Positions 1-63,847 of a stretch of DNA of 63,847 bases are shown here, piece after piece. Positions within the stretch are counted from its first letter, which is position 1. The number at the start of each line of letters is the position of its first letter. A model generated the notes under the pieces. That model saw nothing but the letters and a program-made list of their open reading frames with translations. It was not told where the DNA came from and made no database searches. The DNA is from Patescibacteria group bacterium (lineage in GTDB: Bacteria; Patescibacteriota; Patescibacteriia; UBA10025; JAHIVO01), in assembly GCA_034678405.1 (NCBI GenBank), contig JAXDBW010000011.1, positions 1 to 63,847 of the forward strand. The letters are read 5' to 3'. The position numbers and the translations under genes were made by a program.

Positions 1-247
1 ATATCAACTAACACGCAAAACCCAAAACCAACAAAACGCTCATTAGATGAGTAAGAAAGCTCTTCGGCTCAGCTCTGTATAGAGCTTCGCTCAGAGCCTT
101 CGGAAAGCGAGGTGACTATGGACAGTCATCGTGCGATAGGGAGCATTTCTCTGTGGGTCTCTCCGTATCGCATGTGATCTTTACAAACGAACTGCAGAAA
201 TTCTCGTAAACTGAAATTGTAAACTCGAAGAAAAAAGGAGCGTAACA

Positions 248-1036
248 ATGAGACGCTCACATGTACTCTGGATGATTGCCAGCCTCCTGGCTATCGTACT
301 CTATGTCGGAGCCTGCTCCGATATCTCCGAAAACCCGACCCAGTCCTCCGTGATCAATCCGCCGTCCCAGGCGACCGACCCGCCGGCCGCTACAGATCCC
401 GGTACGCCCAGTGATGGGCTGGGAGATTATCCATTCACTGAGTATATTGGTATCAGTGCAGATTCAATCAATGCGCTCGGGGCGGCCGCTATGAATGCCG
501 AGGGTGGTAAACGTAGCAACGTGTCTATAGCCGCAGGCTGGCAGCTCTATGTATCGGTACCATTCTATAGTCAGAATGACCCGAGTTTTAAGAATAAAGG
601 ACTTGGGTTTAACTACTGTGGGAATTCCACCATTGGTCGTTATGGTTGCCACCTCTGCTGCATCTCGATGCTTTATGCGAAGTGGGGATACTACAACATG
701 AACCCCGCGACTCTAAATGACTGGAAAGTGGGAACTCGTTCCCACTATGCATTCAGCACGGCGGGCTGTGGCGACCTCATACGGCCTGCCCAAGCGTTAC
801 AATACCCGGCAATGTCCAGAAATGTACGGTATATCTCTGCTGGTCAGATCTATTACTATCTGCAACGTGGCATTCCGGTGATCATCGAGGTGGGTACCAG
901 TTTTGGAACTCATTTCATGGTAATCTTCGCCTTCGATGGTAGGATATTCTGGGTCAAGGATCCACTGAAAGACGCGGCACATCAGAATCAGGGGCTCTAC
1001 GGATCATTTATTTCGGCGCGCGTGTATGGGTATTAA
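248..1036 (+). CDS. Secreted lipoprotein with C-terminal papain-like (peptidase C39-like) cysteine peptidase domain
   Basis: AAGGAG RBS 8 nt upstream. Signal peptide plus lipobox (LYVGA|C), then a P/T-rich linker. Motifs YSQNDP...GCHLCCISMLY...H resemble the C39-like peptidase core. Confidence 0.5.
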   Translation: MRRSHVLWMIASLLAIVLYVGACSDISENPTQSSVINPPSQATDPPAATDPGTPSDGLGDYPFTEYIGISADSINALGAAAMNAEGGKRSNVSIAAGWQLYVSVPFYSQNDPSFKNKGLGFNYCGNSTIGRYGCHLCCISMLYAKWGYYNMNPATLNDWKVGTRSHYAFSTAGCGDLIRPAQALQYPAMSRNVRYISAGQIYYYLQRGIPVIIEVGTSFGTHFMVIFAFDGRIFWVKDPLKDAAHQNQGLYGSFISARVYGY

Positions 1037-1099
1037 CCTCGCTGACAAAAATTGGGAGGTGGCAAGTCCGCCTCCCAGTGATAAATAATTTAATTACAT

Positions 1100-2341
1100 A
1101 TGAGAACAAAAGTCTTATTTACAATTATTCTAGCATTATTAGCTTGGTTTATTATTTGGCTGTGGTTAGGTAGCGAAACAGAACCCTCAACTCAAATCAC
1201 AAACACGCCTACTGGAGGCCAAATGGAAGTTTACACACATTCTAACCCTAGCTTTTCTTTCGATTATCCTAAAGGCTGGCAGATTGACGAAACGGACTCG
1301 TCGATACTGGTGTATGTTGAAGCAGCGCCACAGGGTCAGCGCTATCAGATAACCATTATAATTAACGAAAATCCAGATTTACTTTCCGCTCAAGAGTTTG
1401 CCATGCAGCAGATGATGGAACTCAATCATCCGGCAACAGTTTCGATAGGCGAAGTTGGTGTTGGAAATTCAGTTGGATATGGCCTGACTAATGTGTTTGC
1501 CAGTGACGAAACAGATGAGAAGCTGTATGTACGACTGGATGATATGATGTTGGTCATTTCGTATCCTACCGCATTTGGCAATGAGTCGGTTTACAATCCA
1601 GAGCAGAATTACCAAGTCGCTCGGGACATAGTGCGGAGCTTCGTAATAAATAGTAATCAGCTGACCAACATACAAACGAATACGAATATTCAAAAGAGTG
1701 ATGTTATCAGCTTCCAGCAGGGGAATCCAAATAGTAAATTATTGTTTTCTCAGGTTGGTCTTGGTGTGGCAATTCCCAATTTTTATTATCAGGTTACAGA
1801 AGATGAGATTTCTCAGTACAACAATGCTCAGGGAGAATACATCCAGCAAAATGCCTGCCGCGGATTGAGCATTAATGCGGAGGACTCATTTAAACTGTGG
1901 TTTAGTTTTGATGAGTTTACGGACCTCTGTGGGACAGAGCGCTTTTTTTCATCAGTTAGTGAGCCTCAGTATGATTTCTCTGATGAAGAGTTTTGTGAAC
2001 AACTCTCGCTGATTCCGAGTCTTGAATATAACGGATGTGGAGCCTTTGCCGACCCGCCAAAAGGGTTCACCGGCTATAGTTATTTCCAATTCATCCCAGA
2101 CTATGGGGGGGATGGAACCGGGACAATTGTGCGTGAGGTATATTTACGGGGGATCAGTGACAAGAGAAAGGAAATTATTGTTGGATACCTGCCATCAGAG
2201 AGCGAGATCTTGTGGATAAAGGAGTATGAATTTGAAGATTATATTAACAGAATTGATGATGGAGAATTTTCTGGATTTCTGTACTCGTCTCAAGCGGTAA
2301 AGACATTTGAGTCAGTCGTCCGCTCTTTGGAAGTAACATGA
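1100..2341 (+). CDS. Hypothetical membrane-anchored protein
   Basis: 413-aa ORF with an N-terminal TM helix (LFTIILALLAWFIIWLWL). The FSFDYPKGWQI motif is typical of PsbP/DcrB-like beta-sandwich domains. No confident family assignment. Confidence 0.55.
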   Translation: MRTKVLFTIILALLAWFIIWLWLGSETEPSTQITNTPTGGQMEVYTHSNPSFSFDYPKGWQIDETDSSILVYVEAAPQGQRYQITIIINENPDLLSAQEFAMQQMMELNHPATVSIGEVGVGNSVGYGLTNVFASDETDEKLYVRLDDMMLVISYPTAFGNESVYNPEQNYQVARDIVRSFVINSNQLTNIQTNTNIQKSDVISFQQGNPNSKLLFSQVGLGVAIPNFYYQVTEDEISQYNNAQGEYIQQNACRGLSINAEDSFKLWFSFDEFTDLCGTERFFSSVSEPQYDFSDEEFCEQLSLIPSLEYNGCGAFADPPKGFTGYSYFQFIPDYGGDGTGTIVREVYLRGISDKRKEIIVGYLPSESEILWIKEYEFEDYINRIDDGEFSGFLYSSQAVKTFESVVRSLEVT

Positions 2342-2602
2342 ATGTATACAAACCAAAAACTCGACCTTAGTCTTGGTGAGGTCGGTCGGGTCTTTGGCGC
2401 TCGTCATGGAAATTTAAAACACATCAGGTCTACATCATCCTGAGCAATCTCTCGCAAGAGATAGGTTCGGATAACATAGATTTCGTAACGGACGTATTTT
2501 GTTAAATTTCCTGAGCTGTATTTGCATTCTATTCATTTGCCTAAAACTGTCAAGCGCGCATGACAGATAGGGATTCATTAATTAACTAATCTAAGCCACA
2601 AT

Positions 2603-3028
2603 ATGAATCTGAATAAAGCCCAAATTATTGGGAATTTGGCGGCAGACCCGGAAGTCCGGTCGCTGCCGTCGGGCCAGTCCGTCGCGACGTTTCGTCTCGC
2701 GACCAACCACCGCTGGGTAGACAACAAGACGAAAGAAAAGAAAGAGTCGGCGGAGTTTGTGCCGATCGTCGCGTGGGGGCGCCTGGGGGATGTCGTCGGG
2801 AAATACCTGAAGAAGGGCGATCGCATCTATATGGATGGCCGGCTGCACACCCGTCAGTGGGAGAATGCGGAAAAGCAGAAACGCTCCCGCATGGAAATCA
2901 TTATGGAAAATCTCATCATGCTCGGTGGAGCTAAAAAGAAAGCCGAGGACGACACCACGAAAGTCAACGATGAGGTTGTCGTGGAAGAAGTCGACGTCAA
3001 TAAGATGCCGATCTCGGAAAAGGAGTAA
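2603..3028 (+). CDS. ssb: Single-stranded DNA-binding protein
   Basis: N-terminal OB fold MNLNKAQIIGNLAADPEVRSLPSGQSVATFRLATN...WHRIVAWG-like pattern. The C-terminus ends ...KMPISEKE rather than the canonical DDDIPF. Confidence 0.9.
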   Translation: MNLNKAQIIGNLAADPEVRSLPSGQSVATFRLATNHRWVDNKTKEKKESAEFVPIVAWGRLGDVVGKYLKKGDRIYMDGRLHTRQWENAEKQKRSRMEIIMENLIMLGGAKKKAEDDTTKVNDEVVVEEVDVNKMPISEKE

Positions 3029-3119
3029 CTCCAGAAAAGGAGTCACCACTCCTTTTCTTCCGGGTCGTATCGTTCTTGGGGAAGGTCTCGGTACGATTCG
3101 GAAGAAAGGGAGCGATCAT

Positions 3120-5219
3120 ATGAAATCACTACTCATTATTTTTCTCATCTTCAGTATGTGCCATCCTGCTATGGCGCTTGAGAATGTTCATATTGTTATC
3201 CACGAAATTCACGTCAGTGGCGGGAGTGGCAGCAGTACTGATGAGTTTGTCGAGTTATTCAATCCAACTGCTGCGGATGTTTCATTAGTCGGTTGGCAGC
3301 TCGTGAAATACACTGGCAGCGGCAGTGAGTACGTATTGGTCGACGATTTCGGTACGGCCAGCATTCCGGCCGGCCGGCATTTCCTCGTTGCCCATCCGAG
3401 TGGCTATAGTGGAGATGATGATCCTGATGTAGTGTATTCGACCGGCAACTCTATCGCCGATAATAATACAGTAGCTTTAATTGATTCTGCCGATGCAGTA
3501 GTGGATCTGGTCGGATATGGTTCAGCTACAGTCGTTGAGTCGGCAGCGGCGATCAACCCGGGAGGAAATAAAAGCATAGAGCGGGTTGGTGGTGATACTG
3601 ATAATAACGCCGCGGATTTTCTCGTCCGTGATGTGCCAACCCCGCACAATAGTTTGCACGAACTCCCAACCGAGAATTCGCAAACGGAAGTCTATTCATC
3701 AGCCATATCCATCGTTGAGTTGTTTCCTGATCCAGTGGGCACTGATGACGATGAATTTATCGAACTATATAACGCCGGCTCCGTATCAGTTGATCTGGCT
3801 GGTTGGCAGCTCGGGGACAATAGTACCCGCCGCTATACCATCCCCAATCAGGTTATTGGTTCTGGTGAATATGTCGCGTTTGCCAAGTCAGCCACAGGCA
3901 TTTCCTTGAATAATACTGGTGATGCCGCTCGGTTGTATTGGGCGGATGGTACTGAGGTGAGCACTGTTGTATATGATAGCTCTCACGAAGGGCAATCCTA
4001 CGCTCTGGTACAGGGTGTCTGGCAGTGGACCGATACCGTGACGCCCGACGAAGCAAATGTCTATTATATAGACAATGCGCCACCGACAGCCTCGTTTACT
4101 ATGAGCGCAGAATCGGCCAAAGTTGGCGTGGTTGTTACGTTTGATGGGCGGGACAGTAGCGATCCCGATAACGACGTGTTGTCATATCGTTGGGATTTCG
4201 GCGACGGTACCGGAAGTACAGATGAACGTGCGGAGCACAGTTTCCAGTCGTCGGGTATGTATCAGATCACCTTGACGGTAATTGACGAACATGGTGTGGA
4301 GAGTGAGGTCGGCGACCAGATTACTATTATCGATTACGATTATTCATCAGCGTTGATTATTTCTGAAGTTCTACCAAGCTGTTCGCCGTCAGATAGTCAG
4401 TGCGAATTCATTGAATTGTACAATGGCGACTCGCGAGATATCTCTCTGGATGGCTGGCAGCTGACGGATCAGTCGCGCTATTTTACATTTGGCCCAGAGG
4501 ATCGCATCGCGGCCGGTGGCTATCTCGTGATTGAGCGGCCGCGGAGCAAGATTACCCTGAACAATAGCGGTGATCAATTATATTTGATTGATCCAGCGGG
4601 GAATATTATCGCTGGCGTCGACATTCCGAAGGCCACCAAAGATTTTTCCTTTGCATTCAGTCATGGCGCTTGGCATTGGACAGAGGTTGTGACGCCAGGC
4701 GAGCCAAATGAAATTATTGAGCCGGTTCAGGAAGAAAATGATGTGGAGATTGCCGCTGATATTCCTGACCTCGGGGAGATCCCGATCGGTGCGGTGACCG
4801 AGGATATGATCGGCAGTCGCCTGACGGTAACCGGCGATGTCGAACGGGCAAATAGCCGTGGCATTTATCTGATGGATGAGGCGGGGAACATCCTCCGCGT
4901 CTATATCCAGAAAGCCACCGGCATTGTGCAGCCCGATCTCGAGCCGGGGCAGACTGTCACGGTGAGCGGGGTGCTGGACAAAACGTCGGCTGGTTTGCGA
5001 CTGCTGCCGCAGGTAGCCGAGGACATCGTTATTCATGCAGATCTTACTGGTGCTGAGCATGGCGTAGTGCTCGGCGCCTCTGACGAAATGCAGCCAGAAA
5101 GCATTGCCGTAGAAAGCGCGCCCTCCTCACCGATGATATACATTATTATCACCGCCATTAGTGTAGTGGTGTTGGCTGGTGGGTTACTGATTCGTCAGCG
5201 AGTGATGGAGCATAAATAG
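3120..5219 (+). CDS. Surface protein with three lamin-tail domains (LTD), a PKD domain, an OB-fold-like domain and a C-terminal TM anchor
   Basis: Start moved to ATG 3120 (signal peptide MKSLLIIFLIFSMCHPAMA, GGGAG RBS); the track ORF start at 2835 overlaps ssb. Three repeats of the type DEFVELFN...VSLVGWQL. PKD motif YRWDFGDGTGS. C-terminal hydrophobic helix. Confidence 0.8.
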   Translation: MKSLLIIFLIFSMCHPAMALENVHIVIHEIHVSGGSGSSTDEFVELFNPTAADVSLVGWQLVKYTGSGSEYVLVDDFGTASIPAGRHFLVAHPSGYSGDDDPDVVYSTGNSIADNNTVALIDSADAVVDLVGYGSATVVESAAAINPGGNKSIERVGGDTDNNAADFLVRDVPTPHNSLHELPTENSQTEVYSSAISIVELFPDPVGTDDDEFIELYNAGSVSVDLAGWQLGDNSTRRYTIPNQVIGSGEYVAFAKSATGISLNNTGDAARLYWADGTEVSTVVYDSSHEGQSYALVQGVWQWTDTVTPDEANVYYIDNAPPTASFTMSAESAKVGVVVTFDGRDSSDPDNDVLSYRWDFGDGTGSTDERAEHSFQSSGMYQITLTVIDEHGVESEVGDQITIIDYDYSSALIISEVLPSCSPSDSQCEFIELYNGDSRDISLDGWQLTDQSRYFTFGPEDRIAAGGYLVIERPRSKITLNNSGDQLYLIDPAGNIIAGVDIPKATKDFSFAFSHGAWHWTEVVTPGEPNEIIEPVQEENDVEIAADIPDLGEIPIGAVTEDMIGSRLTVTGDVERANSRGIYLMDEAGNILRVYIQKATGIVQPDLEPGQTVTVSGVLDKTSAGLRLLPQVAEDIVIHADLTGAEHGVVLGASDEMQPESIAVESAPSSPMIYIIITAISVVVLAGGLLIRQRVMEHK

Positions 5220-5379
5220 CCTGGACAGCCCTGTCATATCTTGACAAAAGCACGCCGGCATGGTAGCATGGGCGGTTAGTTTTGATCTTTTTAGCTTAAT
5301 ATTTCTCGGCGCAGACTGATACAATGTTTCATTGCATCGAGTCTGGACGATCGAGGAAAAACTACAAGGAGTGTTCCGT

Positions 5380-6285
5380 ATGGGACAGGCCGTACGTATT
5401 GAGATGGCACAGGGCGTGCTTGAGTATGCCGATGAGCCATTGTGCACTGACGCGCAGATTGATGCAGCGCTACGAATCGTAGAGCTTCACGAAGACGATC
5501 TGTTTGCGCTATTGCCCCCGGACCATATCTGGAATCGCGGTAAGCGTGAGCATATGTCTCAAGCACACGAGGCTAAGCAGCCAATCGTTGATCAGTTCAG
5601 TCGGGTACTGGCGCCGGTCAATTTCCGGTTGCTGGATTTCATCTTTCGGGTCCATGATCTCGGCCGGGTGTACGAAGGCGCTGTTAAACTCGGCTCGTTG
5701 CCCGAATACCTCACCTACTGTGGTGATCACGCCCGTCAGTCAGTGCTCATCCTCGATGAGTGGGGAGCGCTTGATTGTTTCAGTGAAGAAACGCGTTCCT
5801 TGATCACGTATGTGATCGAGCATCACGTTGGGCCGGAAACGCCGACTCTGCCCGATGCGCCGTCAGCGTCTGCTGCAGCGCAGTACCTCTTCACGTGCCT
5901 GCTGCGAGATTGTGACAAGTACATCATCTTCAGCGAGCGGACGGCGCAGTATCTCCACGATGACCGCAAGCGCGCCGCGGAGATGGAAATCCATCATCTG
6001 CGGGAGCTCGGCCGGATTGAGCCGATTGAATTTCTGGACACGTTCCAGAATCATCGCACGCCCGACAAGACCCAGATGGTCTCATATGAGGCGTACATGT
6101 TGTATTTCCTCTCCTGGATCTACGACGTGAACCTGCCCTCGGTCCTGAAGGCGATCGTGGCCTCGGGCGCTATTGAATTGCTACTGGAGTACTTCCGTCA
6201 GCAGCTCCCGCAGGAGATTGCTGATCAGATCGAATCGTCGGTCACGACGTATCTCGATCGTCATCACGTTTCCTTGGTCGTCTAG
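5380..6285 (+). CDS. HD-domain phosphohydrolase-like protein
   Basis: Start chosen at ATG 5380 (AAGGAG 8 nt upstream). H...HD (RVHDLG)...HH (IEHHVG)...D (RDCDK) spacing fits the HD superfamily. Weak call. Confidence 0.45.
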   Translation: MGQAVRIEMAQGVLEYADEPLCTDAQIDAALRIVELHEDDLFALLPPDHIWNRGKREHMSQAHEAKQPIVDQFSRVLAPVNFRLLDFIFRVHDLGRVYEGAVKLGSLPEYLTYCGDHARQSVLILDEWGALDCFSEETRSLITYVIEHHVGPETPTLPDAPSASAAAQYLFTCLLRDCDKYIIFSERTAQYLHDDRKRAAEMEIHHLRELGRIEPIEFLDTFQNHRTPDKTQMVSYEAYMLYFLSWIYDVNLPSVLKAIVASGAIELLLEYFRQQLPQEIADQIESSVTTYLDRHHVSLVV

Positions 6286-6393
6286 GCGTAAGCGACTTAC
6301 GGAACAAGCCCAGAGTGGTTAGCAGCAATGCTGGCCACTTTTTTTATCTGCTCAAAATCGCTATACTATGGGTACGATTATTGACCCATACAT

Positions 6394-8817
6394 ATGGCCA
6401 ACCACGATATCATCCACTGGATCTCGCAATCGCGAGCCAATGGCAAAACGGACAAACAAATCCGGGAGGAGCTCCAGCAAAATGGCTGGCTGTCTTCACA
6501 AATCGATCAGGCGCTGGAGCAGGCAGATGCCGAGCCTATCAGCCGCGCGATTACCAAACGCAAAATGTTTACCACTGCGCCTCGCGCGTGGACAACGATG
6601 GGCATGGTACTCGTAGTTGTTGTCGTTGCGGTAGCTTTATATTTCGTGAATGACCATTATCACTTCGTGGGGCATTTTGGGAATACCAACACTAGCACGA
6701 ATAGTGCAGCCGGATCATTTCCAACTGTGGATGCGCAGCTCGACGCCCAGTCGCAGCTGCAGAAGTTCTCATCGTATGATGATGTGGCTACGTATCTCGC
6801 GAATAATACCCAGGCGAGTTATTACGGCGGGATGGGGACCGCCACGCTTAATGAGACACGCGACATTGCCGTCGAGGCCTTACCGACCCCGATAGGGAGT
6901 AGCCAGGGAGAGACTTTTGGACTGGGTACCGCTGATCTCAAGGCTGCGCCATCTGCCAATATTATCCCCGACTACTCAGCGACGAATGTTCAAGTCGAAG
7001 GGGTGGACGAAGGTGATATTGTGAAAACTGACGGCGACTATATCTACGCCATCTCAGAGAAAAATCTCTTCATCATTGATGCGCGGCCGGCTGGTGAGAT
7101 GCAGATTATGTCGACGATTGTCTTTGACAATGCCCCTCAGGATATCTATCTTGATGGCGACCGCATGATTGTCTACGGCTCGGACTGGACGACGAGCGAG
7201 CGGCCGGTATTTGACACGATCCGTTCGACTGGATTTACGTATGTAAAAATATTTGATATTTCTGATCGCGCCAACCCCGCGCAGGTACGGCATTTAGATT
7301 TTGAAGGTTCGTATAGTCAGTCGCGGATGATCGGAGACTATCTCTATCTCGTGACCACCCAGCCGACCTATGTGACCTACGACGATAATCCCGTACCGAT
7401 TCTCCTGGACGATGACGCTGTCGTGCCACTCGGTGAGCGCAACGGCTTCAATCCCGATGTCTACTATATCGATGCGCCCTACTACGCTCAGATCTTTACT
7501 ACGATTTCCGCGGTTAATGTGATGCAGTCGGATGCGGCGGTAAATGCTGATGTATTTCTCCTGAGTGGCGCCGAGCAGCTCTATGTCTCACTGGATAATA
7601 TGTATGTGGCATACACGAAATACGTCGATGAGCTGTCATTGACCATCGATATATACAAGCAGATCATTGTGCCAAAACTGACCGCGGCTGAGCAGCAGCA
7701 GATCACGGACATCGAAGCAGCGCCAAATCACGTGCTCTCTCTCGAAGAAAAGACGCAGAAAATACTGACGGTGATGCAGCGGTATGTGTCCACATTGTCG
7801 TCCGATGCTGAAGAGGCACTCCAGGCGCAAATCGAGCAAGCTATCCAGGATACCTATGATGATATCTCAAAAGAGCTCGAAAAGACAGTCGTGCATCGGA
7901 TTGCCATCGACAAAGGCAGCATCACGTACGAGGCAACGGGGGAGGTGACCGGGCATATATTGAATCAGTTCTCTATGGACGAACACGATGGGTATTTCCG
8001 GATCGCCACGACGAAGGGGCAGACCTGGTCCCGATTCGATGAGGGGTCATCTCAGTCATATAATAATCTGTATATTCTCGACCAAAATATGAAGCAGGTA
8101 GGCGCGGTCGAAAACCTGGCCGAAGGGGAGCAGATATATTCCGTCCGCTTCATGCAGAACCGTGCATACCTCGTGACATTCCGCCAGACCGACCCACTCT
8201 TTGCTATTGATGTCTCTGACCCGCGCAATCCGACAGTCCTCGGACAGCTAAAAGTGCCAGGGTTCTCATCGTATCTCCATCCATATAATGATAATCTTCT
8301 CATTGGATTCGGGAAGCAGGCGGACGATGACGGGCGAGTCCAGGGTCTGAAACTATCCCTGTTTGATGTCTCTGATGTCAATAATTTGCGGGAAGTGGAC
8401 ACGTATGAGATGGGAGATCGGGGGAGTGATTCCATCGCGCTGAATGATCACAAGGCCTTTCTCTTTGACCGGGATAAAAATCTCCTCGTCGTACCGGTAT
8501 CACTTCGGGATGTCACGGGTGATATCGTCGGAAACTACACCACGCATGGCGCCGCCGTTTTCACCGTGACACCGGACGGGTTCACCTATCGTGATCAGAT
8601 TAACCACTCCGATGGCAGTGAGGCGGATAATCAGATTGATTACTTCTATTCATATCAATACTACGACACGATGGTGAAGCGCAGCTTGTATATTGATGAT
8701 ATATTGTATACACTGTCGAATAAGTATCTGAAGGCACATCAACTTTCTGATTTGGCCGCCGCGGGTTCGCTCGAGCTGACAACCGGTGATGGAAATGATT
8801 TTACCATCCTTCGCTGA
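6394..8817 (+). CDS. Membrane-anchored secreted beta-propeller domain protein (PF09826-like)
   Basis: N-terminal TM helix. Hallmark motifs YSATNVQVEGVDEGDIVKTDGDYIY and VRFMQNRAYLVTFRQTDPLFAIDVSDPRNP...GFSSYLHP. Confidence 0.8.
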   Translation: MANHDIIHWISQSRANGKTDKQIREELQQNGWLSSQIDQALEQADAEPISRAITKRKMFTTAPRAWTTMGMVLVVVVVAVALYFVNDHYHFVGHFGNTNTSTNSAAGSFPTVDAQLDAQSQLQKFSSYDDVATYLANNTQASYYGGMGTATLNETRDIAVEALPTPIGSSQGETFGLGTADLKAAPSANIIPDYSATNVQVEGVDEGDIVKTDGDYIYAISEKNLFIIDARPAGEMQIMSTIVFDNAPQDIYLDGDRMIVYGSDWTTSERPVFDTIRSTGFTYVKIFDISDRANPAQVRHLDFEGSYSQSRMIGDYLYLVTTQPTYVTYDDNPVPILLDDDAVVPLGERNGFNPDVYYIDAPYYAQIFTTISAVNVMQSDAAVNADVFLLSGAEQLYVSLDNMYVAYTKYVDELSLTIDIYKQIIVPKLTAAEQQQITDIEAAPNHVLSLEEKTQKILTVMQRYVSTLSSDAEEALQAQIEQAIQDTYDDISKELEKTVVHRIAIDKGSITYEATGEVTGHILNQFSMDEHDGYFRIATTKGQTWSRFDEGSSQSYNNLYILDQNMKQVGAVENLAEGEQIYSVRFMQNRAYLVTFRQTDPLFAIDVSDPRNPTVLGQLKVPGFSSYLHPYNDNLLIGFGKQADDDGRVQGLKLSLFDVSDVNNLREVDTYEMGDRGSDSIALNDHKAFLFDRDKNLLVVPVSLRDVTGDIVGNYTTHGAAVFTVTPDGFTYRDQINHSDGSEADNQIDYFYSYQYYDTMVKRSLYIDDILYTLSNKYLKAHQLSDLAAAGSLELTTGDGNDFTILR

Positions 8818-8849
8818 TACGTCTCATTTCGTAGTTCTACTTCTCCCAC

Positions 8850-9959
8850 ATGAAACGGATCATTATCGTTATCCTCACTATTGTGGCCCTTGCGGCCTTG
8901 ATCGCCGCGCATGCCTGGCTCTGGTATGCGATAGTCTTTTTGTTTGAGATTCATGCCCTGACGACCAGATGGATTCTGGGGGTTGCTCTGGGTGTTTTGG
9001 CCATGGGCTTCTTACCCGCTACGTACGTAGTGCATAAACGAGAAAATCGGACAACGTCATATATATATATTGTGATGGCGACGTGGCTCGGGACAGCACT
9101 GTATGTCGCGATTGGAACCGCCGCCGCAGCTCTAGCCCTCTGGATATTTCCCTGGCAGGATCATCAGATATTTGTCGGCGCCGCCGCCCTGGCACTGGCG
9201 ATCGCCTATGCCGGCTATGGCGTGTGGAATACCCAGTATCCTCGATACAAACGAGTCACGCTTCCCGCTGACCAGTATCCTGAGGCATGGCGCGGTAAAA
9301 AAATTATTCACCTCTCTGATATCCATCTCGGGGTAGTGCACCACATTGGCTTCATGCGCTGGGTGGTAAATAAAGTAAATAAAGAAAATCCCGATATCAT
9401 ATTTATCACTGGCGACTTGTATGATGGGGTCGGCCGGGAGCTCGGGCAGATGGCGGCACCCCTAAAGGAATTCAATCCACCAATGGGAGCGTACTATATT
9501 ATAGGAAACCACGAGACCTATGTGGGCTTGGATCGAGTGTTTGCGGCAATTGCAGATTTGCCCATACGCACCCTGCGCAATGAAAATGTTGAGCTGGAGG
9601 GGGTGCAGATCCTCGGCATTGACTATCATTTGCCAGGCAAAAAGAATGACGAGCGGGCGGTGCTGGATACTTTGGATCCTGAACGACCGAGTATCGTCCT
9701 TTTTCACGAACCGAAGCCTGACGTGGTGGAATATGCTAGTACAAAGAATGCCAGACTCTTCCTCGCGGGGCATACGCACAAAGGTCAGCTGTGGCCGTTC
9801 AATTTCATTACGCGCTATATTTACAAACGATTTCACTACGGACTGTCACGTGCCGGTAACATGATGGTCTATACGTCACCCGGCGTCGGCTCTTGGGGGC
9901 CGCCCATGCGTACGGGTAATCACCCGCAAATTGTTGTATTAACCATAGGAAATAAATAG
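8850..9959 (+). CDS. Membrane-bound metallophosphoesterase
   Basis: Four N-terminal TM helices followed by the calcineurin-like motifs HLSDIHLG, GDLYDG, GNHE, GHTH. Confidence 0.85.
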   Translation: MKRIIIVILTIVALAALIAAHAWLWYAIVFLFEIHALTTRWILGVALGVLAMGFLPATYVVHKRENRTTSYIYIVMATWLGTALYVAIGTAAAALALWIFPWQDHQIFVGAAALALAIAYAGYGVWNTQYPRYKRVTLPADQYPEAWRGKKIIHLSDIHLGVVHHIGFMRWVVNKVNKENPDIIFITGDLYDGVGRELGQMAAPLKEFNPPMGAYYIIGNHETYVGLDRVFAAIADLPIRTLRNENVELEGVQILGIDYHLPGKKNDERAVLDTLDPERPSIVLFHEPKPDVVEYASTKNARLFLAGHTHKGQLWPFNFITRYIYKRFHYGLSRAGNMMVYTSPGVGSWGPPMRTGNHPQIVVLTIGNK

Positions 9960-9972
9960 CCGCCACAGCCCT

Positions 9973-10001
9973 TGACAGAAGGCACATCTTTTGTTATTTT
10001 C
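9973..10001 (+). promoter_or_regulatory. Sigma-70-type promoter for the 10083-10942 orphan module
   Basis: TTGACA (9973-9978), 17-bp spacer, TATTTT (9996-10001). Confidence 0.45.
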
Positions 10002-10082
10002 TTTAGTTAACGAAAACAGAAAATAGAAATAGGATTTTGAGAAACGACAACCAGAAACATCCACACACTACAGGAGGTATAC

Positions 10083-10577
10083 GTGGATCAGAACAATCAA
10101 TACGCAGTAACCGCGATCGTGGCAACCCTCGATGAAGTTGGCAAGCACGTGGCTGAACTGCTGATCAACCGCCACTGTGAGATGAGCGACGCCAGCCGCT
10201 TAGAGCTGCAGGCCGAACTGCATCAGGCCATGCTGGATCCGGAAGTGACCAGCGACCGACTGGCAACGATTTTTCGTCAGGTCGGCCAGTTTCCGTGCAG
10301 CGATCCGGACGCGATCAACCAGATGGCACTCGCCATCATCGCCCTTCGGTCAGTAGCCGATGCCGCTCCACTGGACAATGCCCAGGTCATTTCGGCCGCG
10401 CAGGCGATCTGTCCGTCGATCGGTCTGATCGAGACCGGCACGATCTGCGACGACACCCAGAAACTCTGGGACACGATGCGGCACCTGTCCGCTGCTGACA
10501 TTGCCGAGCATATCATCGGCATGGTTTCGCTCAACCGCCAGCTCAGCTCGATCCTCTCTGAGGAGGTGATACAGTGA
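10083..10577 (+). CDS. Hypothetical acidic helical protein (orphan)
   Basis: GTG start 6 nt after AGGAGG. 164-aa ORF with no recognisable motifs. 4-nt overlap (GTGA) with the next ORF. Confidence 0.55.
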   Translation: MDQNNQYAVTAIVATLDEVGKHVAELLINRHCEMSDASRLELQAELHQAMLDPEVTSDRLATIFRQVGQFPCSDPDAINQMALAIIALRSVADAAPLDNAQVISAAQAICPSIGLIETGTICDDTQKLWDTMRHLSAADIAEHIIGMVSLNRQLSSILSEEVIQ

Positions 10578-10942
10578 CCGCTAGTGACCGTCGTAAGGAT
10601 GGCAGCGGCAGACACGGCGAATCGCCCGACGTGGTGGAGTACCGGAAACGTCGGACTCAGGCAGAGCGCGCGTTGAAACGCAGCATCGCCGAGCATCTGC
10701 TCGACAAGCTGGAAAATTGCTGGATCGATGATCTCAGCATTTCCGCGTTTGATGCGCTTCTCTCGGAGCTCAAGGAGCTCAAGGCCAAGTCAGCCGACGT
10801 GCATGCTGCATTCGAACGGTCTCGGAAGCAGTATGAACTTGTTAACCCGGGGGAAAAGTTCCCATTCCGTCTGCCGCGGGCATTCGACCCGCAGCGTACC
10901 ACGAAGCGCTCGACGACCGGGCGCACCAAGAAAAAGAAGTAA
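10574..10942 (+). CDS. Hypothetical protein with a helical core and a basic C-terminal tail (orphan)
   Basis: Translationally coupled to the upstream ORF. Ends ...EKFPFRLPRAFDPQRTTKRSTTGRTKKKK and is followed by an intrinsic terminator. Confidence 0.55.
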   Translation: MTASDRRKDGSGRHGESPDVVEYRKRRTQAERALKRSIAEHLLDKLENCWIDDLSISAFDALLSELKELKAKSADVHAAFERSRKQYELVNPGEKFPFRLPRAFDPQRTTKRSTTGRTKKKK

Positions 10943-10969
10943 GGTTTTCGTTTTTTTCACCCTTTAGCC

Positions 10970-11002
10970 GAGGGCGATCATATGATCGTCCTCATTTTTT
11001 TT
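10970..11002 (+). terminator. Intrinsic terminator
   Basis: Hairpin GAGGGCGATCATATGATCGTCCTC followed by a T8 run. Confidence 0.75.
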
Positions 11003-11015
11003 CATTATTTTTGCG

Positions 11016-11135
11016 AAAAAAAATCGGGGACAATCGCTACTATGAGCCCGCGAGATAATCTCTCGAAATCGTAGTAAGCGATTGTCCCCTAAAAAATGGG
11101 AAGGAACGCCTTTTTCTTTTTTATTTTTGTTTTCT
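11016..11135 (-). ncRNA. Candidate ~120-nt small RNA (orphan promoter plus terminator, no ORF)
   Basis: Minus-strand TTGACA (11165-11170), 17 bp, TATACT (11142-11147). The A-rich 5' part contains CCUUCCC. A 13-bp stem (11026-11038 with 11077-11089) is followed by U8 on the minus strand. No ATG in the transcript. Confidence 0.4.
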
Positions 11136-11253
11136 ACCCTTAGTATAGCGCAAAAAACGACTTTTGTCAAGCTCTTTTGATATTCCCCGTGTTGATAGGA
11201 TGTGGGTTATTGTCGCATAGCCCGCGGGCAGTAAAGCTGGTACAATACCCCAT

Positions 11254-14013
11254 ATGACTCATCAGAAGAAACAAACGGCTATCGTGATCGATGCCAATGC
11301 GCTTTTGCATCGGAGCTTTCACGCGTTGCCACCTCTGACGACTAAAGACGGTCAGATGATCAATGCAGTCTACGGTTTCTTGACCGTCCTGTTTAAGGTG
11401 CTCAAAGAATTTAAGCCAACCCATGTGGCCGTGGCATTTGATAAAGCCAAGAAGACATTCCGTCATGAGCAGTATGCAGAATACAAGGCTGGCCGGGCGA
11501 AGACCCCCGATGAATTCTATGAGCAGCTCCCAATTGTCAAAGAAGTGCTTGCAGCATTTCACATTCCCGTCTATGAGCAGGAGGGGTATGAGGCAGATGA
11601 TTTGATCGGCACTATCGCTCACGATAATGAACGGGCGAAGATTGATACGATCATTGTCACCGGAGACAAAGACGCGTTCCAACTGATCGACGATCACACC
11701 CGGGTCCACACCCTGCGCAAAGGTATTGCCGATACAGTCACCTATGATGCCAAGGCATTTGTCACGCGGTATGGATTTGCCCCGATTCAGATGATAGATT
11801 TCAAGGCTATCGCCGGCGACCCCTCAGATAATATTCCCGGAGTGAAAGGCATCGGAGAGAAAGGGGCCACTGCCCTGCTACAGAAATTCAAAACCCTGGA
11901 GAAGATATATGAAGCGATTGATAAACAAGGAGATGATGTCGATATCCCGAAGCGGCAGCTGACACTACTCCAGAAACACAAGAAAGAAGCCTTCATGAGC
12001 AAACAGTTGGCCACGATCGTTACTGACGTCGATATGCAGTATCAGCCGGAGGAGGCGGTGCTCCAGCCGTACGACAAGCAGGCTGTGTATCAGTTGTTTC
12101 AAACCTATGAATTCAAAAGTCTCCTCAATCGTTTACCCGATGTGCCCGGGGTGGAGCCGTCAGAGGGTGCGTCTGCTGAAGAATCGGAAGACGGCGCTCA
12201 CTCATCAGCCAACCCAAAGAGTAAGGAGAAATATTCCCTGGTAAACACCGACGCAGCCTTTGCTGAGTTTCTGACAGCGGCAGAAAAGCAAAAAGTGATT
12301 GCCGTGGATACGGAATCGACAAACGTTGACCCATTTCGGGCGGAGCTGCTCGGGATCAGCATCTGCTGGCAAGCTGGCACGGCATACTATATAAATGTCA
12401 AAGACCATGCGACGTGGCTACCCAAGATTAGAGCATTTCTCGAAAATCCCAAAATCAAAAAAGTCGGGCACAATATCAAATACGACCTGGCGATGCTGTG
12501 GCAGGTGGACATCGACCTGCGGCCCATTACCTTTGATAGTATGGTGGCCTCGTATTTACTAAATCCCGGTTCCCGCGGACACAGCCTCGACAATCTCGCC
12601 TATGAAACATTTGGCTATGAGATGCAGTCTATCACTGAACTCATTGGCAAAGGCAAAGATCAGATCACCATGGACATGGTACCGCTCGATAAGGTCTCGT
12701 GGTATGCAGCGGAGGATGCCGACTATACCTGGCAGCTGTATCAGTACTTCACCACCGAGCTGGAGGAGAAAAACATGACTGGCCTCATGGAAAAGATTGA
12801 AGTGCCGCTCATCCCGGTCCTAGCCATGCTGGAGCAGAACGGTGTGCACATTGATACGAAGTTCCTGGGAGACCTCTCGAAGAAAACGGGCGCGAAGATA
12901 GAATCGCTCGAAAAGAAAATTTATGATTTGGCGGGTACGGAGTTTAATATTAATTCCCCGATGCAGCTGAAGGAAGTCCTGTTTGAGAAATTGAAGATCA
13001 GCTCAGAGGGTATCAGCAAGACGAAGACGGGCCTGTCGACCGCCGCCGCTGAGCTCGAAAAACTCAAAGACAAACACGAGATCATCCCATTGCTGCAGGA
13101 GTATCGGGAGCTCGCCAAGCTGAAATCAACGTACCTCGACGCCTTGCCACAGCTTGTGAACCCGAAGACCAAACGCGTCCACACGAGCTTTAACCAAACG
13201 ATTACGGCGACTGGCCGACTCTCATCCTCTGACCCCAATCTGCAAAACATCCCCATCCGGACGGAGGAGGGGCGCAAGATCCGTGAAGCCTTTGTCGCCG
13301 CACCGGGGTATTCGATTGTCGCGGCGGATTACTCTCAGATTGAGCTCCGGATCATCGCTTCAATCGCCAATGATGAACGAATGATTAAGTCATTTGCCGA
13401 GGGCGAGGACATCCACCGCCGGACCGCTGCCGATGTAAACCAGATTCCGCTGGAGGAAGTGACGAAACAGCAACGCTACGAAGCGAAAGAAGTAAACTTC
13501 GGCATCCTCTATGGCATGGGCGCCTGGGGTCTGGCCACCCGCCAGGGGATGTCACGTGAGCGGGCGCGGGCGTTTATCGAGAAATATTTCATGGTGCATC
13601 CGGAAATCCAGGAGTATATCGCTGCGACCATTGCCCTCGCGCACGAGCAGGGCTACGTCGAGACACTGTTTGGACGCCGTCGGTATCTACCCGATATCAA
13701 TGCCTCCATGCCGCGGGTCCGGGCGGGGGCAGAGCGTATGGCGATCAATATGCCGATCCAGGGCACCGCGGCAGATCTGATGAAAGTAGCTATGATCAAT
13801 ATATACCAGAAACTTCCTGACGTGAGCGCTGAGACAAAAATGATTCTCCAAGTGCACGATGAATTGGTATTTGAAGTGCCGGATAGCGAAGTGCAGCAGG
13901 TTGCTGCATTTATCGTAGAAGAAATGAATACCGCCTACCAGCTCCGCGTGCCGATCGAAACTGAGGTAGAGGTCGGTCAGAACTGGGGAGCCTTAACGCC
14001 ACTAGGGTTATGA
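11254..14013 (+). CDS. polA: DNA polymerase I
   Basis: 919 aa. Contains a 5'-nuclease domain, a 3'-5' exo-like domain and pol A motifs (DYSQIELR, RRxAKxxNFGxxYG, QVHDELV). Confidence 0.95.
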   Translation: MTHQKKQTAIVIDANALLHRSFHALPPLTTKDGQMINAVYGFLTVLFKVLKEFKPTHVAVAFDKAKKTFRHEQYAEYKAGRAKTPDEFYEQLPIVKEVLAAFHIPVYEQEGYEADDLIGTIAHDNERAKIDTIIVTGDKDAFQLIDDHTRVHTLRKGIADTVTYDAKAFVTRYGFAPIQMIDFKAIAGDPSDNIPGVKGIGEKGATALLQKFKTLEKIYEAIDKQGDDVDIPKRQLTLLQKHKKEAFMSKQLATIVTDVDMQYQPEEAVLQPYDKQAVYQLFQTYEFKSLLNRLPDVPGVEPSEGASAEESEDGAHSSANPKSKEKYSLVNTDAAFAEFLTAAEKQKVIAVDTESTNVDPFRAELLGISICWQAGTAYYINVKDHATWLPKIRAFLENPKIKKVGHNIKYDLAMLWQVDIDLRPITFDSMVASYLLNPGSRGHSLDNLAYETFGYEMQSITELIGKGKDQITMDMVPLDKVSWYAAEDADYTWQLYQYFTTELEEKNMTGLMEKIEVPLIPVLAMLEQNGVHIDTKFLGDLSKKTGAKIESLEKKIYDLAGTEFNINSPMQLKEVLFEKLKISSEGISKTKTGLSTAAAELEKLKDKHEIIPLLQEYRELAKLKSTYLDALPQLVNPKTKRVHTSFNQTITATGRLSSSDPNLQNIPIRTEEGRKIREAFVAAPGYSIVAADYSQIELRIIASIANDERMIKSFAEGEDIHRRTAADVNQIPLEEVTKQQRYEAKEVNFGILYGMGAWGLATRQGMSRERARAFIEKYFMVHPEIQEYIAATIALAHEQGYVETLFGRRRYLPDINASMPRVRAGAERMAINMPIQGTAADLMKVAMINIYQKLPDVSAETKMILQVHDELVFEVPDSEVQQVAAFIVEEMNTAYQLRVPIETEVEVGQNWGALTPLGL

Positions 14014-15008
14014 TTCTCTATTTACACGGATCAGATACCTATCGTCTGCGGCAGAAAGTTCGTTTCTATCGTGAAGGGTTTAAGAAAAAATATGATCCCC
14101 AGGGGTACAATATCACAGTGCTCGATGGCCCCGCGGTCACACTCGAAGATATCCGCAAGGCAGCGGGGCAGGTCGGACTGCTGGCATCCAAGCGGTTTGT
14201 GGTGATTGAGAATATTTTCAAGACCAAGAAGAAAACTCTTCTGAATGATGTGGCGGCGTATTTGACTGATGAATGGAGCGATGACAATGTCCTCATCTTC
14301 ATCGATGAAGTGGATGAACCGGCACGCGGCCGGAAAAAAGCTGCGCGCAAAGATACACTGACGAAGCTGCTCGCCGACACTGCCAAAGATGAATCATTTG
14401 AACCCTTGAGCGGTACGCAGCTGCTGAAATGGATCAGTAGCGAGGTCACGTCACGCGGCGGGAAGATTGAGCGGGCCGCGGTAGGTGAACTAGCCGCGCT
14501 CGTCGGATCAGATCTCTGGAATATGGCGTCAGAAATCGAAAAACTCGTCCAACTCAAAGATGGCGCGCTGATAACGGTCGACGATGTGCGCAGTCAGGTG
14601 CGTGCTCAGTTTGATGAGAATATCTTTCATCTCACCGATGCCGTCGCCGCACGTGATGGGAAGCTCACTATGAAGTTACTGTCCGACCAGCTGGCCTCGG
14701 GCAGTAATCCGCTCTACATCCTGACGATGCTGATCCGTCAGTTTCGGATTATGCTCCAAGTGAAATCGATCGCCGAGCACGAGCCGCATCCGCAGACTAT
14801 TGCCACGCGGCTGAAGCTGCATCCCTACGTCGCGCAGAAATCTCTCCGTGATGCCAAACGATTTACACCTGAGGAGCTCGCCGCGATCTATGAGCAGCTC
14901 GTGGAGGCGGACGTGACGCTAAAAAGTACAAACCAAAATCCGCGCCTGGTTTTCGACCTCCTGGTGACGCGGATCTGTTTGCCGGCGAGGGTACCGGCGG
15001 GGAAATAG
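14010..15008 (+). CDS. holA: DNA polymerase III delta subunit
   Basis: Length and start (MILYLHGSDTYRL...) match HolA-like proteins. 4-nt overlap with polA. Confidence 0.75.
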   Translation: MILYLHGSDTYRLRQKVRFYREGFKKKYDPQGYNITVLDGPAVTLEDIRKAAGQVGLLASKRFVVIENIFKTKKKTLLNDVAAYLTDEWSDDNVLIFIDEVDEPARGRKKAARKDTLTKLLADTAKDESFEPLSGTQLLKWISSEVTSRGGKIERAAVGELAALVGSDLWNMASEIEKLVQLKDGALITVDDVRSQVRAQFDENIFHLTDAVAARDGKLTMKLLSDQLASGSNPLYILTMLIRQFRIMLQVKSIAEHEPHPQTIATRLKLHPYVAQKSLRDAKRFTPEELAAIYEQLVEADVTLKSTNQNPRLVFDLLVTRICLPARVPAGK

Positions 15009-15009
15009 A

Positions 15010-15270
15010 TTAGAGTTTGTTCAGGGCAGTCGTCAGCCGTGATTTATAGCGGCTAGCGGTGTTTTTCTTGATCACCTTATTCTGTGCGGCCTTGTCGATC
15101 AGTTTCGTCGCTTGCTTCACTGCTTCAACGGCCTTAGTTTTATCTTTGGCCGTGATCAGGGCGCGGGCTTTTTTGATGTGCTCACGGAGTTTGACCTTGA
15201 CTGATTTATTGGCAGCCGTGCGGACTTTCGTCTGGCGCAGATGCTTGAATGCAGCTTTCTTGATGGGCAT
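15010..15270 (-). CDS. rpsT: 30S ribosomal protein S20
   Basis: 86 aa, MPIKKAAFKHLRQTKVRTAANKSVK..., typical bS20. Confidence 0.9.
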   Translation of the reverse strand: MPIKKAAFKHLRQTKVRTAANKSVKVKLREHIKKARALITAKDKTKAVEAVKQATKLIDKAAQNKVIKKNTASRYKSRLTTALNKL

Positions 15271-15372
15271 ACAGCGTGGTTAGAGAGATTAAGTATTGGT
15301 AGGTGGTAGTGTAGCAGAACATCAGCGTTGGTCAAGCCCGGTAGAGGAGAATTCCTCTAACGAATCGAAGGT

Positions 15373-16308
15373 CTAGATGGCGATATCCAGCACGCTATAC
15401 GATTTCCAGCGGGGAGCAGTGTAGTGCCACCACTCACTGGGTAACGGGCTAAAGCCCTCGCGAGTCATAGCTGCCTCCAAGAGACGTATGTGTTTCTGGG
15501 CGGCAGGGGTATGGCGAGGATAATTACGATGCGCGCGGCGGGAGAAATCATCAAATCCGGTAGGCATTTCCAGTTGCGTTCCGTTGTTATCGACGAGGGT
15601 CAGATCGACAGCGGCCGCGCGCGTGTGAAACGGTCCGGTCGATGGGCGGCCGATATAGCGCTCGTCGGGCATGAAATTCCACAGTTGTTTTTGTACAGAC
15701 AACGGACGGTAACTATCCCATACTTTCAGCCCGAGGCCGCGACGCTGGAGTCGGCGTTGGATCTGACTGAGTTTATCAGCGATGGTTTTCTGAGTGAGGA
15801 TTATTTTGTTCTGGTAGAGTGACCTTTTCAGAACATTACGTTTCGTGGCATAGCGTGGTTCGATGATGATCGAGGGGACGACTCGATGTAGGGCGACCAG
15901 GCCAGCTGCATGGAGGCCACCGGTGCGAAATTTTCCCGCTGGGTATTTGCGAGCGCGCACCACCCGAGTGGGGAGTCCGCGATGTGCGAGCTCACGACGC
16001 AGTCCGGCGGTGAAGGCACGCTGATCAAACCCGAGGCAGAGGATGTCTGGCCGGACATGTTCGATGACTTCTAGTTTGTCATGGATACCCCCGAGGAGTA
16101 CCCGATCCGCGATGCCGAGCGCTTTCATATTGTGGATACGTTCGGTCTCAGAGAAGAAAGGTACATACCCTTTTACTTTTTTCACCGTGGCGTCCCGGCC
16201 AATGACCACCGTGAGGTCGGTACCGAGTTTTTTGGCATAGCGAAGGAGACCCCGATGACCAGGGTGGAGAATATCAAAGGTGCCAGTGACGAGTACAGTT
16301 GGAGGCAT
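15373..16308 (-). CDS. Fusion protein: RibL-like cytidylyl/adenylyltransferase domain plus VanX/DdpX-like D-Ala-D-Ala dipeptidase (M15D) domain
   Basis: N-terminal part has GTFDILHPGH...RDATVKKVKG, as in archaeal FAD synthase RibL. C-terminal part has DSYRP...QLW, HTRAAAVDLTL and EWWHY, which are VanX-type zinc dipeptidase motifs. Confidence 0.75.
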   Translation of the reverse strand: MPPTVLVTGTFDILHPGHRGLLRYAKKLGTDLTVVIGRDATVKKVKGYVPFFSETERIHNMKALGIADRVLLGGIHDKLEVIEHVRPDILCLGFDQRAFTAGLRRELAHRGLPTRVVRARKYPAGKFRTGGLHAAGLVALHRVVPSIIIEPRYATKRNVLKRSLYQNKIILTQKTIADKLSQIQRRLQRRGLGLKVWDSYRPLSVQKQLWNFMPDERYIGRPSTGPFHTRAAAVDLTLVDNNGTQLEMPTGFDDFSRRAHRNYPRHTPAAQKHIRLLEAAMTREGFSPLPSEWWHYTAPRWKSYSVLDIAI

Positions 16309-16444
16309 AATAGTGCTCTATAGTATATCAGCCAGTTGCCGTTTTTGACAGGCGCTGGGACGACGGTGTAAGATGAACATTCTTTTCACATCAGCAAAAA
16401 ACATAGTTCGTAGACAACATATAGAGATACGGAAGGAGTTGTAT

Positions 16445-17869
16445 ATGGAAAAACTGCAACACGAATGCGCGGTGGTTGGTGTATTTGGCAGTGATCGCGC
16501 TGCGTTCATGTGCCGTGACATGCTGCACAAAATGCAACATCGCGGGCCAGCAGGTACGGGCATGGTTGTCGACCAGGGTGGCACGCTGCAGGTACATAAG
16601 CAGATGGGCCTGGTGCGCGAGGCCTATCCGGAGGAAATACTTGATCAGCTCAGCGGTTCGATTGCTATTGGTCATAATCGGTATGCCACCTGCGGGGAAA
16701 ACAATATCGAGAATCTCCAACCCTGGGTCAAAAAAACAAAAGATGGTCGCGAAATAGTTGGAGCCAGCAATGGTGACATTCCCCGCTACGCGTATCTGAA
16801 AGAGCGGCTCGCATCTCAGGACAATCTGTATGTACAGCAATCGGGCAATGATGGTGAAGCACTGGTGACGATGGTCGTCTTTTATCTCGACCAGGGGATG
16901 TCTCCGCGTGAGGCGATTACCGCACTCATGCAGCATCCTGACCTGGAGGGAGGAGCGTATTCGTGCGTGTTCATCATTGACAGTGAACTGTGGGCGTTTC
17001 GCGATCCTCATGGATTCAGGCCGCTGGTACTCGGGCGGCCAGGAAACGCGTATGTGGTTGCCTCAGAGTCTTGTGCCTTCAACATCGTGGGCGCGACGTA
17101 TGTCCGCGAAGTGTTTCGTGGCGAGATCGTCCAAATCAACCATGATGGTGAACGGTCATATCCCGGAGTCAAGAGCACGAAAAAAGCGCTGTGTGATTTC
17201 GAGCTGATTTACTTCGGCCGACCCGACAGCAGGATATTTGGCGTATCAGTTTCTGATACGCGCAAGCTCCTCGGGCGGAAGCTGTGGGAGCTGCACCGCA
17301 GTCATTTCACCGCGCCCGCAGATGAGTATGTAGTCATCTCAGTCCCTGATTCATCAAACAGCATTGCGCTCGGATTTAGCCACGCGGCCGGGTTTGCGTT
17401 TGACTTTGGCTTGATCCGGAGTCACTACGCCGGCCGGGGATTTCTCCAGCCAAATCAGAACGCCCGCGAAGAAGCGGCGAAAGAGAAATACTCTGTCGAT
17501 CCCATGGTCGTCCGCGGCAAGCGCGTGATCGTGGTTGATGATTCGCTCGTCCGTGGTACCACCATGCGCAAGCTGGTTCGCATGCTCCGGCTCGCTGGGG
17601 CTACCGAGGTCAATGTCATGATCGGCTCACCGCCGGTCACACATCCCTGCTTCTACGGCATCGATACACCGACGAAGTCAGAGCTCGCCGCGAGTCACAG
17701 CACACCAGAGGAGATTCAGCATCAGATAGAGGTTGATTTTCTTGGGTATCTCACGGTGGCAGCTCTCCACAGCTGTCTGCCGAAGCGGGGCGAAGATTTC
17801 TGCTCCGCCTGCTTCACCGGCGACTATCCCTGTCAGGACAAGATCCCGCCAGAGAAATTCGTCGCGTAA
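16445..17869 (+). CDS. purF: Amidophosphoribosyltransferase
   Basis: Start moved to ATG 16445 (GGAAGGAG RBS). Short propeptide before the catalytic Cys (MEKLQHE|CAVVGVFG). PRTase motif VIVVDDSLVRGTT. C-terminal Fe-S cysteines. Confidence 0.9.
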   Translation: MEKLQHECAVVGVFGSDRAAFMCRDMLHKMQHRGPAGTGMVVDQGGTLQVHKQMGLVREAYPEEILDQLSGSIAIGHNRYATCGENNIENLQPWVKKTKDGREIVGASNGDIPRYAYLKERLASQDNLYVQQSGNDGEALVTMVVFYLDQGMSPREAITALMQHPDLEGGAYSCVFIIDSELWAFRDPHGFRPLVLGRPGNAYVVASESCAFNIVGATYVREVFRGEIVQINHDGERSYPGVKSTKKALCDFELIYFGRPDSRIFGVSVSDTRKLLGRKLWELHRSHFTAPADEYVVISVPDSSNSIALGFSHAAGFAFDFGLIRSHYAGRGFLQPNQNAREEAAKEKYSVDPMVVRGKRVIVVDDSLVRGTTMRKLVRMLRLAGATEVNVMIGSPPVTHPCFYGIDTPTKSELAASHSTPEEIQHQIEVDFLGYLTVAALHSCLPKRGEDFCSACFTGDYPCQDKIPPEKFVA

Positions 17870-17882
17870 TATGTTTGTACCG

Positions 17883-17916
17883 GCCAGCAACCCCGAGGGT
17901 TGCTGGCTGCTTTTTT
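17883..17916 (+). terminator. Intrinsic terminator after purF
   Basis: GCCAGCAACC...GGTTGCTGGC hairpin followed by a T6 run. Confidence 0.8.
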
Positions 17917-17951
17917 AATTGATTCCGTTATAAAATACATTTTTCACGGGA

Positions 17952-17979
17952 TTGACACCTGAGCAAATATTGGTAAGAT
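17952..17979 (+). promoter_or_regulatory. Sigma-70-type promoter for the 18051-19618 orphan module
   Basis: TTGACA (17952-17957), 16-bp spacer, TAAGAT (17974-17979). Confidence 0.5.
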
Positions 17980-18050
17980 AAGCGAATATCAAAAAAGGAC
18001 TTTAGACAAGTTGTGAACCAATAAACCCGGCAAAACAGAGGAGGATCTCT

Positions 18051-18755
18051 ATGCCGAAAGGAAATGCATTACCTCAATTCGAAGCCTCGTTTGATGCTTT
18101 GATGCGCTATCAGGCGCTCTTCACTGCCTACGCGGACATCGCGCCGGATTTCGATCCGGAAGAATTCTTCGCCGAATTCAGTCGGTATGATGTCATGCGG
18201 ATGGGTGTGAAGATCGCTCGCGAGGGCGTCATTACCCTGCCGACCGTCATGGGCTATGTGCAGGCGTCATTTGAACTCAGCGGCGACGATGCCAATGAGT
18301 TTGCGGTCAAGATGTATCTGACGCTCAAGCAGCTGTCCGAGGACGAAGACCTGCCGTTCCAGGTGGAGCCGTTGCCGAAGACACCGAAGACGCGCCAGAA
18401 CAAGCAGACCCGAAAGCCGCGCAAGAAAACCGCGAGAAAGAAAACCGCCAAGAAGCGCGGGCGCACACCCGGTCGAAAGCCGAAGAAATCCGGCGGTCGC
18501 AAGATCGTCAAAGGCTCACGAAAGGACCAGCTCATCCAGAAGTGTGGCAGCGAGGCGAAAGCCCGTACTGCGCTGATTGACGCGATCCGTCAGGCCGCTG
18601 CCGACGGTGAACGTGGTCCGAAGGCGGCCGGCGTGAAGGCACTGGGTGCTCAGCACAAACTGCCCGCCTTGGCGCAGATCGAGGCCTGGAATATCACCGG
18701 TCTGCTGAAGTCCTTCGGCATTACCAGCGCCGACCTCAAGTTGGCCGGTAAGTAG
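18051..18755 (+). CDS. Hypothetical protein with a central lysine/arginine-rich histone-H1-like tract (orphan)
   Basis: GGAGG RBS. Acidic N-terminal domain, then ...LPFQVEPLPKTPKTRQNKQTRKPRKKTARKKTAKKRGRTPGRKPKKSGGRK..., then a helical C-terminus. Confidence 0.6.
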   Translation: MPKGNALPQFEASFDALMRYQALFTAYADIAPDFDPEEFFAEFSRYDVMRMGVKIAREGVITLPTVMGYVQASFELSGDDANEFAVKMYLTLKQLSEDEDLPFQVEPLPKTPKTRQNKQTRKPRKKTARKKTAKKRGRTPGRKPKKSGGRKIVKGSRKDQLIQKCGSEAKARTALIDAIRQAAADGERGPKAAGVKALGAQHKLPALAQIEAWNITGLLKSFGITSADLKLAGK

Positions 18756-18757
18756 CC

Positions 18758-19618
18758 GTGGCTACTCAGCTGAAAGCGAGCGGGCTCTCTCCACCCAAGA
18801 AGTTGGAGCTGCCGAACCGTGTAGCATTGCGCTTGACAATTGCCATAGAGGATTGTTTCGACGCAGTGGATCGTATGCCTGTCTTACTCGTGGAGTGGCC
18901 CCATCGTAAGATGGTGCCACTAACTGCTATAGCCGAGCAATGGACGGCGGCTGTCGGACAGGATGTGAGCGAGGACTTCCTGCGCTACATCATGTCATGC
19001 TATGGCGTGTCAGAAATTGACATCCCCGTAGCACCTACCGAAGAGTTGCCCGAGGAAGTGCCTGACATTCCTGAGACTCAACCCGAGCCGCAGGGGGTGG
19101 ATTGGTCGTGGATCTTCCGCGGCAATGGTCCGGGCATGGTCTGTTCACGGATCGTGATGACCTATCAGTTGAAACGGTCATGGTCTGAAACAGTAGAATC
19201 GCTGCAGCAGATCTTCCCTGATCTGACTCTCTTCCTCTTGCAAGAATGGGTGCAGGGCCATCTGATCAACTTTGCGTCGCTGGGCAGCCCACATGTCCAG
19301 GCGCTTCTTGAGGGCAGGGACACTGCTGACGCATCGGGGGAGCAATCAGCTGCTGTCACACCACGACCGAGCCCTGTGATTGAGCGAATGCCGGCAGCGG
19401 AGCAACATCCCTCGATGCTTCCGGTCACTACTGAGCAGCGCGTGGCAGTTCGCCGACGCTGCGCGGAGCTGGCGTGTACTGAGTCTGAGCTCTTTACTAC
19501 CCATTTCGATGATCAGCGGATCGTCGAGACAGCGCAGGAGCTGCAGATGACGCCGGCACTGTATCTCCGACTTAGGCAATATTGGTTACACATAGTTAAT
19601 AAGGAGGTATCTACATGA
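18758..19618 (+). CDS. Hypothetical protein (orphan), possibly with a C-terminal HTH-like segment
   Basis: GTG start 2 nt after the upstream stop codon. 286 aa. An intrinsic terminator follows directly. Confidence 0.5.
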   Translation: MATQLKASGLSPPKKLELPNRVALRLTIAIEDCFDAVDRMPVLLVEWPHRKMVPLTAIAEQWTAAVGQDVSEDFLRYIMSCYGVSEIDIPVAPTEELPEEVPDIPETQPEPQGVDWSWIFRGNGPGMVCSRIVMTYQLKRSWSETVESLQQIFPDLTLFLLQEWVQGHLINFASLGSPHVQALLEGRDTADASGEQSAAVTPRPSPVIERMPAAEQHPSMLPVTTEQRVAVRRRCAELACTESELFTTHFDDQRIVETAQELQMTPALYLRLRQYWLHIVNKEVST

Positions 19619-19620
19619 GA

Positions 19621-19661
19621 CCCCATGCGTTCATAGCGAGCGTATGGGGTTTACTTTTTTT
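19621..19661 (+). terminator. Intrinsic terminator
   Basis: CCCCATGCG...CGTATGGGG hairpin followed by a T-rich run. Confidence 0.75.
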
Positions 19662-19733
19662 GTGACCATGTGGTACGATGGGGTGAAACTTTGACCTTTT
19701 GACAAAAAACAAAACATATGGAAGGAGGGGCAC

Positions 19734-21047
19734 ATGTCGATGACTGGCCTCACGCTGCTGAAGGATTTGCAGCAAGTCATATTGACCTGTCACCCTCTCG
19801 AGTACGAGCGGGTGATCTCCGAAAACGAGCTGCTCCGACAGCTCACCAAGGATACGCAGCTCGACCCACACACAGTGTTTGTCGAGCCCGAACCAAATGT
19901 ATTCTGGCAGTATCTCGTTGGGGAAGAATCATGGCTGCTTGAACTGACACCGATGAATGCTGAGCCACGTGAGATTGACGCACGGACCCTACTCCGAGAG
20001 TGCCCGGATGACCGCATCCCATATTTTCGCTCGGGGATTATCCCCGAGTCATATAGGTGGCTGATTCCGTTTTTCGTATGGACGTACTACGCACCCGGCT
20101 ATGCCAATCTCACGATTAATTTCCTCCAGGAGCAGATTATTCGGATCGCCACCAGTCAACCATCACAGGCGATGTCTCTCACCCAGGTGAGAAAAAAGGC
20201 TCAATCAGGCAAACGTCCAGAGTTGCTGAGCCAATATCTCAAGGAAATTGGCGAGACGCCGCTACTCTCTCGCGATGAGGAATATAAACTAGCGAAACGT
20301 GTCCAGGCCGGCGATCAGCGGGCGACAGAGCGCATGATAAAGGCGAACACACGATTTGTCGTGTCGGTGGCACGACAATATCAGAACCAAGGCATGCTGC
20401 TTGAGGATTTGATCAATGAAGGAAACGTTGGTCTCATCAAAGCGGTCAAACGTTTTGATCCCGATCGAGGATTCAAGTTTATCAGCTATGGGGTATGGTG
20501 GATTCGCCAGGCGATACTGCAGGCACTAGCAGAGCAGTCTCGGGCAGTCCGCCTCCCGCTCAATCGAGTAGGGGCGCTGCATAAGATTGGCAAGATCTCG
20601 ACGCAGCTCCTGCAGTCGCTCGGCCGAGATCCGAGCCCACACGAGATTGCTGAGGCACTGGCCATGACCGAGGAGGAAGTCAGTCTCACCATGGGTGCGG
20701 GACGTGACGCCATGTCTCTGGACAAGTCTTTTACTGACGATGGCAACGAAAACACATTGCTCGATGTCCTCGAGGACGAATCACAAGAGAGCCCAGCGGC
20801 GGCTCAAGACCGTGCGTCACTGCGCGTAGAGATTGAGAAGGCGCTCGATTCATTGACGCCTCGCGAGGCTGAGGTATTAACGTTATATTTCGGCCTCAAT
20901 GGCGAACGAGCCTTAACCCTCGAAGAAATCGGCGCTCGCTTTTCGTTGACCCGCGAACGTGTTCGCCAAATCAAAGAAAAGGCGATCAGACGGATGCGCC
21001 ATGCAACGCGTTCACGGTCACTGCGTGCCTACATGAATTATGATTAG
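19734..21047 (+). CDS. RNA polymerase sigma-70 family factor (RpoD/SigA-like) with a unique ~170-aa N-terminal extension
   Basis: GGAAGGAGG RBS. Region 1.2 (YLKEIGETPLLSRDEE), region 2 (FISYGVWWIRQAI) and regions 3 and 4 (LTLEEIGARFSLTRERVRQIKEKA) are present. Confidence 0.9.
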   Translation: MSMTGLTLLKDLQQVILTCHPLEYERVISENELLRQLTKDTQLDPHTVFVEPEPNVFWQYLVGEESWLLELTPMNAEPREIDARTLLRECPDDRIPYFRSGIIPESYRWLIPFFVWTYYAPGYANLTINFLQEQIIRIATSQPSQAMSLTQVRKKAQSGKRPELLSQYLKEIGETPLLSRDEEYKLAKRVQAGDQRATERMIKANTRFVVSVARQYQNQGMLLEDLINEGNVGLIKAVKRFDPDRGFKFISYGVWWIRQAILQALAEQSRAVRLPLNRVGALHKIGKISTQLLQSLGRDPSPHEIAEALAMTEEEVSLTMGAGRDAMSLDKSFTDDGNENTLLDVLEDESQESPAAAQDRASLRVEIEKALDSLTPREAEVLTLYFGLNGERALTLEEIGARFSLTRERVRQIKEKAIRRMRHATRSRSLRAYMNYD

Positions 21048-21068
21048 TTGCACATTTATACCTATACC

Positions 21069-21101
21069 ACACCGCAGAATTGGAGCCCTGCGGTGTTTTT
21101 A
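21069..21101 (+). terminator. Intrinsic terminator after the sigma gene
   Basis: ACACCGCAG...CTGCGGTGT hairpin followed by T5. Confidence 0.75.
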
Positions 21102-21300
21102 TGCATAAAAATCCCTCTCACAGAGTCTTCGAGCTTGTTCGGGCGCGCGAACTCCTTTTCATATAGGCTGGCACTCCTACTAGAGTAAGGATAGATGAAG
21201 AATATGTGAGAGGGAAGGTGCCCAATTGTCGAAGGCAGGAGGCTCGGCAAGCAAGATAGAGCCGAGGGGCAAGGAATGGAACTACTTCTAGTCTAACATA

Positions 21301-23310
21301 TTATTTTTTCCGTGCAATCCGTTTGCGGGACCTCGGTTTGGGAAACGGTTTACGCTGCTGTAGCTCAGTGATCACATCGCGCAAACGGGCGGCCTCTTCG
21401 AATTCTAGATTTTGTGCCGCCAGGTTCATCTTATTCTCCAGGTCATGCAGTAGGTGCGGCACCTCTTCAGCTGGCACATCCCGCAGCTCATCATGCTCGA
21501 TTTCCTCTTCCTTTTTCCCAGCGCCTGCGAGCCGCGTCTCTTTGATTGCCTTGGTGATTGACGTCGGAGTGATATGATGTTTCGTGTTGTACGCTTCTTG
21601 GATGGTGCGGCGGCGGATTGTTTCATCAATAGCTGCTTGCATGGATTTGGTTGTCTTATCCGCATACATGATGATATGCCCCTCGACATGACGGGCAGCG
21701 CGACCCATCGTTTGTATCAGCGCGGTTTCCGAGCGGAGGTATCCCTCTTTATCCGCGTCTAAGATAGCGATGAGGGATACTTCGGGCAGATCGAGTCCTT
21801 CGCGGAGCAGATTAATACCGATCAGGACGTCATACTTACCGGTCCGCAGGTCACGCAGGATTTCAAGGCGCTCCATGGTATCTACCTCCGAGTGGAGGTA
21901 CTGCACCTTGATGTCGAGATCGGCAAGGTAATCAGTTAGGTCCTCGGCCATGCGCTTGGTCAGGGTGGTGACGAGCACACGCTGCTTTTTTTCGGTACGG
22001 GCTTGTATCTCTGCTAGCAAATCATCAATTTGATCTTTCGTTGGTCGTACCTCTACGGTCGGGTCCAGGAGGCCGGTCGGACGGATGAGTTGCTCGACGA
22101 CGTTCGTCGACATTTCCTTTTCATAATCGCTGGGAGTTGCCGAGACGTAGACGACTCGATTGATTTTCTTGGCAAACTCTTCGTACTTGAGCGGCCGGTT
22201 ATCCAGAGCCGCTGGCAGGCGGAAGCCATAGTTTACCAGCGTTTCTTTGCGGGAGCGGTCGCCATGATACATAGCTCGGATCTGCGGGAGAGTCATATGT
22301 GACTCATCGATGAAGAGGAGAAAATCATCCGGGAAGAAGTCAATCAGCGTCGACGGTGGCTGGCCAGCCGTCCGTTGATCGAAATACCGTGAGTAGTTTT
22401 CGATTCCATTGCAGTAGCCTACTTCTCGAATCATCTCGATGTCATAGCGTACGCGTTCCTCGAGCCGCTGCGCCTCGAGGAATTTTTGCTGCTTCTTGAA
22501 TCGGGCGACTTGCGCCTCCATGTCGTCCTGGATTTCTGAGAGGGCGACTTTCATCACATCATCCGGCGCGAGGTAGTGTCGGGCCGGGTATATATCGACG
22601 GTGTCGTGCGTACCGACTACCTGCTGGGTGAGTGAATCAATCTCTTCAATTCGCTCTATTTCATTACCAAAGAACCTCATCCGATAAAAATTATTTGCGG
22701 AAAATGATGGGAAGACTTCGAGTACCTCGCCCATGACACGGAAGCGATTACGCCAGAGATCCATCTGATTACGCTGGTACTGGATATTGACCAGCGCATG
22801 CAGGATCATGTCGCGTTCTGTTCGTTGTCCTTTCTTCAGATGGAGCACGTCTTTCTTGTACTCAGTCGGGGAACCGAGGCCATAGATACAGGAGACAGAG
22901 GCAACGATGATCACATCATCGCGAGAGAGCAGCGCGGCAGTCGAGGCGTGGCGCAGTCGATCGATCTCTTCATTCATCTGCGTCTCTTTCTCGATGTAGG
23001 TATCGCTGCGGGGGATATAGGCCTCCGGCTGGTAGTAGTCGTAGTACGAGACGAAATAGTGGACGGCATTGTCCGGGAAGAAGTCTTCGAATTCAGAGGC
23101 GAGTTGTGCGGCAAGAGTTTTATTATGCGAAATAATCAGCGTCGGTTTCTGCGCCTGCTGGATGACGTTGGCCATGGTAAATGTCTTCCCGGAGCCCGTG
23201 ACTCCAAGGAGGGTTTGGAATTTGTGCGTGGCTAACCCCGCCGACAGTTTTTTAATAGCCGCCGGCTGGTCCCCGGTTGGTTTGAATTGTGACGTGAGTT
23301 GAAACGACAT
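21301..23310 (-). CDS. uvrB: Excinuclease ABC subunit B
   Basis: 669 aa. Walker A motif [10 protein letters not shown], helicase motifs and a C-terminal UVR domain. Confidence 0.97.
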
Positions 23311-23313
23311 GCC

Positions 23314-24792
23314 TTAACGTTTGGTGCTGGCCGTGAGTCTAGCCAATCGTCGGGACAGTATAGCAGAAAAAGCCTCTGGTGTACACCGCCAGCGCCAGTT
23401 ACCCCGTTTGGTGCCGGGTGTATTCATCCGGGCCTCGGATCCCAGATTCAGGACATCCTGCATCGGCGTGATAAAGAGCCACGCTGGGGATTGCATGCCC
23501 GCGCGCATTAGTTTCCAGGTGAAGTTCGTTGCATCAGCGTGGAGTCGCTCGCCAGCATACCAGCGTTCATCTTTGGTACCCGAACTGGTAAACCACCCAC
23601 GGCTGGTATCATTATCATGCGTGCCGGTGTAGGCGACATCATGAGTGGTGAAGTTTTGTGGACGATGGTAGTTATCGGGGAACCCGCTAAAGCCGAACTG
23701 CATCACGCGCATGCCGGGTAGCTTGAGCTCGGTGCGCAGCTGGGTCACATCAGGCGTAATACTCCCGAGATCCTCAGCAATTAATGTGCCCAGGAGCCCA
23801 TCTTTTTTCAGTGCGGCGAAGAGTGCCCGTCCCGGAACCGAGACCCATTCGCCGTGCCGCGCGGTGCGCGCACCAGCTGGTATGTGCCAGATGGCACAGA
23901 AGCCGCGGAAATGATCGAGGCGGATGAAATCATAGAGTTCACTTGCGCGGTTGATACGTTCTCGCCACCAACGAAAATGGTCTCGCTCCATGATCTCCCA
24001 ATTATAATGCGGATTGTTCCAGATTTGTCCCCGCCGACTGAAATAATCTGGCGGCACACCGGAAACAACGGTGGGTTGATGTTTTGTATTCAGGAGATAC
24101 TGTGACTGCTGAGCCCACACATCGACGCTGTCATGGGTGACGAAAAAAGGGATATCACCAAAAATCTTGACGCCATGTTTGTTAGCATAGTCTTTGAGAG
24201 TCAGCCACTGCTCCTGGGTAACCCACTGCTCATACCGGAAGAAATCCATGGTCGTCGCAAATCGTTTCCGTGCTTGCCGCAGCGCTCGCGCCGTGTGACG
24301 AGCGAGCGGGGCGGGCCATAACCACCACGGTTTATTACGATGCGCTTCTTTGATAGCCATGTAGAGGACGTATGACTCGAGCCAGGATTTTTCTTGTCTG
24401 ATAAATTGCTTGAATCGACGCTGGTGTGTGGCCGAGGCATGTGATTGGAAATACCGGTAGGATGTCTCGAGCAGGGCGCGCTTCTGGCGATAGGCATAGC
24501 CAAACTGGGCAGAGCGCACGCTGCGCTCGTTCGGCTTGTCTGCCGGATCCAGCAGCCCATGGCGGACGAGTTGATCCGGGCTGACCAAAAACCAATTCAG
24601 CGCCATGGCGGAGACTGACGCGTAGGGAGAATTAGTAAAGTCGGGGATGGTAAGCGGCAGAACTGCCCACACACGCTGCCTAGCGGCCGCGAGGAAGTCG
24701 ACGAATTCATATGCGCGCGGCCCAAAATCACCAATGCCATAGGGACTGGGGAGTGAGGTCGGATGCAAAAGGATGCCGCTCGAACGTTTCAT
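23314..24792 (-). CDS. malQ: 4-alpha-glucanotransferase (amylomaltase, GH77)
   Basis: Starts RSSGILLHPTSLPSPYGIGDFG and carries GH77 core motifs. Confidence 0.92.
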   Translation of the reverse strand: MKRSSGILLHPTSLPSPYGIGDFGPRAYEFVDFLAAARQRVWAVLPLTIPDFTNSPYASVSAMALNWFLVSPDQLVRHGLLDPADKPNERSVRSAQFGYAYRQKRALLETSYRYFQSHASATHQRRFKQFIRQEKSWLESYVLYMAIKEAHRNKPWWLWPAPLARHTARALRQARKRFATTMDFFRYEQWVTQEQWLTLKDYANKHGVKIFGDIPFFVTHDSVDVWAQQSQYLLNTKHQPTVVSGVPPDYFSRRGQIWNNPHYNWEIMERDHFRWWRERINRASELYDFIRLDHFRGFCAIWHIPAGARTARHGEWVSVPGRALFAALKKDGLLGTLIAEDLGSITPDVTQLRTELKLPGMRVMQFGFSGFPDNYHRPQNFTTHDVAYTGTHDNDTSRGWFTSSGTKDERWYAGERLHADATNFTWKLMRAGMQSPAWLFITPMQDVLNLGSEARMNTPGTKRGNWRWRCTPEAFSAILSRRLARLTASTKR

Positions 24793-24968
24793 ATAGTCTA
24801 TATAGTACCATGAATACAGCGATTATGGGCAGTTTCAACATAGTGAGCCGTTTCAAATTTCGCCAGGGTTGACACTTTCAGAAAAAAGACTATGCTGCAA
24901 AGTAAATATTCATTCGCCCATAGTGCGAGTTAGCCTCTTTTTATTCATTAAACCTAATATAAACGTAT

Positions 24969-26543
24969 ATGACGCCTGAAGAATTGGCGCATCTCATACT
25001 CCAGTTGGCGGTGCTGCTGCTGGTAGCCAAGTTATTTGGCCTGGTATTCAAAAAATTTAAACAATCCGAGGTTCTCGGCGAGCTGATTGGCGGTATGGCC
25101 GTCGGTCCGTTTGCACTGGGGGGGGTAGATTTGCCGGGCATTGGCCCGATCTTTGGTCACGTCGCCGAAGCAGCCGGCCATACGAGCGGACTCCCTATTT
25201 CCGGGGAGTTATATTTCTTCGGGCAGATTGGGGCGGTATTGCTACTCTTTTTGGTCGGCTTGGAAACCGATGCAAAGATGTTTATGAAATACGGTCTGAA
25301 GTCTCTCGGCATTGCGATCGGCGGCGTGGTATTGCCGTTTTTTCTCGGGGCCTGGGCGACCATGGCCATGGGCTTTGCTGACAGTTTCACGGATGGCCCG
25401 GCACTGTTTCTCGGTGCTATCATGGTGGCCACCTCAGTCGGTATCACCGCCCGCGTCCTGTCGGATATGTATAAGCTCGACACACGTGAAGGTGTGTCGA
25501 TTCTGGCAGCGGCGGTTATTGATGATGTGCTGGGTATTTTAGTCTTAGCGCTCGTACTTGCTCTGGCTGGTGGTGAGGGTGGCGCCGGGTTCTCCTGGGG
25601 GGCCCTCGGCACGATTGGCTTGAAAGCGCTTGGTTTTATCGGTGGCCTGACCCTACTCGGATTTTTCTTCAGCAAGAAACTGTCAACGCTATTACTCAAG
25701 CTCGAAGGCAAGACCTACGCGGCTATTGCTGCCGCCCTCGTGTTCTTGATTGCGGCCGTGGCAGAGATGTTTGGTCTCGCGACTATCATCGGTGCCTATC
25801 TGGCCGGTATCTTGCTCTCGGTGACGCCAGTCGGCAAACAACTTGAGGAAAAACTTGCTGGCGCGTCACATCTCATCGTCCCTGTCTTTTTTGCTATCAT
25901 GGGCACCCTGGTTGATTTCAAAGCTATGGCTGCCGCCCTCGTATTTGGGTTAGTAATTTCCGGATTAGCAATTATCGGGAAGGTCATCGGCAGTGGGGTG
26001 CCCGCCTTCTTTAGCGGATTTAATTTCCTCGGATCCATGCGGATCGGTATCGGGATGTTGCCGCGCGGTGAGGTGGCGCTGATTGTGGCGGGGATTGGTT
26101 TGTCGGCAGGGGTTATTAGTAATGAAATTTTTGGTGTGTCAATCATGATGACCCTGATTACGACGCTGATGGCGCCCATTATTCTCGTCCCATTATTTAA
26201 GAATCCCAAGTCTGGTCTGAAGCATGCTGAAGCGGAAGCCGGTCCCCAGATGATCGAGCCGTATCGGACACTATCGCAGTCGCCACACATGATTGCCGCA
26301 CTGCGTGATTTCTTGGTTGAAGCATTTCAGCATCAGGGATATGAGGTACTCCGTGACGATCGCGTCCGCGGTATCATCAATATCGAACACCCTGAGGATG
26401 AGAACAAACTCATCACACTGAATATCGACAAGGGAAACCTTACGATTGACTGTAGCGACCCCTGTACTAGCGATGTTGATAGCGTGGTCGCTGATGGTCT
26501 CAATCATTTCGAAGCAGCCGTGGCACACCTGAAAGCAGCCTAG
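24969..26543 (+). CDS. Cation:proton antiporter (CPA2-like) with a C-terminal soluble domain
   Basis: About 12 TM helices. Na+/H+ exchanger-type N-terminus (LLLVAKLFGLVFKKFKQSEVLGELIGG). Confidence 0.85.
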   Translation: MTPEELAHLILQLAVLLLVAKLFGLVFKKFKQSEVLGELIGGMAVGPFALGGVDLPGIGPIFGHVAEAAGHTSGLPISGELYFFGQIGAVLLLFLVGLETDAKMFMKYGLKSLGIAIGGVVLPFFLGAWATMAMGFADSFTDGPALFLGAIMVATSVGITARVLSDMYKLDTREGVSILAAAVIDDVLGILVLALVLALAGGEGGAGFSWGALGTIGLKALGFIGGLTLLGFFFSKKLSTLLLKLEGKTYAAIAAALVFLIAAVAEMFGLATIIGAYLAGILLSVTPVGKQLEEKLAGASHLIVPVFFAIMGTLVDFKAMAAALVFGLVISGLAIIGKVIGSGVPAFFSGFNFLGSMRIGIGMLPRGEVALIVAGIGLSAGVISNEIFGVSIMMTLITTLMAPIILVPLFKNPKSGLKHAEAEAGPQMIEPYRTLSQSPHMIAALRDFLVEAFQHQGYEVLRDDRVRGIINIEHPEDENKLITLNIDKGNLTIDCSDPCTSDVDSVVADGLNHFEAAVAHLKAA

Positions 26544-26560
26544 ATGCCTCAAACAGAAAA

Positions 26561-26590
26561 AGCCGTGGAGGCATCTGCCGCGGCTTTTTT
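26561..26590 (+). terminator. Intrinsic terminator
   Basis: AGCCGTGG...CCGCGGCT hairpin followed by T6. Confidence 0.7.
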
Positions 26591-26623
26591 GGTTGGCTCG
26601 AATTTGCTATAGTATAGCTACCT

Positions 26624-27199
26624 ATGATTGCATTATTGACTGGTGTCGTCCAAGAAAAAACCGAGAAAACGTTGACTGTGGTCGCCGGCCATGTCGGATA
26701 TGAGGTGTATTGCGTGCCGCCGGTATTGGAGCAAACAAAGCTCAATGCTGAACTTACTCTCTATACGTACCAATACGTACGGGAGGATTCCTTAGAATTG
26801 TACGGGTTTCGCCACCCGAGCGAGCGGAATTTTTTTAAACAGTTGATCAGCGTGACCGGCGTCGGTCCGAAATCCGCCCTGACCGTGATGTCACTGGCTA
26901 CCCTCGATGAACTGCAGTCCGCCATCGTTCAAGGAGATCCCTCACTATTAACGAAAGTGTCGGGTATTGGCACTAAGACCGCTGAACGCATCATCGTCGA
27001 GCTCAAAGGTAAGCTCGCTACCAGTCAGGATATAACGTTGCAGACCGGGATCGATGGTGACGCGATCGACGCACTACTCGGACTTGGATACTCAGCCGCG
27101 GAAGCCCGCGATGCACTTCGCCATGTTAAAAACGTTGCCGACACCACCCAGGCACGTGTCCAGGCAGCACTGAAACTACTTGGTAAAGAGAAGAAATAA
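26624..27199 (+). CDS. ruvA: Holliday junction branch migration protein RuvA
   Basis: MIALLTGVV... OB domain, HhH motifs (GVGPKSAL, GIGTKTAERI) and a C-terminal domain III. Confidence 0.9.
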   Translation: MIALLTGVVQEKTEKTLTVVAGHVGYEVYCVPPVLEQTKLNAELTLYTYQYVREDSLELYGFRHPSERNFFKQLISVTGVGPKSALTVMSLATLDELQSAIVQGDPSLLTKVSGIGTKTAERIIVELKGKLATSQDITLQTGIDGDAIDALLGLGYSAAEARDALRHVKNVADTTQARVQAALKLLGKEKK

Positions 27200-27202
27200 A
27201 CT

Positions 27203-28225
27203 ATGGATGTCCGCCGGGTGACAGATGAGCGGGAGTGGGATGGCATGGTGACTCAGCAATCACATGCGCAGTTTTTGCAATCCTGGGCGTGGGGCGATTT
27301 TCAGGAGGCGGTCGGACGGACAGTATATCGATATGTGGCTGATCAGGATGGCGCGTGGCAGGCCGCTGCGCAAGTCATGGTGCATACGATTCGGGGCCGA
27401 TGGTCATACTGGTATATTCCACGCGGTCCGGAATTTCACGATGGGATTGATGATGATACGATGATGCGGGCCGGTCGAGCGCTTATTGATCAGATTGAAT
27501 CAGATGCTGAGGCAGGCGGGGCGCTTTTCCTCACCATTGAGCCAGCTATCCTCCATGACAAAGGAAAACTGGTACGCATGATGCGCGTCGGACGTCGCTG
27601 TGAAACGGTATCATTTATCCAACCCCAGGATACTGAGCTCCTCGACCTGACTCAGACAGAAAAGGAATTGCTCCAGGCAATGCATCACAAAACACGCTAT
27701 AATATCCGGCTGGCTCAGCGCAAAGGAGTTCAGGTTCGTCAGACGCACGCGGCGGCTGACATTGAACATTTTATTCGCCTCACGTCGGATACCGCTGCGC
27801 GTGATGCGATTACTACTCACCATGCCGAGTATTACCGGACAATGATTTCCACCCTGGGTGATGGACCACTGTCGTTATTTGTGGCCGACTATCAGGGGTC
27901 AGTGATTGCCGCTAATATCGTGATGCAGGTCGGCGATACGATGACGTATCTGCATGGCGCTTCAAGTAATCAGCACCGTAATGTCATGGCGCCACACCTG
28001 CTACAGTGGGAGCATATTAAACATGCCAAAGCCCATGGCCTCCGCTGGTATGATTTCTGGGGGGTAGGATCAGAGCGAGCCGGCACGAAAAAACGGTGGG
28101 CTGGCATCACCCGGTTTAAGCGGGGTTTCGGTGGTACTCCCGTGAGCTATGTCGGCGCCTGCAACTTGATTCTCCGTCCGGGCTGGTATACACTGTACAA
28201 AATCATGCGTCGCATTAAAGCATAG
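27203..28225 (+). CDS. FemAB-family peptidoglycan interpeptide-bridge aminoacyltransferase
   Basis: Motifs HHKTRYNIRLAQRKGV and YLHGASSN...LQWEHIKHAKAHGLRWYDFWG. Confidence 0.85.
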   Translation: MDVRRVTDEREWDGMVTQQSHAQFLQSWAWGDFQEAVGRTVYRYVADQDGAWQAAAQVMVHTIRGRWSYWYIPRGPEFHDGIDDDTMMRAGRALIDQIESDAEAGGALFLTIEPAILHDKGKLVRMMRVGRRCETVSFIQPQDTELLDLTQTEKELLQAMHHKTRYNIRLAQRKGVQVRQTHAAADIEHFIRLTSDTAARDAITTHHAEYYRTMISTLGDGPLSLFVADYQGSVIAANIVMQVGDTMTYLHGASSNQHRNVMAPHLLQWEHIKHAKAHGLRWYDFWGVGSERAGTKKRWAGITRFKRGFGGTPVSYVGACNLILRPGWYTLYKIMRRIKA

Positions 28226-28229
28226 CCAC

Positions 28230-28439
28230 ATGGGGTCACCAGAACGAGCTAATCATCACTATACGGAGGCATTTCGTACTATTAATGAGCATAAGCACGG
28301 TGAATACCGTCAGATTGAGAAAACCTGTGATGAATGTGGCAAGCAGTTTGATCAAGACGCTACGACAATTGATCGTATTAAGGAATCTCACACGTGCGCG
28401 CATTGTCGCCAAGAGCATAACCAACAGCATATCTCATGA
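28230..28439 (+). CDS. Small zinc-ribbon-like protein
   Basis: 69 aa with CDEC...CAHC pairs. Sits between the two flanking genes: 4-nt gap upstream and 4-nt overlap downstream. Confidence 0.4.
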   Translation: MGSPERANHHYTEAFRTINEHKHGEYRQIEKTCDECGKQFDQDATTIDRIKESHTCAHCRQEHNQQHIS

Positions 28440-29152
28440 TCACGAACGTCGTCATTTCCGCGGCCGGACGCGGAACGCGCATGAAACACTTATCTGAACG
28501 TCGACCCAAACATCTGATCGAAGTGAATGGTAAGCCATTTTTGTTTTATGTACTCGAGAGTTTGCGCGAGGCTGGTTTGACCGATATGACCATCGTGAGT
28601 GGTTATTATGCTGAGATGATCGATGACTTCGTCAAAACATTGCCCTATCCAGTACAGGTGGTCAATCAGTTTGCCCAGCTCGGGGAAGATGAATATGGCA
28701 CCGCGTGTCCGATCAAGGTAGTGCGTGAGGTTATCGGAGATCGGCAATTCGTCTCCGTTGCTGGCGATAATTTCTATAGACCAGATGACATCCGTCGTGT
28801 CATGCACGACGATGACTATACGTATATCGGCGCGAAGACGACTGATACGCCCGAGACCAAAGGAGTGCTTGTCACGGATGACGCCGGTCATCTTGAACGC
28901 ATCGTCGAGAAGCCGAAGGAATATGTCGGCAATCTCGTTAATTGTAGTGTGTATAAATTTACTCCCGATATATTTGCCGCGGTGGAGCATGTCCAGAAAT
29001 CAGAGCGGGGTGAGTATGAAATTACGGACGCCATAACCGAGCTGGCACAACAAAAGAAAGTGAAGGTGGCAAAATTAGATGACTATTGGATTGACTTTGG
29101 CAATCCAGATGATATTGCAGCATTCGAGCAGTATCTCGCAAAACACGGATAG
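28436..29152 (+). CDS. Sugar-phosphate nucleotidyltransferase
   Basis: N-terminal ISAAGRGTRMKHLSERRPKHLIEV (GxGTRxxxxxxxxPK signature). Confidence 0.8.
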   Translation: MITNVVISAAGRGTRMKHLSERRPKHLIEVNGKPFLFYVLESLREAGLTDMTIVSGYYAEMIDDFVKTLPYPVQVVNQFAQLGEDEYGTACPIKVVREVIGDRQFVSVAGDNFYRPDDIRRVMHDDDYTYIGAKTTDTPETKGVLVTDDAGHLERIVEKPKEYVGNLVNCSVYKFTPDIFAAVEHVQKSERGEYEITDAITELAQQKKVKVAKLDDYWIDFGNPDDIAAFEQYLAKHG

Positions 29153-29185
29153 CCATACGCCCCTGTCGTTACTTTTCATGTTCAT

Positions 29186-29257
29186 GCGCCTATAGTTCAA
29201 TGGATAGAATGAAGGCTTCCGGTGCCTTTGATCGAGGTTCGACTCCTCGTAGGCGCA
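29186..29257 (+). tRNA. tRNA-Arg (anticodon CCG)
   Basis: Manual cloverleaf: acceptor GCGCCTA/TAGGCGC, anticodon stem AAGGC/GCCTT with loop TTCCGGT, T arm CGAGG-TTCGACT-CCTCG. CCA is not encoded. Confidence 0.9.
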
Positions 29258-29422
29258 AGAACATGAAAAGAAATGCTAGGACGTCCCGCCGTATGGCGAG
29301 ATAATAGAGGTTCTCCGCCCGGCAGGCCTGCGGCGTGAGCCGTGGCGGGCGGGGACTCCTCGTGGAGGCACCACCACAGCCGCTACACACGAGTAGTGGT
29401 TTTTGGTATACTCCACCGTGCT

Positions 29423-30421
29423 ATGAAAATCTTGCTTGCCAATCCGAGGGGTTTCTGTGCCGGTGTCGATCGCGCGATCGATGTCGTCGAATTAGCCCTA
29501 CAAATATATGACACGCAGCTCTATGTGAAACACGCCATCGTGCATAATGACCATGTGGTGCAGCGCCTCGAGGAGAAGGGGGTCACATTTGTCGAACATG
29601 TCGATGAAGTGCCGACGGGCGGACGTGTCGTCTTCAGTGCACACGGAAGTCCGCCGTCAGATTATGCAAAAGCCAAGGAATTAGGATTGGATGTGATTGA
29701 CGCCACGTGTCCGCTGGTGACGAAGGTGCACCTGGAGGCTCGCCGCTATGCGAAAGAAGGCTATACGATTATTCTCGTCGGGCATCGCGGGCATGTCGAA
29801 ATGCGCGGCACGATGGGAGAAGCGCTCGAGCAGACTCACCTCGTCGAGTCCGCCGCGGAGGTAGACGCGCTGCAGCTGCCGTCGGATACAAAAATCGCCG
29901 TCCTGACCCAGACCACCCTGGCTGTGGATGATACTCGTGAGACATTGGCAGAAATCAAGAAAGTATTCCCCCAAGCGGTCTTGCCACCCGCCTCTGATAT
30001 ATGTTATGCCACGACCAATCGTCAAGCTGCCGTCAAGAAACTAGCGGCGCAGTGTGAACTGATCATCGTGGTGGGGTCGAAGTCGAGTTCGAACACCAAT
30101 CGACTCGTGGATGTAGCACAGGCGCAGGGTGCCACGGCCCATCGAGTTAATTCAGTCCAAGAGATTGACCCTGCATGGCTGCAGGATGTGCAGACGGTCG
30201 GGGTGACCTCGGGTGCTTCGGCACCTGATGATCTGGTGCAGGAGGTTGTACGGTGGTTACAGCAGCACGGTGGCGACGAACCGACACTAGTGACAGCGGT
30301 CGATGAGCAGGTGTGGTTTGACTTGCCGTCAGACATCAAACAGGCGGCAGCTGATCATGGCGTCGACACAGATATTGTTACCAAACACAGGATTGGTACA
30401 AATCAACAAATGAAGGTATAA
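29423..30421 (+). CDS. ispH: 4-hydroxy-3-methylbut-2-enyl diphosphate reductase
   Basis: Start moved to ATG 29423 (MKILLANPRGFCAGVDRAI). Conserved Cys residues and the SSNTNRL motif. Confidence 0.93.
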   Translation: MKILLANPRGFCAGVDRAIDVVELALQIYDTQLYVKHAIVHNDHVVQRLEEKGVTFVEHVDEVPTGGRVVFSAHGSPPSDYAKAKELGLDVIDATCPLVTKVHLEARRYAKEGYTIILVGHRGHVEMRGTMGEALEQTHLVESAAEVDALQLPSDTKIAVLTQTTLAVDDTRETLAEIKKVFPQAVLPPASDICYATTNRQAAVKKLAAQCELIIVVGSKSSSNTNRLVDVAQAQGATAHRVNSVQEIDPAWLQDVQTVGVTSGASAPDDLVQEVVRWLQQHGGDEPTLVTAVDEQVWFDLPSDIKQAAADHGVDTDIVTKHRIGTNQQMKV

Positions 30422-30430
30422 TGGGTGCCT

Positions 30431-30511
30431 ATGAATAAGAAAGGCAAAGTCGCCCAAAAGAAGCATCGTCGGAAGAAGGGCAAGAAGGTTGCTTCTATTC
30501 GGTATCGGTAG
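30431..30511 (+). CDS. Possible 26-aa highly basic micro-protein (MNKKGKVAQKKHRRKKGKKVASIRYR)
   Basis: Short ORF between ispH and the metK promoter. Its composition recalls bS22-type basic ribosomal peptides. No clear RBS. Confidence 0.2.
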   Translation: MNKKGKVAQKKHRRKKGKKVASIRYR

Positions 30512-30513
30512 GA

Positions 30514-30542
30514 TTGACATTTTCGCTGGTAGGCGATATACT
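30514..30542 (+). promoter_or_regulatory. Consensus sigma-70 promoter of the metK leader
   Basis: TTGACA (30514-30519), 17-bp spacer, TATACT (30537-30542). Confidence 0.75.
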
Positions 30543-30564
30543 GTTGTCACCTTTTACAATTCAA

Positions 30565-30712
30565 TACTTATCATGAGTGAGCCGAGGGACTTGACCCAAT
30601 GACGCTCCGGCAACCCCACCGTCCTTACCAGACAGTGGTAGGTGCTCCGTTCAAGCCCACGTATGTGGGATAGATAAGAGGTGTATATCTCTTATCACAT
30701 AAGAGATTTTTT
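30565..30712 (+). promoter_or_regulatory. SAM-I (S-box) riboswitch with terminator expression platform
   Basis: P1 is CTTATC...GATAAG. Conserved core GAGGGA, GCCC, AUGA, GCAACC, GGUGCU. Terminator ATCTCTTAT-CAC-ATAAGAGAT plus T6 (30687-30712), with 5' arm (30688-30695) complementary to 30673-30680 (P1 3' strand + AG). Lies directly upstream of metK. Confidence 0.88.
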
Positions 30713-30726
30713 AATTATCTACGACC

Positions 30727-31869
30727 ATGACCCAAAAGAAATTATTTACGTCTGAATCGGTCACCGAGGGACATCCGGACAAAGTCTGTGATCAGATCTC
30801 CGATGCTATCTATGATGAAATGCTCCGGCAGGATCCCGATTCACGTTCGGCCGTCGAGTGCTTTGCCACCACGGGATTAGTTGTCGTTGGTGGAGAAGTC
30901 AGGACGACCGGGTATGTCGATATCCAGGCACTCGTGCGGCGGACTATTCGTCGGATCGGCTATGACAAATCAGAATATGGATTCTGCGCAGATGATGTCG
31001 GGGTATTGAGCGCTATCCATGAGCAGTCGCCGGATATCGCGCAGGGTGTCGATGCGGCCGAGCAGAAAGAGCAGGGGGCCGGGGACCAGGGGCTCATGTT
31101 TGGCTTTGCCTGTGATGAGACGCCCGAGCTCATGCCGCTGCCGATTTCTCTCGCGCACCAGCTGACCAAGCGGCTCGCGGACGTACGCAAAGATCATACG
31201 CTCGACTATCTCCGACCCGATGGGAAATCGCAGGTGACGATTGAGTACGTCGACGGCAAACCGAAACGCGTCGACACCGTCGTCATCGCTGCTCAGCATG
31301 CGGAGGAGGTCACGACCGCCCAATTACAAAAGGAGATTACGGATCTCGTTATTAAGCCAGTGCTCGGCGATCTATTTACTGATGGTATCAAACTGCATAT
31401 CAATGCAACCGGACGGTTCGTGCTCGGTGGCCCGCCCGCGGATACTGGACTGACGGGTCGCAAGATTATTGTGGATACGTACGGCGGCTTTGGCGCTCAT
31501 GGCGGCGGCGCGTTCTCCGGCAAAGACGTGTCAAAGGTAGACCGCAGCGCTTCGTATGCAGCTAGATATATCGCCAAAAATATTGTTGCTGCAGGAATTG
31601 CAAAAAAATGTGAAGTCCAATTAGCTTATGCTATCGGTGTGGCTGCACCTGTTTCCATCATGGTGAATACGTTTGGTACCGGCAAGATAGATAACGGTGA
31701 ATTGGTAAACCTGATCACAAAGAACTTCCCACTGAAACCCGCGGACATCATCAGCGAACTCGACCTGAAACGGCCCATCTACGAGCAGACTGCGGCGTAT
31801 GGTCATTTCGGACGGGTCGATGTGGATTTGCCATGGGAGCAGACGAATAAAGTCGACTCACTCAAGTAA
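30727..31869 (+). CDS. metK: S-adenosylmethionine synthase
   Basis: [19 protein letters not shown] and GGGAFSGKD motifs. 380 aa. Confidence 0.97.
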
Positions 31870-31912
31870 TTTATTGTTTTTTGCGGCTAAAAATACTATA
31901 CTAGACCATAGT

Positions 31913-32311
31913 ATGGGTAAATTTTTCGTCGTCATTATTATCATCGTGGGACTCGGCGTGGGCATGTATTTTTTGTTTACCTCGACGTCCTCAAGTAATG
32001 AGAATTCGTATAATGCTGCTGAAATAGTGACAGGCGCCGCAGATATCAAGATCAAAGAAAAAGCTGATAAGGATCTGGCCATCGCGAAAGCGTATGAACT
32101 CTACCGTCAGGCAATAGTTGAGGGCACCGACTTATCAAACGGCCCTTGTCTCTCAAACAAGGTGATTGATGATTGGGTGGTCGACGTGGCGCACGATCCT
32201 CGTCAAGCAGTGGATGATGAACCGGCCAATCAATGCAGCGCGTACCGGAGTGGTGAAGCGCACCATTTCGTAGAATTGAATACGAGTGGCGAGCTCATCC
32301 GCGCTGAATAA
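31913..32311 (+). CDS. Small membrane-anchored hypothetical protein
   Basis: Start moved to ATG 31913 (MGKFFVVIIIIVGLGVGMYF). A TATACT -10 box lies 10 nt upstream. Confidence 0.55.
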   Translation: MGKFFVVIIIIVGLGVGMYFLFTSTSSSNENSYNAAEIVTGAADIKIKEKADKDLAIAKAYELYRQAIVEGTDLSNGPCLSNKVIDDWVVDVAHDPRQAVDDEPANQCSAYRSGEAHHFVELNTSGELIRAE

Positions 32312-32320
32312 GCCTATAGT

Positions 32321-33406
32321 GTGTCCATGCCCGTCCCATCAAAAAACAACCCACCCACCGAAGCTCCCGCACCCATCACCAAGATAGAGAAAAGCATCGA
32401 AAAGCCGGTCAAGGCCGCGGCTCGGTATTTGCGCATTGATGAGGCTCGGCAGAAAAAAGTCATGGATGAGATAGCAGAGCACGCGACGCCGGATACGACG
32501 TTTGTCTTGCTGACTGTTTTTTCAGCGCTGATTATTGCTCTGGGGCTCCTGGTAGATAACGCAGCAGTAGTTATTGGCGGCATGATTATTGCACCGCTCT
32601 TTTGGCCGATGTTAGCGCTCGCCATCGCCATTATCAAGGGTAATGCAAAGGCGTTTCGGCGGAATCTGGTGCTGATCCTCGCCTTTAGTGTGGTTGTCGT
32701 ATTTGTATCATGGCTCGTCGGATTCATCGCCCCTGATCTCGGACCTAGCCATGAAATTATCTTACGGACGAAGCCGACGTTATTTGAACTCTTTATCGCC
32801 CTCGCAGCTGGGTTTATCGGCACCTATGCGGTCGCGCATCCAAGGCTCTCGGCCAATCTCGCTGGCGTAGTCGCGGCAATTGCGGTTGTGCCACCGCTCG
32901 GGGTGATGGGCATTCTGTTCGCCCATGGGGATTTCTCGGAGGCGATGGGCGCGGCCCTCCTCTTCGCCACGAACTTTATTGCTATTACATTTGCGGCGGT
33001 TATCTTGTTTCTCAGTGTGGGGGTGAAATTTCCTCGGTCACCAAATAATAAAAATATCGCGGCTAGTAGTTTGAGTTGGTTTGTTATTTTCTTAGTTATC
33101 GTGACCATCCCACTTACCCTGGTCATGCGAGGGATCATCGATGAAAACGTAAAGCAGTCAACGGTCAGGGATGTAGTTGAGGAATATTTGGTGAACTCAG
33201 AAATTTCAGATCTGTCGGTCACAGTAAATCCGACAGTGACAGTTATTAGGGCAACCATACGCTCTCCCTACGATGTGACGTCACTCCATGTGCGTCGGCT
33301 GTCTGACATTTTGACGGCTGAGCTCAACACTCCGGTTAATCTGACTATCAATGTAGTACCGACATATCAGGCTGGCATAGTGACCAATGGCATCTCCGGC
33401 TTATGA
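32321..33406 (+). CDS. DUF389-family integral membrane protein
   Basis: Multiple TM helices with VVIGGMIIAPLFWPMLALA, typical of DUF389/TIGR00341. The antisense ORF 32314-32823 is judged spurious. Confidence 0.55.
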   Translation: MSMPVPSKNNPPTEAPAPITKIEKSIEKPVKAAARYLRIDEARQKKVMDEIAEHATPDTTFVLLTVFSALIIALGLLVDNAAVVIGGMIIAPLFWPMLALAIAIIKGNAKAFRRNLVLILAFSVVVVFVSWLVGFIAPDLGPSHEIILRTKPTLFELFIALAAGFIGTYAVAHPRLSANLAGVVAAIAVVPPLGVMGILFAHGDFSEAMGAALLFATNFIAITFAAVILFLSVGVKFPRSPNNKNIAASSLSWFVIFLVIVTIPLTLVMRGIIDENVKQSTVRDVVEEYLVNSEISDLSVTVNPTVTVIRATIRSPYDVTSLHVRRLSDILTAELNTPVNLTINVVPTYQAGIVTNGISGL

Positions 33407-34731
33407 AGCGGTTGCTGCATCGATTATTGCCGAGGGCCACATTTCAGTTTTATCACTGGAGTCTCGCTCGATGCGGAGCGATGCGGTATCGACACCCCTC
33501 GCGCCGCTTGATTGTGATTGGCGTGACGGGGACGAAGGGGAAATCAACCACGGTTACCCTCATCAGTCGGGTGCTCGAGCAAGCCGGATATACGGTCGGG
33601 GTGATTGCCACCACCCATTTTAAGATTGGTTCCCACGAGTGGGTCAATGATACAAAACAAACCATGCCCGGCCGGTGGCGGCTGCAGCGCCTACTCCGGG
33701 ATATGGTGTCGCAGGGTTGTCGGTATGCGATCGTTGAGACATCATCGGAGGGGATTGCCCAGTTTCGTAGCGCCGGCATCGAATACGACATCGCCGTCTT
33801 TACTAATCTCTCTCCGGAACACATCGAGTCGCACGGCAGTTTCGAACAATACCGTGATGCGAAGCTGACACTATTTCGCTCACTGATGAGCCATATGCAC
33901 AAACGACTCAATGGCTCGATCGTGCCAAAGGTAATCGTCGCAAATGCTGATGATCAGGAGATCGATTTATTTCTCGAGCCGCGAGCAGATCGTCGATATA
34001 CATATTCATTGCAGCCAGAGCAGCCCACTCCTGCCGAAAGTGACGTTCATACCTGCGCGCACCAGATCAAACTCATGCATGATCACACCGAATTCGTCAT
34101 CGACAATCAGCTATTTCGGACTTGGATGCTCGGACGGTTGAATGTGAGTAATTGCCTCGCAGCGCTGAGTGTCGGGCTCTCGCAGGGAGTGAGCCTCCCC
34201 GTTATCAAAGAAGCACTGGAGGCAAATGTGCAGATACCCGGCCGACTGGAAGAAATTGCCACCCATCGTGATATTCGTATTTTTGTCGACTATGCTCATG
34301 AACCAGCCTCACTCGAAGCGGTCTACCAAGCGATCCAGGCGTTGCAGCCGAAGCGCATCATTGCCGTTCTCGGGTCGCAGGGTGGCGGCCGGGACAAAGC
34401 CAAACGCCCGATCATGGGTCGACTTGCCGGTCAGTATGCAGACTATGTGATCGTGACCAACGAAGACCCCTATGATGAAGATCCCCAGCAGATTATTGAA
34501 GACGTCATCGCCGGGGCCATCGCCGCTGGGAAACGGCGTGATGATAGCTGCTTTGCTATACGTGAGCGACGCGCGGCTCTCCAGGCGGCGCTTGATCTGG
34601 CACAGTCGGGAGATATTATTATTGTCACTGGCAAGGGGAGTGAGACCGTCATGGCAGTCGCCGGTGGGCGGCTGATCCCCTGGGACGATCGTGCCACACT
34701 ACGCGAGTTATTGTCTACTCACGTAGACTAG
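33403..34731 (+). CDS. murE: Mur ligase, MurE-like (UDP-MurNAc-L-Ala-D-Glu:diamino-acid ligase)
   Basis: P-loop GVTGTKGKSTT, ETSSEG, FTNLSPEHIESHG, VDYAHEP. The N-terminal domain is short. Confidence 0.7.
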   Translation: MKRLLHRLLPRATFQFYHWSLARCGAMRYRHPSRRLIVIGVTGTKGKSTTVTLISRVLEQAGYTVGVIATTHFKIGSHEWVNDTKQTMPGRWRLQRLLRDMVSQGCRYAIVETSSEGIAQFRSAGIEYDIAVFTNLSPEHIESHGSFEQYRDAKLTLFRSLMSHMHKRLNGSIVPKVIVANADDQEIDLFLEPRADRRYTYSLQPEQPTPAESDVHTCAHQIKLMHDHTEFVIDNQLFRTWMLGRLNVSNCLAALSVGLSQGVSLPVIKEALEANVQIPGRLEEIATHRDIRIFVDYAHEPASLEAVYQAIQALQPKRIIAVLGSQGGGRDKAKRPIMGRLAGQYADYVIVTNEDPYDEDPQQIIEDVIAGAIAAGKRRDDSCFAIRERRAALQAALDLAQSGDIIIVTGKGSETVMAVAGGRLIPWDDRATLRELLSTHVD

Positions 34732-34749
34732 ATCAGTATTACCTCGTCT

Positions 34750-35325
34750 ATGTCAGAAAGCGCTGATTCACTTGCTCACATTGCTGCAGAGGTACGATCG
34801 TGTACCCAGTGCCCGCTCTACCATGGACGCACGCATGCAGTACCCGGCGAAGGAAATCCTGAGGCGGCAGTTATGTTTATCGGAGAGGGGCCGGGAAAGA
34901 AAGAAGACGAACTCGGTCGCCCGTTCGTTGGTGCGGCTGGGAAATTTTTGGATGAACTTTTGGCAAGTATTCACTGGAGCCGCCAAGACGTCTTTATTGC
35001 TAATATTGTAAAATGTCGTCCGCCCGGTAATCGTGATCCTGAGCCTGAGGAAATCAATACCTGTACGACACATTATCTCATTGCCCAGATCGAGGCGATC
35101 CAGCCGCAGCTTATCGTTCCACTCGGCCGGCACTCTATGTATAGGTTCTTACCCGAGGATTTTAAGATATCTGAGGTACATGGGAGAGTGTTCCACCGTC
35201 ACAATCAGCATTATATGCCGCTGTACCACCCGGCGGTAGCCTTATATAACGGGGGAATGCGACAACCATTACTCGCGGACTTCCGTAAAATTCCGGCGAC
35301 ACTTAAGGCAATAGCAAAAAAATAG
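34750..35325 (+). CDS. Uracil-DNA glycosylase, family 4
   Basis: CTQCPL...GEGNPEAAVMFIGEGPG...GRPFVGAAGKFLD. Confidence 0.9.
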   Translation: MSESADSLAHIAAEVRSCTQCPLYHGRTHAVPGEGNPEAAVMFIGEGPGKKEDELGRPFVGAAGKFLDELLASIHWSRQDVFIANIVKCRPPGNRDPEPEEINTCTTHYLIAQIEAIQPQLIVPLGRHSMYRFLPEDFKISEVHGRVFHRHNQHYMPLYHPAVALYNGGMRQPLLADFRKIPATLKAIAKK

Positions 35326-35457
35326 CTAAAATAACATAAATCTGTGGATAACCTGTGCTCATCCATGATGAGCGCTTATTTAGAGTAGATTTCAAAAAGG
35401 TAATATATTGCTAATGTTAGTATAAATTTGACACATTTTTGTTTTTTTGCATAAAAC

Positions 35458-35487
35458 TTGACATTTCCCACAGCCATCTGTTATTAT
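35458..35487 (+). promoter_or_regulatory. Promoter upstream of rpoB
   Basis: TTGACA (35458-35463), 17-18 bp spacer, TTATTAT. A second TTGACA at 35428-35433 suggests tandem promoters. Confidence 0.5.
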
Positions 35488-35608
35488 CCGAACTACATAT
35501 CCTGACGGAGACGTCAAAACATTACATGACGTTTAGTCGCAAAACATAACAAATTAGCCATTACATACCCTCTTTCACGCTTTCGTAGGGTGGGGAGAGT
35601 CTATTTTT

Positions 35609-38600
35609 ATGTCTACCTCACAAGTCACCCTGGCGCCTGAGCGCCAACGTTTTACTAAAAGTGCAGCGGCTATCGAGCTCCCGAATTTAATAGAAGCCCA
35701 GCGCCATTCATATGAATGGTTTTTAAAGGAGGGCCTGAAGGAGTTGTTTGAGGAAATTTCCCCGGTCAAAGACTTCATCGGCCGTGATCTCGAGCTGTAT
35801 TTCCTCGATTATTACCTGGACGAGCCACGGTTTGACGAGTGGAAGGCGAAAGAGAAGAATGTGACGTTTGAAGCACCCATGCGTGTGGAAACGAAACTGG
35901 TCAATAAAAAGACCGGCGAAATTAAAGAGCAGGAAGTATACCTCGGTGATTTTCCCCTGATGACTGATCGCGGCACCTTCATTATTAATGGGATTGAGCG
36001 TGTCGTCGTGAGCCAGCTGATTCGATCGGCTGGTGTTTTTTTCACCTCAGAATTAATTTGCGGTCGTCGCTATTACGGCGCGAAGATTATTCCGAACCGC
36101 GGCGCCTGGCTCGAGCTCGAAACCGATGCCAATAATATTATCTCGGTAAAAATCGATCGGAAACGGAAAGTGCCGGTAACCTCGCTCTTGCGCGCCTTTG
36201 GCTTCGGTAATGACGAAGAGATCAAAGCTATTTTCACCGATGTCCAGCAGGGCCAAGAAGTCGACTACCTCGAAGCTACCCTCGCGAAGGACGTCTCCCG
36301 CAATGAAGCTGAGGGTCTCCGTGAAGTATACAAACGTATCCGACCGGGCGATCTCGCGACCGTCGATAATGCCCGCGAACTCATCTATAAAATGTTCTTC
36401 TCATTTGATCGCTATGACTTCGGTCGCGTGGGGCGCTACAAACTCAACCAGCGGTTTGGGTTTGACTTCCCGAATTCAAAAGAGTATCGCGTCCTCCAAA
36501 AAGAAGACGTGGTCTCTATCATGAAAGAGATCATCCGCCTGAACAACACCCAGAAAGAAGCCGATGACATCGATCATCTCGGTAATCGTCGCGTCCGCGC
36601 CATCGGCGAACTCGTCCAGAACAAATTCCGCATCGGTCTCGCCCGCATGGAGCGTATCGTCCGCGATCGCATGAGTACGATGGATATCAATACGCTGACG
36701 CCAAATCAGCTGATTAACGCCCGTCCCATCATTGGTTCGATCAAGGAGTTTTTCATGTCATCTCAGCTCTCACAGTTTATGGATCAGACCAACCCTCTGG
36801 CTGAGCTCGAACACAAACGTCGTCTGTCCGCGATGGGTCCTGGCGGTTTGTCCCGCGAGCGGGCTGGATTTGATGTCCGTGACGTACACCGCACTCACTA
36901 TGGTCGTATCTGTCCGATTGCCACACCTGAGGGACCAAATATTGGTTTGGTTGGGCACCTCTCCTGTTATGCGCGCATCAATGAATTCGGTTTTATCGAA
37001 ACCCCATTTCGGAAGGTAGTGCATGATGTCGAGAATAAAGCATCGGCGATGGAAAATGAGATTCTGCGCGAAGATGTCAAAGACGCGAGCGGCACTGTAA
37101 TCGCCACCGCCGGTACGACTATTACGAAAGATATTGCCAAGCAGATTGCCGCCACTGACTGGGCGACCGTCCCGGTGAAACCGCGCGTGACAAATGAGAT
37201 TGTGTATCTCGATGCATTTGTCGAGGAGCGGAGTATCACCACCGCGGCCACGACGCCGATTGATGCGGATGGGTACTTCCTCAATGACAAAGCCGAAGTT
37301 CGCCGTCGGGGTGAACCGACCGTCGACTCAGTGGAACGCGTCGACTATATGGATGTTGCGCCGTATCAAATTATTAGTATTACCACTGCCCTGATTCCTT
37401 TCCTCGAGCATGATGACGCGGTTCGTGCATTGATGGGTTCAAACATGCAACGCCAGGCTGTCCCGTGTATCATCCCTGATTCACCCCTGGTGGGGACGGG
37501 CGTCGAGTATAAAGCAGCCACTGACTCAGGTCAGACCATCGTTAGCAAAGTCGATGGCAAGGTGGTACACGCCGATGGCGCCGAAGTTCACGTCCAGGAT
37601 ACCAATGGCAAAGTACATGAATATCGGCTCCAGAAGTTTGTCCGATCCAATGCCTCGACCTGTATCAACCAGCGACCCGTCGTCGAAGTAGGACAGCAGG
37701 TAGCGGTCGGGAGCGTCCTCGCGGACGGTCCAGCCACGGACAACGGTGAACTCGCCCTCGGGCAAAATGCCCTGGTGGCATTTATGTCCTGGGAGGGTGG
37801 CAACTATGAAGACGCCATCCTGATCTCTGACCGGTTCGTCCAGTCAGACAAGCTGACGTCGATCCATATCGAAGAATACACTGTCGATGTCCGGGATACG
37901 AAACTCGGACCGGAGGTGGTGACCCGTGACATTCCTAATATTGGTGAAGAGAAACTCAAGGATCTCGACGAAGAAGGTATCGTCCGGATTGGCGCGGAAG
38001 TGTCATCGGGTGACATCCTCGTCGGGAAAATTACGCCCAAAGGTGAGACCGAACTCTCCGCTGAGGAAAAACTGCTTCGTGCTATCTTCGGCGAGAAGGC
38101 TAAAGACGTCAAAGACAGCTCCCTCTATCTCGAACATGGTGAACAGGGTAAGGTTGTCGATGTGAAAATTTTCTCCCGGGAGCAGGGTGACAAACTCTCC
38201 TCCGGGATTTTGAAATCTATCCAAGTATCAGTCGCGCAGCTGCGCAAAATCCAGGTTGGTGATAAGCTCGCCGGTCGCCACGGCAACAAAGGTGTCATTT
38301 CCCGCATCGTCGCGGCCGAAGATATGCCACACCTCGAGGACGGGACACCAGTCGACGTGGTACTGAATCCACTCGGTGTCGCCTCTCGTATGAATATTGG
38401 TCAGATCCTCGAAACGCACCTCGGCATGGCCGCGAATGCCCTCGGATACAAAGTTGCGACTGCTCCGCTCAATGGGACTGAAGAAGAGACCATCCGCGAA
38501 GAACTCCAAAAAGCAGGCTTCCCCGCTGACGGGAAAGTGCAGCTCTATGATGGTCGGACCGGTAATAAGTTTGACCAAAAGGTGACCGTCGGTTTCATGT

Positions 38601-39031
38601 ATATGCTGAAATTGAACCACATGGTGGAGGACAAGATCCACATGCGGTCAATCGGTCCGTACTCACTCGTGACCCAGCAGCCACTCGGTGGTAAAGCGCA
38701 GTTTGGTGGTCAGCGGTTTGGTGAGATGGAAGTCTGGGCGCTCGAAGCCTATGGTGCTGCGTATACGCTACAGGAAATGCTCACCATCAAATCAGATGAT
38801 GTGCCTGGCCGGTCAAAGGCCTATGAAGCCATCATCAAAGGTGAGCCGATCAAGAAACTCAATATTCCAGAAACATTCAACGTACTCATCCGTGAGCTCA
38901 AGGGTCTCGCCCTTGATGTCGAGCTCATCGGTGAAGAAAAAGAAGATTATCACGCTGATGACAATCGCGAACGGCGCCCTGAGGAACCAGCGGCAACCGA
39001 AGCATCAACCACTAACGAAGAGGAAAAATAA
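35609..39031 (+). CDS. rpoB: DNA-directed RNA polymerase subunit beta
   Basis: 1140 aa with canonical beta motifs throughout. Confidence 0.98.
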
Positions 39032-39035
39032 TACT

Positions 39036-42000
39036 ATGGCCGGAGAAATTACGCCAACGACAGTTGACTTCGAAGCAATCCGCCTCAAACTTGCCAGTCC
39101 CGAGGGCATCATGGGCTGGTCACATGGTGAGGTGACGAAGCCAGAAACTATCAACTACCGCACTCAGAAACCTGAGAAAGACGGCCTCTTCTGCGAAAAA
39201 ATCTTTGGCCCGACCAAGGACTGGGAATGCTACTGTGGGAAATACAAGAAGGTTCGCTACAAAGGCATTGTCTGTGATAAATGTGGCGTGGAAGTCACGC
39301 GCAGCATTGTGCGGCGTGAACGGATGGGGCATATCGCCCTTGCGGCACCGGTCTCGCATATCTGGTTCCTGCGTGGTGTCCCGTCAAAGATTGGCTTGAT
39401 GCTCGACCTCTCGGTTCAGGAATTAGAGAAAGTTATTTACTTTGCCAACTTCGTCATTACCAAAGTCGATGATGAACTCCGCGATCAGACACTGGAGCAG
39501 ATCAATGTCGAATACGAAGCCAAGAAGAAGTCGATCGAGGCCGAGGCCAACCGCATCACCAGTGAAATCAAGCAGCGCCAGGCGACCGAGGCTGACCAAG
39601 AACCCGATGAGAAGAAAAAGAAAGAACTGATCAAAGAGATTGATGAAGAGCTCGCGGCCAATGCTCAGCGCAAAGATAAGAAGCTCGAAGACCTTGAAGA
39701 AGCCGTCGACCTTGCGAAAAAAGAACTCAAGAATCTGAAACCCCTCCAAATCATTTCCGAGCAGCAGTATCGTGATCTCTCTTTGAAATACGGCCATGTC
39801 TTCGAGGCGGAAATCGGCGCGGAAGCTATTCGCAACCTACTGACAACTATCGACCTCGATGAGTCGATCAAGACTCTCGAGAAAGAAATTGCCGATCTCC
39901 CTGACGCGAAGAAGCGCCGCGCTGTTCGTCGATTAAAGTTATTTAAGAGTTTCAAACTTAATAAATTCCGCCCCGAATGGATGGTATTGACCGTCATCCC
40001 GGTGATCCCCCCGGATCTGCGACCCATGGTGCAGCTCGACGGTGGCCGGTTTGCCGCCTCAGATCTGAACGATCTCTATCGCCGTGTCATCAACCGTAAC
40101 AACCGTCTGAAACGGCTAATTACCCTGAATGCCCCTGAAGTAATCCGGCGTAATGAGAAGCGTATGCTGCAGGAGGCGGTTGACGCGTTGATTGATAATA
40201 ATGCACGTCATGGTAAGACCGTGACTGCCTCCACTGGCCAGAAGCGACAGCTGAAATCCATCGCCGATATCCTGAAAGGCAAGCAAGGACGATTCCGTCA
40301 GAATCTCCTCGGTAAACGCGTCGACTACTCTGGTCGTTCGGTTATTGTGGTTGGTCCGCACTTGAAAATGGATCAGTGTGGATTGCCGAAACGAATGGCT
40401 CTCGAACTATTCAAACCGTTTATCATCAGCCAACTCATCAAGCGAGAATACGTTCACAATGTCCGCAGCGCGAGCCGCTTCATCGAGTCTGGCCGCTCAG
40501 AGGTGTGGGACATCCTGGAAGAGGTATCGAAAGATGCCCACGTGCTATTGAATCGTGCCCCAACCCTCCACCGACTTGGTATCCAGGCGTTCCGTCCGGT
40601 CCTGATCGAGGGTAAGGCTATCCAAGTGCACCCTATGGTCTGCCCCGCGTTTAATGCTGACTTCGACGGTGACCAGATGGCTGTCCACGTCCCGCTGACG
40701 GAAAATGCCAAACGTGAAGCCGCCGATATCATTGCCTCAATCAACAACCTCCTGAAACCCTCCACCGGTCAACCTATCGTGACCCCGTCACAGGATCTCG
40801 TGCTCGGGATGTATTACCTGACGGTGCTGCGCGAAACCCCAGCCGACCAGATGCGCGCTTTCAGCTCGATTGATGAAGCGCTCATGGCTGAGCAGCTCGA
40901 CCAAATCCATTTGCAGGACCAGGTAAAAGTAGAGATTGATGGAAAAGTACTCGAAACATCAGCTGGCCGGATTATCTTCAATCAGCTTCTGCCTGAGGAA
41001 ATCGGCTATGTCAATGAGACCATGGACAAGAAAGCACTGTCCATGCTGATCAGCAGCATCCTCAATCAGCTGGGCAATGGACCAACCACCGCGCTCCTGG
41101 ATCGATTCAAATCAGCTGCGTTTAACTATCTGACTCGCTCAGGTATCAGCTGGGGCATGGACGATCTCGTTATTCCTGATAAAAAGAAAGAAATTCTCAC
41201 CGCCGCGGAAAAGCAGGTTGAGGAAGTAGAGAATCATTTCGAGCAAGGGCTCCTGACCGATGATGAGCGCCACATGAAGGTTATCGAAATTTGGGCGGAT
41301 GCGAAGGATCAAATCCAGACCGTCAGTCGCAAGGCGCTCGATCAAAAAGGCCCCATTTTCAGCATGATCGAGTCCGGTGCCCGTGGCTCATGGGCTCAGA
41401 CGACTCAGATGATGGGTATGAAGGGTCTCGTGACCAACCCTGCTGGTGATACAATTGAGCTTCCCGTGAAAGGAAGTTTCAAAGAAGGATTTGATGTACT
41501 AGAATATTTCATCTCTACACACGGTGCTCGCAAGGGTCTGTCTGACACGGCTCTCCGCACCGCCAACGCTGGCTACCTCACCCGTCGTCTCGTCGATGTC
41601 TGTCAGGATGTTATCGTGACCAGCGAAGACTGTGGTGATACGGATGGGTTCATGCTGATTGACGATGGTTCTGAGTTTGGTGACAGCATGGCGAAGCGCT
41701 TGCTCGGTCGCGTCGTCCTCCAGGACATCAAGGACAAAAGCAAGACCGTCGTGAAAAAAGGTACCCTCGTCACCGAGGAACACCTGCCGAAATTAGAGAA
41801 ATTAGAATTGAAAGAAGTCCTCGTCCGGTCGGTTCTCTCCTGTAAATCGCACTGGGGTATCTGCCAAAAATGTTATGGCTACGACCTCGGATTCAATAAG
41901 ATGGTTGAGATGGGCGTCGCCACGGGTATCATCGCGGCCCAAAGTATCGGTGAGCCCGGTACCCAGCTGACTATGCGGACATTCCACACTGGTGGTGTCG

Positions 42001-42935
42001 CCGGTCGTGATATTACCCAGGGTCTCCCTCGGGTTGAGGAGCTATTTGAAGCCCGCCCGATTCGTCGTCCGGCAATCATTGCCAATGTGAGTGGGAAAGC
42101 ACAGATTACGGAAGGTGAAGACAAGCGAAGCAAACGCATTGTCATCACGCACAAGGCTATGGATGAGCAGGAGTATAAGATTAAGAGCAAGAAAAAGGTT
42201 GAGATCAAGGTAAAAGATGGTACGGCGGTGAAGGATGGGCAAGTGCTCTTCGTCGAAGGTGACCGGGAAACCAAGGCCAAAGGCGCTGGTACGGTTCGCG
42301 TCGAGGATAAGGCTGTGTACGTCATTGCGGAAAAGGATAAAGAGCGTGAGTACACAGTGAACCCCGGCCAGATGGTTTGGATCAAAGATGGCGATCTCGT
42401 GAATGTCGGTGACCAGCTCACTGATGGTAGCGTCGACCTGCACCAACTCTTCTATCTGAAGGGTGTTGAGGCAGTTCAGCGCTATATCATCAAGGAAATT
42501 CAATACATCTATTCATCCCAAGGCCAAAAACTCAATGAAAAGCATATCGAGATCGTGGTGAAGCAGATGTTCTCTCGCATCTACGTCAAGAACCCGGGCG
42601 ATACGACATTACTCTCTGGTGAAGTTGCCGAAAAGACGCGTTTCGATGCGGAAAACGAGGCGGCTGCTGCAGCGAAAAAAGAACCAGCCACTGGCGACCA
42701 ATTGCTGCTCGGTATTACCAAGGCCTCTCTCTCCATCGATAGTTTCCTGTCAGCCGCATCATTCCAAGAGACCGCCCGCGTCCTCATCGACGCCGCTGTC
42801 TCTGGCAAAGTTGACACCCTCCGCGGGCTGAAAGAAAACGTGATTATTGGTAAGTTGATTCCGGCCGGGACCGGGTTTGCCGCCCGACAGGCCGAAGCCG
42901 CGGCTGAAGCTGCCGAGGCAAAAGATGAGAAATAA
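39036..42935 (+). CDS. rpoC: DNA-directed RNA polymerase subunit beta'
   Basis: Start moved to ATG 39036 ([23 protein letters not shown]). Zn-finger cysteines and NADFDGD are present. The track ORF start at 38688 overlaps rpoB out of frame. Confidence 0.98.
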
Positions 42936-42963
42936 TACCACTCTTGGAGTACCCATTGATACC

Positions 42964-42992
42964 ACCCAGCCCTTCGCGAAGGGCTGGGTTTG
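42964..42992 (+). terminator. Intrinsic terminator after rpoC
   Basis: ACCCAGCCC-TTCGCGAA-GGGCTGGGT hairpin followed by a short T-rich tail. Confidence 0.65.
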
Positions 42993-43059
42993 GGATTGAA
43001 AAAGGTCCAAAAAAATGGTACAATAGAACAACTCACTTGATTGTGGTATCATTCTTCGC

Positions 43060-45387
43060 ATGGCAAAAAAATCAAAAAAGGCGTACTTGCAAAAGTACAA
43101 AAAAGAAGCACAGAAAGAACGACACGCGAGCTCCACTCCTGACGAAGAGCCAGAACGCGAATCCCGTCTCAAACCCGAGACCAAGCATGGCATCTACGTG
43201 GTGCTGATTTTTACTGGAGCGATTATTTTCTTACTGGGGCTACTGGGGTGGGCTGGTCAGCTCGGTGATGCCCTCGCTACCGCCTTGAGTTACCTGTTTG
43301 GTTGGGGTAAATACGCCGTTCCCGTTATCTTATTCTGGATTGGCTATCTCATTGCCCGGCCCCAACGCTATGCGTTCCGCCTCTCAAATGGCATCGGTTT
43401 GGTACTCTTAGTACTCAGTGGGACCGGTTTCTTGCACCTCGTGGGAGTGCCCCTCGAGCAGGCGACGAGTGAGATAGCAAATGGCAATGGCGGCGGGTAC
43501 CTCGGACTATTACTTTCATATCCATTGCAGAGCGTGCTCGGGCCCTGGGCGACGGGTGTGATTCTCTTAGCAGTGTTTGTCATCGCTCTGCTCGTCCTCT
43601 TCGATGTGTCTCTCGAGTGCCTCTATGAGCGTGGCAATATTGGCAAACGTGCGGCGGAGCGATTCCGAGAGTTTTTTTATAAATTACGCTCAAACATGGA
43701 TCGCACGCCCGATACTGATGATATGCCGGATGATGAAGCGGGCGACGACGAGGGAGAGGACGATAGCGAAGAGCCATCATTTGATGTCAATGCTGTCTCA
43801 GAGACTACTACCGGAGAGCAAGACGTCCAGCCTAAAAAGGAATCAACCGAAGGAACGGGCGATCAGACCGAAATGTTTACCAAACCGAAACGCATGCCGA
43901 AAATTGACATTCCCATTGATCTCCTGTCATCCAGCGCAGAGAAGCCAACGAGCGGCGATATTGAACGAAATAAGGAGACAATATTTAATACCTTCAAAAA
44001 TTTCGGCATTGATGTAGAAATGGGCGAGACGAAAGTCGGTCCGACGGTCACGCAGTTTACCCTGAAACCTGACGAGGGCGTGAAATTATCTCAAATAACT
44101 ACCCTCGGCAACGACCTCGCTCTAGCCCTCGCGGCACACCCCATCCGGATTGAGGCACCAATCCCCGGTAAGTCACTGGTGGGTATCGAGGTTCCGAATA
44201 AGTCAGTGGCAGTTGTGAAGCTAAAAGAGCTCCTGATGAGCAAAGAATTTAAGAAACGGAAGTCCAACCTTACTATCGGTATTGGGAAAGATGTGGCTGG
44301 GAATATGTGGCTTGAGGACATTGGTCCAATGCCACATCTGCTCGTCGCTGGTTCGACCGGGTCAGGGAAGTCGGTGATGTTGAATTCAATTATCCTCAGC
44401 TTGCTCTACCAGAATTCACCCGATCAATTGAAATTAATCCTAGTTGATCCAAAACGAGTGGAGCTGTCGGTCTATAATAATATTCCTCATTTGATCACGC
44501 CCGTTGTCAATGAAGTCGACAAGACGATTAACGCACTCCGGTGGGTAGTTAGCGAAATGGATCGACGGTATCAGCTGTTGTCGAAGACCGGTCATCGCAA
44601 TATCGCGGCGTATAATCAAGACAACGGTAATATCATGCCGTACCTCGTAGTCGCGATTGATGAATTGGCGGATCTGATGTCAGTGGCGGCCAATGAAGTA
44701 GAGGCAGCCATCGTTCGTCTCGCGCAGATGGCGCGGGCCGTCGGTATTCATTTGATCCTCGCGACCCAGCGGCCATCCGTTGATATTATTACGGGCCTGA
44801 TCAAGGCAAACATTACTACCCGCATTGCGTTTGCGGTGGCATCCCAGATTGATTCACGCACGATTCTCGATACCGCGGGGGCAGAAAAACTACTCGGCCG
44901 CGGCGACATGCTCTTCACGTCATCCCAACTCTCGAAGCCGAAGCGTCTCCAGGGCGCTTTCGTCACTGACGAAGAAATAAATCGAGTGGTAGCTTTCCTG
45001 AAGAGTAAAGGTGAGCCTGAATACCAGGAAGAAGTAACCCAGAAAGTAGTGGACAAGACGCTGGCAGGCAATTTTGAAGATATGGGCGACGACGAGTTGG
45101 TCGGCCAAGCGCGGGACATCGTGGTCAAGGCAGGCAAGGCATCGGCGTCATTCCTCCAGCGCCGACTCAGGATCGGGTATGCCCGCGCTGCGCGGATTCT
45201 CGACATCCTCGAGGAGCAGGGCGTGATTGGTCCGGGGGAGGGGGCGAAGCCGCGAGAGATACTCGTGTCACGCGAGGGGCTCGACGATGGATTTATTGAT
45301 GATGCCGATGAGGATATTCCCGAGGATGATGCGGACAGCGAAGAAGACGAAGAGGATGAAGACGAGGCTGACCAGCAGTATGGGTAG
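43060..45387 (+). CDS. ftsK: DNA translocase FtsK
   Basis: N-terminal TM helices, an acidic linker, Walker A GSTGSGKS and a gamma winged-helix domain (FLQRRLRIGYARAARILD). Confidence 0.93.
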   Translation: MAKKSKKAYLQKYKKEAQKERHASSTPDEEPERESRLKPETKHGIYVVLIFTGAIIFLLGLLGWAGQLGDALATALSYLFGWGKYAVPVILFWIGYLIARPQRYAFRLSNGIGLVLLVLSGTGFLHLVGVPLEQATSEIANGNGGGYLGLLLSYPLQSVLGPWATGVILLAVFVIALLVLFDVSLECLYERGNIGKRAAERFREFFYKLRSNMDRTPDTDDMPDDEAGDDEGEDDSEEPSFDVNAVSETTTGEQDVQPKKESTEGTGDQTEMFTKPKRMPKIDIPIDLLSSSAEKPTSGDIERNKETIFNTFKNFGIDVEMGETKVGPTVTQFTLKPDEGVKLSQITTLGNDLALALAAHPIRIEAPIPGKSLVGIEVPNKSVAVVKLKELLMSKEFKKRKSNLTIGIGKDVAGNMWLEDIGPMPHLLVAGSTGSGKSVMLNSIILSLLYQNSPDQLKLILVDPKRVELSVYNNIPHLITPVVNEVDKTINALRWVVSEMDRRYQLLSKTGHRNIAAYNQDNGNIMPYLVVAIDELADLMSVAANEVEAAIVRLAQMARAVGIHLILATQRPSVDIITGLIKANITTRIAFAVASQIDSRTILDTAGAEKLLGRGDMLFTSSQLSKPKRLQGAFVTDEEINRVVAFLKSKGEPEYQEEVTQKVVDKTLAGNFEDMGDDELVGQARDIVVKAGKASASFLQRRLRIGYARAARILDILEEQGVIGPGEGAKPREILVSREGLDDGFIDDADEDIPEDDADSEEDEEDEDEADQQYG

Positions 45388-45389
45388 CT

Positions 45390-46073
45390 ATGGTCGAATT
45401 TCGTCAACGCAACATAGAACGATCCAAGACGCTCGGTGAGCGTCTGGCGAAAGTACGCGAGGAGGCTGGCTACAGTCTGACCGACGTCGAACAGGCGACC
45501 CAAATCAAAGTAACCTATCTCCAGGCACTCGAAACCGGACAGTATACCAAGCTGCCCGGGAGTGTATATGTGGAGAACTATCTGAAACGGTATGCCACGT
45601 TTCTCAAGGTCGATCCCGCGTATGTCATCGAGCTATACCGTCAGCGGGAGCAGCGGGTGACTCGGGCTCATGAGCGACAGCGGTTTACCCCAAAGCCCCA
45701 GGAAATGCCCCGGGAGGTGCTGACGCCGCGGTTACTTCGTCGACTCATTGTCGGAGCCATCGTGGTGGCCGCACTTATTTATATTGTCGTGATCGTTTTC
45801 CAGGTGTTTGCCCCGCCGATGCTGACAGTGACCAGTCCAGCTGACGCTATCCGGGTGCAGGATCCGGACATCACCGTCACTGGCTCGACTGAACCGGAGA
45901 CCAGCGTGACTATTAATGGTCGGGAAATATTTCTTGATGCCGACGGTAATTTCTCAGCCAATTTATCCCTGACTGAAGGGATTAATACGATTACCATCAG
46001 CTCACAGAAAAAGCGGAGTAAACCCACCGTGGAGACCAGGACGGTACTGCTTGAGCCACAGACCGAAGAATAG
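45390..46073 (+). CDS. RodZ-like HTH/transmembrane protein
   Basis: HTH_XRE-like N-terminus (LGERLAKVREEAGYSLTDVEQATQIKVTYLQALE), one TM helix and an Ig-like C-terminus. Confidence 0.6.
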   Translation: MVEFRQRNIERSKTLGERLAKVREEAGYSLTDVEQATQIKVTYLQALETGQYTKLPGSVYVENYLKRYATFLKVDPAYVIELYRQREQRVTRAHERQRFTPKPQEMPREVLTPRLLRRLIVGAIVVAALIYIVVIVFQVFAPPMLTVTSPADAIRVQDPDITVTGSTEPETSVTINGREIFLDADGNFSANLSLTEGINTITISSQKKRSKPTVETRTVLLEPQTEE

Positions 46074-46112
46074 TATACTATATAATACTTTATAGCTAAG
46101 GAATACGAACCT

Positions 46113-47156
46113 ATGCCAACCAAACAAAGCGATAAAGACTCTTCCCAACGTTCAAAGGCCGCCCAAGAGGCGATTAACCAAATCAAGGAACGATTCGGGG
46201 AGGGATCGATCATGAAGTTTGGGGAAGCGCGTAAAGTAGCCGTTGACGTCGTGCCGACCGGCTGCGCCTCATTGGATTTAGCCCTCGGGGTGGGTGGGGT
46301 ACCCCGTGGCCGCATTATTGAAATCTATGGCCCCGAAGCCTCAGGGAAAACAACCCTCGCGCAGCACATCGTCGCCTCAGTCCAAAAAATGGGTGGCACC
46401 GCCGCCTTTGTCGATGCTGAGCACGCCCTCGATCCCCAGTATGCGCGGAAGATCGGAGTGAATGTTGATGACCTCCTCATTTCCCAGCCGGACACCGGTG
46501 AGCAGGCACTCGAGATCGTCGAAACGCTCGTCCGCTCAAATGGGGTGGATGTGATCGTTGTAGACTCAGTCGCGGCGCTGGTGCCCAAAGCTGAGATCGA
46601 AGGTGAGATGGGTGACTCACATATGGGTCTGCAGGCTCGACTGATGAGCCAAGCCCTCCGCAAGTTGACCGGCATTGTCAGTAAGACGAAGACGGTCGTC
46701 ATCTTCATCAACCAGACACGCATGAAGATTGGGGTCTTCTTCGGCAACCCTGAGACGACCACCGGTGGGATGGCGCTGAAATTCTATGCGTCAGTCCGGA
46801 TCGAGGTTCGGCGAGCGGCGCAAATCAAGAAGGGCGATGAATCCATCGGCAATCGAGTCAAGGTCAAAGTCGTCAAGAATAAAGTGGCTCCGCCATTCCG
46901 TACGGCTGAGTTTGACATCATGTATAATGAAGGGATTTCTATCGCCGGCGATTTGATCGATACCGGCATCAAATATGGCGTGCTACAAAAAAGCGGAAAC
47001 ACACTCGCCTATGGTGACGTGAAGATTGGTGTTGGGCGCGAAAACGCGCGCATTGCTCTCCGCACAGACAAGAAGTTGATGGCCGAGCTGAGTAAGAAGA
47101 TCATGGCCGCCGCGGCTGCCGCCGAAGCAGAGGAACAAAAAGCAGACCAGAAGTAA
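46113..47156 (+). CDS. recA: Recombinase RecA
   Basis: [10 protein letters not shown] Walker A with L1/L2 loops. 347 aa, no intein. Confidence 0.98.
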
Positions 47157-47291
47157 CAGAAATTCATTATTGTATATGTTTGGGCCTGGATGGTATGATC
47201 CAGGCTCTTGAATGTATGCCGGTATTTCGGTAAGCTATCGTAAGATAAAACAAATAACGTTAATTAAATACACAGAACAGACGGAGGTTAT

Positions 47292-48092
47292 ATGCAGGTA
47301 TGCTCACTTGCGTGGTGGCGTGCGCGGCCACGAAAGTGGCTGTCATACATCGTGCTGTGCATCATTGGCTGGACCGGATTCTTCTTTCTCCGGATAGTGA
47401 ACTGGACCAAAATTGAAGGTAAGGATAAGTTTGTTATTGCCCGGCGCGGGCATAACAAGCGTGAACGGCGAAATGTTGTGATCGTGTCGAATCATATGAC
47501 CATGTTTGATTCGTTCATCGTTGGCATCATCGCTTACTTTCCTGAAATACTCTTTTGGCCGTCAGTGGCACCACTTCATTTCGCTGCGCAGGAGAATTAT
47601 TTCAAATACTGGTTGATGCGACTCGTCATGAGCTGTCTCAACGCAATTCCCGTGAAATCGAGCCGGAGGGATGTGGTGGTGATGCATGAAGCGGTCAAAC
47701 GATTGCCCTATACTAATATCCATATCTTTCCTGGAGGACGTCGTTCCCAGCAGCCGCTTGGGTCAGTGGCTCAACATCCCGTCCGAGCCGGTGTTGGTTA
47801 TATTGTAGCCCATGCGGCTGATCCAAAGCCGTTACTCGTCCCGGTATTTCTCGGAGGCGCTGAGAAATTGTTCGGCGGTAAACCCGGGGATCATAGCGTG
47901 GCTCGATGGCTCCCTCGCATTTCCGGCGTATTCCGCAGGCCACTCGTCCGCTTCGGAGACCCGATACCTTATCAAGACATTCTCGATGCGGTCGGGAATA
48001 ACAAAAAGGCATGGACGGCGATTGCCAATCGTGCCGCACATGCAATTAATCAACTTGATCCTTCGATTGAAAGAGTGTCAGTCCCGGACTGA
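47292..48092 (+). CDS. plsC: 1-acyl-sn-glycerol-3-phosphate acyltransferase-like (PlsC family)
   Basis: GGAGG RBS. HX4D motif (NHMTMFD) and FPGGRRS. Confidence 0.75.
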   Translation: MQVCSLAWWRARPRKWLSYIVLCIIGWTGFFFLRIVNWTKIEGKDKFVIARRGHNKRERRNVVIVSNHMTMFDSFIVGIIAYFPEILFWPSVAPLHFAAQENYFKYWLMRLVMSCLNAIPVKSSRRDVVVMHEAVKRLPYTNIHIFPGGRRSQQPLGSVAQHPVRAGVGYIVAHAADPKPLLVPVFLGGAEKLFGGKPGDHSVARWLPRISGVFRRPLVRFGDPIPYQDILDAVGNNKKAWTAIANRAAHAINQLDPSIERVSVPD

Positions 48093-48101
48093 CACTCTTT
48101 A

Positions 48102-48896
48102 TTATGATTGCATGTGGTGCTGCCGCGGCTTGATGGTTTCGCCCAGCCAACGGGTGGTCAGCTGCTGCAGGTGAGCGGGAATATCACTGAAGTAGTACTG
48201 ATGGTTACTATTTCGCTCAAGTGATCGATCCAGGTCAGGATGGGCCTGGAGATAGGTACGCACTGCAGTCACCGTCGGGGTGGCCGGGTCGACGAGCGTG
48301 ACCCGCCGGCCGATTTTTTGCTGGATGACATCGCGGAGGATAGGATAGTGGGTGCAGCCGAGGATGAGTGTATCAATCTGGTGTCGTTTCAGGGGTCCGA
48401 GGTATCGCTTGGCCATCATCTTGGTGATTTGATCATTGATCAGCCCCTCTTCCGCGAGAGGGACGAAGAGTGGGCAGGCTTTGCTGGTGACGTTCAGCGT
48501 GTCGTCAGTAGCTAGTAGTTTTGTCCGGTAAATATCCGTATTAATCGTGGTGCGGGTGCCGATGACGCCAATGTTTTTATTCTTGGTCTGCTGCTGGGCG
48601 GCGGTGACGGCCGGGGTTACCACCTCGAAGATAGGTGTATTGGGGAACTGGCCTTTCAGTGCGTCAGCGGCGACAGCCGAGGCGGTGTTACAGGCGATAA
48701 TGATAAGCTGGGCTCCCCGGTCTAGCAGGAACTGAGTATCCTGGATGGCATATTCGATAACTGTCTCGTTACTTTTATTGCCATAGGGCGTGCGAGCGGT
48801 ATCGCCAAAATATACCAGCTGATAGTCAGGTAGTTGACGACGAACTTCACGGGCGACGGTCAGGCCGCCGATACCAGAGTCAAAAATACCAATCAT
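48102..48896 (-). CDS. murI: Glutamate racemase
   Basis: IGIFDSGIGGLTV, IIACNTAS and GCTHYP motifs. Confidence 0.92.
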   Translation of the reverse strand: MIGIFDSGIGGLTVAREVRRQLPDYQLVYFGDTARTPYGNKSNETVIEYAIQDTQFLLDRGAQLIIIACNTASAVAADALKGQFPNTPIFEVVTPAVTAAQQQTKNKNIGVIGTRTTINTDIYRTKLLATDDTLNVTSKACPLFVPLAEEGLINDQITKMMAKRYLGPLKRHQIDTLILGCTHYPILRDVIQQKIGRRVTLVDPATPTVTAVRTYLQAHPDLDRSLERNSNHQYYFSDIPAHLQQLTTRWLGETIKPRQHHMQS

Positions 48897-49555
48897 AGAG
48901 ACCGAATCATAGGGAGCGTTATATCGAATAGTCGTTGTACCACGCGGTCGGCTTTTTGTAAATCCTTATGGGAATTGTAGGGCTGTTTCAGCCCAATGCA
49001 GCGCATGCCCGCTCGGTGGGCTGCCTCGACCCCGCTGTATGAGTCTTCGATGACGAGACACTCGGCTGGGGTCACCCCCAGTTTTCGTGCAGTTGTGAGG
49101 AAGATATCAGGGTGCGGCTTACTCTCGGTGAAGTCATCACCCGAAATAACCACAGTAAAATACGATCGGGCTCTTATTTTCGCCAGCGAGAGATTGATAA
49201 TGCTGCGCGGTGATGATGAGGCAACGGCGAGGGGATAGTGACGGCTGGTTTTCTCTAGCAATCCATGAATGCCGGCAACTGGTTTGAGTTTCTGGTGAAA
49301 TAGTTTCTTGACCATAGAAAGTCGCTCCTGGAGGATTGTATCTACTGACTCAGTCAGTCCGAAATAGGCTTTCACCTTCATGATGGAGTATTGCTGACTC
49401 CGGCCTCTGACGTGCCGTGCCAAAAAACGCTCATATGCAGCGGTCTGGGGGACGTCCACCCCATGCTTTTTCAGCTGGGCATTGATCGCCTCAGCCCACA
49501 AATGCTCAGAGTCAGTGATGACTCCGTCCATATCATAAATAACTGCCCTGATCAT
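48893..49555 (-). CDS. HAD-family hydrolase (beta-phosphoglucomutase-like)
   Basis: Motif I is VIYDMDGVITDS; later motif IEDSYSGVEAA. Confidence 0.8.
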   Translation of the reverse strand: MIRAVIYDMDGVITDSEHLWAEAINAQLKKHGVDVPQTAAYERFLARHVRGRSQQYSIMKVKAYFGLTESVDTILQERLSMVKKLFHQKLKPVAGIHGLLEKTSRHYPLAVASSSPRSIINLSLAKIRARSYFTVVISGDDFTESKPHPDIFLTTARKLGVTPAECLVIEDSYSGVEAAHRAGMRCIGLKQPYNSHKDLQKADRVVQRLFDITLPMIRSL

Positions 49556-50895
49556 GCGGCGTGCTGCTTTACAAAGGCGGTGAGTTCGTCTTGCTTTTCT
49601 GTAAGCAGTTCTGGTGTATCTGCCTCGACCGTGACGCGCAGGAGTGGCTCGGTATTGGAGGGGCGCGCATTAAACCACCAGGTATCGTATTGGACCGTCA
49701 GGCCATCGAGCTCATCCTGCTCTCCATCACCATACTCTTTTTTTATCTTCATGATAATATCTGGGATGTTATTCACCTCGAAATTCATCTCATCGCCTTT
49801 AGCATAGGGGATTAGTCCATCGATAATCTCTGACAGCTTTTTATCATGGGCGGAGATGAGCTCGAGGAGGATCGCAAGCGCGACGAAGCCAGAGTCTGCA
49901 TAGAAATTATCCTTGAAGGCGTAGTGAGCGGAGAGCTCACCACTCATCACGCCACCATTTTCGCGCATGGTTCGCGCTAGATTGACAAACCCAACCTTGC
50001 TGCGGAGCGGCCGGCCACCCCACTCAGTGATGCGCTGGGGGACCGCCCGACTGCAGATGACATTATAGGCGATGCCGGCGCCCGGGTTATGCTCGAGGAA
50101 ATGTTTTGCCAGGACAAGCAGCGTGGCATCTGCTCTAATAAATTCTCCTCTTTCGGTCACAAAGAAAAGCCGGTCAGTATCGCCATCAAAGATTACTCCA
50201 AAATCAGCTTTTTCATCAACGACTGCTTTTTTGATTTGTACCTGTGATTCGGGCATCAGGGGATTCGAGGGATGCGCCGGGAAGTTGCCGTCGAGCTTGA
50301 AATTCAGGGGGATGAGCTTCCCCGGGAGATGCTTGAATAATTCCGGGAGTACCTTACCCGCCATGCCATTGCCGGCATCGGCGACGATAGTAAATGGTTT
50401 GATTTTCTGGGTATCGACAAACGAGAGGACGTGTTTGATATAGTCATCCATGATATCTCGTTCGAGCAGCGCGCCTGATCCCTGGTCAGTAAATTTCTTG
50501 TCTTCGATGAAGTCGTATAATTCTTTGCCCCGGATCCACTCTAGTCCGCCCTCGTGTTTGACGACCATCTTGACGCCATTGTACTCTTTCGGATTATGTG
50601 AGGCGGTGATCATCATTCCGCCGTCATAATCAAACGTGCCAACGGTGAAGTATACCGCATCAATTGGCACCAGACCAATCGTGGTTACTTCCACGCCCTG
50701 ACTCCGGAGGCCCTGTGTTACTTGCTCGAATATTTCAGGGGAGCCGATACGCATATCGCGTCCGACGACCACTTTCTTCGCGCCGGTGAGCTGGGCATAG
50801 CCCTGGCCGATCGCAAAGGCGGTCTCAAGTGTGAAATCAGTGGGGTACACTCCCCGGACGTCGTAGCTTTTGAATACTTTTTTATTGATAGTCAT
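49552..50895 (-). CDS. Phosphoglucomutase/phosphomannomutase
   Basis: Active-site TASHNPKEYNGVK and metal loop FDGDTDR. Confidence 0.9.
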   Translation of the reverse strand: MTINKKVFKSYDVRGVYPTDFTLETAFAIGQGYAQLTGAKKVVVGRDMRIGSPEIFEQVTQGLRSQGVEVTTIGLVPIDAVYFTVGTFDYDGGMMITASHNPKEYNGVKMVVKHEGGLEWIRGKELYDFIEDKKFTDQGSGALLERDIMDDYIKHVLSFVDTQKIKPFTIVADAGNGMAGKVLPELFKHLPGKLIPLNFKLDGNFPAHPSNPLMPESQVQIKKAVVDEKADFGVIFDGDTDRLFFVTERGEFIRADATLLVLAKHFLEHNPGAGIAYNVICSRAVPQRITEWGGRPLRSKVGFVNLARTMRENGGVMSGELSAHYAFKDNFYADSGFVALAILLELISAHDKKLSEIIDGLIPYAKGDEMNFEVNNIPDIIMKIKKEYGDGEQDELDGLTVQYDTWWFNARPSNTEPLLRVTVEADTPELLTEKQDELTAFVKQHAA

Positions 50896-50906
50896 AGGGA
50901 TAATTG

Positions 50907-52058
50907 TTAGGCGTGACGTTTATGATGCATGCAGTACTGCGCGAGCGCGCCGAGGAACCAGACCGTCCCGACGAGTGCCACGAGCCACCCCACCGTGGGA
51001 ATGTTTACCAGAATGACATAGATAAAGGTCCCCAGCATCATCGTCCAGATCATGGGGATTGGTTTATCTTTGCGAGTACGGTTCAGGATGAGCTCACCGA
51101 GCATGATCCCCACCCCCACCTTCGTCAGATAGAGAGCGAGGAGATACCCAATCAGGATAATGAGGGAAAGGGGCGCGCCGATTAAGGTAAATGCGAGGAG
51201 TACAACTGCGATGGGAGTGACAATCAAAAAGAGTAATCCCCAGAGCATCGCAATACCCGGTTGCGCTTGGAAGCCCTGCATTCGCTGTCGGATCCAGGGG
51301 CCAGCGATGCTGACCAGTACCGTCCCAACGAGCAGGGCGCCAAATAGGCCAATGAGTTTCAGCAGAATCCAACCGCGAGTGATGAAATTTTTATCTACCG
51401 TCAAATTTGCATCAAATTGTTTGTGAATTGTGTCACCGAGGACTACCGCAGCAGTGTTCACGTCAGCCGTTTTGGTCCCACGATACGTGAGATCACCGGC
51501 AATCTCTGCCTGTTTACCCAGTGAGAGCTGGCCATTTTCTCCCAGCGTGACATCGACTTTATTACCAACCGTGTTATTGATGCTGACAGACTCTCCCGCA
51601 GCCGTGATATTTCCGCTGATTGGGGCATCGATACGGACGGTCTGTCCAGCCAGGATAGCGCTCCAGTCGATCGCGGCAGTTTCTGCCAGCGTGAGCGTGG
51701 TCGCCGCGGCAGTAATATTTTTCCCGACATGCCCGCCGATGCGGAGCGTGGTCGCGCCAGCTCGGACGTTTCCTGCGACATCGCCACTAATATCGATCTG
51801 CGCGGCTCCACTGATGACATCACCACCGACCGTACCGGTGATGGTTACATCATTAGCAAAGGCATAGACATCACCATTGACCGTGCCATTGATGGTGATG
51901 CTATTACCCGCAGCAAATAGATTCTCATCAATGATTTCATCCTCATCGATGGTAATCGTTTCCTGGGTAATCACCGAAAGCGCATGGACGCTCGCCGGCA
52001 AACCAATAAAAATCACTGCGGCAAACAGCGCGATGAATAAGCGAGAGGAGAGACGCAT
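50907..52058 (-). CDS. Secreted bactofilin-like (polymer-forming beta-helix repeat) domain fused to a 4-TM C-terminal region
   Basis: Signal peptide. Repeats of the type GNSITINGTVNGDV / VTITGTVGGDV / GNVRAGATTLRIGGHVG, followed by hydrophobic helices. Confidence 0.55.
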   Translation of the reverse strand: MRLSSRLFIALFAAVIFIGLPASVHALSVITQETITIDEDEIIDENLFAAGNSITINGTVNGDVYAFANDVTITGTVGGDVISGAAQIDISGDVAGNVRAGATTLRIGGHVGKNITAAATTLTLAETAAIDWSAILAGQTVRIDAPISGNITAAGESVSINNTVGNKVDVTLGENGQLSLGKQAEIAGDLTYRGTKTADVNTAAVVLGDTIHKQFDANLTVDKNFITRGWILLKLIGLFGALLVGTVLVSIAGPWIRQRMQGFQAQPGIAMLWGLLFLIVTPIAVVLLAFTLIGAPLSLIILIGYLLALYLTKVGVGIMLGELILNRTRKDKPIPMIWTMMLGTFIYVILVNIPTVGWLVALVGTVWFLGALAQYCMHHKRHA

Positions 52059-52114
52059 AGACCAAAAAAGCTAAGCAAATTATGCTCGCAGCATACCATG
52101 AAACATCCCTTTTT

Positions 52115-52834
52115 TCAACGCTTTTTCGCGACGGAAAAGAGATTATATGCCTGATACCAGTTGGAGTCTTTGCCTTTGGTGGTATAGCGATGGGCTACTA
52201 CTTGGAGCCCGGCGCTCGTCAGCAGCTGAGTGAGCTGTGTCTGGGTGAAGGGATGGAGATAGCGGTACCCCATGATCTCGCCCTGTGCGTTTTTCCACGG
52301 CTTCTCCACGTCACCCCAGTCGAGCCGACTGCGGCCGAATAGTTTACGAAGTGAATAGCGGCAGAGTAACCTCCACCACTGGGTATGGAGCAGATTCCAC
52401 TCGGTCATGATGAGGTGGCCACCGGGTTTCAGGACGCGGGCCGCTTCGGCGATGACTTGCTGTCGCATATCATGGGAGGGGATGTGATGCAGAGTGGCGA
52501 TGAGACAGACGACGTCAAATTCTGCGTCAGCAAAAGGAAGGTCGTCAGCGGTGGCGGTGATGAAGCTGTGTCCGGGATGTTCGCGCTCGGCAACTGACAC
52601 CAGTTCTCGGCTGGCATCGACACCAGTGTAGCGCACGCCTTTTGTGTCGAGGAATTTCGCCAACCGGCCATTCCCACAGCCGACGTCCAGCACCGAGTCG
52701 CCCGATTTGACATATGTCTCGAGCAGGGTAAACTCACCCCACGGATGCCGGCGCGTATGCGAAAAGTGCTCGGCAATGCGGTTGTAGACGCGCGTATTTT
52801 CCTCTACAATCTCTTGTGCAACCTTTTGTTTCAT
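52115..52834 (-). CDS. Class I SAM-dependent methyltransferase, Trm9/ALKBH8-MT-like
   Basis: VYNRIAEHFSHTRRHPW followed by VLDVGCGNGR, and ...LHHIP...LKPGG. This is the pattern of tRNA (cm5U34) methyltransferase Trm9. Confidence 0.65.
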   Translation of the reverse strand: MKQKVAQEIVEENTRVYNRIAEHFSHTRRHPWGEFTLLETYVKSGDSVLDVGCGNGRLAKFLDTKGVRYTGVDASRELVSVAEREHPGHSFITATADDLPFADAEFDVVCLIATLHHIPSHDMRQQVIAEAARVLKPGGHLIMTEWNLLHTQWWRLLCRYSLRKLFGRSRLDWGDVEKPWKNAQGEIMGYRYLHPFTQTQLTQLLTSAGLQVVAHRYTTKGKDSNWYQAYNLFSVAKKR

Positions 52835-52838
52835 CTAT

Positions 52839-54449
52839 ATGCCTTCATCAGTTAGTCATTCTTATATTACTGATCTCGTGGCGCTTCGTCCAGTCGACGA
52901 GGAGTCGCTCAGGACAGTCAAACGTGATTTGGCGACTAAACATCGCACCACGATTTTTGCGAATGCAGATATCCTGAAGGTATATCGTGAGGTGGTGGCT
53001 GAAGCTGATCGGGACCCTGCATTACTGAAAGTACTCCGCAAACGAGACGTGCGGACATTGTCCGGTATCGCGCCGGTCACGGTCCTGACGAAGCCCTATC
53101 CCTGTCCAGGCCGGTGTGCCTACTGTCCGACTGAGGCTCGCATGCCGAAAAGCTACATCGCCTCGGAGCCAGCCGCCCAGCGCGCCCTCAAACTACAGTT
53201 TGATCCCTATGAGCAAATGGCCCGGCGGATTGAAGCATTCGAGGCAAACGGACATAGTGCGGATAAAATTGAACTCATTGTACTTGGTGGTACGTGGTCA
53301 TACTATGACGAGGAATATCAAGAAACGTTTATCAAGGGCCTTTTCGATGCGGCTAATGGATTTGCGTCTGACACGCTCGAGGAAGCTCAGACGAAGAACG
53401 AGACGGCCCAACACCGTATCATCGGCCTGACGCTTGAGACCCGGCCGGATTATGTAACGAAGGAGGAGCTCTGGCGGATGCGGCGGTATGGGTGTACGCA
53501 TGTGCAGATTGGCGTGCAGACGCTTGATCAGCAGGTATTGGATTTGATCAAACGGGATGATACCGTGGCTAACATTGCTCGGGCGACCGCCATGCTGCGT
53601 GATTTTGGGTTTAAGGTGACGTATCATCTCATGCCAGGCTTGCCCGGCGCCACACCCGAGGGGGACTATCAGGTATTTAAAAAAGTATTTAGCGATCCTG
53701 GGTTTCAGCCGGACATGCTGAAGATTTATCCCACCGTAGTGGTTAAAAGCGCGCAGATTTATCAGTGGTTTCAGGAGGGGAAATACAAACCATATGAAGG
53801 TGAGCAATTGATCGAGCTGCTGGCGCGGATAAAGAAAGATATCATCCCGCCCTATGTCCGGATCAATCGCTTGATCCGGGATATTCCCGGCGATGAAATA
53901 GAGGGGGGCAATCTCGTGACCAACCTGCGGCAGATCATGCACCAGCGTGGCATCACGTGTCAGTGTATCCGCTGTCGCGAAGTCCGTGATGCTGTGCCGG
54001 AGTCCGAGGCCGAGCTGGTGGAGCGGACCTATCGAGCGGGCCAGGGCACAGAGCATTTCCTTAGTTTCGAAAACGCAGACAAGTCAAAGCTGTATGCGTT
54101 TACGCGATTGCGGTTGCCTGATATGAAGCATCGTAAAACACAAAAGCTAGAGGTCATCCGCTTTTTCGACAAGCAAAAAATTACCATGACCGGCAATGAA
54201 CTGGCGTTTTCTCCAGATACGGCGCTGATCCGAGAATTACATACCTATGGGGAGCTTATCCCGGTCGGATCCGGGCGCTCAGCCACGCAGCACATCGGTT
54301 TTGGCAAGCGGCTGATGGCTCGCGCTGAGGAGATAGCCCGTGAGCACGGATATGCCCGATTGGCTGTGATTTCGGGAATTGGCGTGCGGGATTATTATCG
54401 AAAATTAGGGTATACGCTCCAGGATACCTACATGGTGAAGGAATTATAG
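52839..54449 (+). CDS. Elp3-family radical SAM/GNAT tRNA wobble-uridine modification enzyme
   Basis: CPGRCAYCP radical SAM cluster motif, Elp3 core, and a C-terminal GNAT domain (QHIGFGKRLMARAEEIAREHGY). Confidence 0.88.
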   Translation: MPSSVSHSYITDLVALRPVDEESLRTVKRDLATKHRTTIFANADILKVYREVVAEADRDPALLKVLRKRDVRTLSGIAPVTVLTKPYPCPGRCAYCPTEARMPKSYIASEPAAQRALKLQFDPYEQMARRIEAFEANGHSADKIELIVLGGTWSYYDEEYQETFIKGLFDAANGFASDTLEEAQTKNETAQHRIIGLTLETRPDYVTKEELWRMRRYGCTHVQIGVQTLDQQVLDLIKRDDTVANIARATAMLRDFGFKVTYHLMPGLPGATPEGDYQVFKKVFSDPGFQPDMLKIYPTVVVKSAQIYQWFQEGKYKPYEGEQLIELLARIKKDIIPPYVRINRLIRDIPGDEIEGGNLVTNLRQIMHQRGITCQCIRCREVRDAVPESEAELVERTYRAGQGTEHFLSFENADKSKLYAFTRLRLPDMKHRKTQKLEVIRFFDKQKITMTGNELAFSPDTALIRELHTYGELIPVGSGRSATQHIGFGKRLMARAEEIAREHGYARLAVISGIGVRDYYRKLGYTLQDTYMVKEL

Positions 54450-54491
54450 TAAGTTTTTTAGCTACTTTTCTTGTCCGCAAGAAAAGTAGTA

Positions 54492-54720
54492 CACCTGCCC
54501 GCCATCGCTACGCTCAGGCGGGGCAAGGCGGGAAAGAACTCCCGCCAAGACAAAGAAATTAACCCGCACAGGCTCGTCGTCCTTTCGCGATGTAACTCGC
54601 TTTTCGTCCAGCTTCGCCGGGCTCATACGCTCGAACATGCATCGCGATCCGCCAGAGGCGGACCATGCCTCCTCACTCCGTGTGCGCCCGCCCCGCCAGA
54701 CCGGCAGGTCGGGCTGGGTA
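54492..54720. other. GC-rich, hairpin-dense non-coding block of unknown nature
   Basis: Hairpins GGCGGGA-AAGAAC-TCCCGCC (54528-54547) and CCGCC-AGA-GGCGG (54650-54662). An 8-bp pairing TCGCGATG/CATCGCGA (54586-54593 with 54640-54647). Flanked by AT-rich DNA, with no convincing ORF. Confidence 0.3.
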
Positions 54721-54802
54721 ACATTTCTTTGTGATTGGCGGATTTTTAGATTTCATAAGTGCTTATGTTAGCCAAAAATTGCTTATTGATAAGTGTCACC
54801 TC

Positions 54803-54831
54803 TTGACTTTTTGCCAGAGGGGGTGTATGAT
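54803..54831 (+). promoter_or_regulatory. Sigma-70-type promoter for the 55025 gene
   Basis: TTGACT (54803-54808), 17-bp spacer, TATGAT (54826-54831). Predicts a leader of about 190 nt. Confidence 0.6.
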
Positions 54832-55024
54832 GCTAGGTTACATTTTTTGTCTTCAATCACTATTTTTGCCAGTGCTTGTTTGACTGCTGAGGAGAGAGAG
54901 TATCAGCAGCAGCCAGATTGGCACCAAAAATACATTGAAAAAACACTGTAGGTTGGGACGGTCATAACAAGCCGATCTGGTAGTCCGCAAACAACCACAG
55001 TGCAAACTTTTTGAAGGAGGTCAC

Positions 55025-56272
55025 GTGAAAACACGTAACCTAGTCTTTCTCGTCGTCCTGGTCGCCCTCTGCGCGATCGGTACCAACGCCTACAACAGAC
55101 AGTGGAACCCCATCAACATCGGGGATCCGATCACCGGCGTCACGCTGTCGCCCAGTGACAGTGTGTATCTCGAAGGCTACCGGCATCTCAGCCACGAGCG
55201 GCAAATCGCACTGGCATGGCTTCATGTGAAGGGACGGAACAGCTACTCGTATCCGAATCCCGACCTCGTCATGCCGGGAGACACGCTGCTCATCCCGCTG
55301 GGCAACTACTATGTTGCACGGTCGGGCGGTACGGATCACATGTGGAACGCCGCAGCGTTGTTTGTGGCGAAAATCGTGCGTCCGTATCTCGACGGTGTGC
55401 TGCCGGTTGTAGTGCCAACGCCGACGGTCGACTCGTCTACTGTCAGTGATACCATGGCCGCCGTGAACACTCATGATGGTTTGCGTATCCCGTGGTGGGG
55501 GTATGTGCTTCTGGGCCTGATTCTCCTTGGCATCGCGCTGTTTGCCTGGTACAACAGTCGCAGTCAGCGGCACAATGAGGAGACGGCTACGTCAGAGCGC
55601 GAGCAGTATGAGCGGAGCCTGAAATTCGTTCCGGATCCGCCGAGCTTCAAGAAAGCCGCCGACGACGAAGTCGTCCGTACGGCTGACGAAGCGGCTAAGC
55701 GCGCGTTTGGTCGCGGCGTCCAGGTCATCGGACCGGTCGAGCGGGGCTACATCAGCGGCGAACAGCAGATGTTCAATGCCAATGGTACTCATCGCTTTGA
55801 AACCTTCGCCAATGAGCCTGGATACCGGGCTCGGGTTCGCTTCGCGAACGGAACCGAACGGTTGGTGGTGTGCCGCTGGGCATGCTTCAACCCGGTGTAC
55901 AGCTTGGCAGACGCCGAGTTCACTGGCACCTTCCGTCCGGAAGGGAGCAGTGTGGCTCAGGAGATCCCTCGGATCTCCGGTATGCAGACCTCCATGCTGT
56001 ACAATTCGATTAACGGCAGTGAGCGGGAGTTCACCGCAGATGATCTGCCGGACACGACCGACGGGCATTCTCAGGAAGCCTCGAAACCGGCGACCACGTC
56101 CTCGACCCCGGGAAAACACAGCTTCACGAAGCTGATGGTTTCGAAGGAGAAGGGACTGACGGCAGAGGGAGACATTCAGCTCAGTACGAACGAGCTGTAC
56201 AACGTCCTCTATCAGGTCACCGGGCGTCACCCGAACGACCTGAAGAAGGGCAACAAGCCTTCGAACAAGTAG
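55025..56272 (+). CDS. Hypothetical bitopic membrane protein (orphan)
   Basis: GTG start 5 nt after GGAGG. Signal peptide, a LysM-like stretch (LVMPGDTLLIPLG), a mid-protein TM helix (WWGYVLLGLILLGIALFAWY) and a C-terminal domain of unknown function. Confidence 0.6.
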   Translation: MKTRNLVFLVVLVALCAIGTNAYNRQWNPINIGDPITGVTLSPSDSVYLEGYRHLSHERQIALAWLHVKGRNSYSYPNPDLVMPGDTLLIPLGNYYVARSGGTDHMWNAAALFVAKIVRPYLDGVLPVVVPTPTVDSSTVSDTMAAVNTHDGLRIPWWGYVLLGLILLGIALFAWYNSRSQRHNEETATSEREQYERSLKFVPDPPSFKKAADDEVVRTADEAAKRAFGRGVQVIGPVERGYISGEQQMFNANGTHRFETFANEPGYRARVRFANGTERLVVCRWACFNPVYSLADAEFTGTFRPEGSSVAQEIPRISGMQTSMLYNSINGSEREFTADDLPDTTDGHSQEASKPATTSSTPGKHSFTKLMVSKEKGLTAEGDIQLSTNELYNVLYQVTGRHPNDLKKGNKPSNK

Positions 56273-56311
56273 CACCTTTGGTCAGTTGATTCATGAGAAT
56301 CACTGATCACC

Positions 56312-56347
56312 CCGCCTATACGACTAGTTCGTGTAGGCGGTTTTTTT
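56312..56347 (+). terminator. Intrinsic terminator
   Basis: CCGCCTATACGAC...GTTCGTGTAGGCGG hairpin followed by T7. Confidence 0.8.
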
Positions 56348-56351
56348 ATTC

Positions 56352-56388
56352 AAGAAAAGGAAAAGCGCAGACTCGGGCGAGTCTGCGC
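56352..56388 (-). terminator. Intrinsic terminator of the minus-strand Fe-S enzyme gene
   Basis: GCGCAGACTC-GGGC-GAGTCTGCGC hairpin, followed on the minus strand by TTTTCCTTTTC. Confidence 0.75.
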
Positions 56389-56416
56389 TTAGGAAAGAGC
56401 TGTTGCGGAAGTAGTA

Positions 56417-57535
56417 TTATGCCAGCGGATTACCGACGGCATCGCCGATCAAGTCGCACATGCGACAGGCGACACAGCCCGCCCGATCGGTAGAGGTCAT
56501 GCCAGCCCGTCGCATCTGGTCGGCTGTGTAGTGCAGAACACTGAGGAATTCGGCCCAGTCGGCCTGTGCAGCGAAGGGATACCCGGGGATGTCCTCAAAC
56601 GTCCGCCCGGCTAGCGGGGAGGGGATGACCCCGTAGCTGATAGCGGTGTCAATACCCTCCTTGAGAGAGTCGATCGGCTCCGTCCCGACGACGAAACACG
56701 ACGACACCCGGCCGCGACCAAATACCTCGACTCCGCGCTGGAATGCGTCGAGATACTGAGTGCGGGGACAGAGATTATCCTTGCCGGGGAGGGTACTCCG
56801 GCGAATGGTCGGAGCCCAGCATTCCAGATTCATCATCAGGCTGGCGGCTCCCGCCTCGGCCAGCCGATTGATCCAGCGGAGATCTTCAGGCGGCGTGATT
56901 TCGATGGCAATCGGCAACTGCGGGAACCGCTTGGCGATGACCGTCACGACCGGTACCATGAGCTCCATGCCCCGCCCAGCGTGCAGCGTCATGCCGCCAT
57001 TCAGGGTGAGGCCACCGTACTGGTCCAGGGGAATGCGCTCAAGCGCGGCGATGATGAGTTCCGGTTTTTTTCTGATCAGCCGTGGGTCACGGTTCGGCAG
57101 GGAGCGGTTAATCACGCAGAAGGTGCACTGCGTACCATGGCTGAAGAGCGTGCAGTCTTCGTAGATTGAGCCAGCCAGCTGGCGATTGTGTGCGGTGAGG
57201 ATCTGTGTGATGGGAAACCCGAGCACCTGTCGGTCATACCAATCCGGTGCCGGCAGTACCGTCGCGGTGGTCAGCGTCAGGCTGGCTAGCTGGATAGCGA
57301 TCCGGTTATCGGCCTGGTGTACTGCGGTGAGCACGGTCGGTCGGCTGTGGTAGATGGGCGCATTGACGTAGAGGCCACTGGCCAGTCGCATTTTGCCGCC
57401 GGAGCTGAGGCCTCCTCGTTTGATGCCATGAGGGTTTTGGGCGGCGAAGAGCGCCGCAGTGGCGTCATCCACAGCCATGCCCTCACAGAGCAGCTGTGCT
57501 TTTACGCGCAGTTCAGGGAGTGACACAGTATTCAT
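56417..57535 (-). CDS. Radical-SAM-like Fe-S enzyme with a non-canonical CX8CX2C motif and a C-terminal CxxCxxC motif
   Basis: Start moved to ATG 57535 (AAGGAG 7 nt upstream; MNTVSLPELRV...). Contains ...YEDCTLFSHGTQCTFCVINRS... and a TIM-barrel-like alternating pattern. The C-terminus has GCVACRMCD. Confidence 0.55.
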   Translation of the reverse strand: MNTVSLPELRVKAQLLCEGMAVDDATAALFAAQNPHGIKRGGLSSGGKMRLASGLYVNAPIYHSRPTVLTAVHQADNRIAIQLASLTLTTATVLPAPDWYDRQVLGFPITQILTAHNRQLAGSIYEDCTLFSHGTQCTFCVINRSLPNRDPRLIRKKPELIIAALERIPLDQYGGLTLNGGMTLHAGRGMELMVPVVTVIAKRFPQLPIAIEITPPEDLRWINRLAEAGAASLMMNLECWAPTIRRSTLPGKDNLCPRTQYLDAFQRGVEVFGRGRVSSCFVVGTEPIDSLKEGIDTAISYGVIPSPLAGRTFEDIPGYPFAAQADWAEFLSVLHYTADQMRRAGMTSTDRAGCVACRMCDLIGDAVGNPLA

Positions 57536-57650
57536 GCGAATACTCCTTTTAGTAAATAGTGATGATGGCAACCCACAGTATGGGCCTGTCGATCGGATGA
57601 TTCCGATCGAGCCGTTTGTGAAGGAACAATTGTACGTATTGATCAATGAA

Positions 57651-57815
57651 CAAATACAAAAACACCTCTTCTGAACGAAGAGGCGCGTGGGAAATCGCTA
57701 TACTATGCTAGACCATGTTTGTGTCCACGCGTACAGAGACCCCTTCGTCAGAAGCGGTTGCATGACCACCATGATGGCAGTTGGAGTTCTGTTGTCGCAG
57801 ATATATATTCATAGC
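57651..57815 (-). promoter_or_regulatory. Leader with terminator/antiterminator alternative structures (candidate riboswitch or attenuator)
   Basis: Minus-strand terminator CCTCTTC-GTTCA-GAAGAGG plus UGUUUUUGUAUUUG (57651-57683). The upstream segment GAAGGGG (within 57740-57757) can pair with the terminator 5' arm. There is an additional 7-bp helix, 57684-57690 with 57725-57731. Confidence 0.45.
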
Positions 57816-57821
57816 AACAGC

Positions 57822-57880
57822 ATTCTACAGCAGGAGCCACGCTCTGTCAAATTGACAAACAATATCGAATAGTTTAGGAT
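57822..57880. promoter_or_regulatory. Back-to-back divergent consensus promoters sharing the palindrome TGTCAA-A-TTGACA
   Basis: Minus strand: TTGACA (57845-57850), 17 bp, TAGAAT (57822-57827). Plus strand: TTGACA (57852-57857), 17 bp, TAGGAT (57875-57880). Confidence 0.6.
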
Positions 57881-58096
57881 AGCGATATGAGACATATATC
57901 TAACATTTCCTGGCAAAAAATAAGTCGCCGCTAGCGAAGTAGGTTTTCTATTGTCATGAAAACGCTACTCCCGCCCAGGGCGATTTTTTATTTGTCCTTA
58001 TCTTATTATCTATGGAATTTCAGTTCAAAACCAAAGCAACATTTTTCTGGCGATAGGTCGTCAGTAGCGTTTTTATTCACTCAATCACATATATCT

Positions 58097-59392
58097 ATGA
58101 ACCCAATAACCTTATCGGCACGCGAGGTGCCGACCCACTACTACAATATCCTCGCTGATTTACCCGTCGCGCCCGCGCCACCCCTGCATCCGGGTACGAA
58201 AGAGCCACTCGATCCATCAGCTCTGCTTGGATTGTTTCCGAAGGCACTCGTGGAACAAGAAACTAGTACTGAGCGGAAGATTGAAATTCCTGACGACGTG
58301 CGGACACTCTACCAGCGCTATCGTCCGACACCACTCTATCGGGCTGACCGGCTTGAGCGTGTGCTCGATACACCGGCTCGTATTTATTACAAATACGAGG
58401 GCGCGTCTCTGACCGGCAGCCACAAGCTCAATACCGCTCTGGCTCAGGCCTACTACAATAAGCAGGAGGGCATCACCACCCTGACGACGGAGACGGGCGC
58501 GGGGCAGTGGGGGATGGCGCTGTCGCTCGCGGCAAAACTATTCGGCATGGAGGCGCTCGTGTACTATGTCCGGCTGCATTTCCAGCAGAAACCATATCGA
58601 GTGAGCTATATGCGGATGCTGGGTGCGCAGGTACTCGCCTCACCAAGTCGTCAGACGAAGATCGGGCGGCAGTATCTCACGCAGGATCCAAATCATCCAG
58701 GCAGTCTCGGTATCGCCATCAGCGAAGCGATGGAGGCAGTCCAGGACGAACACACGAAGTACTCACTCGGTAGCGTGCTCAATCACGTACTCCTACATCA
58801 GACGGTGATTGGCCAGGAAGCGATGCGGCAAATGGAAAAAGCCGACGCCTATCCTGACGTCATCTATGGGTGCTTCGGCGGGGGGAGTAATCTCGCAGGC
58901 ATCAGTCTACCGTTTATCGGACAGAGCATTCGACAGAAACGACTAGTCCGAGTCGTGGCAGTGGAGCCGGAGAGTTGTCCCACCCTTTCCCAGGGGAAGT
59001 ATGATTATGACTTCGGGGATACCGCGGCTACTACACCGCTGCTCAAAATGTACTCGCTTGGTGCTGACTTCATTCCGCCGCGGATCCAGGCTGGCGGGCT
59101 TCGGTACCATGGGGCAGCTCCGCTGATCAGTCATCTCGTAGATCAGGGATACATTGAGCACGAAGCCGTTTCTCAAACGGCAGTCATGGAAGCGGCTCAG
59201 CAGTTTGTCCAAGCTGAGGGGATCCTCCCTGCTCCCGAGTCGGCGCACGCCATCCAGGCAGCGATCGACGAGGCACGTCGGTGCCAGGAATCAGGCGAAG
59301 CGAAAACAATCCTGATTAACATCTCAGGCCACGGATTTCTTGACTTGGGTGGGTATCAGGAGTTTCTCGAGGGAAAACTGGTAGTAAAGTAG
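58097..59392 (+). CDS. TrpB2-type (TrpB-like) PLP-dependent enzyme
   Basis: Start moved to ATG 58097 (MNPITLSAREVPTHYYNILADLP). YRPTPLYRADRLE...YYKYEGASLTGSHKLNTA...ETGAGQWG matches the tryptophan synthase beta-2 family. Confidence 0.88.
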   Translation: MNPITLSAREVPTHYYNILADLPVAPAPPLHPGTKEPLDPSALLGLFPKALVEQETSTERKIEIPDDVRTLYQRYRPTPLYRADRLERVLDTPARIYYKYEGASLTGSHKLNTALAQAYYNKQEGITTLTTETGAGQWGMALSLAAKLFGMEALVYYVRLHFQQKPYRVSYMRMLGAQVLASPSRQTKIGRQYLTQDPNHPGSLGIAISEAMEAVQDEHTKYSLGSVLNHVLLHQTVIGQEAMRQMEKADAYPDVIYGCFGGGSNLAGISLPFIGQSIRQKRLVRVVAVEPESCPTLSQGKYDYDFGDTAATTPLLKMYSLGADFIPPRIQAGGLRYHGAAPLISHLVDQGYIEHEAVSQTAVMEAAQQFVQAEGILPAPESAHAIQAAIDEARRCQESGEAKTILINISGHGFLDLGGYQEFLEGKLVVK

Positions 59393-59409
59393 TCCTGTCG
59401 TTATCTTGG

Positions 59410-59444
59410 ACAATAACGCCTCCCTTCATGGGAGGTGTTATTGT
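59410..59444. terminator. Bidirectional 15-bp hairpin between convergent genes
   Basis: ACAATAACGCCTCCC-TTCAT-GGGAGGTGTTATTGT. Confidence 0.6.
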
Positions 59445-59983
59445 TATATCAATTTATGCCAGTTAGCCTCGTACTCGGCAAATCGTTTCTCAAATTCACT
59501 GCGGGGGGTGAGTGGGATCTGCAGCTCCTTCAGTTTTTCGTGCAGCATCGTCAGAGCGGTCGGTCGCTCATCCGGCGTACACATTTTCTCGAGCTCGATG
59601 ATTTTGCCATACCCTTTCGTATCGTCCAGCGAGACATTGATCCCGTCCCAGTCAAACTGCATCCGGTGGCGGAGCCATTTGATTTTGACCCGATGTCCCA
59701 GGGTAAGAAATATTTTCAATACCTTATCGAAATCATGCTGGTTGAACTGGACCTCGGTTTCTTCGCGCGCATCGTCGTGAATGTCTCCCGATTTCATCCA
59801 CATCTTCGCCGTATACTTTCCCCGCTGGAGCCGGACATCTTCGTCGTTATGCAGGTAGATGGTTTCCTGCTCATCCTCGGTGAGGAGGTCGGCATGTTTC
59901 GTAAAAAACTCAAGCAGGCGTTTATATTGTTCATCATCGATGAAGCTGCGGATCTCTACTTCGATGTTTTTTTCAGTTGTCAC
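59444..59983 (-). CDS. CYTH-domain protein (class IV adenylate cyclase / triphosphatase family)
   Basis: N-terminal IEVEIRSF (ExExK-like) with acidic/basic strands typical of the CYTH tunnel fold. 4-nt overlap with the upstream HAD gene. Confidence 0.7.
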   Translation of the reverse strand: MTTEKNIEVEIRSFIDDEQYKRLLEFFTKHADLLTEDEQETIYLHNDEDVRLQRGKYTAKMWMKSGDIHDDAREETEVQFNQHDFDKVLKIFLTLGHRVKIKWLRHRMQFDWDGINVSLDDTKGYGKIIELEKMCTPDERPTALTMLHEKLKELQIPLTPRSEFEKRFAEYEANWHKLI

Positions 59984-60432
59984 AATGAGTCTAGTAATGA
60001 TGAGATGATAGGTATAACTTCCGCAAGTGTATGTACTGTGTAGCTCGGCTGTTCTTGGTTATTTTCAGGGAGCTCAGTTGCAAATTTCCCCCGCTGTATC
60101 CAGATGGTGGTGGCGCCAAACGTATTTCCATAGGTAATTTCCCGCTTGATACGATCACCAATCACGATCCACTCTTTCGCTGGCCATCTGCTTTGGATAT
60201 CGTCGAAGGTCGCCTGCGATTTATGCGCGGTCACAATGATGTGATCAAAAAAAGGGTCTAGGCCGAGTCGGGTAATAAGTTCGCGCCGTCCCGGTCCCGC
60301 CGCACTGACTAGAAATATGCGGGTCTCCTCATGCCGGCACGCATCGAGCAGGGCGAGGGCATCTGGGTGAAGCGTGTCGACGCCTGGGTCATAGAGCGTA
60401 CGATTGAAATCGATGATGATGCCGGTCTGCAT
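59980..60432 (-). CDS. HAD-like hydrolase with variant motif I (DFNRT)
   Basis: IIIDFNRTLYD, LVSAAG and VIGDRIKREI motifs. Confidence 0.65.
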   Translation of the reverse strand: MQTGIIIDFNRTLYDPGVDTLHPDALALLDACRHEETRIFLVSAAGPGRRELITRLGLDPFFDHIIVTAHKSQATFDDIQSRWPAKEWIVIGDRIKREITYGNTFGATTIWIQRGKFATELPENNQEQPSYTVHTLAEVIPIISSLLDSL

Positions 60433-60494
60433 ATACTCTCAGCATTCCATGAAAGAGTCTTTATGTAAAGTATGTGATTTGGTATACTTTGTTA

Positions 60495-60666
60495 TGTTGC
60501 CCGTCAGTGTTATCGGGTAGACTATTACATTAATGGCGTTTTTCAAAGGAAGGTAGGGTTACCTATTTGAAACGCATCAATCTGTTTGGGGAGCTGATCG
60601 TCGTCGCACTGTAGGACGCACAGCCATTTCCGTTTGCCGGAGAGTCGTATGACTCTCCGGTTTTTT
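60495..60666 (+). ncRNA. Candidate ~170-nt orphan transcript (sRNA or micro-ORF mRNA)
   Basis: Extended -10 TGgTATACT (60480-60488). About 40-nt hairpin (60537-60576). Strong terminator CCGGAGAGTC-GTAT-GACTCTCCGG plus T6 (60637-66). Only ORFs of 15 to 23 codons. Confidence 0.35.
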
Positions 60667-60827
60667 ATATTTAAGAAATCTTTTCCGGGAATTTTACATA
60701 TAGTGCCTTCGGCCGAGCCTATAGTTGACAGATTATATATATAAGGATAAGGTGCACTGAACAAAACACACAGCAAACATTGTTTACTTTTTCACAACCA
60801 AACCACTCTATTAGTTAGGAGGTCAGC

Positions 60828-62261
60828 ATGAAACGGCTGATTATGTTAGTGGCTATGATGGCTATCATGGCCGTTGTCTTCAACGCCTGCAGTAAAAGCG
60901 GAGACGCTGGTCCGACTGGACCGTCGACGCCTCCGGATACGACCAATCCTCGTATCCTGTCGGTCAACCCGCCGCAGAATAGTATCAATGTCACTTCGCT
61001 GGCTCAGATCAGGATTACTTTCTCAGAGCCGATCGATCCGGCGACCCTCGATACGATGAGCATCAGGCTGTTTTTCGGTCACTGGGGCGGCAATCCGCTC
61101 TCGTGTGCTTACACGACTTCAGGGAATGATGTCATCGTGACGCCGAACGTGCCGATCAATGACAATCAGCTCTACACCATCGACGTTACCAACCGGGTGA
61201 GGGATCTGGCCGGTCTTTCGTTTGGTCCCCAGACCCAGTGGCAGTACGCGACGATACCAATCCGTACGACAAACCCACAGACGTGGGGCGTCACCATCGG
61301 AGAAAGTACCGAACGGTCTACTAATATCCGACTCATCGAACCGCATTTGTCCGGGGGATATCTCGTGTGCGGTACCGATGCCGGACCGTGGGGGCGCAAT
61401 GAAGCGCTGGCAGTAATCCAGGCAGATGGCACGACCAGCTGGTTCCGTGACGAGATGTTTCGCCATGAATGGAGAGTTGATCCGTGGACGATAGCTCAGA
61501 CAAGCGGCGGCGGCATCGCCATGTTTGGCGGGGTCAATGAAGTCAGTAATGATGGTGTGTACTCCTTCGTCTATTCGACTGGGGGCGTTCCTGCCAACAA
61601 TCACTTCATTGGGTATGATTACTATCCCTACGCTGTCATCGGAAATGATCGCCAGACATTTTTCGTTTGCGGGTATGAGGCAGGGTGGATGCTGGCCGAG
61701 ATGAACTATTTCGGCACAATCCTCTGGTCGAAACGGGTACACTTTACTGAGTCGGCAACCGATTTGGTTCAGCTGCCAAATAAGAACATCGCACTCTGCG
61801 GCTTTGCCTTTGTCTATCCGCTGACCGAACGACAGATGGCGGTTGTAGTCACTGATGACACCGCTGGAGTTATCTGGCATCAGTCGTACGGCACTGGTCG
61901 CCTCGAGGCTCTCTGTTATACCCCAGCGGACCAGCTTATTACGGCCGGGTATAGTGGCGCCTCAGCTGGGCAGCAGATAGCGATCGGCATCGCCCTGGAC
62001 GGAACGAAGCTGTGGCAGGCAGAGCTCGGTGCCGGACTGGTGAGGGACATACGACCTCTCGCGGATGGCGGGGTGATAGTGCTCAGCACGCCAATGAGTC
62101 GCTACGGAATGATTCTGACGCGACTCGGTAGCGACGGTCAGATAGTCTGGCAGCGAAATCATGACGACATTCCCGAGCCGCATGGCATCCAGCCGGTCAG
62201 TGACGGCTATCTCATAGCCGCCGGTAATCTGTACAAGGTTGATCTGAATGGCAATTTTTAG
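60828..62261 (+). CDS. Lipoprotein with an N-terminal SbsA/Big_5-type Ig-like domain and a beta-propeller-like C-terminal region
   Basis: AGGAGG RBS. Signal peptide plus a Cys (VVFNA|CSK). Ig-like motif ILSVNPPQNSINV...IRITFSEPIDPATL. Confidence 0.65.
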   Translation: MKRLIMLVAMMAIMAVVFNACSKSGDAGPTGPSTPPDTTNPRILSVNPPQNSINVTSLAQIRITFSEPIDPATLDTMSIRLFFGHWGGNPLSCAYTTSGNDVIVTPNVPINDNQLYTIDVTNRVRDLAGLSFGPQTQWQYATIPIRTTNPQTWGVTIGESTERSTNIRLIEPHLSGGYLVCGTDAGPWGRNEALAVIQADGTTSWFRDEMFRHEWRVDPWTIAQTSGGGIAMFGGVNEVSNDGVYSFVYSTGGVPANNHFIGYDYYPYAVIGNDRQTFFVCGYEAGWMLAEMNYFGTILWSKRVHFTESATDLVQLPNKNIALCGFAFVYPLTERQMAVVVTDDTAGVIWHQSYGTGRLEALCYTPADQLITAGYSGASAGQQIAIGIALDGTKLWQAELGAGLVRDIRPLADGGVIVLSTPMSRYGMILTRLGSDGQIVWQRNHDDIPEPHGIQPVSDGYLIAAGNLYKVDLNGNF

Positions 62262-62370
62262 ATAGTCCCCATCCGGGCACTATCCGGGGCTGCAGTCTAT
62301 AATGACTGTAGCCTCTTTTTAATTGCATTTCCACTTGTTTTCTCGTGGGAGCATGCTAGCATAAGAGTGT

Positions 62371-62757
62371 ATGAATATTATTGTAGCTGCTGGGCCAGTG
62401 ATAATCGAAAACGAAAAGGTACTCGTGAATAAACACGGGGACACGACGTTTTGGAAATTCCCCGGTGGCCGCGTGGAGACGTTTGATGAACTGGACCTGG
62501 AGCAGTGCGCCGCACGGGAAGTGAAGGAAGAGATGGGGATCAACATCGAAATCGTGCGGCCATTAAGCACATTGATGACCAAGAAGGATGATGAGACGGT
62601 CGTGGTGCTGGTCCATTATCTTGCTAATCGCATCGGTGAAGTGCGCCCGGGCAGCGATATCCGGAAATGGACCTGGCTGGATATTCATAATTTGCCGGAC
62701 GACGTTGCACCGAATGTGAAAACGATTGTATACGAATATAAAGCGACAAAACAATAA
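62371..62757 (+). CDS. NUDIX hydrolase
   Basis: Nudix box GGRVETFDELDLEQCAAREVKEEMGI. Confidence 0.85.
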   Translation: MNIIVAAGPVIIENEKVLVNKHGDTTFWKFPGGRVETFDELDLEQCAAREVKEEMGINIEIVRPLSTLMTKKDDETVVVLVHYLANRIGEVRPGSDIRKWTWLDIHNLPDDVAPNVKTIVYEYKATKQ

Positions 62758-62762
62758 AAGAT

Positions 62763-63847
62763 ATGACTAGCTTTCTACATTTGTCAGATTTTCGTGCTGG
62801 ATACATCGCCATTCTGTTTGTACTCGGGGTGATTTTTTTTGTACCTGCGCACGCGTCGGCAGCTGTTATCTTTGAGGATGATTTTGAGTCAGCCAATTTC
62901 AATAAATGGCACGAATCCGGCTCGGCTCAGATCGTACATTCGGGCTGTCATCAGGGAACCTACTGCACGTTATTCGATTTCGATTTACCATATGGTATTT
63001 TTTATAATGTATTGGACGAATCGATTGATCAGGTTTATCTGTCATTCTGGATCAAATTTTCACCGTCGTTTACGTTTAACTATCCGTTTCAGGGCGGCGG
63101 TCATCTCGTCCGTTTTTATGAGATCACGGATATGAGCGGTCCGTATTTCGGGGCGCAGATGGACACCGGATGGGGTCCGGACTGGTGGGATGCGCACAGT
63201 TATACTTTCTCATTTTTTACCCGGGATGGAGAGGACGACTTTTCTTTTTGGGTACCCCAGCCGTTTGTGCCCGACACATGGCAGCACTACGAGCTATTCA
63301 TGAAACTCAATACACCCGGAACAGCTGATGGAGTTCTTCAGTTTTGGCTGGATGATGAGCAGCTCTTGAATGAACAGGATGTGGTGCTGCGGGATGGCGG
63401 ACGTCAGGATGTACGGTTTGATTCGCTGGCGTTTACTAATTATGATCATGTGTTAGCCGCAGAAGATCCGTACTATTATATTGATGACGTACAGCTGCTA
63501 ACGGATCGTCCAGGGACGAGCACCCCAGATACCCCTCCAGCCGATCCCACTCCCGAGAGTTCTCCGGACGCGAGTCTGCTACCGGACCTCAGCGAGGCGG
63601 ATCCGACCGCCATCATCATCGACGCCACCTACTCCTTCTTCGCGTATCCCACCCATCTCCGCCAGGGGTATTATATCACCGTTGGCAATGTACTGGGTTC
63701 CCGGGCCGCCGAGGTGATAACCGGCACCGCCTCCGGCCTCGCTCCCCAGGTCCGCGTCTTTGACAACCAGGGGAATGTGAAGGCTCAATTCTTTGCCTAT
63801 GACAGCAGTCTGCGCAATGGAGTCACCGTGACTGCCTGCGACATCGA
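62763..63847 (+). CDS. Secreted concanavalin-A-like/polysaccharide-lyase-like domain protein with C-terminal FG-GAP-like repeats (3' partial, runs off the window)
   Basis: Absent from the ORF track because it has no stop codon in the window. I read 361 uninterrupted codons by hand from ATG 62763. Signal/TM segment, ...WQHYELFMKLNTPGTADGVLQFWLDDEQL..., and then APQVRVFDNQGNVKAQFFAY. Confidence 0.65.
   Translation, partial: MTSFLHLSDFRAGYIAILFVLGVIFFVPAHASAAVIFEDDFESANFNKWHESGSAQIVHSGCHQGTYCTLFDFDLPYGIFYNVLDESIDQVYLSFWIKFSPSFTFNYPFQGGGHLVRFYEITDMSGPYFGAQMDTGWGPDWWDAHSYTFSFFTRDGEDDFSFWVPQPFVPDTWQHYELFMKLNTPGTADGVLQFWLDDEQLLNEQDVVLRDGGRQDVRFDSLAFTNYDHVLAAEDPYYYIDDVQLLTDRPGTSTPDTPPADPTPESSPDASLLPDLSEADPTAIIIDATYSFFAYPTHLRQGYYITVGNVLGSRAAEVITGTASGLAPQVRVFDNQGNVKAQFFAYDSSLRNGVTVTACDI

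Follow-up and report, generated by a model that had tools for sequence, protein, structure and literature searches.

Candidate histidine- and tryptophan-codon attenuators between divergent radical-SAM and TrpB2 genes on a Patescibacteria contig

The his and trp operons of Escherichia coli are controlled by the leader-peptide transcription attenuators hisL and trpL. Amino-acid biosynthesis is believed to be missing from Patescibacteria and DPANN archaea, and to our knowledge almost nothing is known of the ways in which these organisms detect or overcome a shortage of amino acids. Candidate His attenuators have been described in the Bacillus cereus group, Peptostreptococcaceae and Erysipelotrichales (PMC9413887). 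The same work (Ashniev et al. 2022, PMC9413887) equates YerC with HisR, a repressor that histidine stimulates to bind DNA and whose published operator consensus is cacTTTAn6TAAAgtg. For tryptophan, a statement in PMC11917138 that cites Busch 2014 describes TrpB2 enzymes as O-phosphoserine-dependent tryptophan synthases.

We analysed a 63,847-nucleotide contig from an uncultured Patescibacteria group bacterium (JAXDBW010000011.1; hereafter the window), in which a variant radical-SAM (rSAM) gene and a TrpB2 gene diverge from start codons 561 bp apart. A previous sequence-only reading had given the same distance and called the gap one of the two longest non-coding stretches; with the true starts used, it ranks at or near the top of the window's non-coding stretches by length, and its GC content is 42% against 52% for the window. 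That reading also proposed a co-regulated two-enzyme module under a shared palindromic control region. We favor, with a probability of roughly 0.65, a different arrangement predicted from the sequence: two independent leader-peptide transcription attenuators served by back-to-back sigma-70-type promoters, the abutting -35 boxes of which make up the palindrome. The genes and promoter elements are as follows.

56417-57535, minus strand: variant rSAM protein gene, 372 aa (open reading frame list, NF045502)
57543-57547, minus strand: Shine-Dalgarno sequence AGGAG, 7 nt ahead of the rSAM ATG (read from the sequence; present in locus L001 too)
57822-57850, minus strand: predicted promoter TTGACA-17-TAGAAT (promoter scan, 11/12 matches)
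57845-57857, no strand: palindrome TGTCAAATTGACA, TGTCAA-A-TTGACA, read as abutting -35 hexamers of divergent promoters
57852-57880, plus strand: predicted promoter TTGACA-17-TAGGAT (promoter scan, 10/12 matches)
58097-59392, plus strand: TrpB2 (TrpB-like PLP enzyme), 431 aa (NF009057, TIGR01415, PF00291)

The minus-strand protein scores 159.4 bits on the NCBIfam model NF045502 ‘variant_rSAM’ (cutoff 125), and falls below the cutoffs of PF04055 (21.3 bits over residues 136-249; gathering cutoff 29.5) and TIGR04043 (136 bits; cutoff 303.7). Its cysteines, C128-X8-C137-X2-C140 and C354-X2-C357-X2-C360, form the CX8CX2C motif and C-terminal CxxCxxC noticed earlier instead of the canonical CX3CX2C cluster motif, and they are conserved across 33 aligned homologs, so the CX8CX2C spacing belongs to the family rather than being an error. 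The AlphaFold model (pLDDT 94.3, pTM 0.92) adopts the partial TIM barrel seen in solved rSAM enzymes. In a Foldseek comparison with the PDB, the top 27 matches are all rSAM enzymes (probability 1.0, TM 0.35-0.47), including RlmN, HydE, LipA, PylB, HemN, NifB, HydG and viperin, while the best profile match to PDB sequences is ThiH (E=0.009). HMM and structure searches placed the Fe-S protein in no well-characterised family. The earlier ‘radical-SAM-like’ label can thus be sharpened: judged by the NF045502 score and by Foldseek, which returned rSAM structures only, this is a variant radical-SAM protein outside any characterised family, with SAM cleavage predicted. We know of no reaction assigned to either the TIGR04043 or the NF045502 family.

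The TrpB2 assignment proposed for the plus-strand protein is confirmed: it scores 670.7 on NF009057 (cutoff 366) and 608.4 on TIGR01415 (cutoff 518.85) and matches PF00291; the canonical trpB model TIGR00263 gives 158 bits, below its cutoff of 392. Because the NCBIfam alignment begins at residue 4, the start is placed at 58097 and not at the in-frame ATG at 57956. No other trp genes were seen in a non-exhaustive look through the window fragment.

The 13-nt palindrome is present at the coordinates first given for it, and by simple arithmetic chance would produce about 0.01 such palindromes of paired consensus -35 boxes in 64 kb. The divergent promoters with 17-bp spacers were also confirmed as near-consensus sequence features, and are the top two sites in the 4 kb scanned. 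At three TrpB2 loci of relatives (L073-75), the equivalent is TGTCAA-N8-TTGACA, and each arm has its own -10 box; hexamers 8 bp apart, each with a -10 box, suggest back-to-back promoters and not one operator. In another relative, L018, the palindrome is absent and nucleotide homology to the window ends at window position 57902; L018 and L071 carry TTGACA-18-TATTAT at the position of the plus promoter, 6 nt ahead of a leader ATG. The palindrome is best read, from these comparisons, as two abutting -35 hexamers rather than a shared operator.

The same comparisons speak against the idea that rSAM and TrpB2 form one pathway co-regulated by a regulator acting on the palindrome and on the repeated ATATATCT boxes, despite the palindrome being perfect. 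The sequence-only reading had listed three copies of (A/C)ATATATCT, of which only the two on the plus strand (57893-57901 and 58088-58096) are exact; the minus-strand copy (57806-57799) is the 8-mer ATATATCT alone, with T in the (A/C) position. The window holds 4 occurrences of (A/C)ATATATCT versus 0.93 expected. The motifs fall within the first codons of two distinct leader ORFs and the copies are not conserved in L018. Since one of these ORFs carries His codons and the other a Trp codon, the two genes appear to be separately controlled, by different amino acids.

Gene neighborhoods are divided on a shared pathway. rSAM and TrpB2 genes are neighbors in three lineages and two arrangements, namely divergent in the window and in L018/L071 and co-directional in L050, which is more than chance would give in ~1 Mb genomes (rough estimate, p ~0.01). 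Against this, no TrpB2 gene lies inside 6-10 kb at some 30 further distinct rSAM loci, L073-75 have no rSAM gene, and the L050 genes are separated by a terminator, a promoter and a WW leader of the second gene's own. What survives of the proposed module is the adjacency in three lineages; divergent synteny is not the rule among relatives, and neither a shared operator nor shared control is borne out. We consider a single co-regulated pathway quite unlikely.

Sequence comparison gives the rSAM gene a conserved partner other than TrpB2, namely a regulator gene of the YerC/HisR type. At about 25 distinct bacterial loci, the gene immediately upstream of rSAM encodes a YerC/YecD protein. These regulators score 67-96 bits on TIGR02531 (cutoff 42) and below the cutoff on TrpR proper; their best PDB matches include 3G1C, the E. 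eligens HisR (3e-18), and E. coli TrpR is not among the matches. Candidate palindromic operators of the TTTAA..TTAAA type overlap the promoters of the relatives' regulator genes. In two lineages, HisG-family genes separate hisR from the rSAM gene. This context suggests an independent pointer to histidine for the rSAM gene. Its neighbors in several lineages, HisG-like, LOG-like or nucleoside-phosphorylase genes and also a racemase, are heterogeneous, and His regulation alone does not reveal the rSAM reaction. In the window, tblastn returned no hisR match, even at E<=100 within the gap, and 57536-58096 contains no HisR-type operator-like site; the window appears to have lost both the hisR gene and the operator seen in relatives.

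Upstream of the window's rSAM gene, the predicted minus-strand leader comprises three elements.

57708-57812, minus strand: His leader ORF MNIYLRQQNSNCHHGGHATASDEGVSVRVDTNMV, 34 codons (sequence and homologous HH/HHH ORFs)
57740-57757, minus strand: hairpin 1:2, CCGCTTC-tgac-GAAGGGG (fold energies)
57657-57686, minus strand: intrinsic terminator, stem GCGCCTCTTC / GAAGAGGTGT (regions 3 and 4; 57686-57662) followed by a U-run (terminator scan)

With 9 nt between the -10 box and the leader ATG, the mRNA would be nearly leaderless. A His-His pair (57776-57771) is followed by a third His codon (57764-57762); the leaders at these loci have only 2-3 His codons each, and classical his leaders have more. 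We searched 440 nt upstream of 34 bacterial and 6 archaeal rSAM loci for small ORFs with HH or HHH, and found them in 21 of the 34 bacterial loci versus 3.6 +/- 1.6 in shuffles (maximum 10). Such ORFs were found at none of the 6 archaeal loci, and 13 of the 34 bacterial loci have no HH ORF within 440 nt; L033 has one about 2 kb upstream, beside hisR. In relatives, the leader ORF starts on the regulator stop codon (ATGA / TAATG) or the His codons lie in the C-terminal tail of the regulator itself, and a hairpin equivalent to 1:2 follows within ~15 nt of the His codons, succeeded by a terminator and U-run.

An antiterminator could form between region 2 and the terminator arm CCTCTTC (57683-57677). 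In the window, the terminator hairpin has an energy of about -16 (-15.7) kcal/mol and the 2:3 duplex -16.2 kcal/mol, although the latter is not the minimum-free-energy (MFE) fold. Measured against shuffles, the 2:3 complementarity is significant (p<=0.05) at 8 of 18 loci, with p=0.20 for the window itself, and it always involves the 3' arm of hairpin 1:2. Relatives have a homologous terminator hairpin with U-run in the equivalent position, 3 of its pairs showing compensatory changes; in a 5-sequence alignment, 84.7% of cells pair, compared with at most 68% for slid partners, and there are 4 compensatory pairs.

Several of these features could also be explained with no attenuators at all, the minus-strand unit being a hisR remnant plus terminator (or a small RNA) with the rSAM promoter downstream, and the plus-strand hairpins a bidirectional terminator. 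The terminator lies 120 nt ahead of the rSAM ATG, a distance that makes an internal promoter possible, but the promoter scan found no promoter-like site between 57655 and 57535. In relatives the terminator follows closely on hisR and might do no more than end that gene; the window leader ORF is atypically long, extending 13 codons beyond region 2 while those of relatives stop at or just past hairpin 1:2; and a minus-strand terminator-like hairpin (57937-57925) is conserved in L018. The strong over-representation of in-frame HH/HHH ORFs and their constant placement relative to hairpin 1:2 argue the other way, as do the WW leaders that recur at TrpB2 loci having no same-strand upstream gene, and we regard this explanation as unlikely. 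An Rfam search of 57400-58250 covering riboswitch, T-box and leader families returned only miRNA and snoRNA matches at chance level (E>=0.15).

A short ORF beside an rSAM gene is also the usual layout for a RiPP precursor peptide and the enzyme that modifies it. At these loci, though, the peptides share only HH, the HH stretch is in some cases the tail of the regulator ORF, a terminator separates the ORF from the enzyme gene, profile searches found no SPASM or RRE domains in the rSAM protein, and the archaeal homologs have no such ORF, which together make a RiPP system highly improbable. Equally little weight can be given to a leader that senses tRNA queuosine status instead of histidine, with the rSAM enzyme in queuosine salvage. 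The NAY codons for Asn, Tyr, Asp and His are tied to tRNA queuosine, and these residues make up more than 40% of leaders such as MNRFNNLNNFDHH, MDYYTNILNHHH and MINYNSYIQNHH; however, this N/Y richness may merely mirror A/T-rich, unstructured RNA, the HisR and HisG-like neighbors indicate histidine in particular, and known queuosine enzymes were unmatched in the profile search.

The predicted plus-strand leader, ahead of TrpB2, is organized differently.

57887-57934, plus strand: Trp leader ORF MRHISNISWQKISRR, 15 codons (homologous leaders)
57922-57990, plus strand: long terminator-like hairpin in the TrpB2 leader (MFE folds)
58047-58073, plus strand: second terminator-like hairpin CTGGCGATAGGTCGTCAG and T-run, 25 nt before the TrpB2 ATG (terminator scan, MFE fold)

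This ORF would be leaderless, its ATG lying 6 nt after the -10 box, and it contains a single Trp codon (57911-57913). The homologous leader of L018/L071, MHQIVNNCWQKISRR, also has a single W, while those of L050 (...SAWWQKSRWRD, WW plus W) and L073-75 (...NWWNMNRL / ...NWWILNRL, WW) come directly after a promoter; hairpins and U-runs follow the leader at all of these loci. In the window, the 5' arm AAGTCGCC of the long hairpin (57922-57929) is inside the last leader codons, the 3' arm GGGCGATT runs into a T-run, and a smaller hairpin, AGTAGG...CTACT, is enclosed. MFE folds give the same architecture in L018, which is 77% identical in nucleotide sequence to window positions 57902-58200, and L073-75 have an analogous long hairpin with U-run. 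At L050, a SerK/SbnI-like putative serine kinase gene overlaps the TrpB2 start, which fits an O-phosphoserine-dependent TrpB2 as described in the relevant statement of PMC11917138.

For the two-attenuator arrangement, the sequence shows the elements, how far they are conserved and which families the proteins belong to, and from these we infer the transcripts and the ribosome-stalling logic. On the minus strand, the nearly leaderless 34-codon His ORF would be followed by hairpin 1:2 and the terminator 3:4; a shortage of His-tRNA would stall the ribosome on the His codons, where it would cover region 1, leaving region 2 to pair with region 3 and allowing read-through into the rSAM gene. On the plus strand, the 15-codon leaderless ORF runs into the 5' arm of the long terminator hairpin, so a ribosome halted on the Trp codon would cover that arm and let transcription proceed into TrpB2. 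Histidine starvation would then induce the rSAM gene and tryptophan starvation TrpB2, while relatives would have additional control from an autoregulated YerC/HisR-type histidine repressor gene ahead of rSAM. TrpB2 would presumably combine salvaged indole with serine or O-phosphoserine to give tryptophan, and the rSAM enzyme may supply or salvage histidine, possibly acting on a ribosylated nucleotide or base.

A more tentative proposal, which we think rather doubtful, is that the NF045502-type rSAM protein performs the key step of an undescribed route to make or salvage histidine in genome-reduced Patescibacteria and DPANN archaea, its substrate maybe a (phospho)ribosylated purine or imidazole, with TrpB2 an analogous one-enzyme fix for tryptophan. 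The idea of a (phospho)ribosylated substrate comes from the dual His control (HisR and His-codon attenuator) and from operons that the rSAM gene shares with HisG-like, LOG-like and nucleoside-phosphorylase genes. The locus suggests that classical ribosome-mediated attenuation exists in Patescibacteria with leaderless leader ORFs, that TrpB2 is a tryptophan-starvation gene in Patescibacteria-type organisms, and that an orphan rSAM family widespread in Patescibacteria and DPANN archaea belongs to a histidine regulon. The latter would offer an initial indication of function, histidine supply, for an uncharacterised rSAM family common in ultra-small bacteria and archaea, turning the annotation ‘radical SAM protein’ into a testable histidine-supply hypothesis in episymbionts.

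In comparison with E. coli hisL/trpL and the candidates in PMC9413887, the proposed leaders share a short ORF with His-His(-His) or Trp/Trp-Trp codons, and predicted alternative hairpins with a U-run terminator directly after the ORF and upstream of the target. They differ in occurring in Patescibacteria-type genomes, in having only 2-3 His codons and, in the window, 1 Trp codon, in leader ORFs that begin 6-9 nt past the -10 box or overlap the hisR stop, and in targets that are single orphan enzymes of likely auxotrophs, not biosynthetic operons; the window matches none of the Rfam leader families. The relatives resemble the HisR (YerC/YecD, TrpR family) regulons of PMC9413887 in having an autoregulated YerC/HisR-type gene and palindromic operator upstream of rSAM, whereas the target here is a variant rSAM gene and not his biosynthesis or transporter genes, the window is without hisR and operator, and its phylum is outside that study. 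The rSAM protein has the C-X8-C-X2-C motif and C-terminal Cys cluster of the MSMEG_0568 family (TIGR04043) and NF045502, and is ~27% identical to TIGR04043-type proteins, yet it scores below the TIGR04043 cutoff and differs in where it occurs (Patescibacteria, Micrarchaeota) and in its genetic surroundings (hisR, His leader). The window's TrpB2 agrees with the O-phosphoserine tryptophan synthases, as portrayed in that statement of PMC11917138, in passing the TIGR01415 and NF009057 cutoffs with no adjacent trpA and in the SerK-like kinase pairing at L050; its activity is predicted, and it lies behind a Trp-codon leader of its own.

The gap of 561 bp between the rSAM and TrpB2 start codons appears, judging from its sequence, to serve two neighbouring starvation genes, each with its own attenuator. 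This largely replaces the sequence-only reading, in which a single operator controlled one two-enzyme pathway. The feature positions given in that reading were borne out when the ORFs, motifs and promoters were re-checked.

Features of the gap and its two flanking genes
56417-57535, minus strand: rSAM-like ORF, 372 aa, AGGAG 7 nt before its ATG
57671-57665, minus strand: region 4, GAAGAGG, followed by a U-run
57683-57677, minus strand: region 3, CCTCTTC
57746-57740, minus strand: region 2, GAAGGGG
57757-57751, minus strand: region 1, CCGCTTC
57812-57708, minus strand: His leader ORF, MNIYLRQQNSNCHHGGHATASDEGVSVRVDTNMV, homologous to ORFs of relatives and beginning 9 nt past the -10 box
57845-57857: palindrome TGTCAAATTGACA
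Minus-strand promoter: TTGACA-17-TAGAAT, 11/12 matches in the consensus scan
Plus-strand promoter: TTGACA-17-TAGGAT, 10/12 matches in the consensus scan
57887 (ATG), plus strand: Trp leader ORF, MRHISNISWQKISRR, its ATG 6 nt past the -10 box
58097-59392, plus strand: TrpB2 ORF, with the start placed at 58097 because the family model alignment begins at residue 4

The minus-strand protein had been described as radical-SAM-like, with a CX8CX2C motif and a C-terminal CxxCxxC, and both motifs (C128/C137/C140 and C354/C357/C360) were found and are conserved in 33 homologs. Its assignment is upheld by NCBIfam NF045502 ‘variant_rSAM’ (159, over the cutoff of 125), while the scores for Pfam Radical_SAM (21.3, threshold 29.5) and TIGR04043 fall under their cutoffs. 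The AlphaFold model (pLDDT 94) matched only radical-SAM enzymes in Foldseek, at a TM of ~0.45, with no close solved relative found; as a guide to function, this search and one of PDB profiles yielded only generic rSAM matches. Nearly all of its 95 detectable homologs are in Patescibacteria and Micrarchaeota/DPANN. The plus-strand protein is clearly a TrpB2 by its family scores (NF009057, 671 bits; TIGR01415, 608 bits), and it scores under the cutoff of the canonical TrpB model.

We compared 18 genome and 47 metagenome loci of 21 kb around rSAM homologs. The divergent rSAM/TrpB2 pairing is not general among relatives: in the loci compared, TrpB2 flanks the rSAM gene in just two further lineages, divergently in L018 (JBMOKY010000001.1), L071 and L072 (TrpB2 86% identical) and co-directionally, downstream of the rSAM gene, in L050 (56% identical). 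None of three other Patescibacteria TrpB2 loci (L073-75, 74% identical) has an rSAM gene nearby. What recurs instead, at ~25 distinct bacterial loci, is a ~90-aa gene directly upstream of the rSAM gene on the same strand; no other neighbour recurs broadly in the loci compared. An Elp3 gene and a methyltransferase gene accompany the rSAM gene through shared synteny in close relatives only (window, L004 [JBAZKE010000001.1], L009, L011 and L018); the window copy (52839-54449, plus strand) is a full-length bacterial Elp3 homolog (TIGR01211, 542 bits).

The ~90-aa neighbour is a YerC/YecD-family protein (TIGR02531, 67-96 bits, cutoff 42), with TrpR proper under cutoff. Its best PDB matches include HisR of E. 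eligens (3G1C), and E. coli TrpR gave no match. YerC is the repressor HisR; in vitro, histidine stimulates its binding to DNA, and its targets are genes of histidine biosynthesis and transport and, in many cases, the hisR gene itself (PMC9413887). Upstream of the Patescibacteria hisR-type genes, palindromes overlap the promoters (TAGTGTTTTAATACATTAAAACACTA in L018 and L004, GTATTAACGTGTTAATAC in L016) and are similar to the published HisR operator consensus, cacTTTAn6TAAAgtg (PMC9413887). In the window, a search for the operator TWTTAAYNNRTTAAWA with up to two mismatches gave no match in the gap and three chance-level matches elsewhere, and tblastn with 12 homologs (E<=100) returned only noise for a degraded hisR or trpR in the gap. 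When the window promoter was aligned with the relatives' hisR promoters, the homology was not convincing, so a clean loss of hisR by deletion is not proposed here. In several Patescibacteria lineages, the -35 box of the hisR promoter is preceded at 5-10 nt by a perfect DnaA-box-like motif, TGTGGATAAC, the complement of TTATCCACA: L018 (~9245-9256), L004 (~8975-8986), L011, L023, L010 (CP181398.1) and, inverted, L016. It is absent from the window. In L070, two divergent YerC/TrpR-family genes (6-734) precede the rSAM homolog; this contig is labelled Promethearchaeota, yet it carries mreB and is therefore probably bacterial and misbinned.

In relatives, the stretch from hisR to the rSAM gene contains a short ORF in which His codons stand side by side.

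Leader peptides at loci of relatives
L004: MINYNSYIQNHHQQAPLH
L023: MDYYTNILNHHHQAPLH
L011: MNYSIIINNNHHKTLLC
L018: MNYRSNNQSHHQKNSSVLKRLL
L010: MENFKIIINHHRQASFLFS
L019: MTIQNLFAKTYHHHISPSLGEVD
L041: MNRFNNLNNFDHHANSSLEGVG

At four further loci (L043, L047, L050 and L051), the HH(H) residues form the C-terminal tail of the hisR ORF itself. HH ORFs were found at 21 of the 34 bacterial loci, where dinucleotide shuffles gave 3.6 +/- 1.6 (maximum 10), and at 0 of 6 archaeal loci. Each has a hairpin within ~15 nt downstream and, after it, a terminator hairpin with a U-run. In the window, region 2 could pair with region 3 (predicted -16.2 kcal/mol, against -15.7 kcal/mol for the terminator). The best partner of the terminator 5' arm is the 3' arm of hairpin 1:2 in 18 of 18 loci, significantly beating shuffles in eight of these. 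A five-sequence alignment has 84.7% paired cells, a share that reaches at most 68% with slid partners, and four pairs have compensatory changes. The predicted anatomy is that of a His leader-peptide attenuator. An Rfam scan of 57400-58250 matched neither a riboswitch nor a T-box nor any known leader family.

Two other explanations of the small ORF carry low weight next to this attenuator. One is a RiPP reading, in which it encodes a precursor peptide. The other invokes queuosine: upstream of the His pair, codons for Asn, Tyr and Asp are unusually frequent (>40% NAY, e.g. MNRFNNLNNFDHH and MDYYTNILNHHH; L004, L011, L018, L023, L041 and window 57812-57771), and NAY codons are the set read by queuosine-modified tRNAs. 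Downstream of the His attenuator, the rSAM 5' UTR holds a perfect 8-bp hairpin, CGATCGGA-atca-TCCGATCG (57609-57590, minus strand), between terminator and start codon, with no U-run after it. A second small ORF with three His codons, GTG-MGCHHHYLLKGVFA (57576-57532, minus strand), spans the rSAM Shine-Dalgarno, and its TGA overlaps the rSAM ATG; we treat it as a probable chance occurrence because L001, the closest relative, shows no conservation of it.

On the plus strand, leader ORFs precede TrpB2 in L018 and L071 (MHQIVNNCWQKISRR, after TTGACA-18-TATTAT), in L050 (MLEIIFTKIGLSAWWQKSRWRD) and in L073-75 (MKFTYSNTNWWNMNRL and variants). In all Trp leaders compared, the last part of the ORF makes up the 5' arm of a long hairpin, with a U-run after the 3' arm. 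In nucleotide sequence, window positions 57902-58096 are 77% identical to L018, about as conserved as coding DNA. The arrangement fits a Trp-codon attenuator, though the leader ORF has a single Trp codon in the window and L018. Within the TrpB2 leader, a terminator-like hairpin, TCGCTAGCGGCGA, with a T-run (57937-57925, minus strand) is kept in L018, and its A-run, hairpin and U-run layout looks bidirectional.

The palindrome, with a -35 box, 17-bp spacing and -10 box on each strand, was located as claimed and agrees with the consensus scan. In L018, blastn homology to the window covers only the TrpB2 side, ending at 57902, and only the TrpB2-side TTGACA is present. L073-75 have TGTCAA-N8-TTGACA with a varying spacer, and their left arm has a TACAAT of its own, 17 nt away on the opposite strand. 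The simplest reading is two back-to-back -35 boxes, whose spacing of 1 bp in the window gives them the look of an operator. Of three motif copies proposed around it, the two on the plus strand match (A/C)ATATATCT exactly (57893 and 58088; four matches in the window, 0.93 expected), while the minus-strand copy shares the 8-mer alone. With the His leader ORF at 57812-57708, the minus-strand ATATATCT is its codons 3-5, and the plus-strand CATATATCT is codons 3-5 of the Trp leader. The third CATATATCT copy (58088-58096, plus strand) abuts the ATG of TrpB2, which has no Shine-Dalgarno; it is not conserved in L018 and was discounted.

At L050, a SerK/SbnI-like ParB_N protein of 131 aa follows the leader, and its stop overlaps the TrpB2 start. 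This neighbour fits the use by TrpB2 enzymes of O-phosphoserine as their substrate (Busch 2014, cited in PMC11917138), and the locus suggests an operon of a serine kinase and an O-phosphoserine-dependent TrpB2. Downstream of the rSAM gene (7195-7760), the order is a separate promoter, whose TrpR-type CTAG palindrome is GCACTAGTTTAATAGTAC, then a WW leader, two terminators, the SerK/SbnI-like gene and TrpB2.

HisR and the His-codon leader would be two independent signals, both turning the rSAM gene on at low histidine, which argues for a role of the enzyme in histidine supply. Its other neighbours are a HisG-family protein between hisR and the rSAM gene (L014/L053 and L076; 40 bits on PF01634, cutoff 25.5), a SLOG/LOG-like protein (rSAM operons of L052, L015 and L010/L029), a uridine/purine nucleoside phosphorylase directly upstream (a Micrarchaeota locus) and an amino-acid racemase gene overlapping the rSAM stop (L014). 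They are hints of a substrate linked to a nucleotide or base and do not define the reaction. L076 (1-1160 and 5605-7937) represents a second lineage with the operon hisR, HisG-like gene and distant rSAM gene (29% identity to the window protein), and its contig has a histidyl-tRNA synthetase gene 5 kb upstream. Our literature search found no paper joining TrpB2 with radical SAM, or rSAM with histidine in Patescibacteria/DPANN, and nothing on MSMEG_0568, on attenuation in the Candidate Phyla Radiation, or on the substrate or reaction suggested by the neighbours. The main lead is the apparent link to histidine of an orphan radical-SAM family that occurs widely among CPR and DPANN organisms; the predicted regulatory elements themselves are of an already known kind, leader-peptide attenuators.

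Follow-up and report, generated by a model that had tools for sequence, protein, structure and literature searches.

A probable histidine-responsive transcription attenuator in the leader of a Patescibacteria radical-SAM gene

The 63,847-nt stretch of Patescibacteria DNA analyzed here (the window) carries, on its minus strand, a gene for a variant and uncharacterized radical-SAM protein, separated from a divergent TrpB2 gene by a 571-nt intergenic region (Table 1). Two further independent assemblies (three in total) match this region at 100% identity, so the frame of the leader open reading frame (ORF) that it contains is not an assembly error. The radical-SAM protein has a second Cys cluster, and its homologues come almost entirely from Patescibacteria and DPANN archaea. 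The PDB held no sequence relatives of this protein, and its predicted structure (pLDDT 92) matched only generic radical-SAM barrels, including those of RlmN, MqnE, and LipA, with TM scores of ~0.45. Our literature searches found nothing on this enzyme family or on histidine attenuators in the candidate phyla radiation (CPR).

The initial annotation had described the ~280-nt leader of this gene as a terminator/antiterminator switch and as a candidate for an unclassified riboswitch. Each feature it listed (first hairpin, middle helix, intrinsic terminator, and alternative pairing) was found on the minus strand where that annotation had placed it, and the leader length agrees with the location of a sigma-70-type promoter-like site. 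Two details had to be adjusted. The alternative pairing between the 3' arm of hairpin 1 and the 5' arm of the terminator is real but longer than the claimed 7 bp: the two strands GACGAAGGGG and CCUCUUCGUU pair over 10 bp, reaching into both hairpin loops. The 7-bp middle helix is also present, but it encloses a loop of 34 nt, not 33. This middle hairpin is nested within the antiterminator and holds the leader stop codon. Across the 2.2-kb region, we counted nine terminator-like sites against 1.6 expected from shuffled sequences, and the leader terminator is among them.

Table 1. Features of the radical-SAM locus and its leader, in window coordinates
Feature	Positions	Strand	Sequence or description	Basis
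TrpB2 gene	58097-59392	+	Divergent from the radical-SAM gene	
Promoter-like site, sigma-70 type	57850-57822	-	TTGACA-17-TAGAAT, 11/12 matches; -35 TTGACA at 57850-57845, spacer of 17 nt, -10 TAGAAT at 57827-57822	Consensus scan
Predicted transcription start	~57816-57814	-	2-4 nt 5' of the leader AUG	Usual spacing from the -10 element
Leader ORF	57812-57708	-	34 codons, MNIYLRQQNSNCHHGGHATASDEGVSVRVDTNMV, then stop	ORF list; sequence same in two other assemblies
Putative regulatory His codons	57762-57776	-	CAU CAU (57776-57771), GGU GGU, CAU (57764-57762)	
Hairpin 1 (segments 1:2)	57757-57740	-	CCGCUUC (57757-57751), loop UGAC, GAAGGGG (57746-57740)	-6.7 kcal/mol
Antiterminator 5' strand (extended segment 2)	57749-57740	-	GACGAAGGGG	Folding
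Middle hairpin	57684-57731	-	CGCGUGG (57731-57725) and CCACGCG (57690-57684)	-10.9 kcal/mol
Leader stop codon	57710-57708	-	UAG	
Antiterminator 3' strand (segment 3)	57683-57674	-	CCUCUUCGUU; terminator 5' arm plus part of the loop	Folding
Intrinsic terminator (segments 3:4)	57651-57686	-	GCGCCUCUUC-GUUCA-GAAGAGGUGU at 57686-57662, then U-rich UUUUGUAUUU	Consensus scan; -15.7 kcal/mol
Shine-Dalgarno region of the radical-SAM gene	57543-57550	-	AAAAGGAG	
Radical-SAM gene	56417-57535	-	Variant radical-SAM protein, 372 aa	NF045502, 159 bits

The initial annotation had also recorded the 34-codon leader ORF and set it aside for want of a ribosome-binding site (RBS). The ORF is present and has no Shine-Dalgarno sequence, as described, but it carries in-frame tandem His codons and is probably the sensor. 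From the promoter consensus match, we predict a near-leaderless transcript on which the AUG of this ORF would lie almost at the 5' end.

Two further elements lie between the terminator and the radical-SAM gene. One is a perfect 9-bp inverted repeat, TCGATCGGA-ATCA-TCCGATCGA (57589-57610, minus strand), placed between the terminator and the RBS, which could be an operator or an RNA hairpin. The other is a second CAU CAU CAC stretch just 5' of the radical-SAM Shine-Dalgarno region (57532-57573, minus strand). It falls in a possible GTG-started frame of 14 codons, MGCHHHYLLKGVFA, whose UGA overlaps the radical-SAM start codon (AUGA). When the whole leader is folded, GGGUUGCCAUCAU from this stretch pairs with AUGGUGGUCAUGCAACC from the His-codon region of the leader. 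The homologous locus L001 has one His only at this position. This second stretch could be due to chance, or it could represent a second, translational layer of control.

The opposite side of the intergenic region has small ORFs and hairpins of its own. A divergent promoter-like site, TTGACA-17-TAGGAT (57852-57880, plus strand), would place the TrpB2 transcription start close to the AUG (57887) of a small ORF, MRHISNISWQKISRR, which ends inside a long hairpin followed by a U-run (~57912-57996, within the region 57852-57998, plus strand). Both the end of this ORF (WQKISRR, then stop) and the long hairpin are conserved in L018, and the A-run/U-run stem looks like a bidirectional terminator. Downstream, the short ORF MEFQFKTKATFFWR (58012-58064, plus strand) starts 85 nt before the TrpB2 ATG; both its Trp codon and its stop fall within the 5' arm of a hairpin that resembles a terminator, CUGGCGAUAGGUCGUCAG, which is followed by UAGCGUUUUU. 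Peptides of this type are kept in other Patescibacteria TrpB2 loci, namely MKFIFKTKATFFWRDCRCIRIF in L018, MKKYYFKNKAREYWRESIHLLIIKK in L161, and MAKKYLFKNRAQEFWPPST in L187, each ending at a stop codon. None was found in the other 78 TrpB2 loci that we retrieved, nearly all of them non-Patescibacteria, and a copy with a frameshift may be present in L145, a Parcubacteria TrpB2 locus. As its conservation extends past the Trp residue, the peptide could be a Trp-sensing leader or an arrest peptide. Elsewhere in the window, a SAM-I (S-box) riboswitch at 30565-30680 (plus strand) scored 61.6 bits, above the Rfam gathering score; thus, this organism uses known riboswitch classes.

For comparison, a profile-based scan gathered ~60 loci encoding the radical-SAM protein, and we analyzed ~25 Patescibacteria leaders; a single-protein scan of genomes for the gene had matched nothing. 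The locus of the closest homologue (L001, 87% identity) includes 35 nt of upstream sequence only and could not be used as a close comparator. Most bacterial loci have the radical-SAM gene preceded, on the same strand, by a gene for a 95-aa protein of the TrpR/YerC family, which is HisR, a repressor with histidine as its co-repressor (PMC9413887). Where hisR is present, a terminator nearly always lies between it and the radical-SAM gene, and 5' of the terminator is either a short ORF or a C-terminal extension of hisR that encodes His-His or His-His-His. Archaeal loci of the radical-SAM gene do not have this arrangement of hisR, leader, and terminator.

Tandem His codons are the sole conserved coding feature among the related leaders. 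His-His doublets occur in 21 of the 25, whereas no other doublet is found in more than 6 of 25, and His accounts for 12.8% of the last 22 residues before the stop. Both CAU and CAC are used, and the remainder of each leader peptide is unrelated, as illustrated by MNYRSNNQSHHQKNSSVLKRLL (L018), MNYSIIINNNHHKTLLC (L011), MINYNSYIQNHHQQAPLH (L002), and MTIQNLFAKTYHHHISPSLGEVD (L019), each followed by a stop codon. The window ORF, which begins with MNIYLRQQNSNCHHGGH, fits this pattern, and L047 is arranged as the window is, with a promoter, a leader (MNFKFATNRLHSHHHRFSSIGKRTC, then stop), a terminator, and the radical-SAM gene. The His codons always lie within an open frame. At eight to nine loci (about a third), the upstream hisR-like gene supplies this frame as its C-terminal tail, ending in KQVHHSQALR in L009 and LNQLHHHASAVSPAGSDA in L020, so translation of the codons is assured there. 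With in-frame tandem His codons as the invariant feature, the leaders point to ribosome-mediated attenuation. Another pair of His-His codons before a terminator in the window (6262-6341, plus strand) belongs to the ordinary C terminus of a 317-aa protein, and we judged it to be a chance occurrence.

Across loci, changes in the terminator 5' arm are accompanied by changes in its pairing strand; for example, GAGAAAGGG pairs with CCCCUUCUC, GAAGGGGUU with AACCCCUGC, and GCCGGCGGG with CUACCGGC. The window-like subgroup proved too heterogeneous when aligned with MAFFT, with only three pairs recovered by RNAalifold, and we therefore tested co-variation by permuting duplex energies and by analyzing a better-aligned subgroup. 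Mean duplex energies were -8.5 kcal/mol for cognate and -6.6 kcal/mol for noncognate strands, and none of the 20,000 permutations did as well as the observed pairing; when the test covered 25 loci, 6 of 20,000 did. For the well-aligned subgroup of seven leaders, the RNAalifold consensus was the antiterminator, with 24 pairs and 86% of cells paired. More than half of these pairs (13 of 24) had changed on both sides, no shuffled alignment among 500 did as well, and slid controls were 40 to 55% paired. Covariation in the upstream regions of homologous genes was a check that the initial annotation had proposed, and here it showed the antiterminator varying with the terminator 5' arm. The terminator/antiterminator switch is thus supported both within the window and by co-variation in its relatives.

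We built a covariance model (R1) from the seven subgroup leaders, with the window sequence excluded. R1 finds other members at the expected positions, with scores of 21 to 36 bits for L018, L011, and L009, and it found two previously missed members, L044 and L050, both with His-His-His. At default filters it missed the window copy; with filters off, this copy scored 7.7 bits (E = 0.13 in 801 nt) and aligned over the full model in the right register. The low score marks the window element as a divergent member of the group, assigned by its architecture and by its position before an orthologous gene.

The spacing of the His codons is consistent across the leaders. Counted from the last His codon (first base), the antiterminator 5' strand begins 13 to 21 nt downstream in 24 of 25 loci and 15 nt downstream in the window. 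The 13-nt mask used in folding partly sets the lower end of this range, but for most loci the same helices appear when no mask is applied. In ~20 of the 25, the stop codon falls within the antiterminator 5' strand or immediately after it. In 23 of 25 loci, simulating a ribosome at the His codons left 60% or more of the terminator 5' arm sequestered, and in 19 of 25, simulating it at the stop codon left the terminator intact. The window differs from most relatives in the position of its stop codon, 39 nt beyond the point where segment 2 starts and, like those of L051 and L052, 24 nt short of the terminator. Its ribosome-at-stop simulation depends on the sequence bounds: with one set, hairpin 1 and the terminator form, and with the other, the terminator is lost to a helix that bridges the masked stretch. 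We consider such bridging around a ribosome physically unlikely. In most of the loci, the predicted geometry of His codons, antiterminator, and stop codon fits the footprint of a ribosome.

Genes of histidine metabolism surround the radical-SAM gene in several relatives. It is followed by hisS in L019, L036, and L059 and preceded by hisA-hisF-hisIE in L046, and a HisG-like gene lies between it and hisR in L014 and L054. Scanning for hisR-like genes revealed the same design of leader and terminator in Buchananbacteria and other lineages, where this leader type also precedes hisG (L107 and L119), hisI followed by a gene for a PLP enzyme (L089), and another radical-SAM gene (L137). This neighborhood matches the expectation for a histidine-responsive element. 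The enzyme gene itself is linked to hisR, hisS, hisG, and hisA/F/IE; any role of its product in histidine metabolism is putative.

Several other observations concern these neighborhoods. Palindromes resembling the HisR operator occur in promoter regions, in L018 at 1740-1800 and in L016, L031, L019, and L049 between hisR and the leader. The palindrome in L018 is GTGTTTTAATACATTAAAACAC, with a TTTA-N6-TAAA core as in PMC9413887, and that in L016 is TGTATTAACGTGTTAATACA; neither is present in the intergenic region of the window. Between the attenuator and the radical-SAM gene of L011, a tRNA-like match (1122-1211, plus strand) scored 26 bits, below the gathering score of 29. The flanking TrpB2, Elp3-like, and CYTH proteins are 79 to 87% identical between the window and L018/L065 over full-length matches, whereas identity between the window and L018 drops to 59% for the radical-SAM protein, and both hisR and a 59-aa ORF are missing from the window. 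This difference suggests that the segment was replaced or rearranged.

We consider it likely that the leader is a ribosome-mediated (leader-peptide) transcription attenuator that reads the supply of histidyl-tRNA. From its sequence features, their conservation, and their co-variation, we infer the following course of transcription start, leader translation, stalling, and termination. Transcription would begin a few bases 5' of the AUG of the 34-codon leader ORF. When charged tRNA-His is scarce, the ribosome would stall on CAU-CAU-GGU-GGU-CAU, and its footprint would cover segment 1 of hairpin 1. The freed segment 2 (GACGAAGGGG) would then pair with the 5' arm and loop of the terminator (CCUCUUCGUU), with the middle hairpin nested within, and this antiterminator would block the terminator and allow the radical-SAM gene to be transcribed. 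When His-tRNA is plentiful, the ribosome would reach the stop codon, and segment 2 would be either covered by it or recaptured by segment 1 behind it. The terminator would then form, and transcription would stop ~115 nt 5' of the radical-SAM RBS.

The window leader could instead be a decaying relic, that is, an old hisR terminator with other leftovers that persisted without a regulatory role once hisR was lost. Such decay would fit the lack of hisR here, as opposed to its presence in the syntenic relative L018, as well as the low covariance-model score. It would also fit the position of the UGA usually found in the hairpin 1 loop, which is out of frame in the window, so that the ORF extends to 34 codons. 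However, a near-consensus promoter stands directly 5' of the leader AUG, and the leader still has its His codons as well as an unbroken antiterminator and terminator of 10 bp each. The departures from the usual arrangement also have counterparts among the relatives, as L047 likewise lacks hisR, and the stop codons of L051 and L052 are similarly distant from the terminator. We regard decay as unlikely.

Termination might also be set in trans, by a HisR-like protein or, in a T-box-like manner, by uncharged tRNA-His, either of which would bind the CAUCAU region or hairpin 1. The 64-kb window contains no HisR gene, and its intergenic region contains no TTTA-N6-TAAA box, although a HisR-like gene is linked to the leader in most loci. 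Pairing between the His codons and the tRNA-His anticodon is conceivable, but the leader has neither an Rfam match to the T-box nor a T-box sequence. A trans-acting factor would also fail to explain why the His codons are in frame and why the stop codon lies where it does, and we find this explanation quite improbable.

According to the riboswitch proposal of the initial annotation, a small molecule such as histidine or SAM would bind the leader RNA and shift the balance between terminator and antiterminator. That annotation had matched the leader to none of the aptamer classes it considered, and the Rfam scan it proposed agreed: nothing reached the gathering score in the leader, and permissive searches (E ≤ 10 for 57300-58300, E ≤ 1 for 12 related loci) returned no relevant match, only sub-threshold chance matches. 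While the missing family leaves room for a new class, and mutually exclusive folds exist in a leader that folds better than shuffled sequence (whole-leader z-score, -3.8), the comparative evidence runs against ligand binding. Across leaders, only the His codons, the U-run, and the arms that complement each other are conserved. Both the length and the sequence of the middle region change freely from locus to locus, and thus there is no aptamer-like core, whether a conserved unpaired core or a junction. The invariant motif is instead a pair of in-frame His codons, present even when it falls within the tail of a protein gene, and the use of both CAU and CAC fits decoding rather than contacts between RNA and ligand. 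The riboswitch proposal is therefore not supported, and we rate it as highly improbable.

That the His-His peptide serves as the precursor or substrate of the radical-SAM enzyme, as a ribosomally made and modified peptide, is hardly credible, even though a short ORF adjoins a radical-SAM gene with a second Cys cluster, because the same leaders precede hisG and hisI, about a third form part of the HisR tail, only the His residues of the peptides are conserved, and a terminator stands between the peptide ORF and the enzyme gene.

Reading the leader as a histidine attenuator offers, in place of a candidate new riboswitch, a mechanism that is testable and has stronger support. No earlier description of an amino acid attenuator in the CPR came up in the literature we searched, which would make this one the first. 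It also provides a functional lead, in that a radical-SAM family conserved in CPR and DPANN, adjoining hisR, hisS, hisG, and hisI, is apparently under histidine control. The His codons in the hisR tail suggest an unusual economy, with the repressor ORF doubling as the attenuator leader. More tentatively, and with greater doubt than we attach to the attenuator itself, Patescibacteria may possess a histidine regulon of their own, marked by hisR and a His-codon attenuator. At about a third of loci, the last repressor codons would do the sensing in such a regulon, with one ORF serving as repressor and leader peptide, and the CPR/DPANN radical-SAM enzyme would have an unrecognized role related to histidine or tRNA-His.

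Attenuation of this kind is already known from enterobacterial hisL and from predicted Firmicutes His-leaders; what is new here is that it would occur in Patescibacteria, that the leaders bear no sequence relation to those already known, that they are coupled directly to hisR (including sensing codons that are the last codons of hisR), and that the target is an uncharacterized radical-SAM family. Like hisL (RF00514), the window leader combines a short ORF containing tandem His codons with alternative 1:2, 2:3, and 3:4 hairpins and an intrinsic terminator, and in the mechanism proposed here, a ribosome stalled at the His codons would likewise free segment 2 for the antiterminator. The two differ in that the Patescibacteria leader has no sequence similarity to hisL, nor does it match the Rfam His_leader covariance model, and it has two to three His codons (2+1 in the window) instead of the seven in E. 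coli hisL. The middle hairpin is nested in the antiterminator, the start in the window is predicted to be near-leaderless, and the target is a radical-SAM gene of Patescibacteria rather than a his operon.

The His-leaders of Firmicutes, predicted by comparative genomics in the Bacillus cereus group, Peptostreptococcaceae, and Erysipelotrichales (PMC9413887), are leader peptides as well, with three to five consecutive His codons just before the attenuator and with antiterminator and terminator hairpins. They occur in lineages without HisR (PMC9413887), whereas here the attenuator lies directly 3' of hisR in most loci, and, unlike in Firmicutes, the His codons are the last hisR codons in about a third of loci. 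The leaderless Cys-rich short ORFs of mycobacteria, reported to act as attenuators (bioRxiv 10.1101/834739), are similar in having an ORF at or near the 5' end of the transcript, no Shine-Dalgarno sequence, and codons that sense one amino acid; they belong to another phylum and sense another amino acid, and the leaderless start of the window ORF is a prediction. Finally, the E. coli trp leader is comparable in that it has only two regulatory codons and a stop codon near segment 2, although its codons are for Trp instead of His and the two are not related in sequence.
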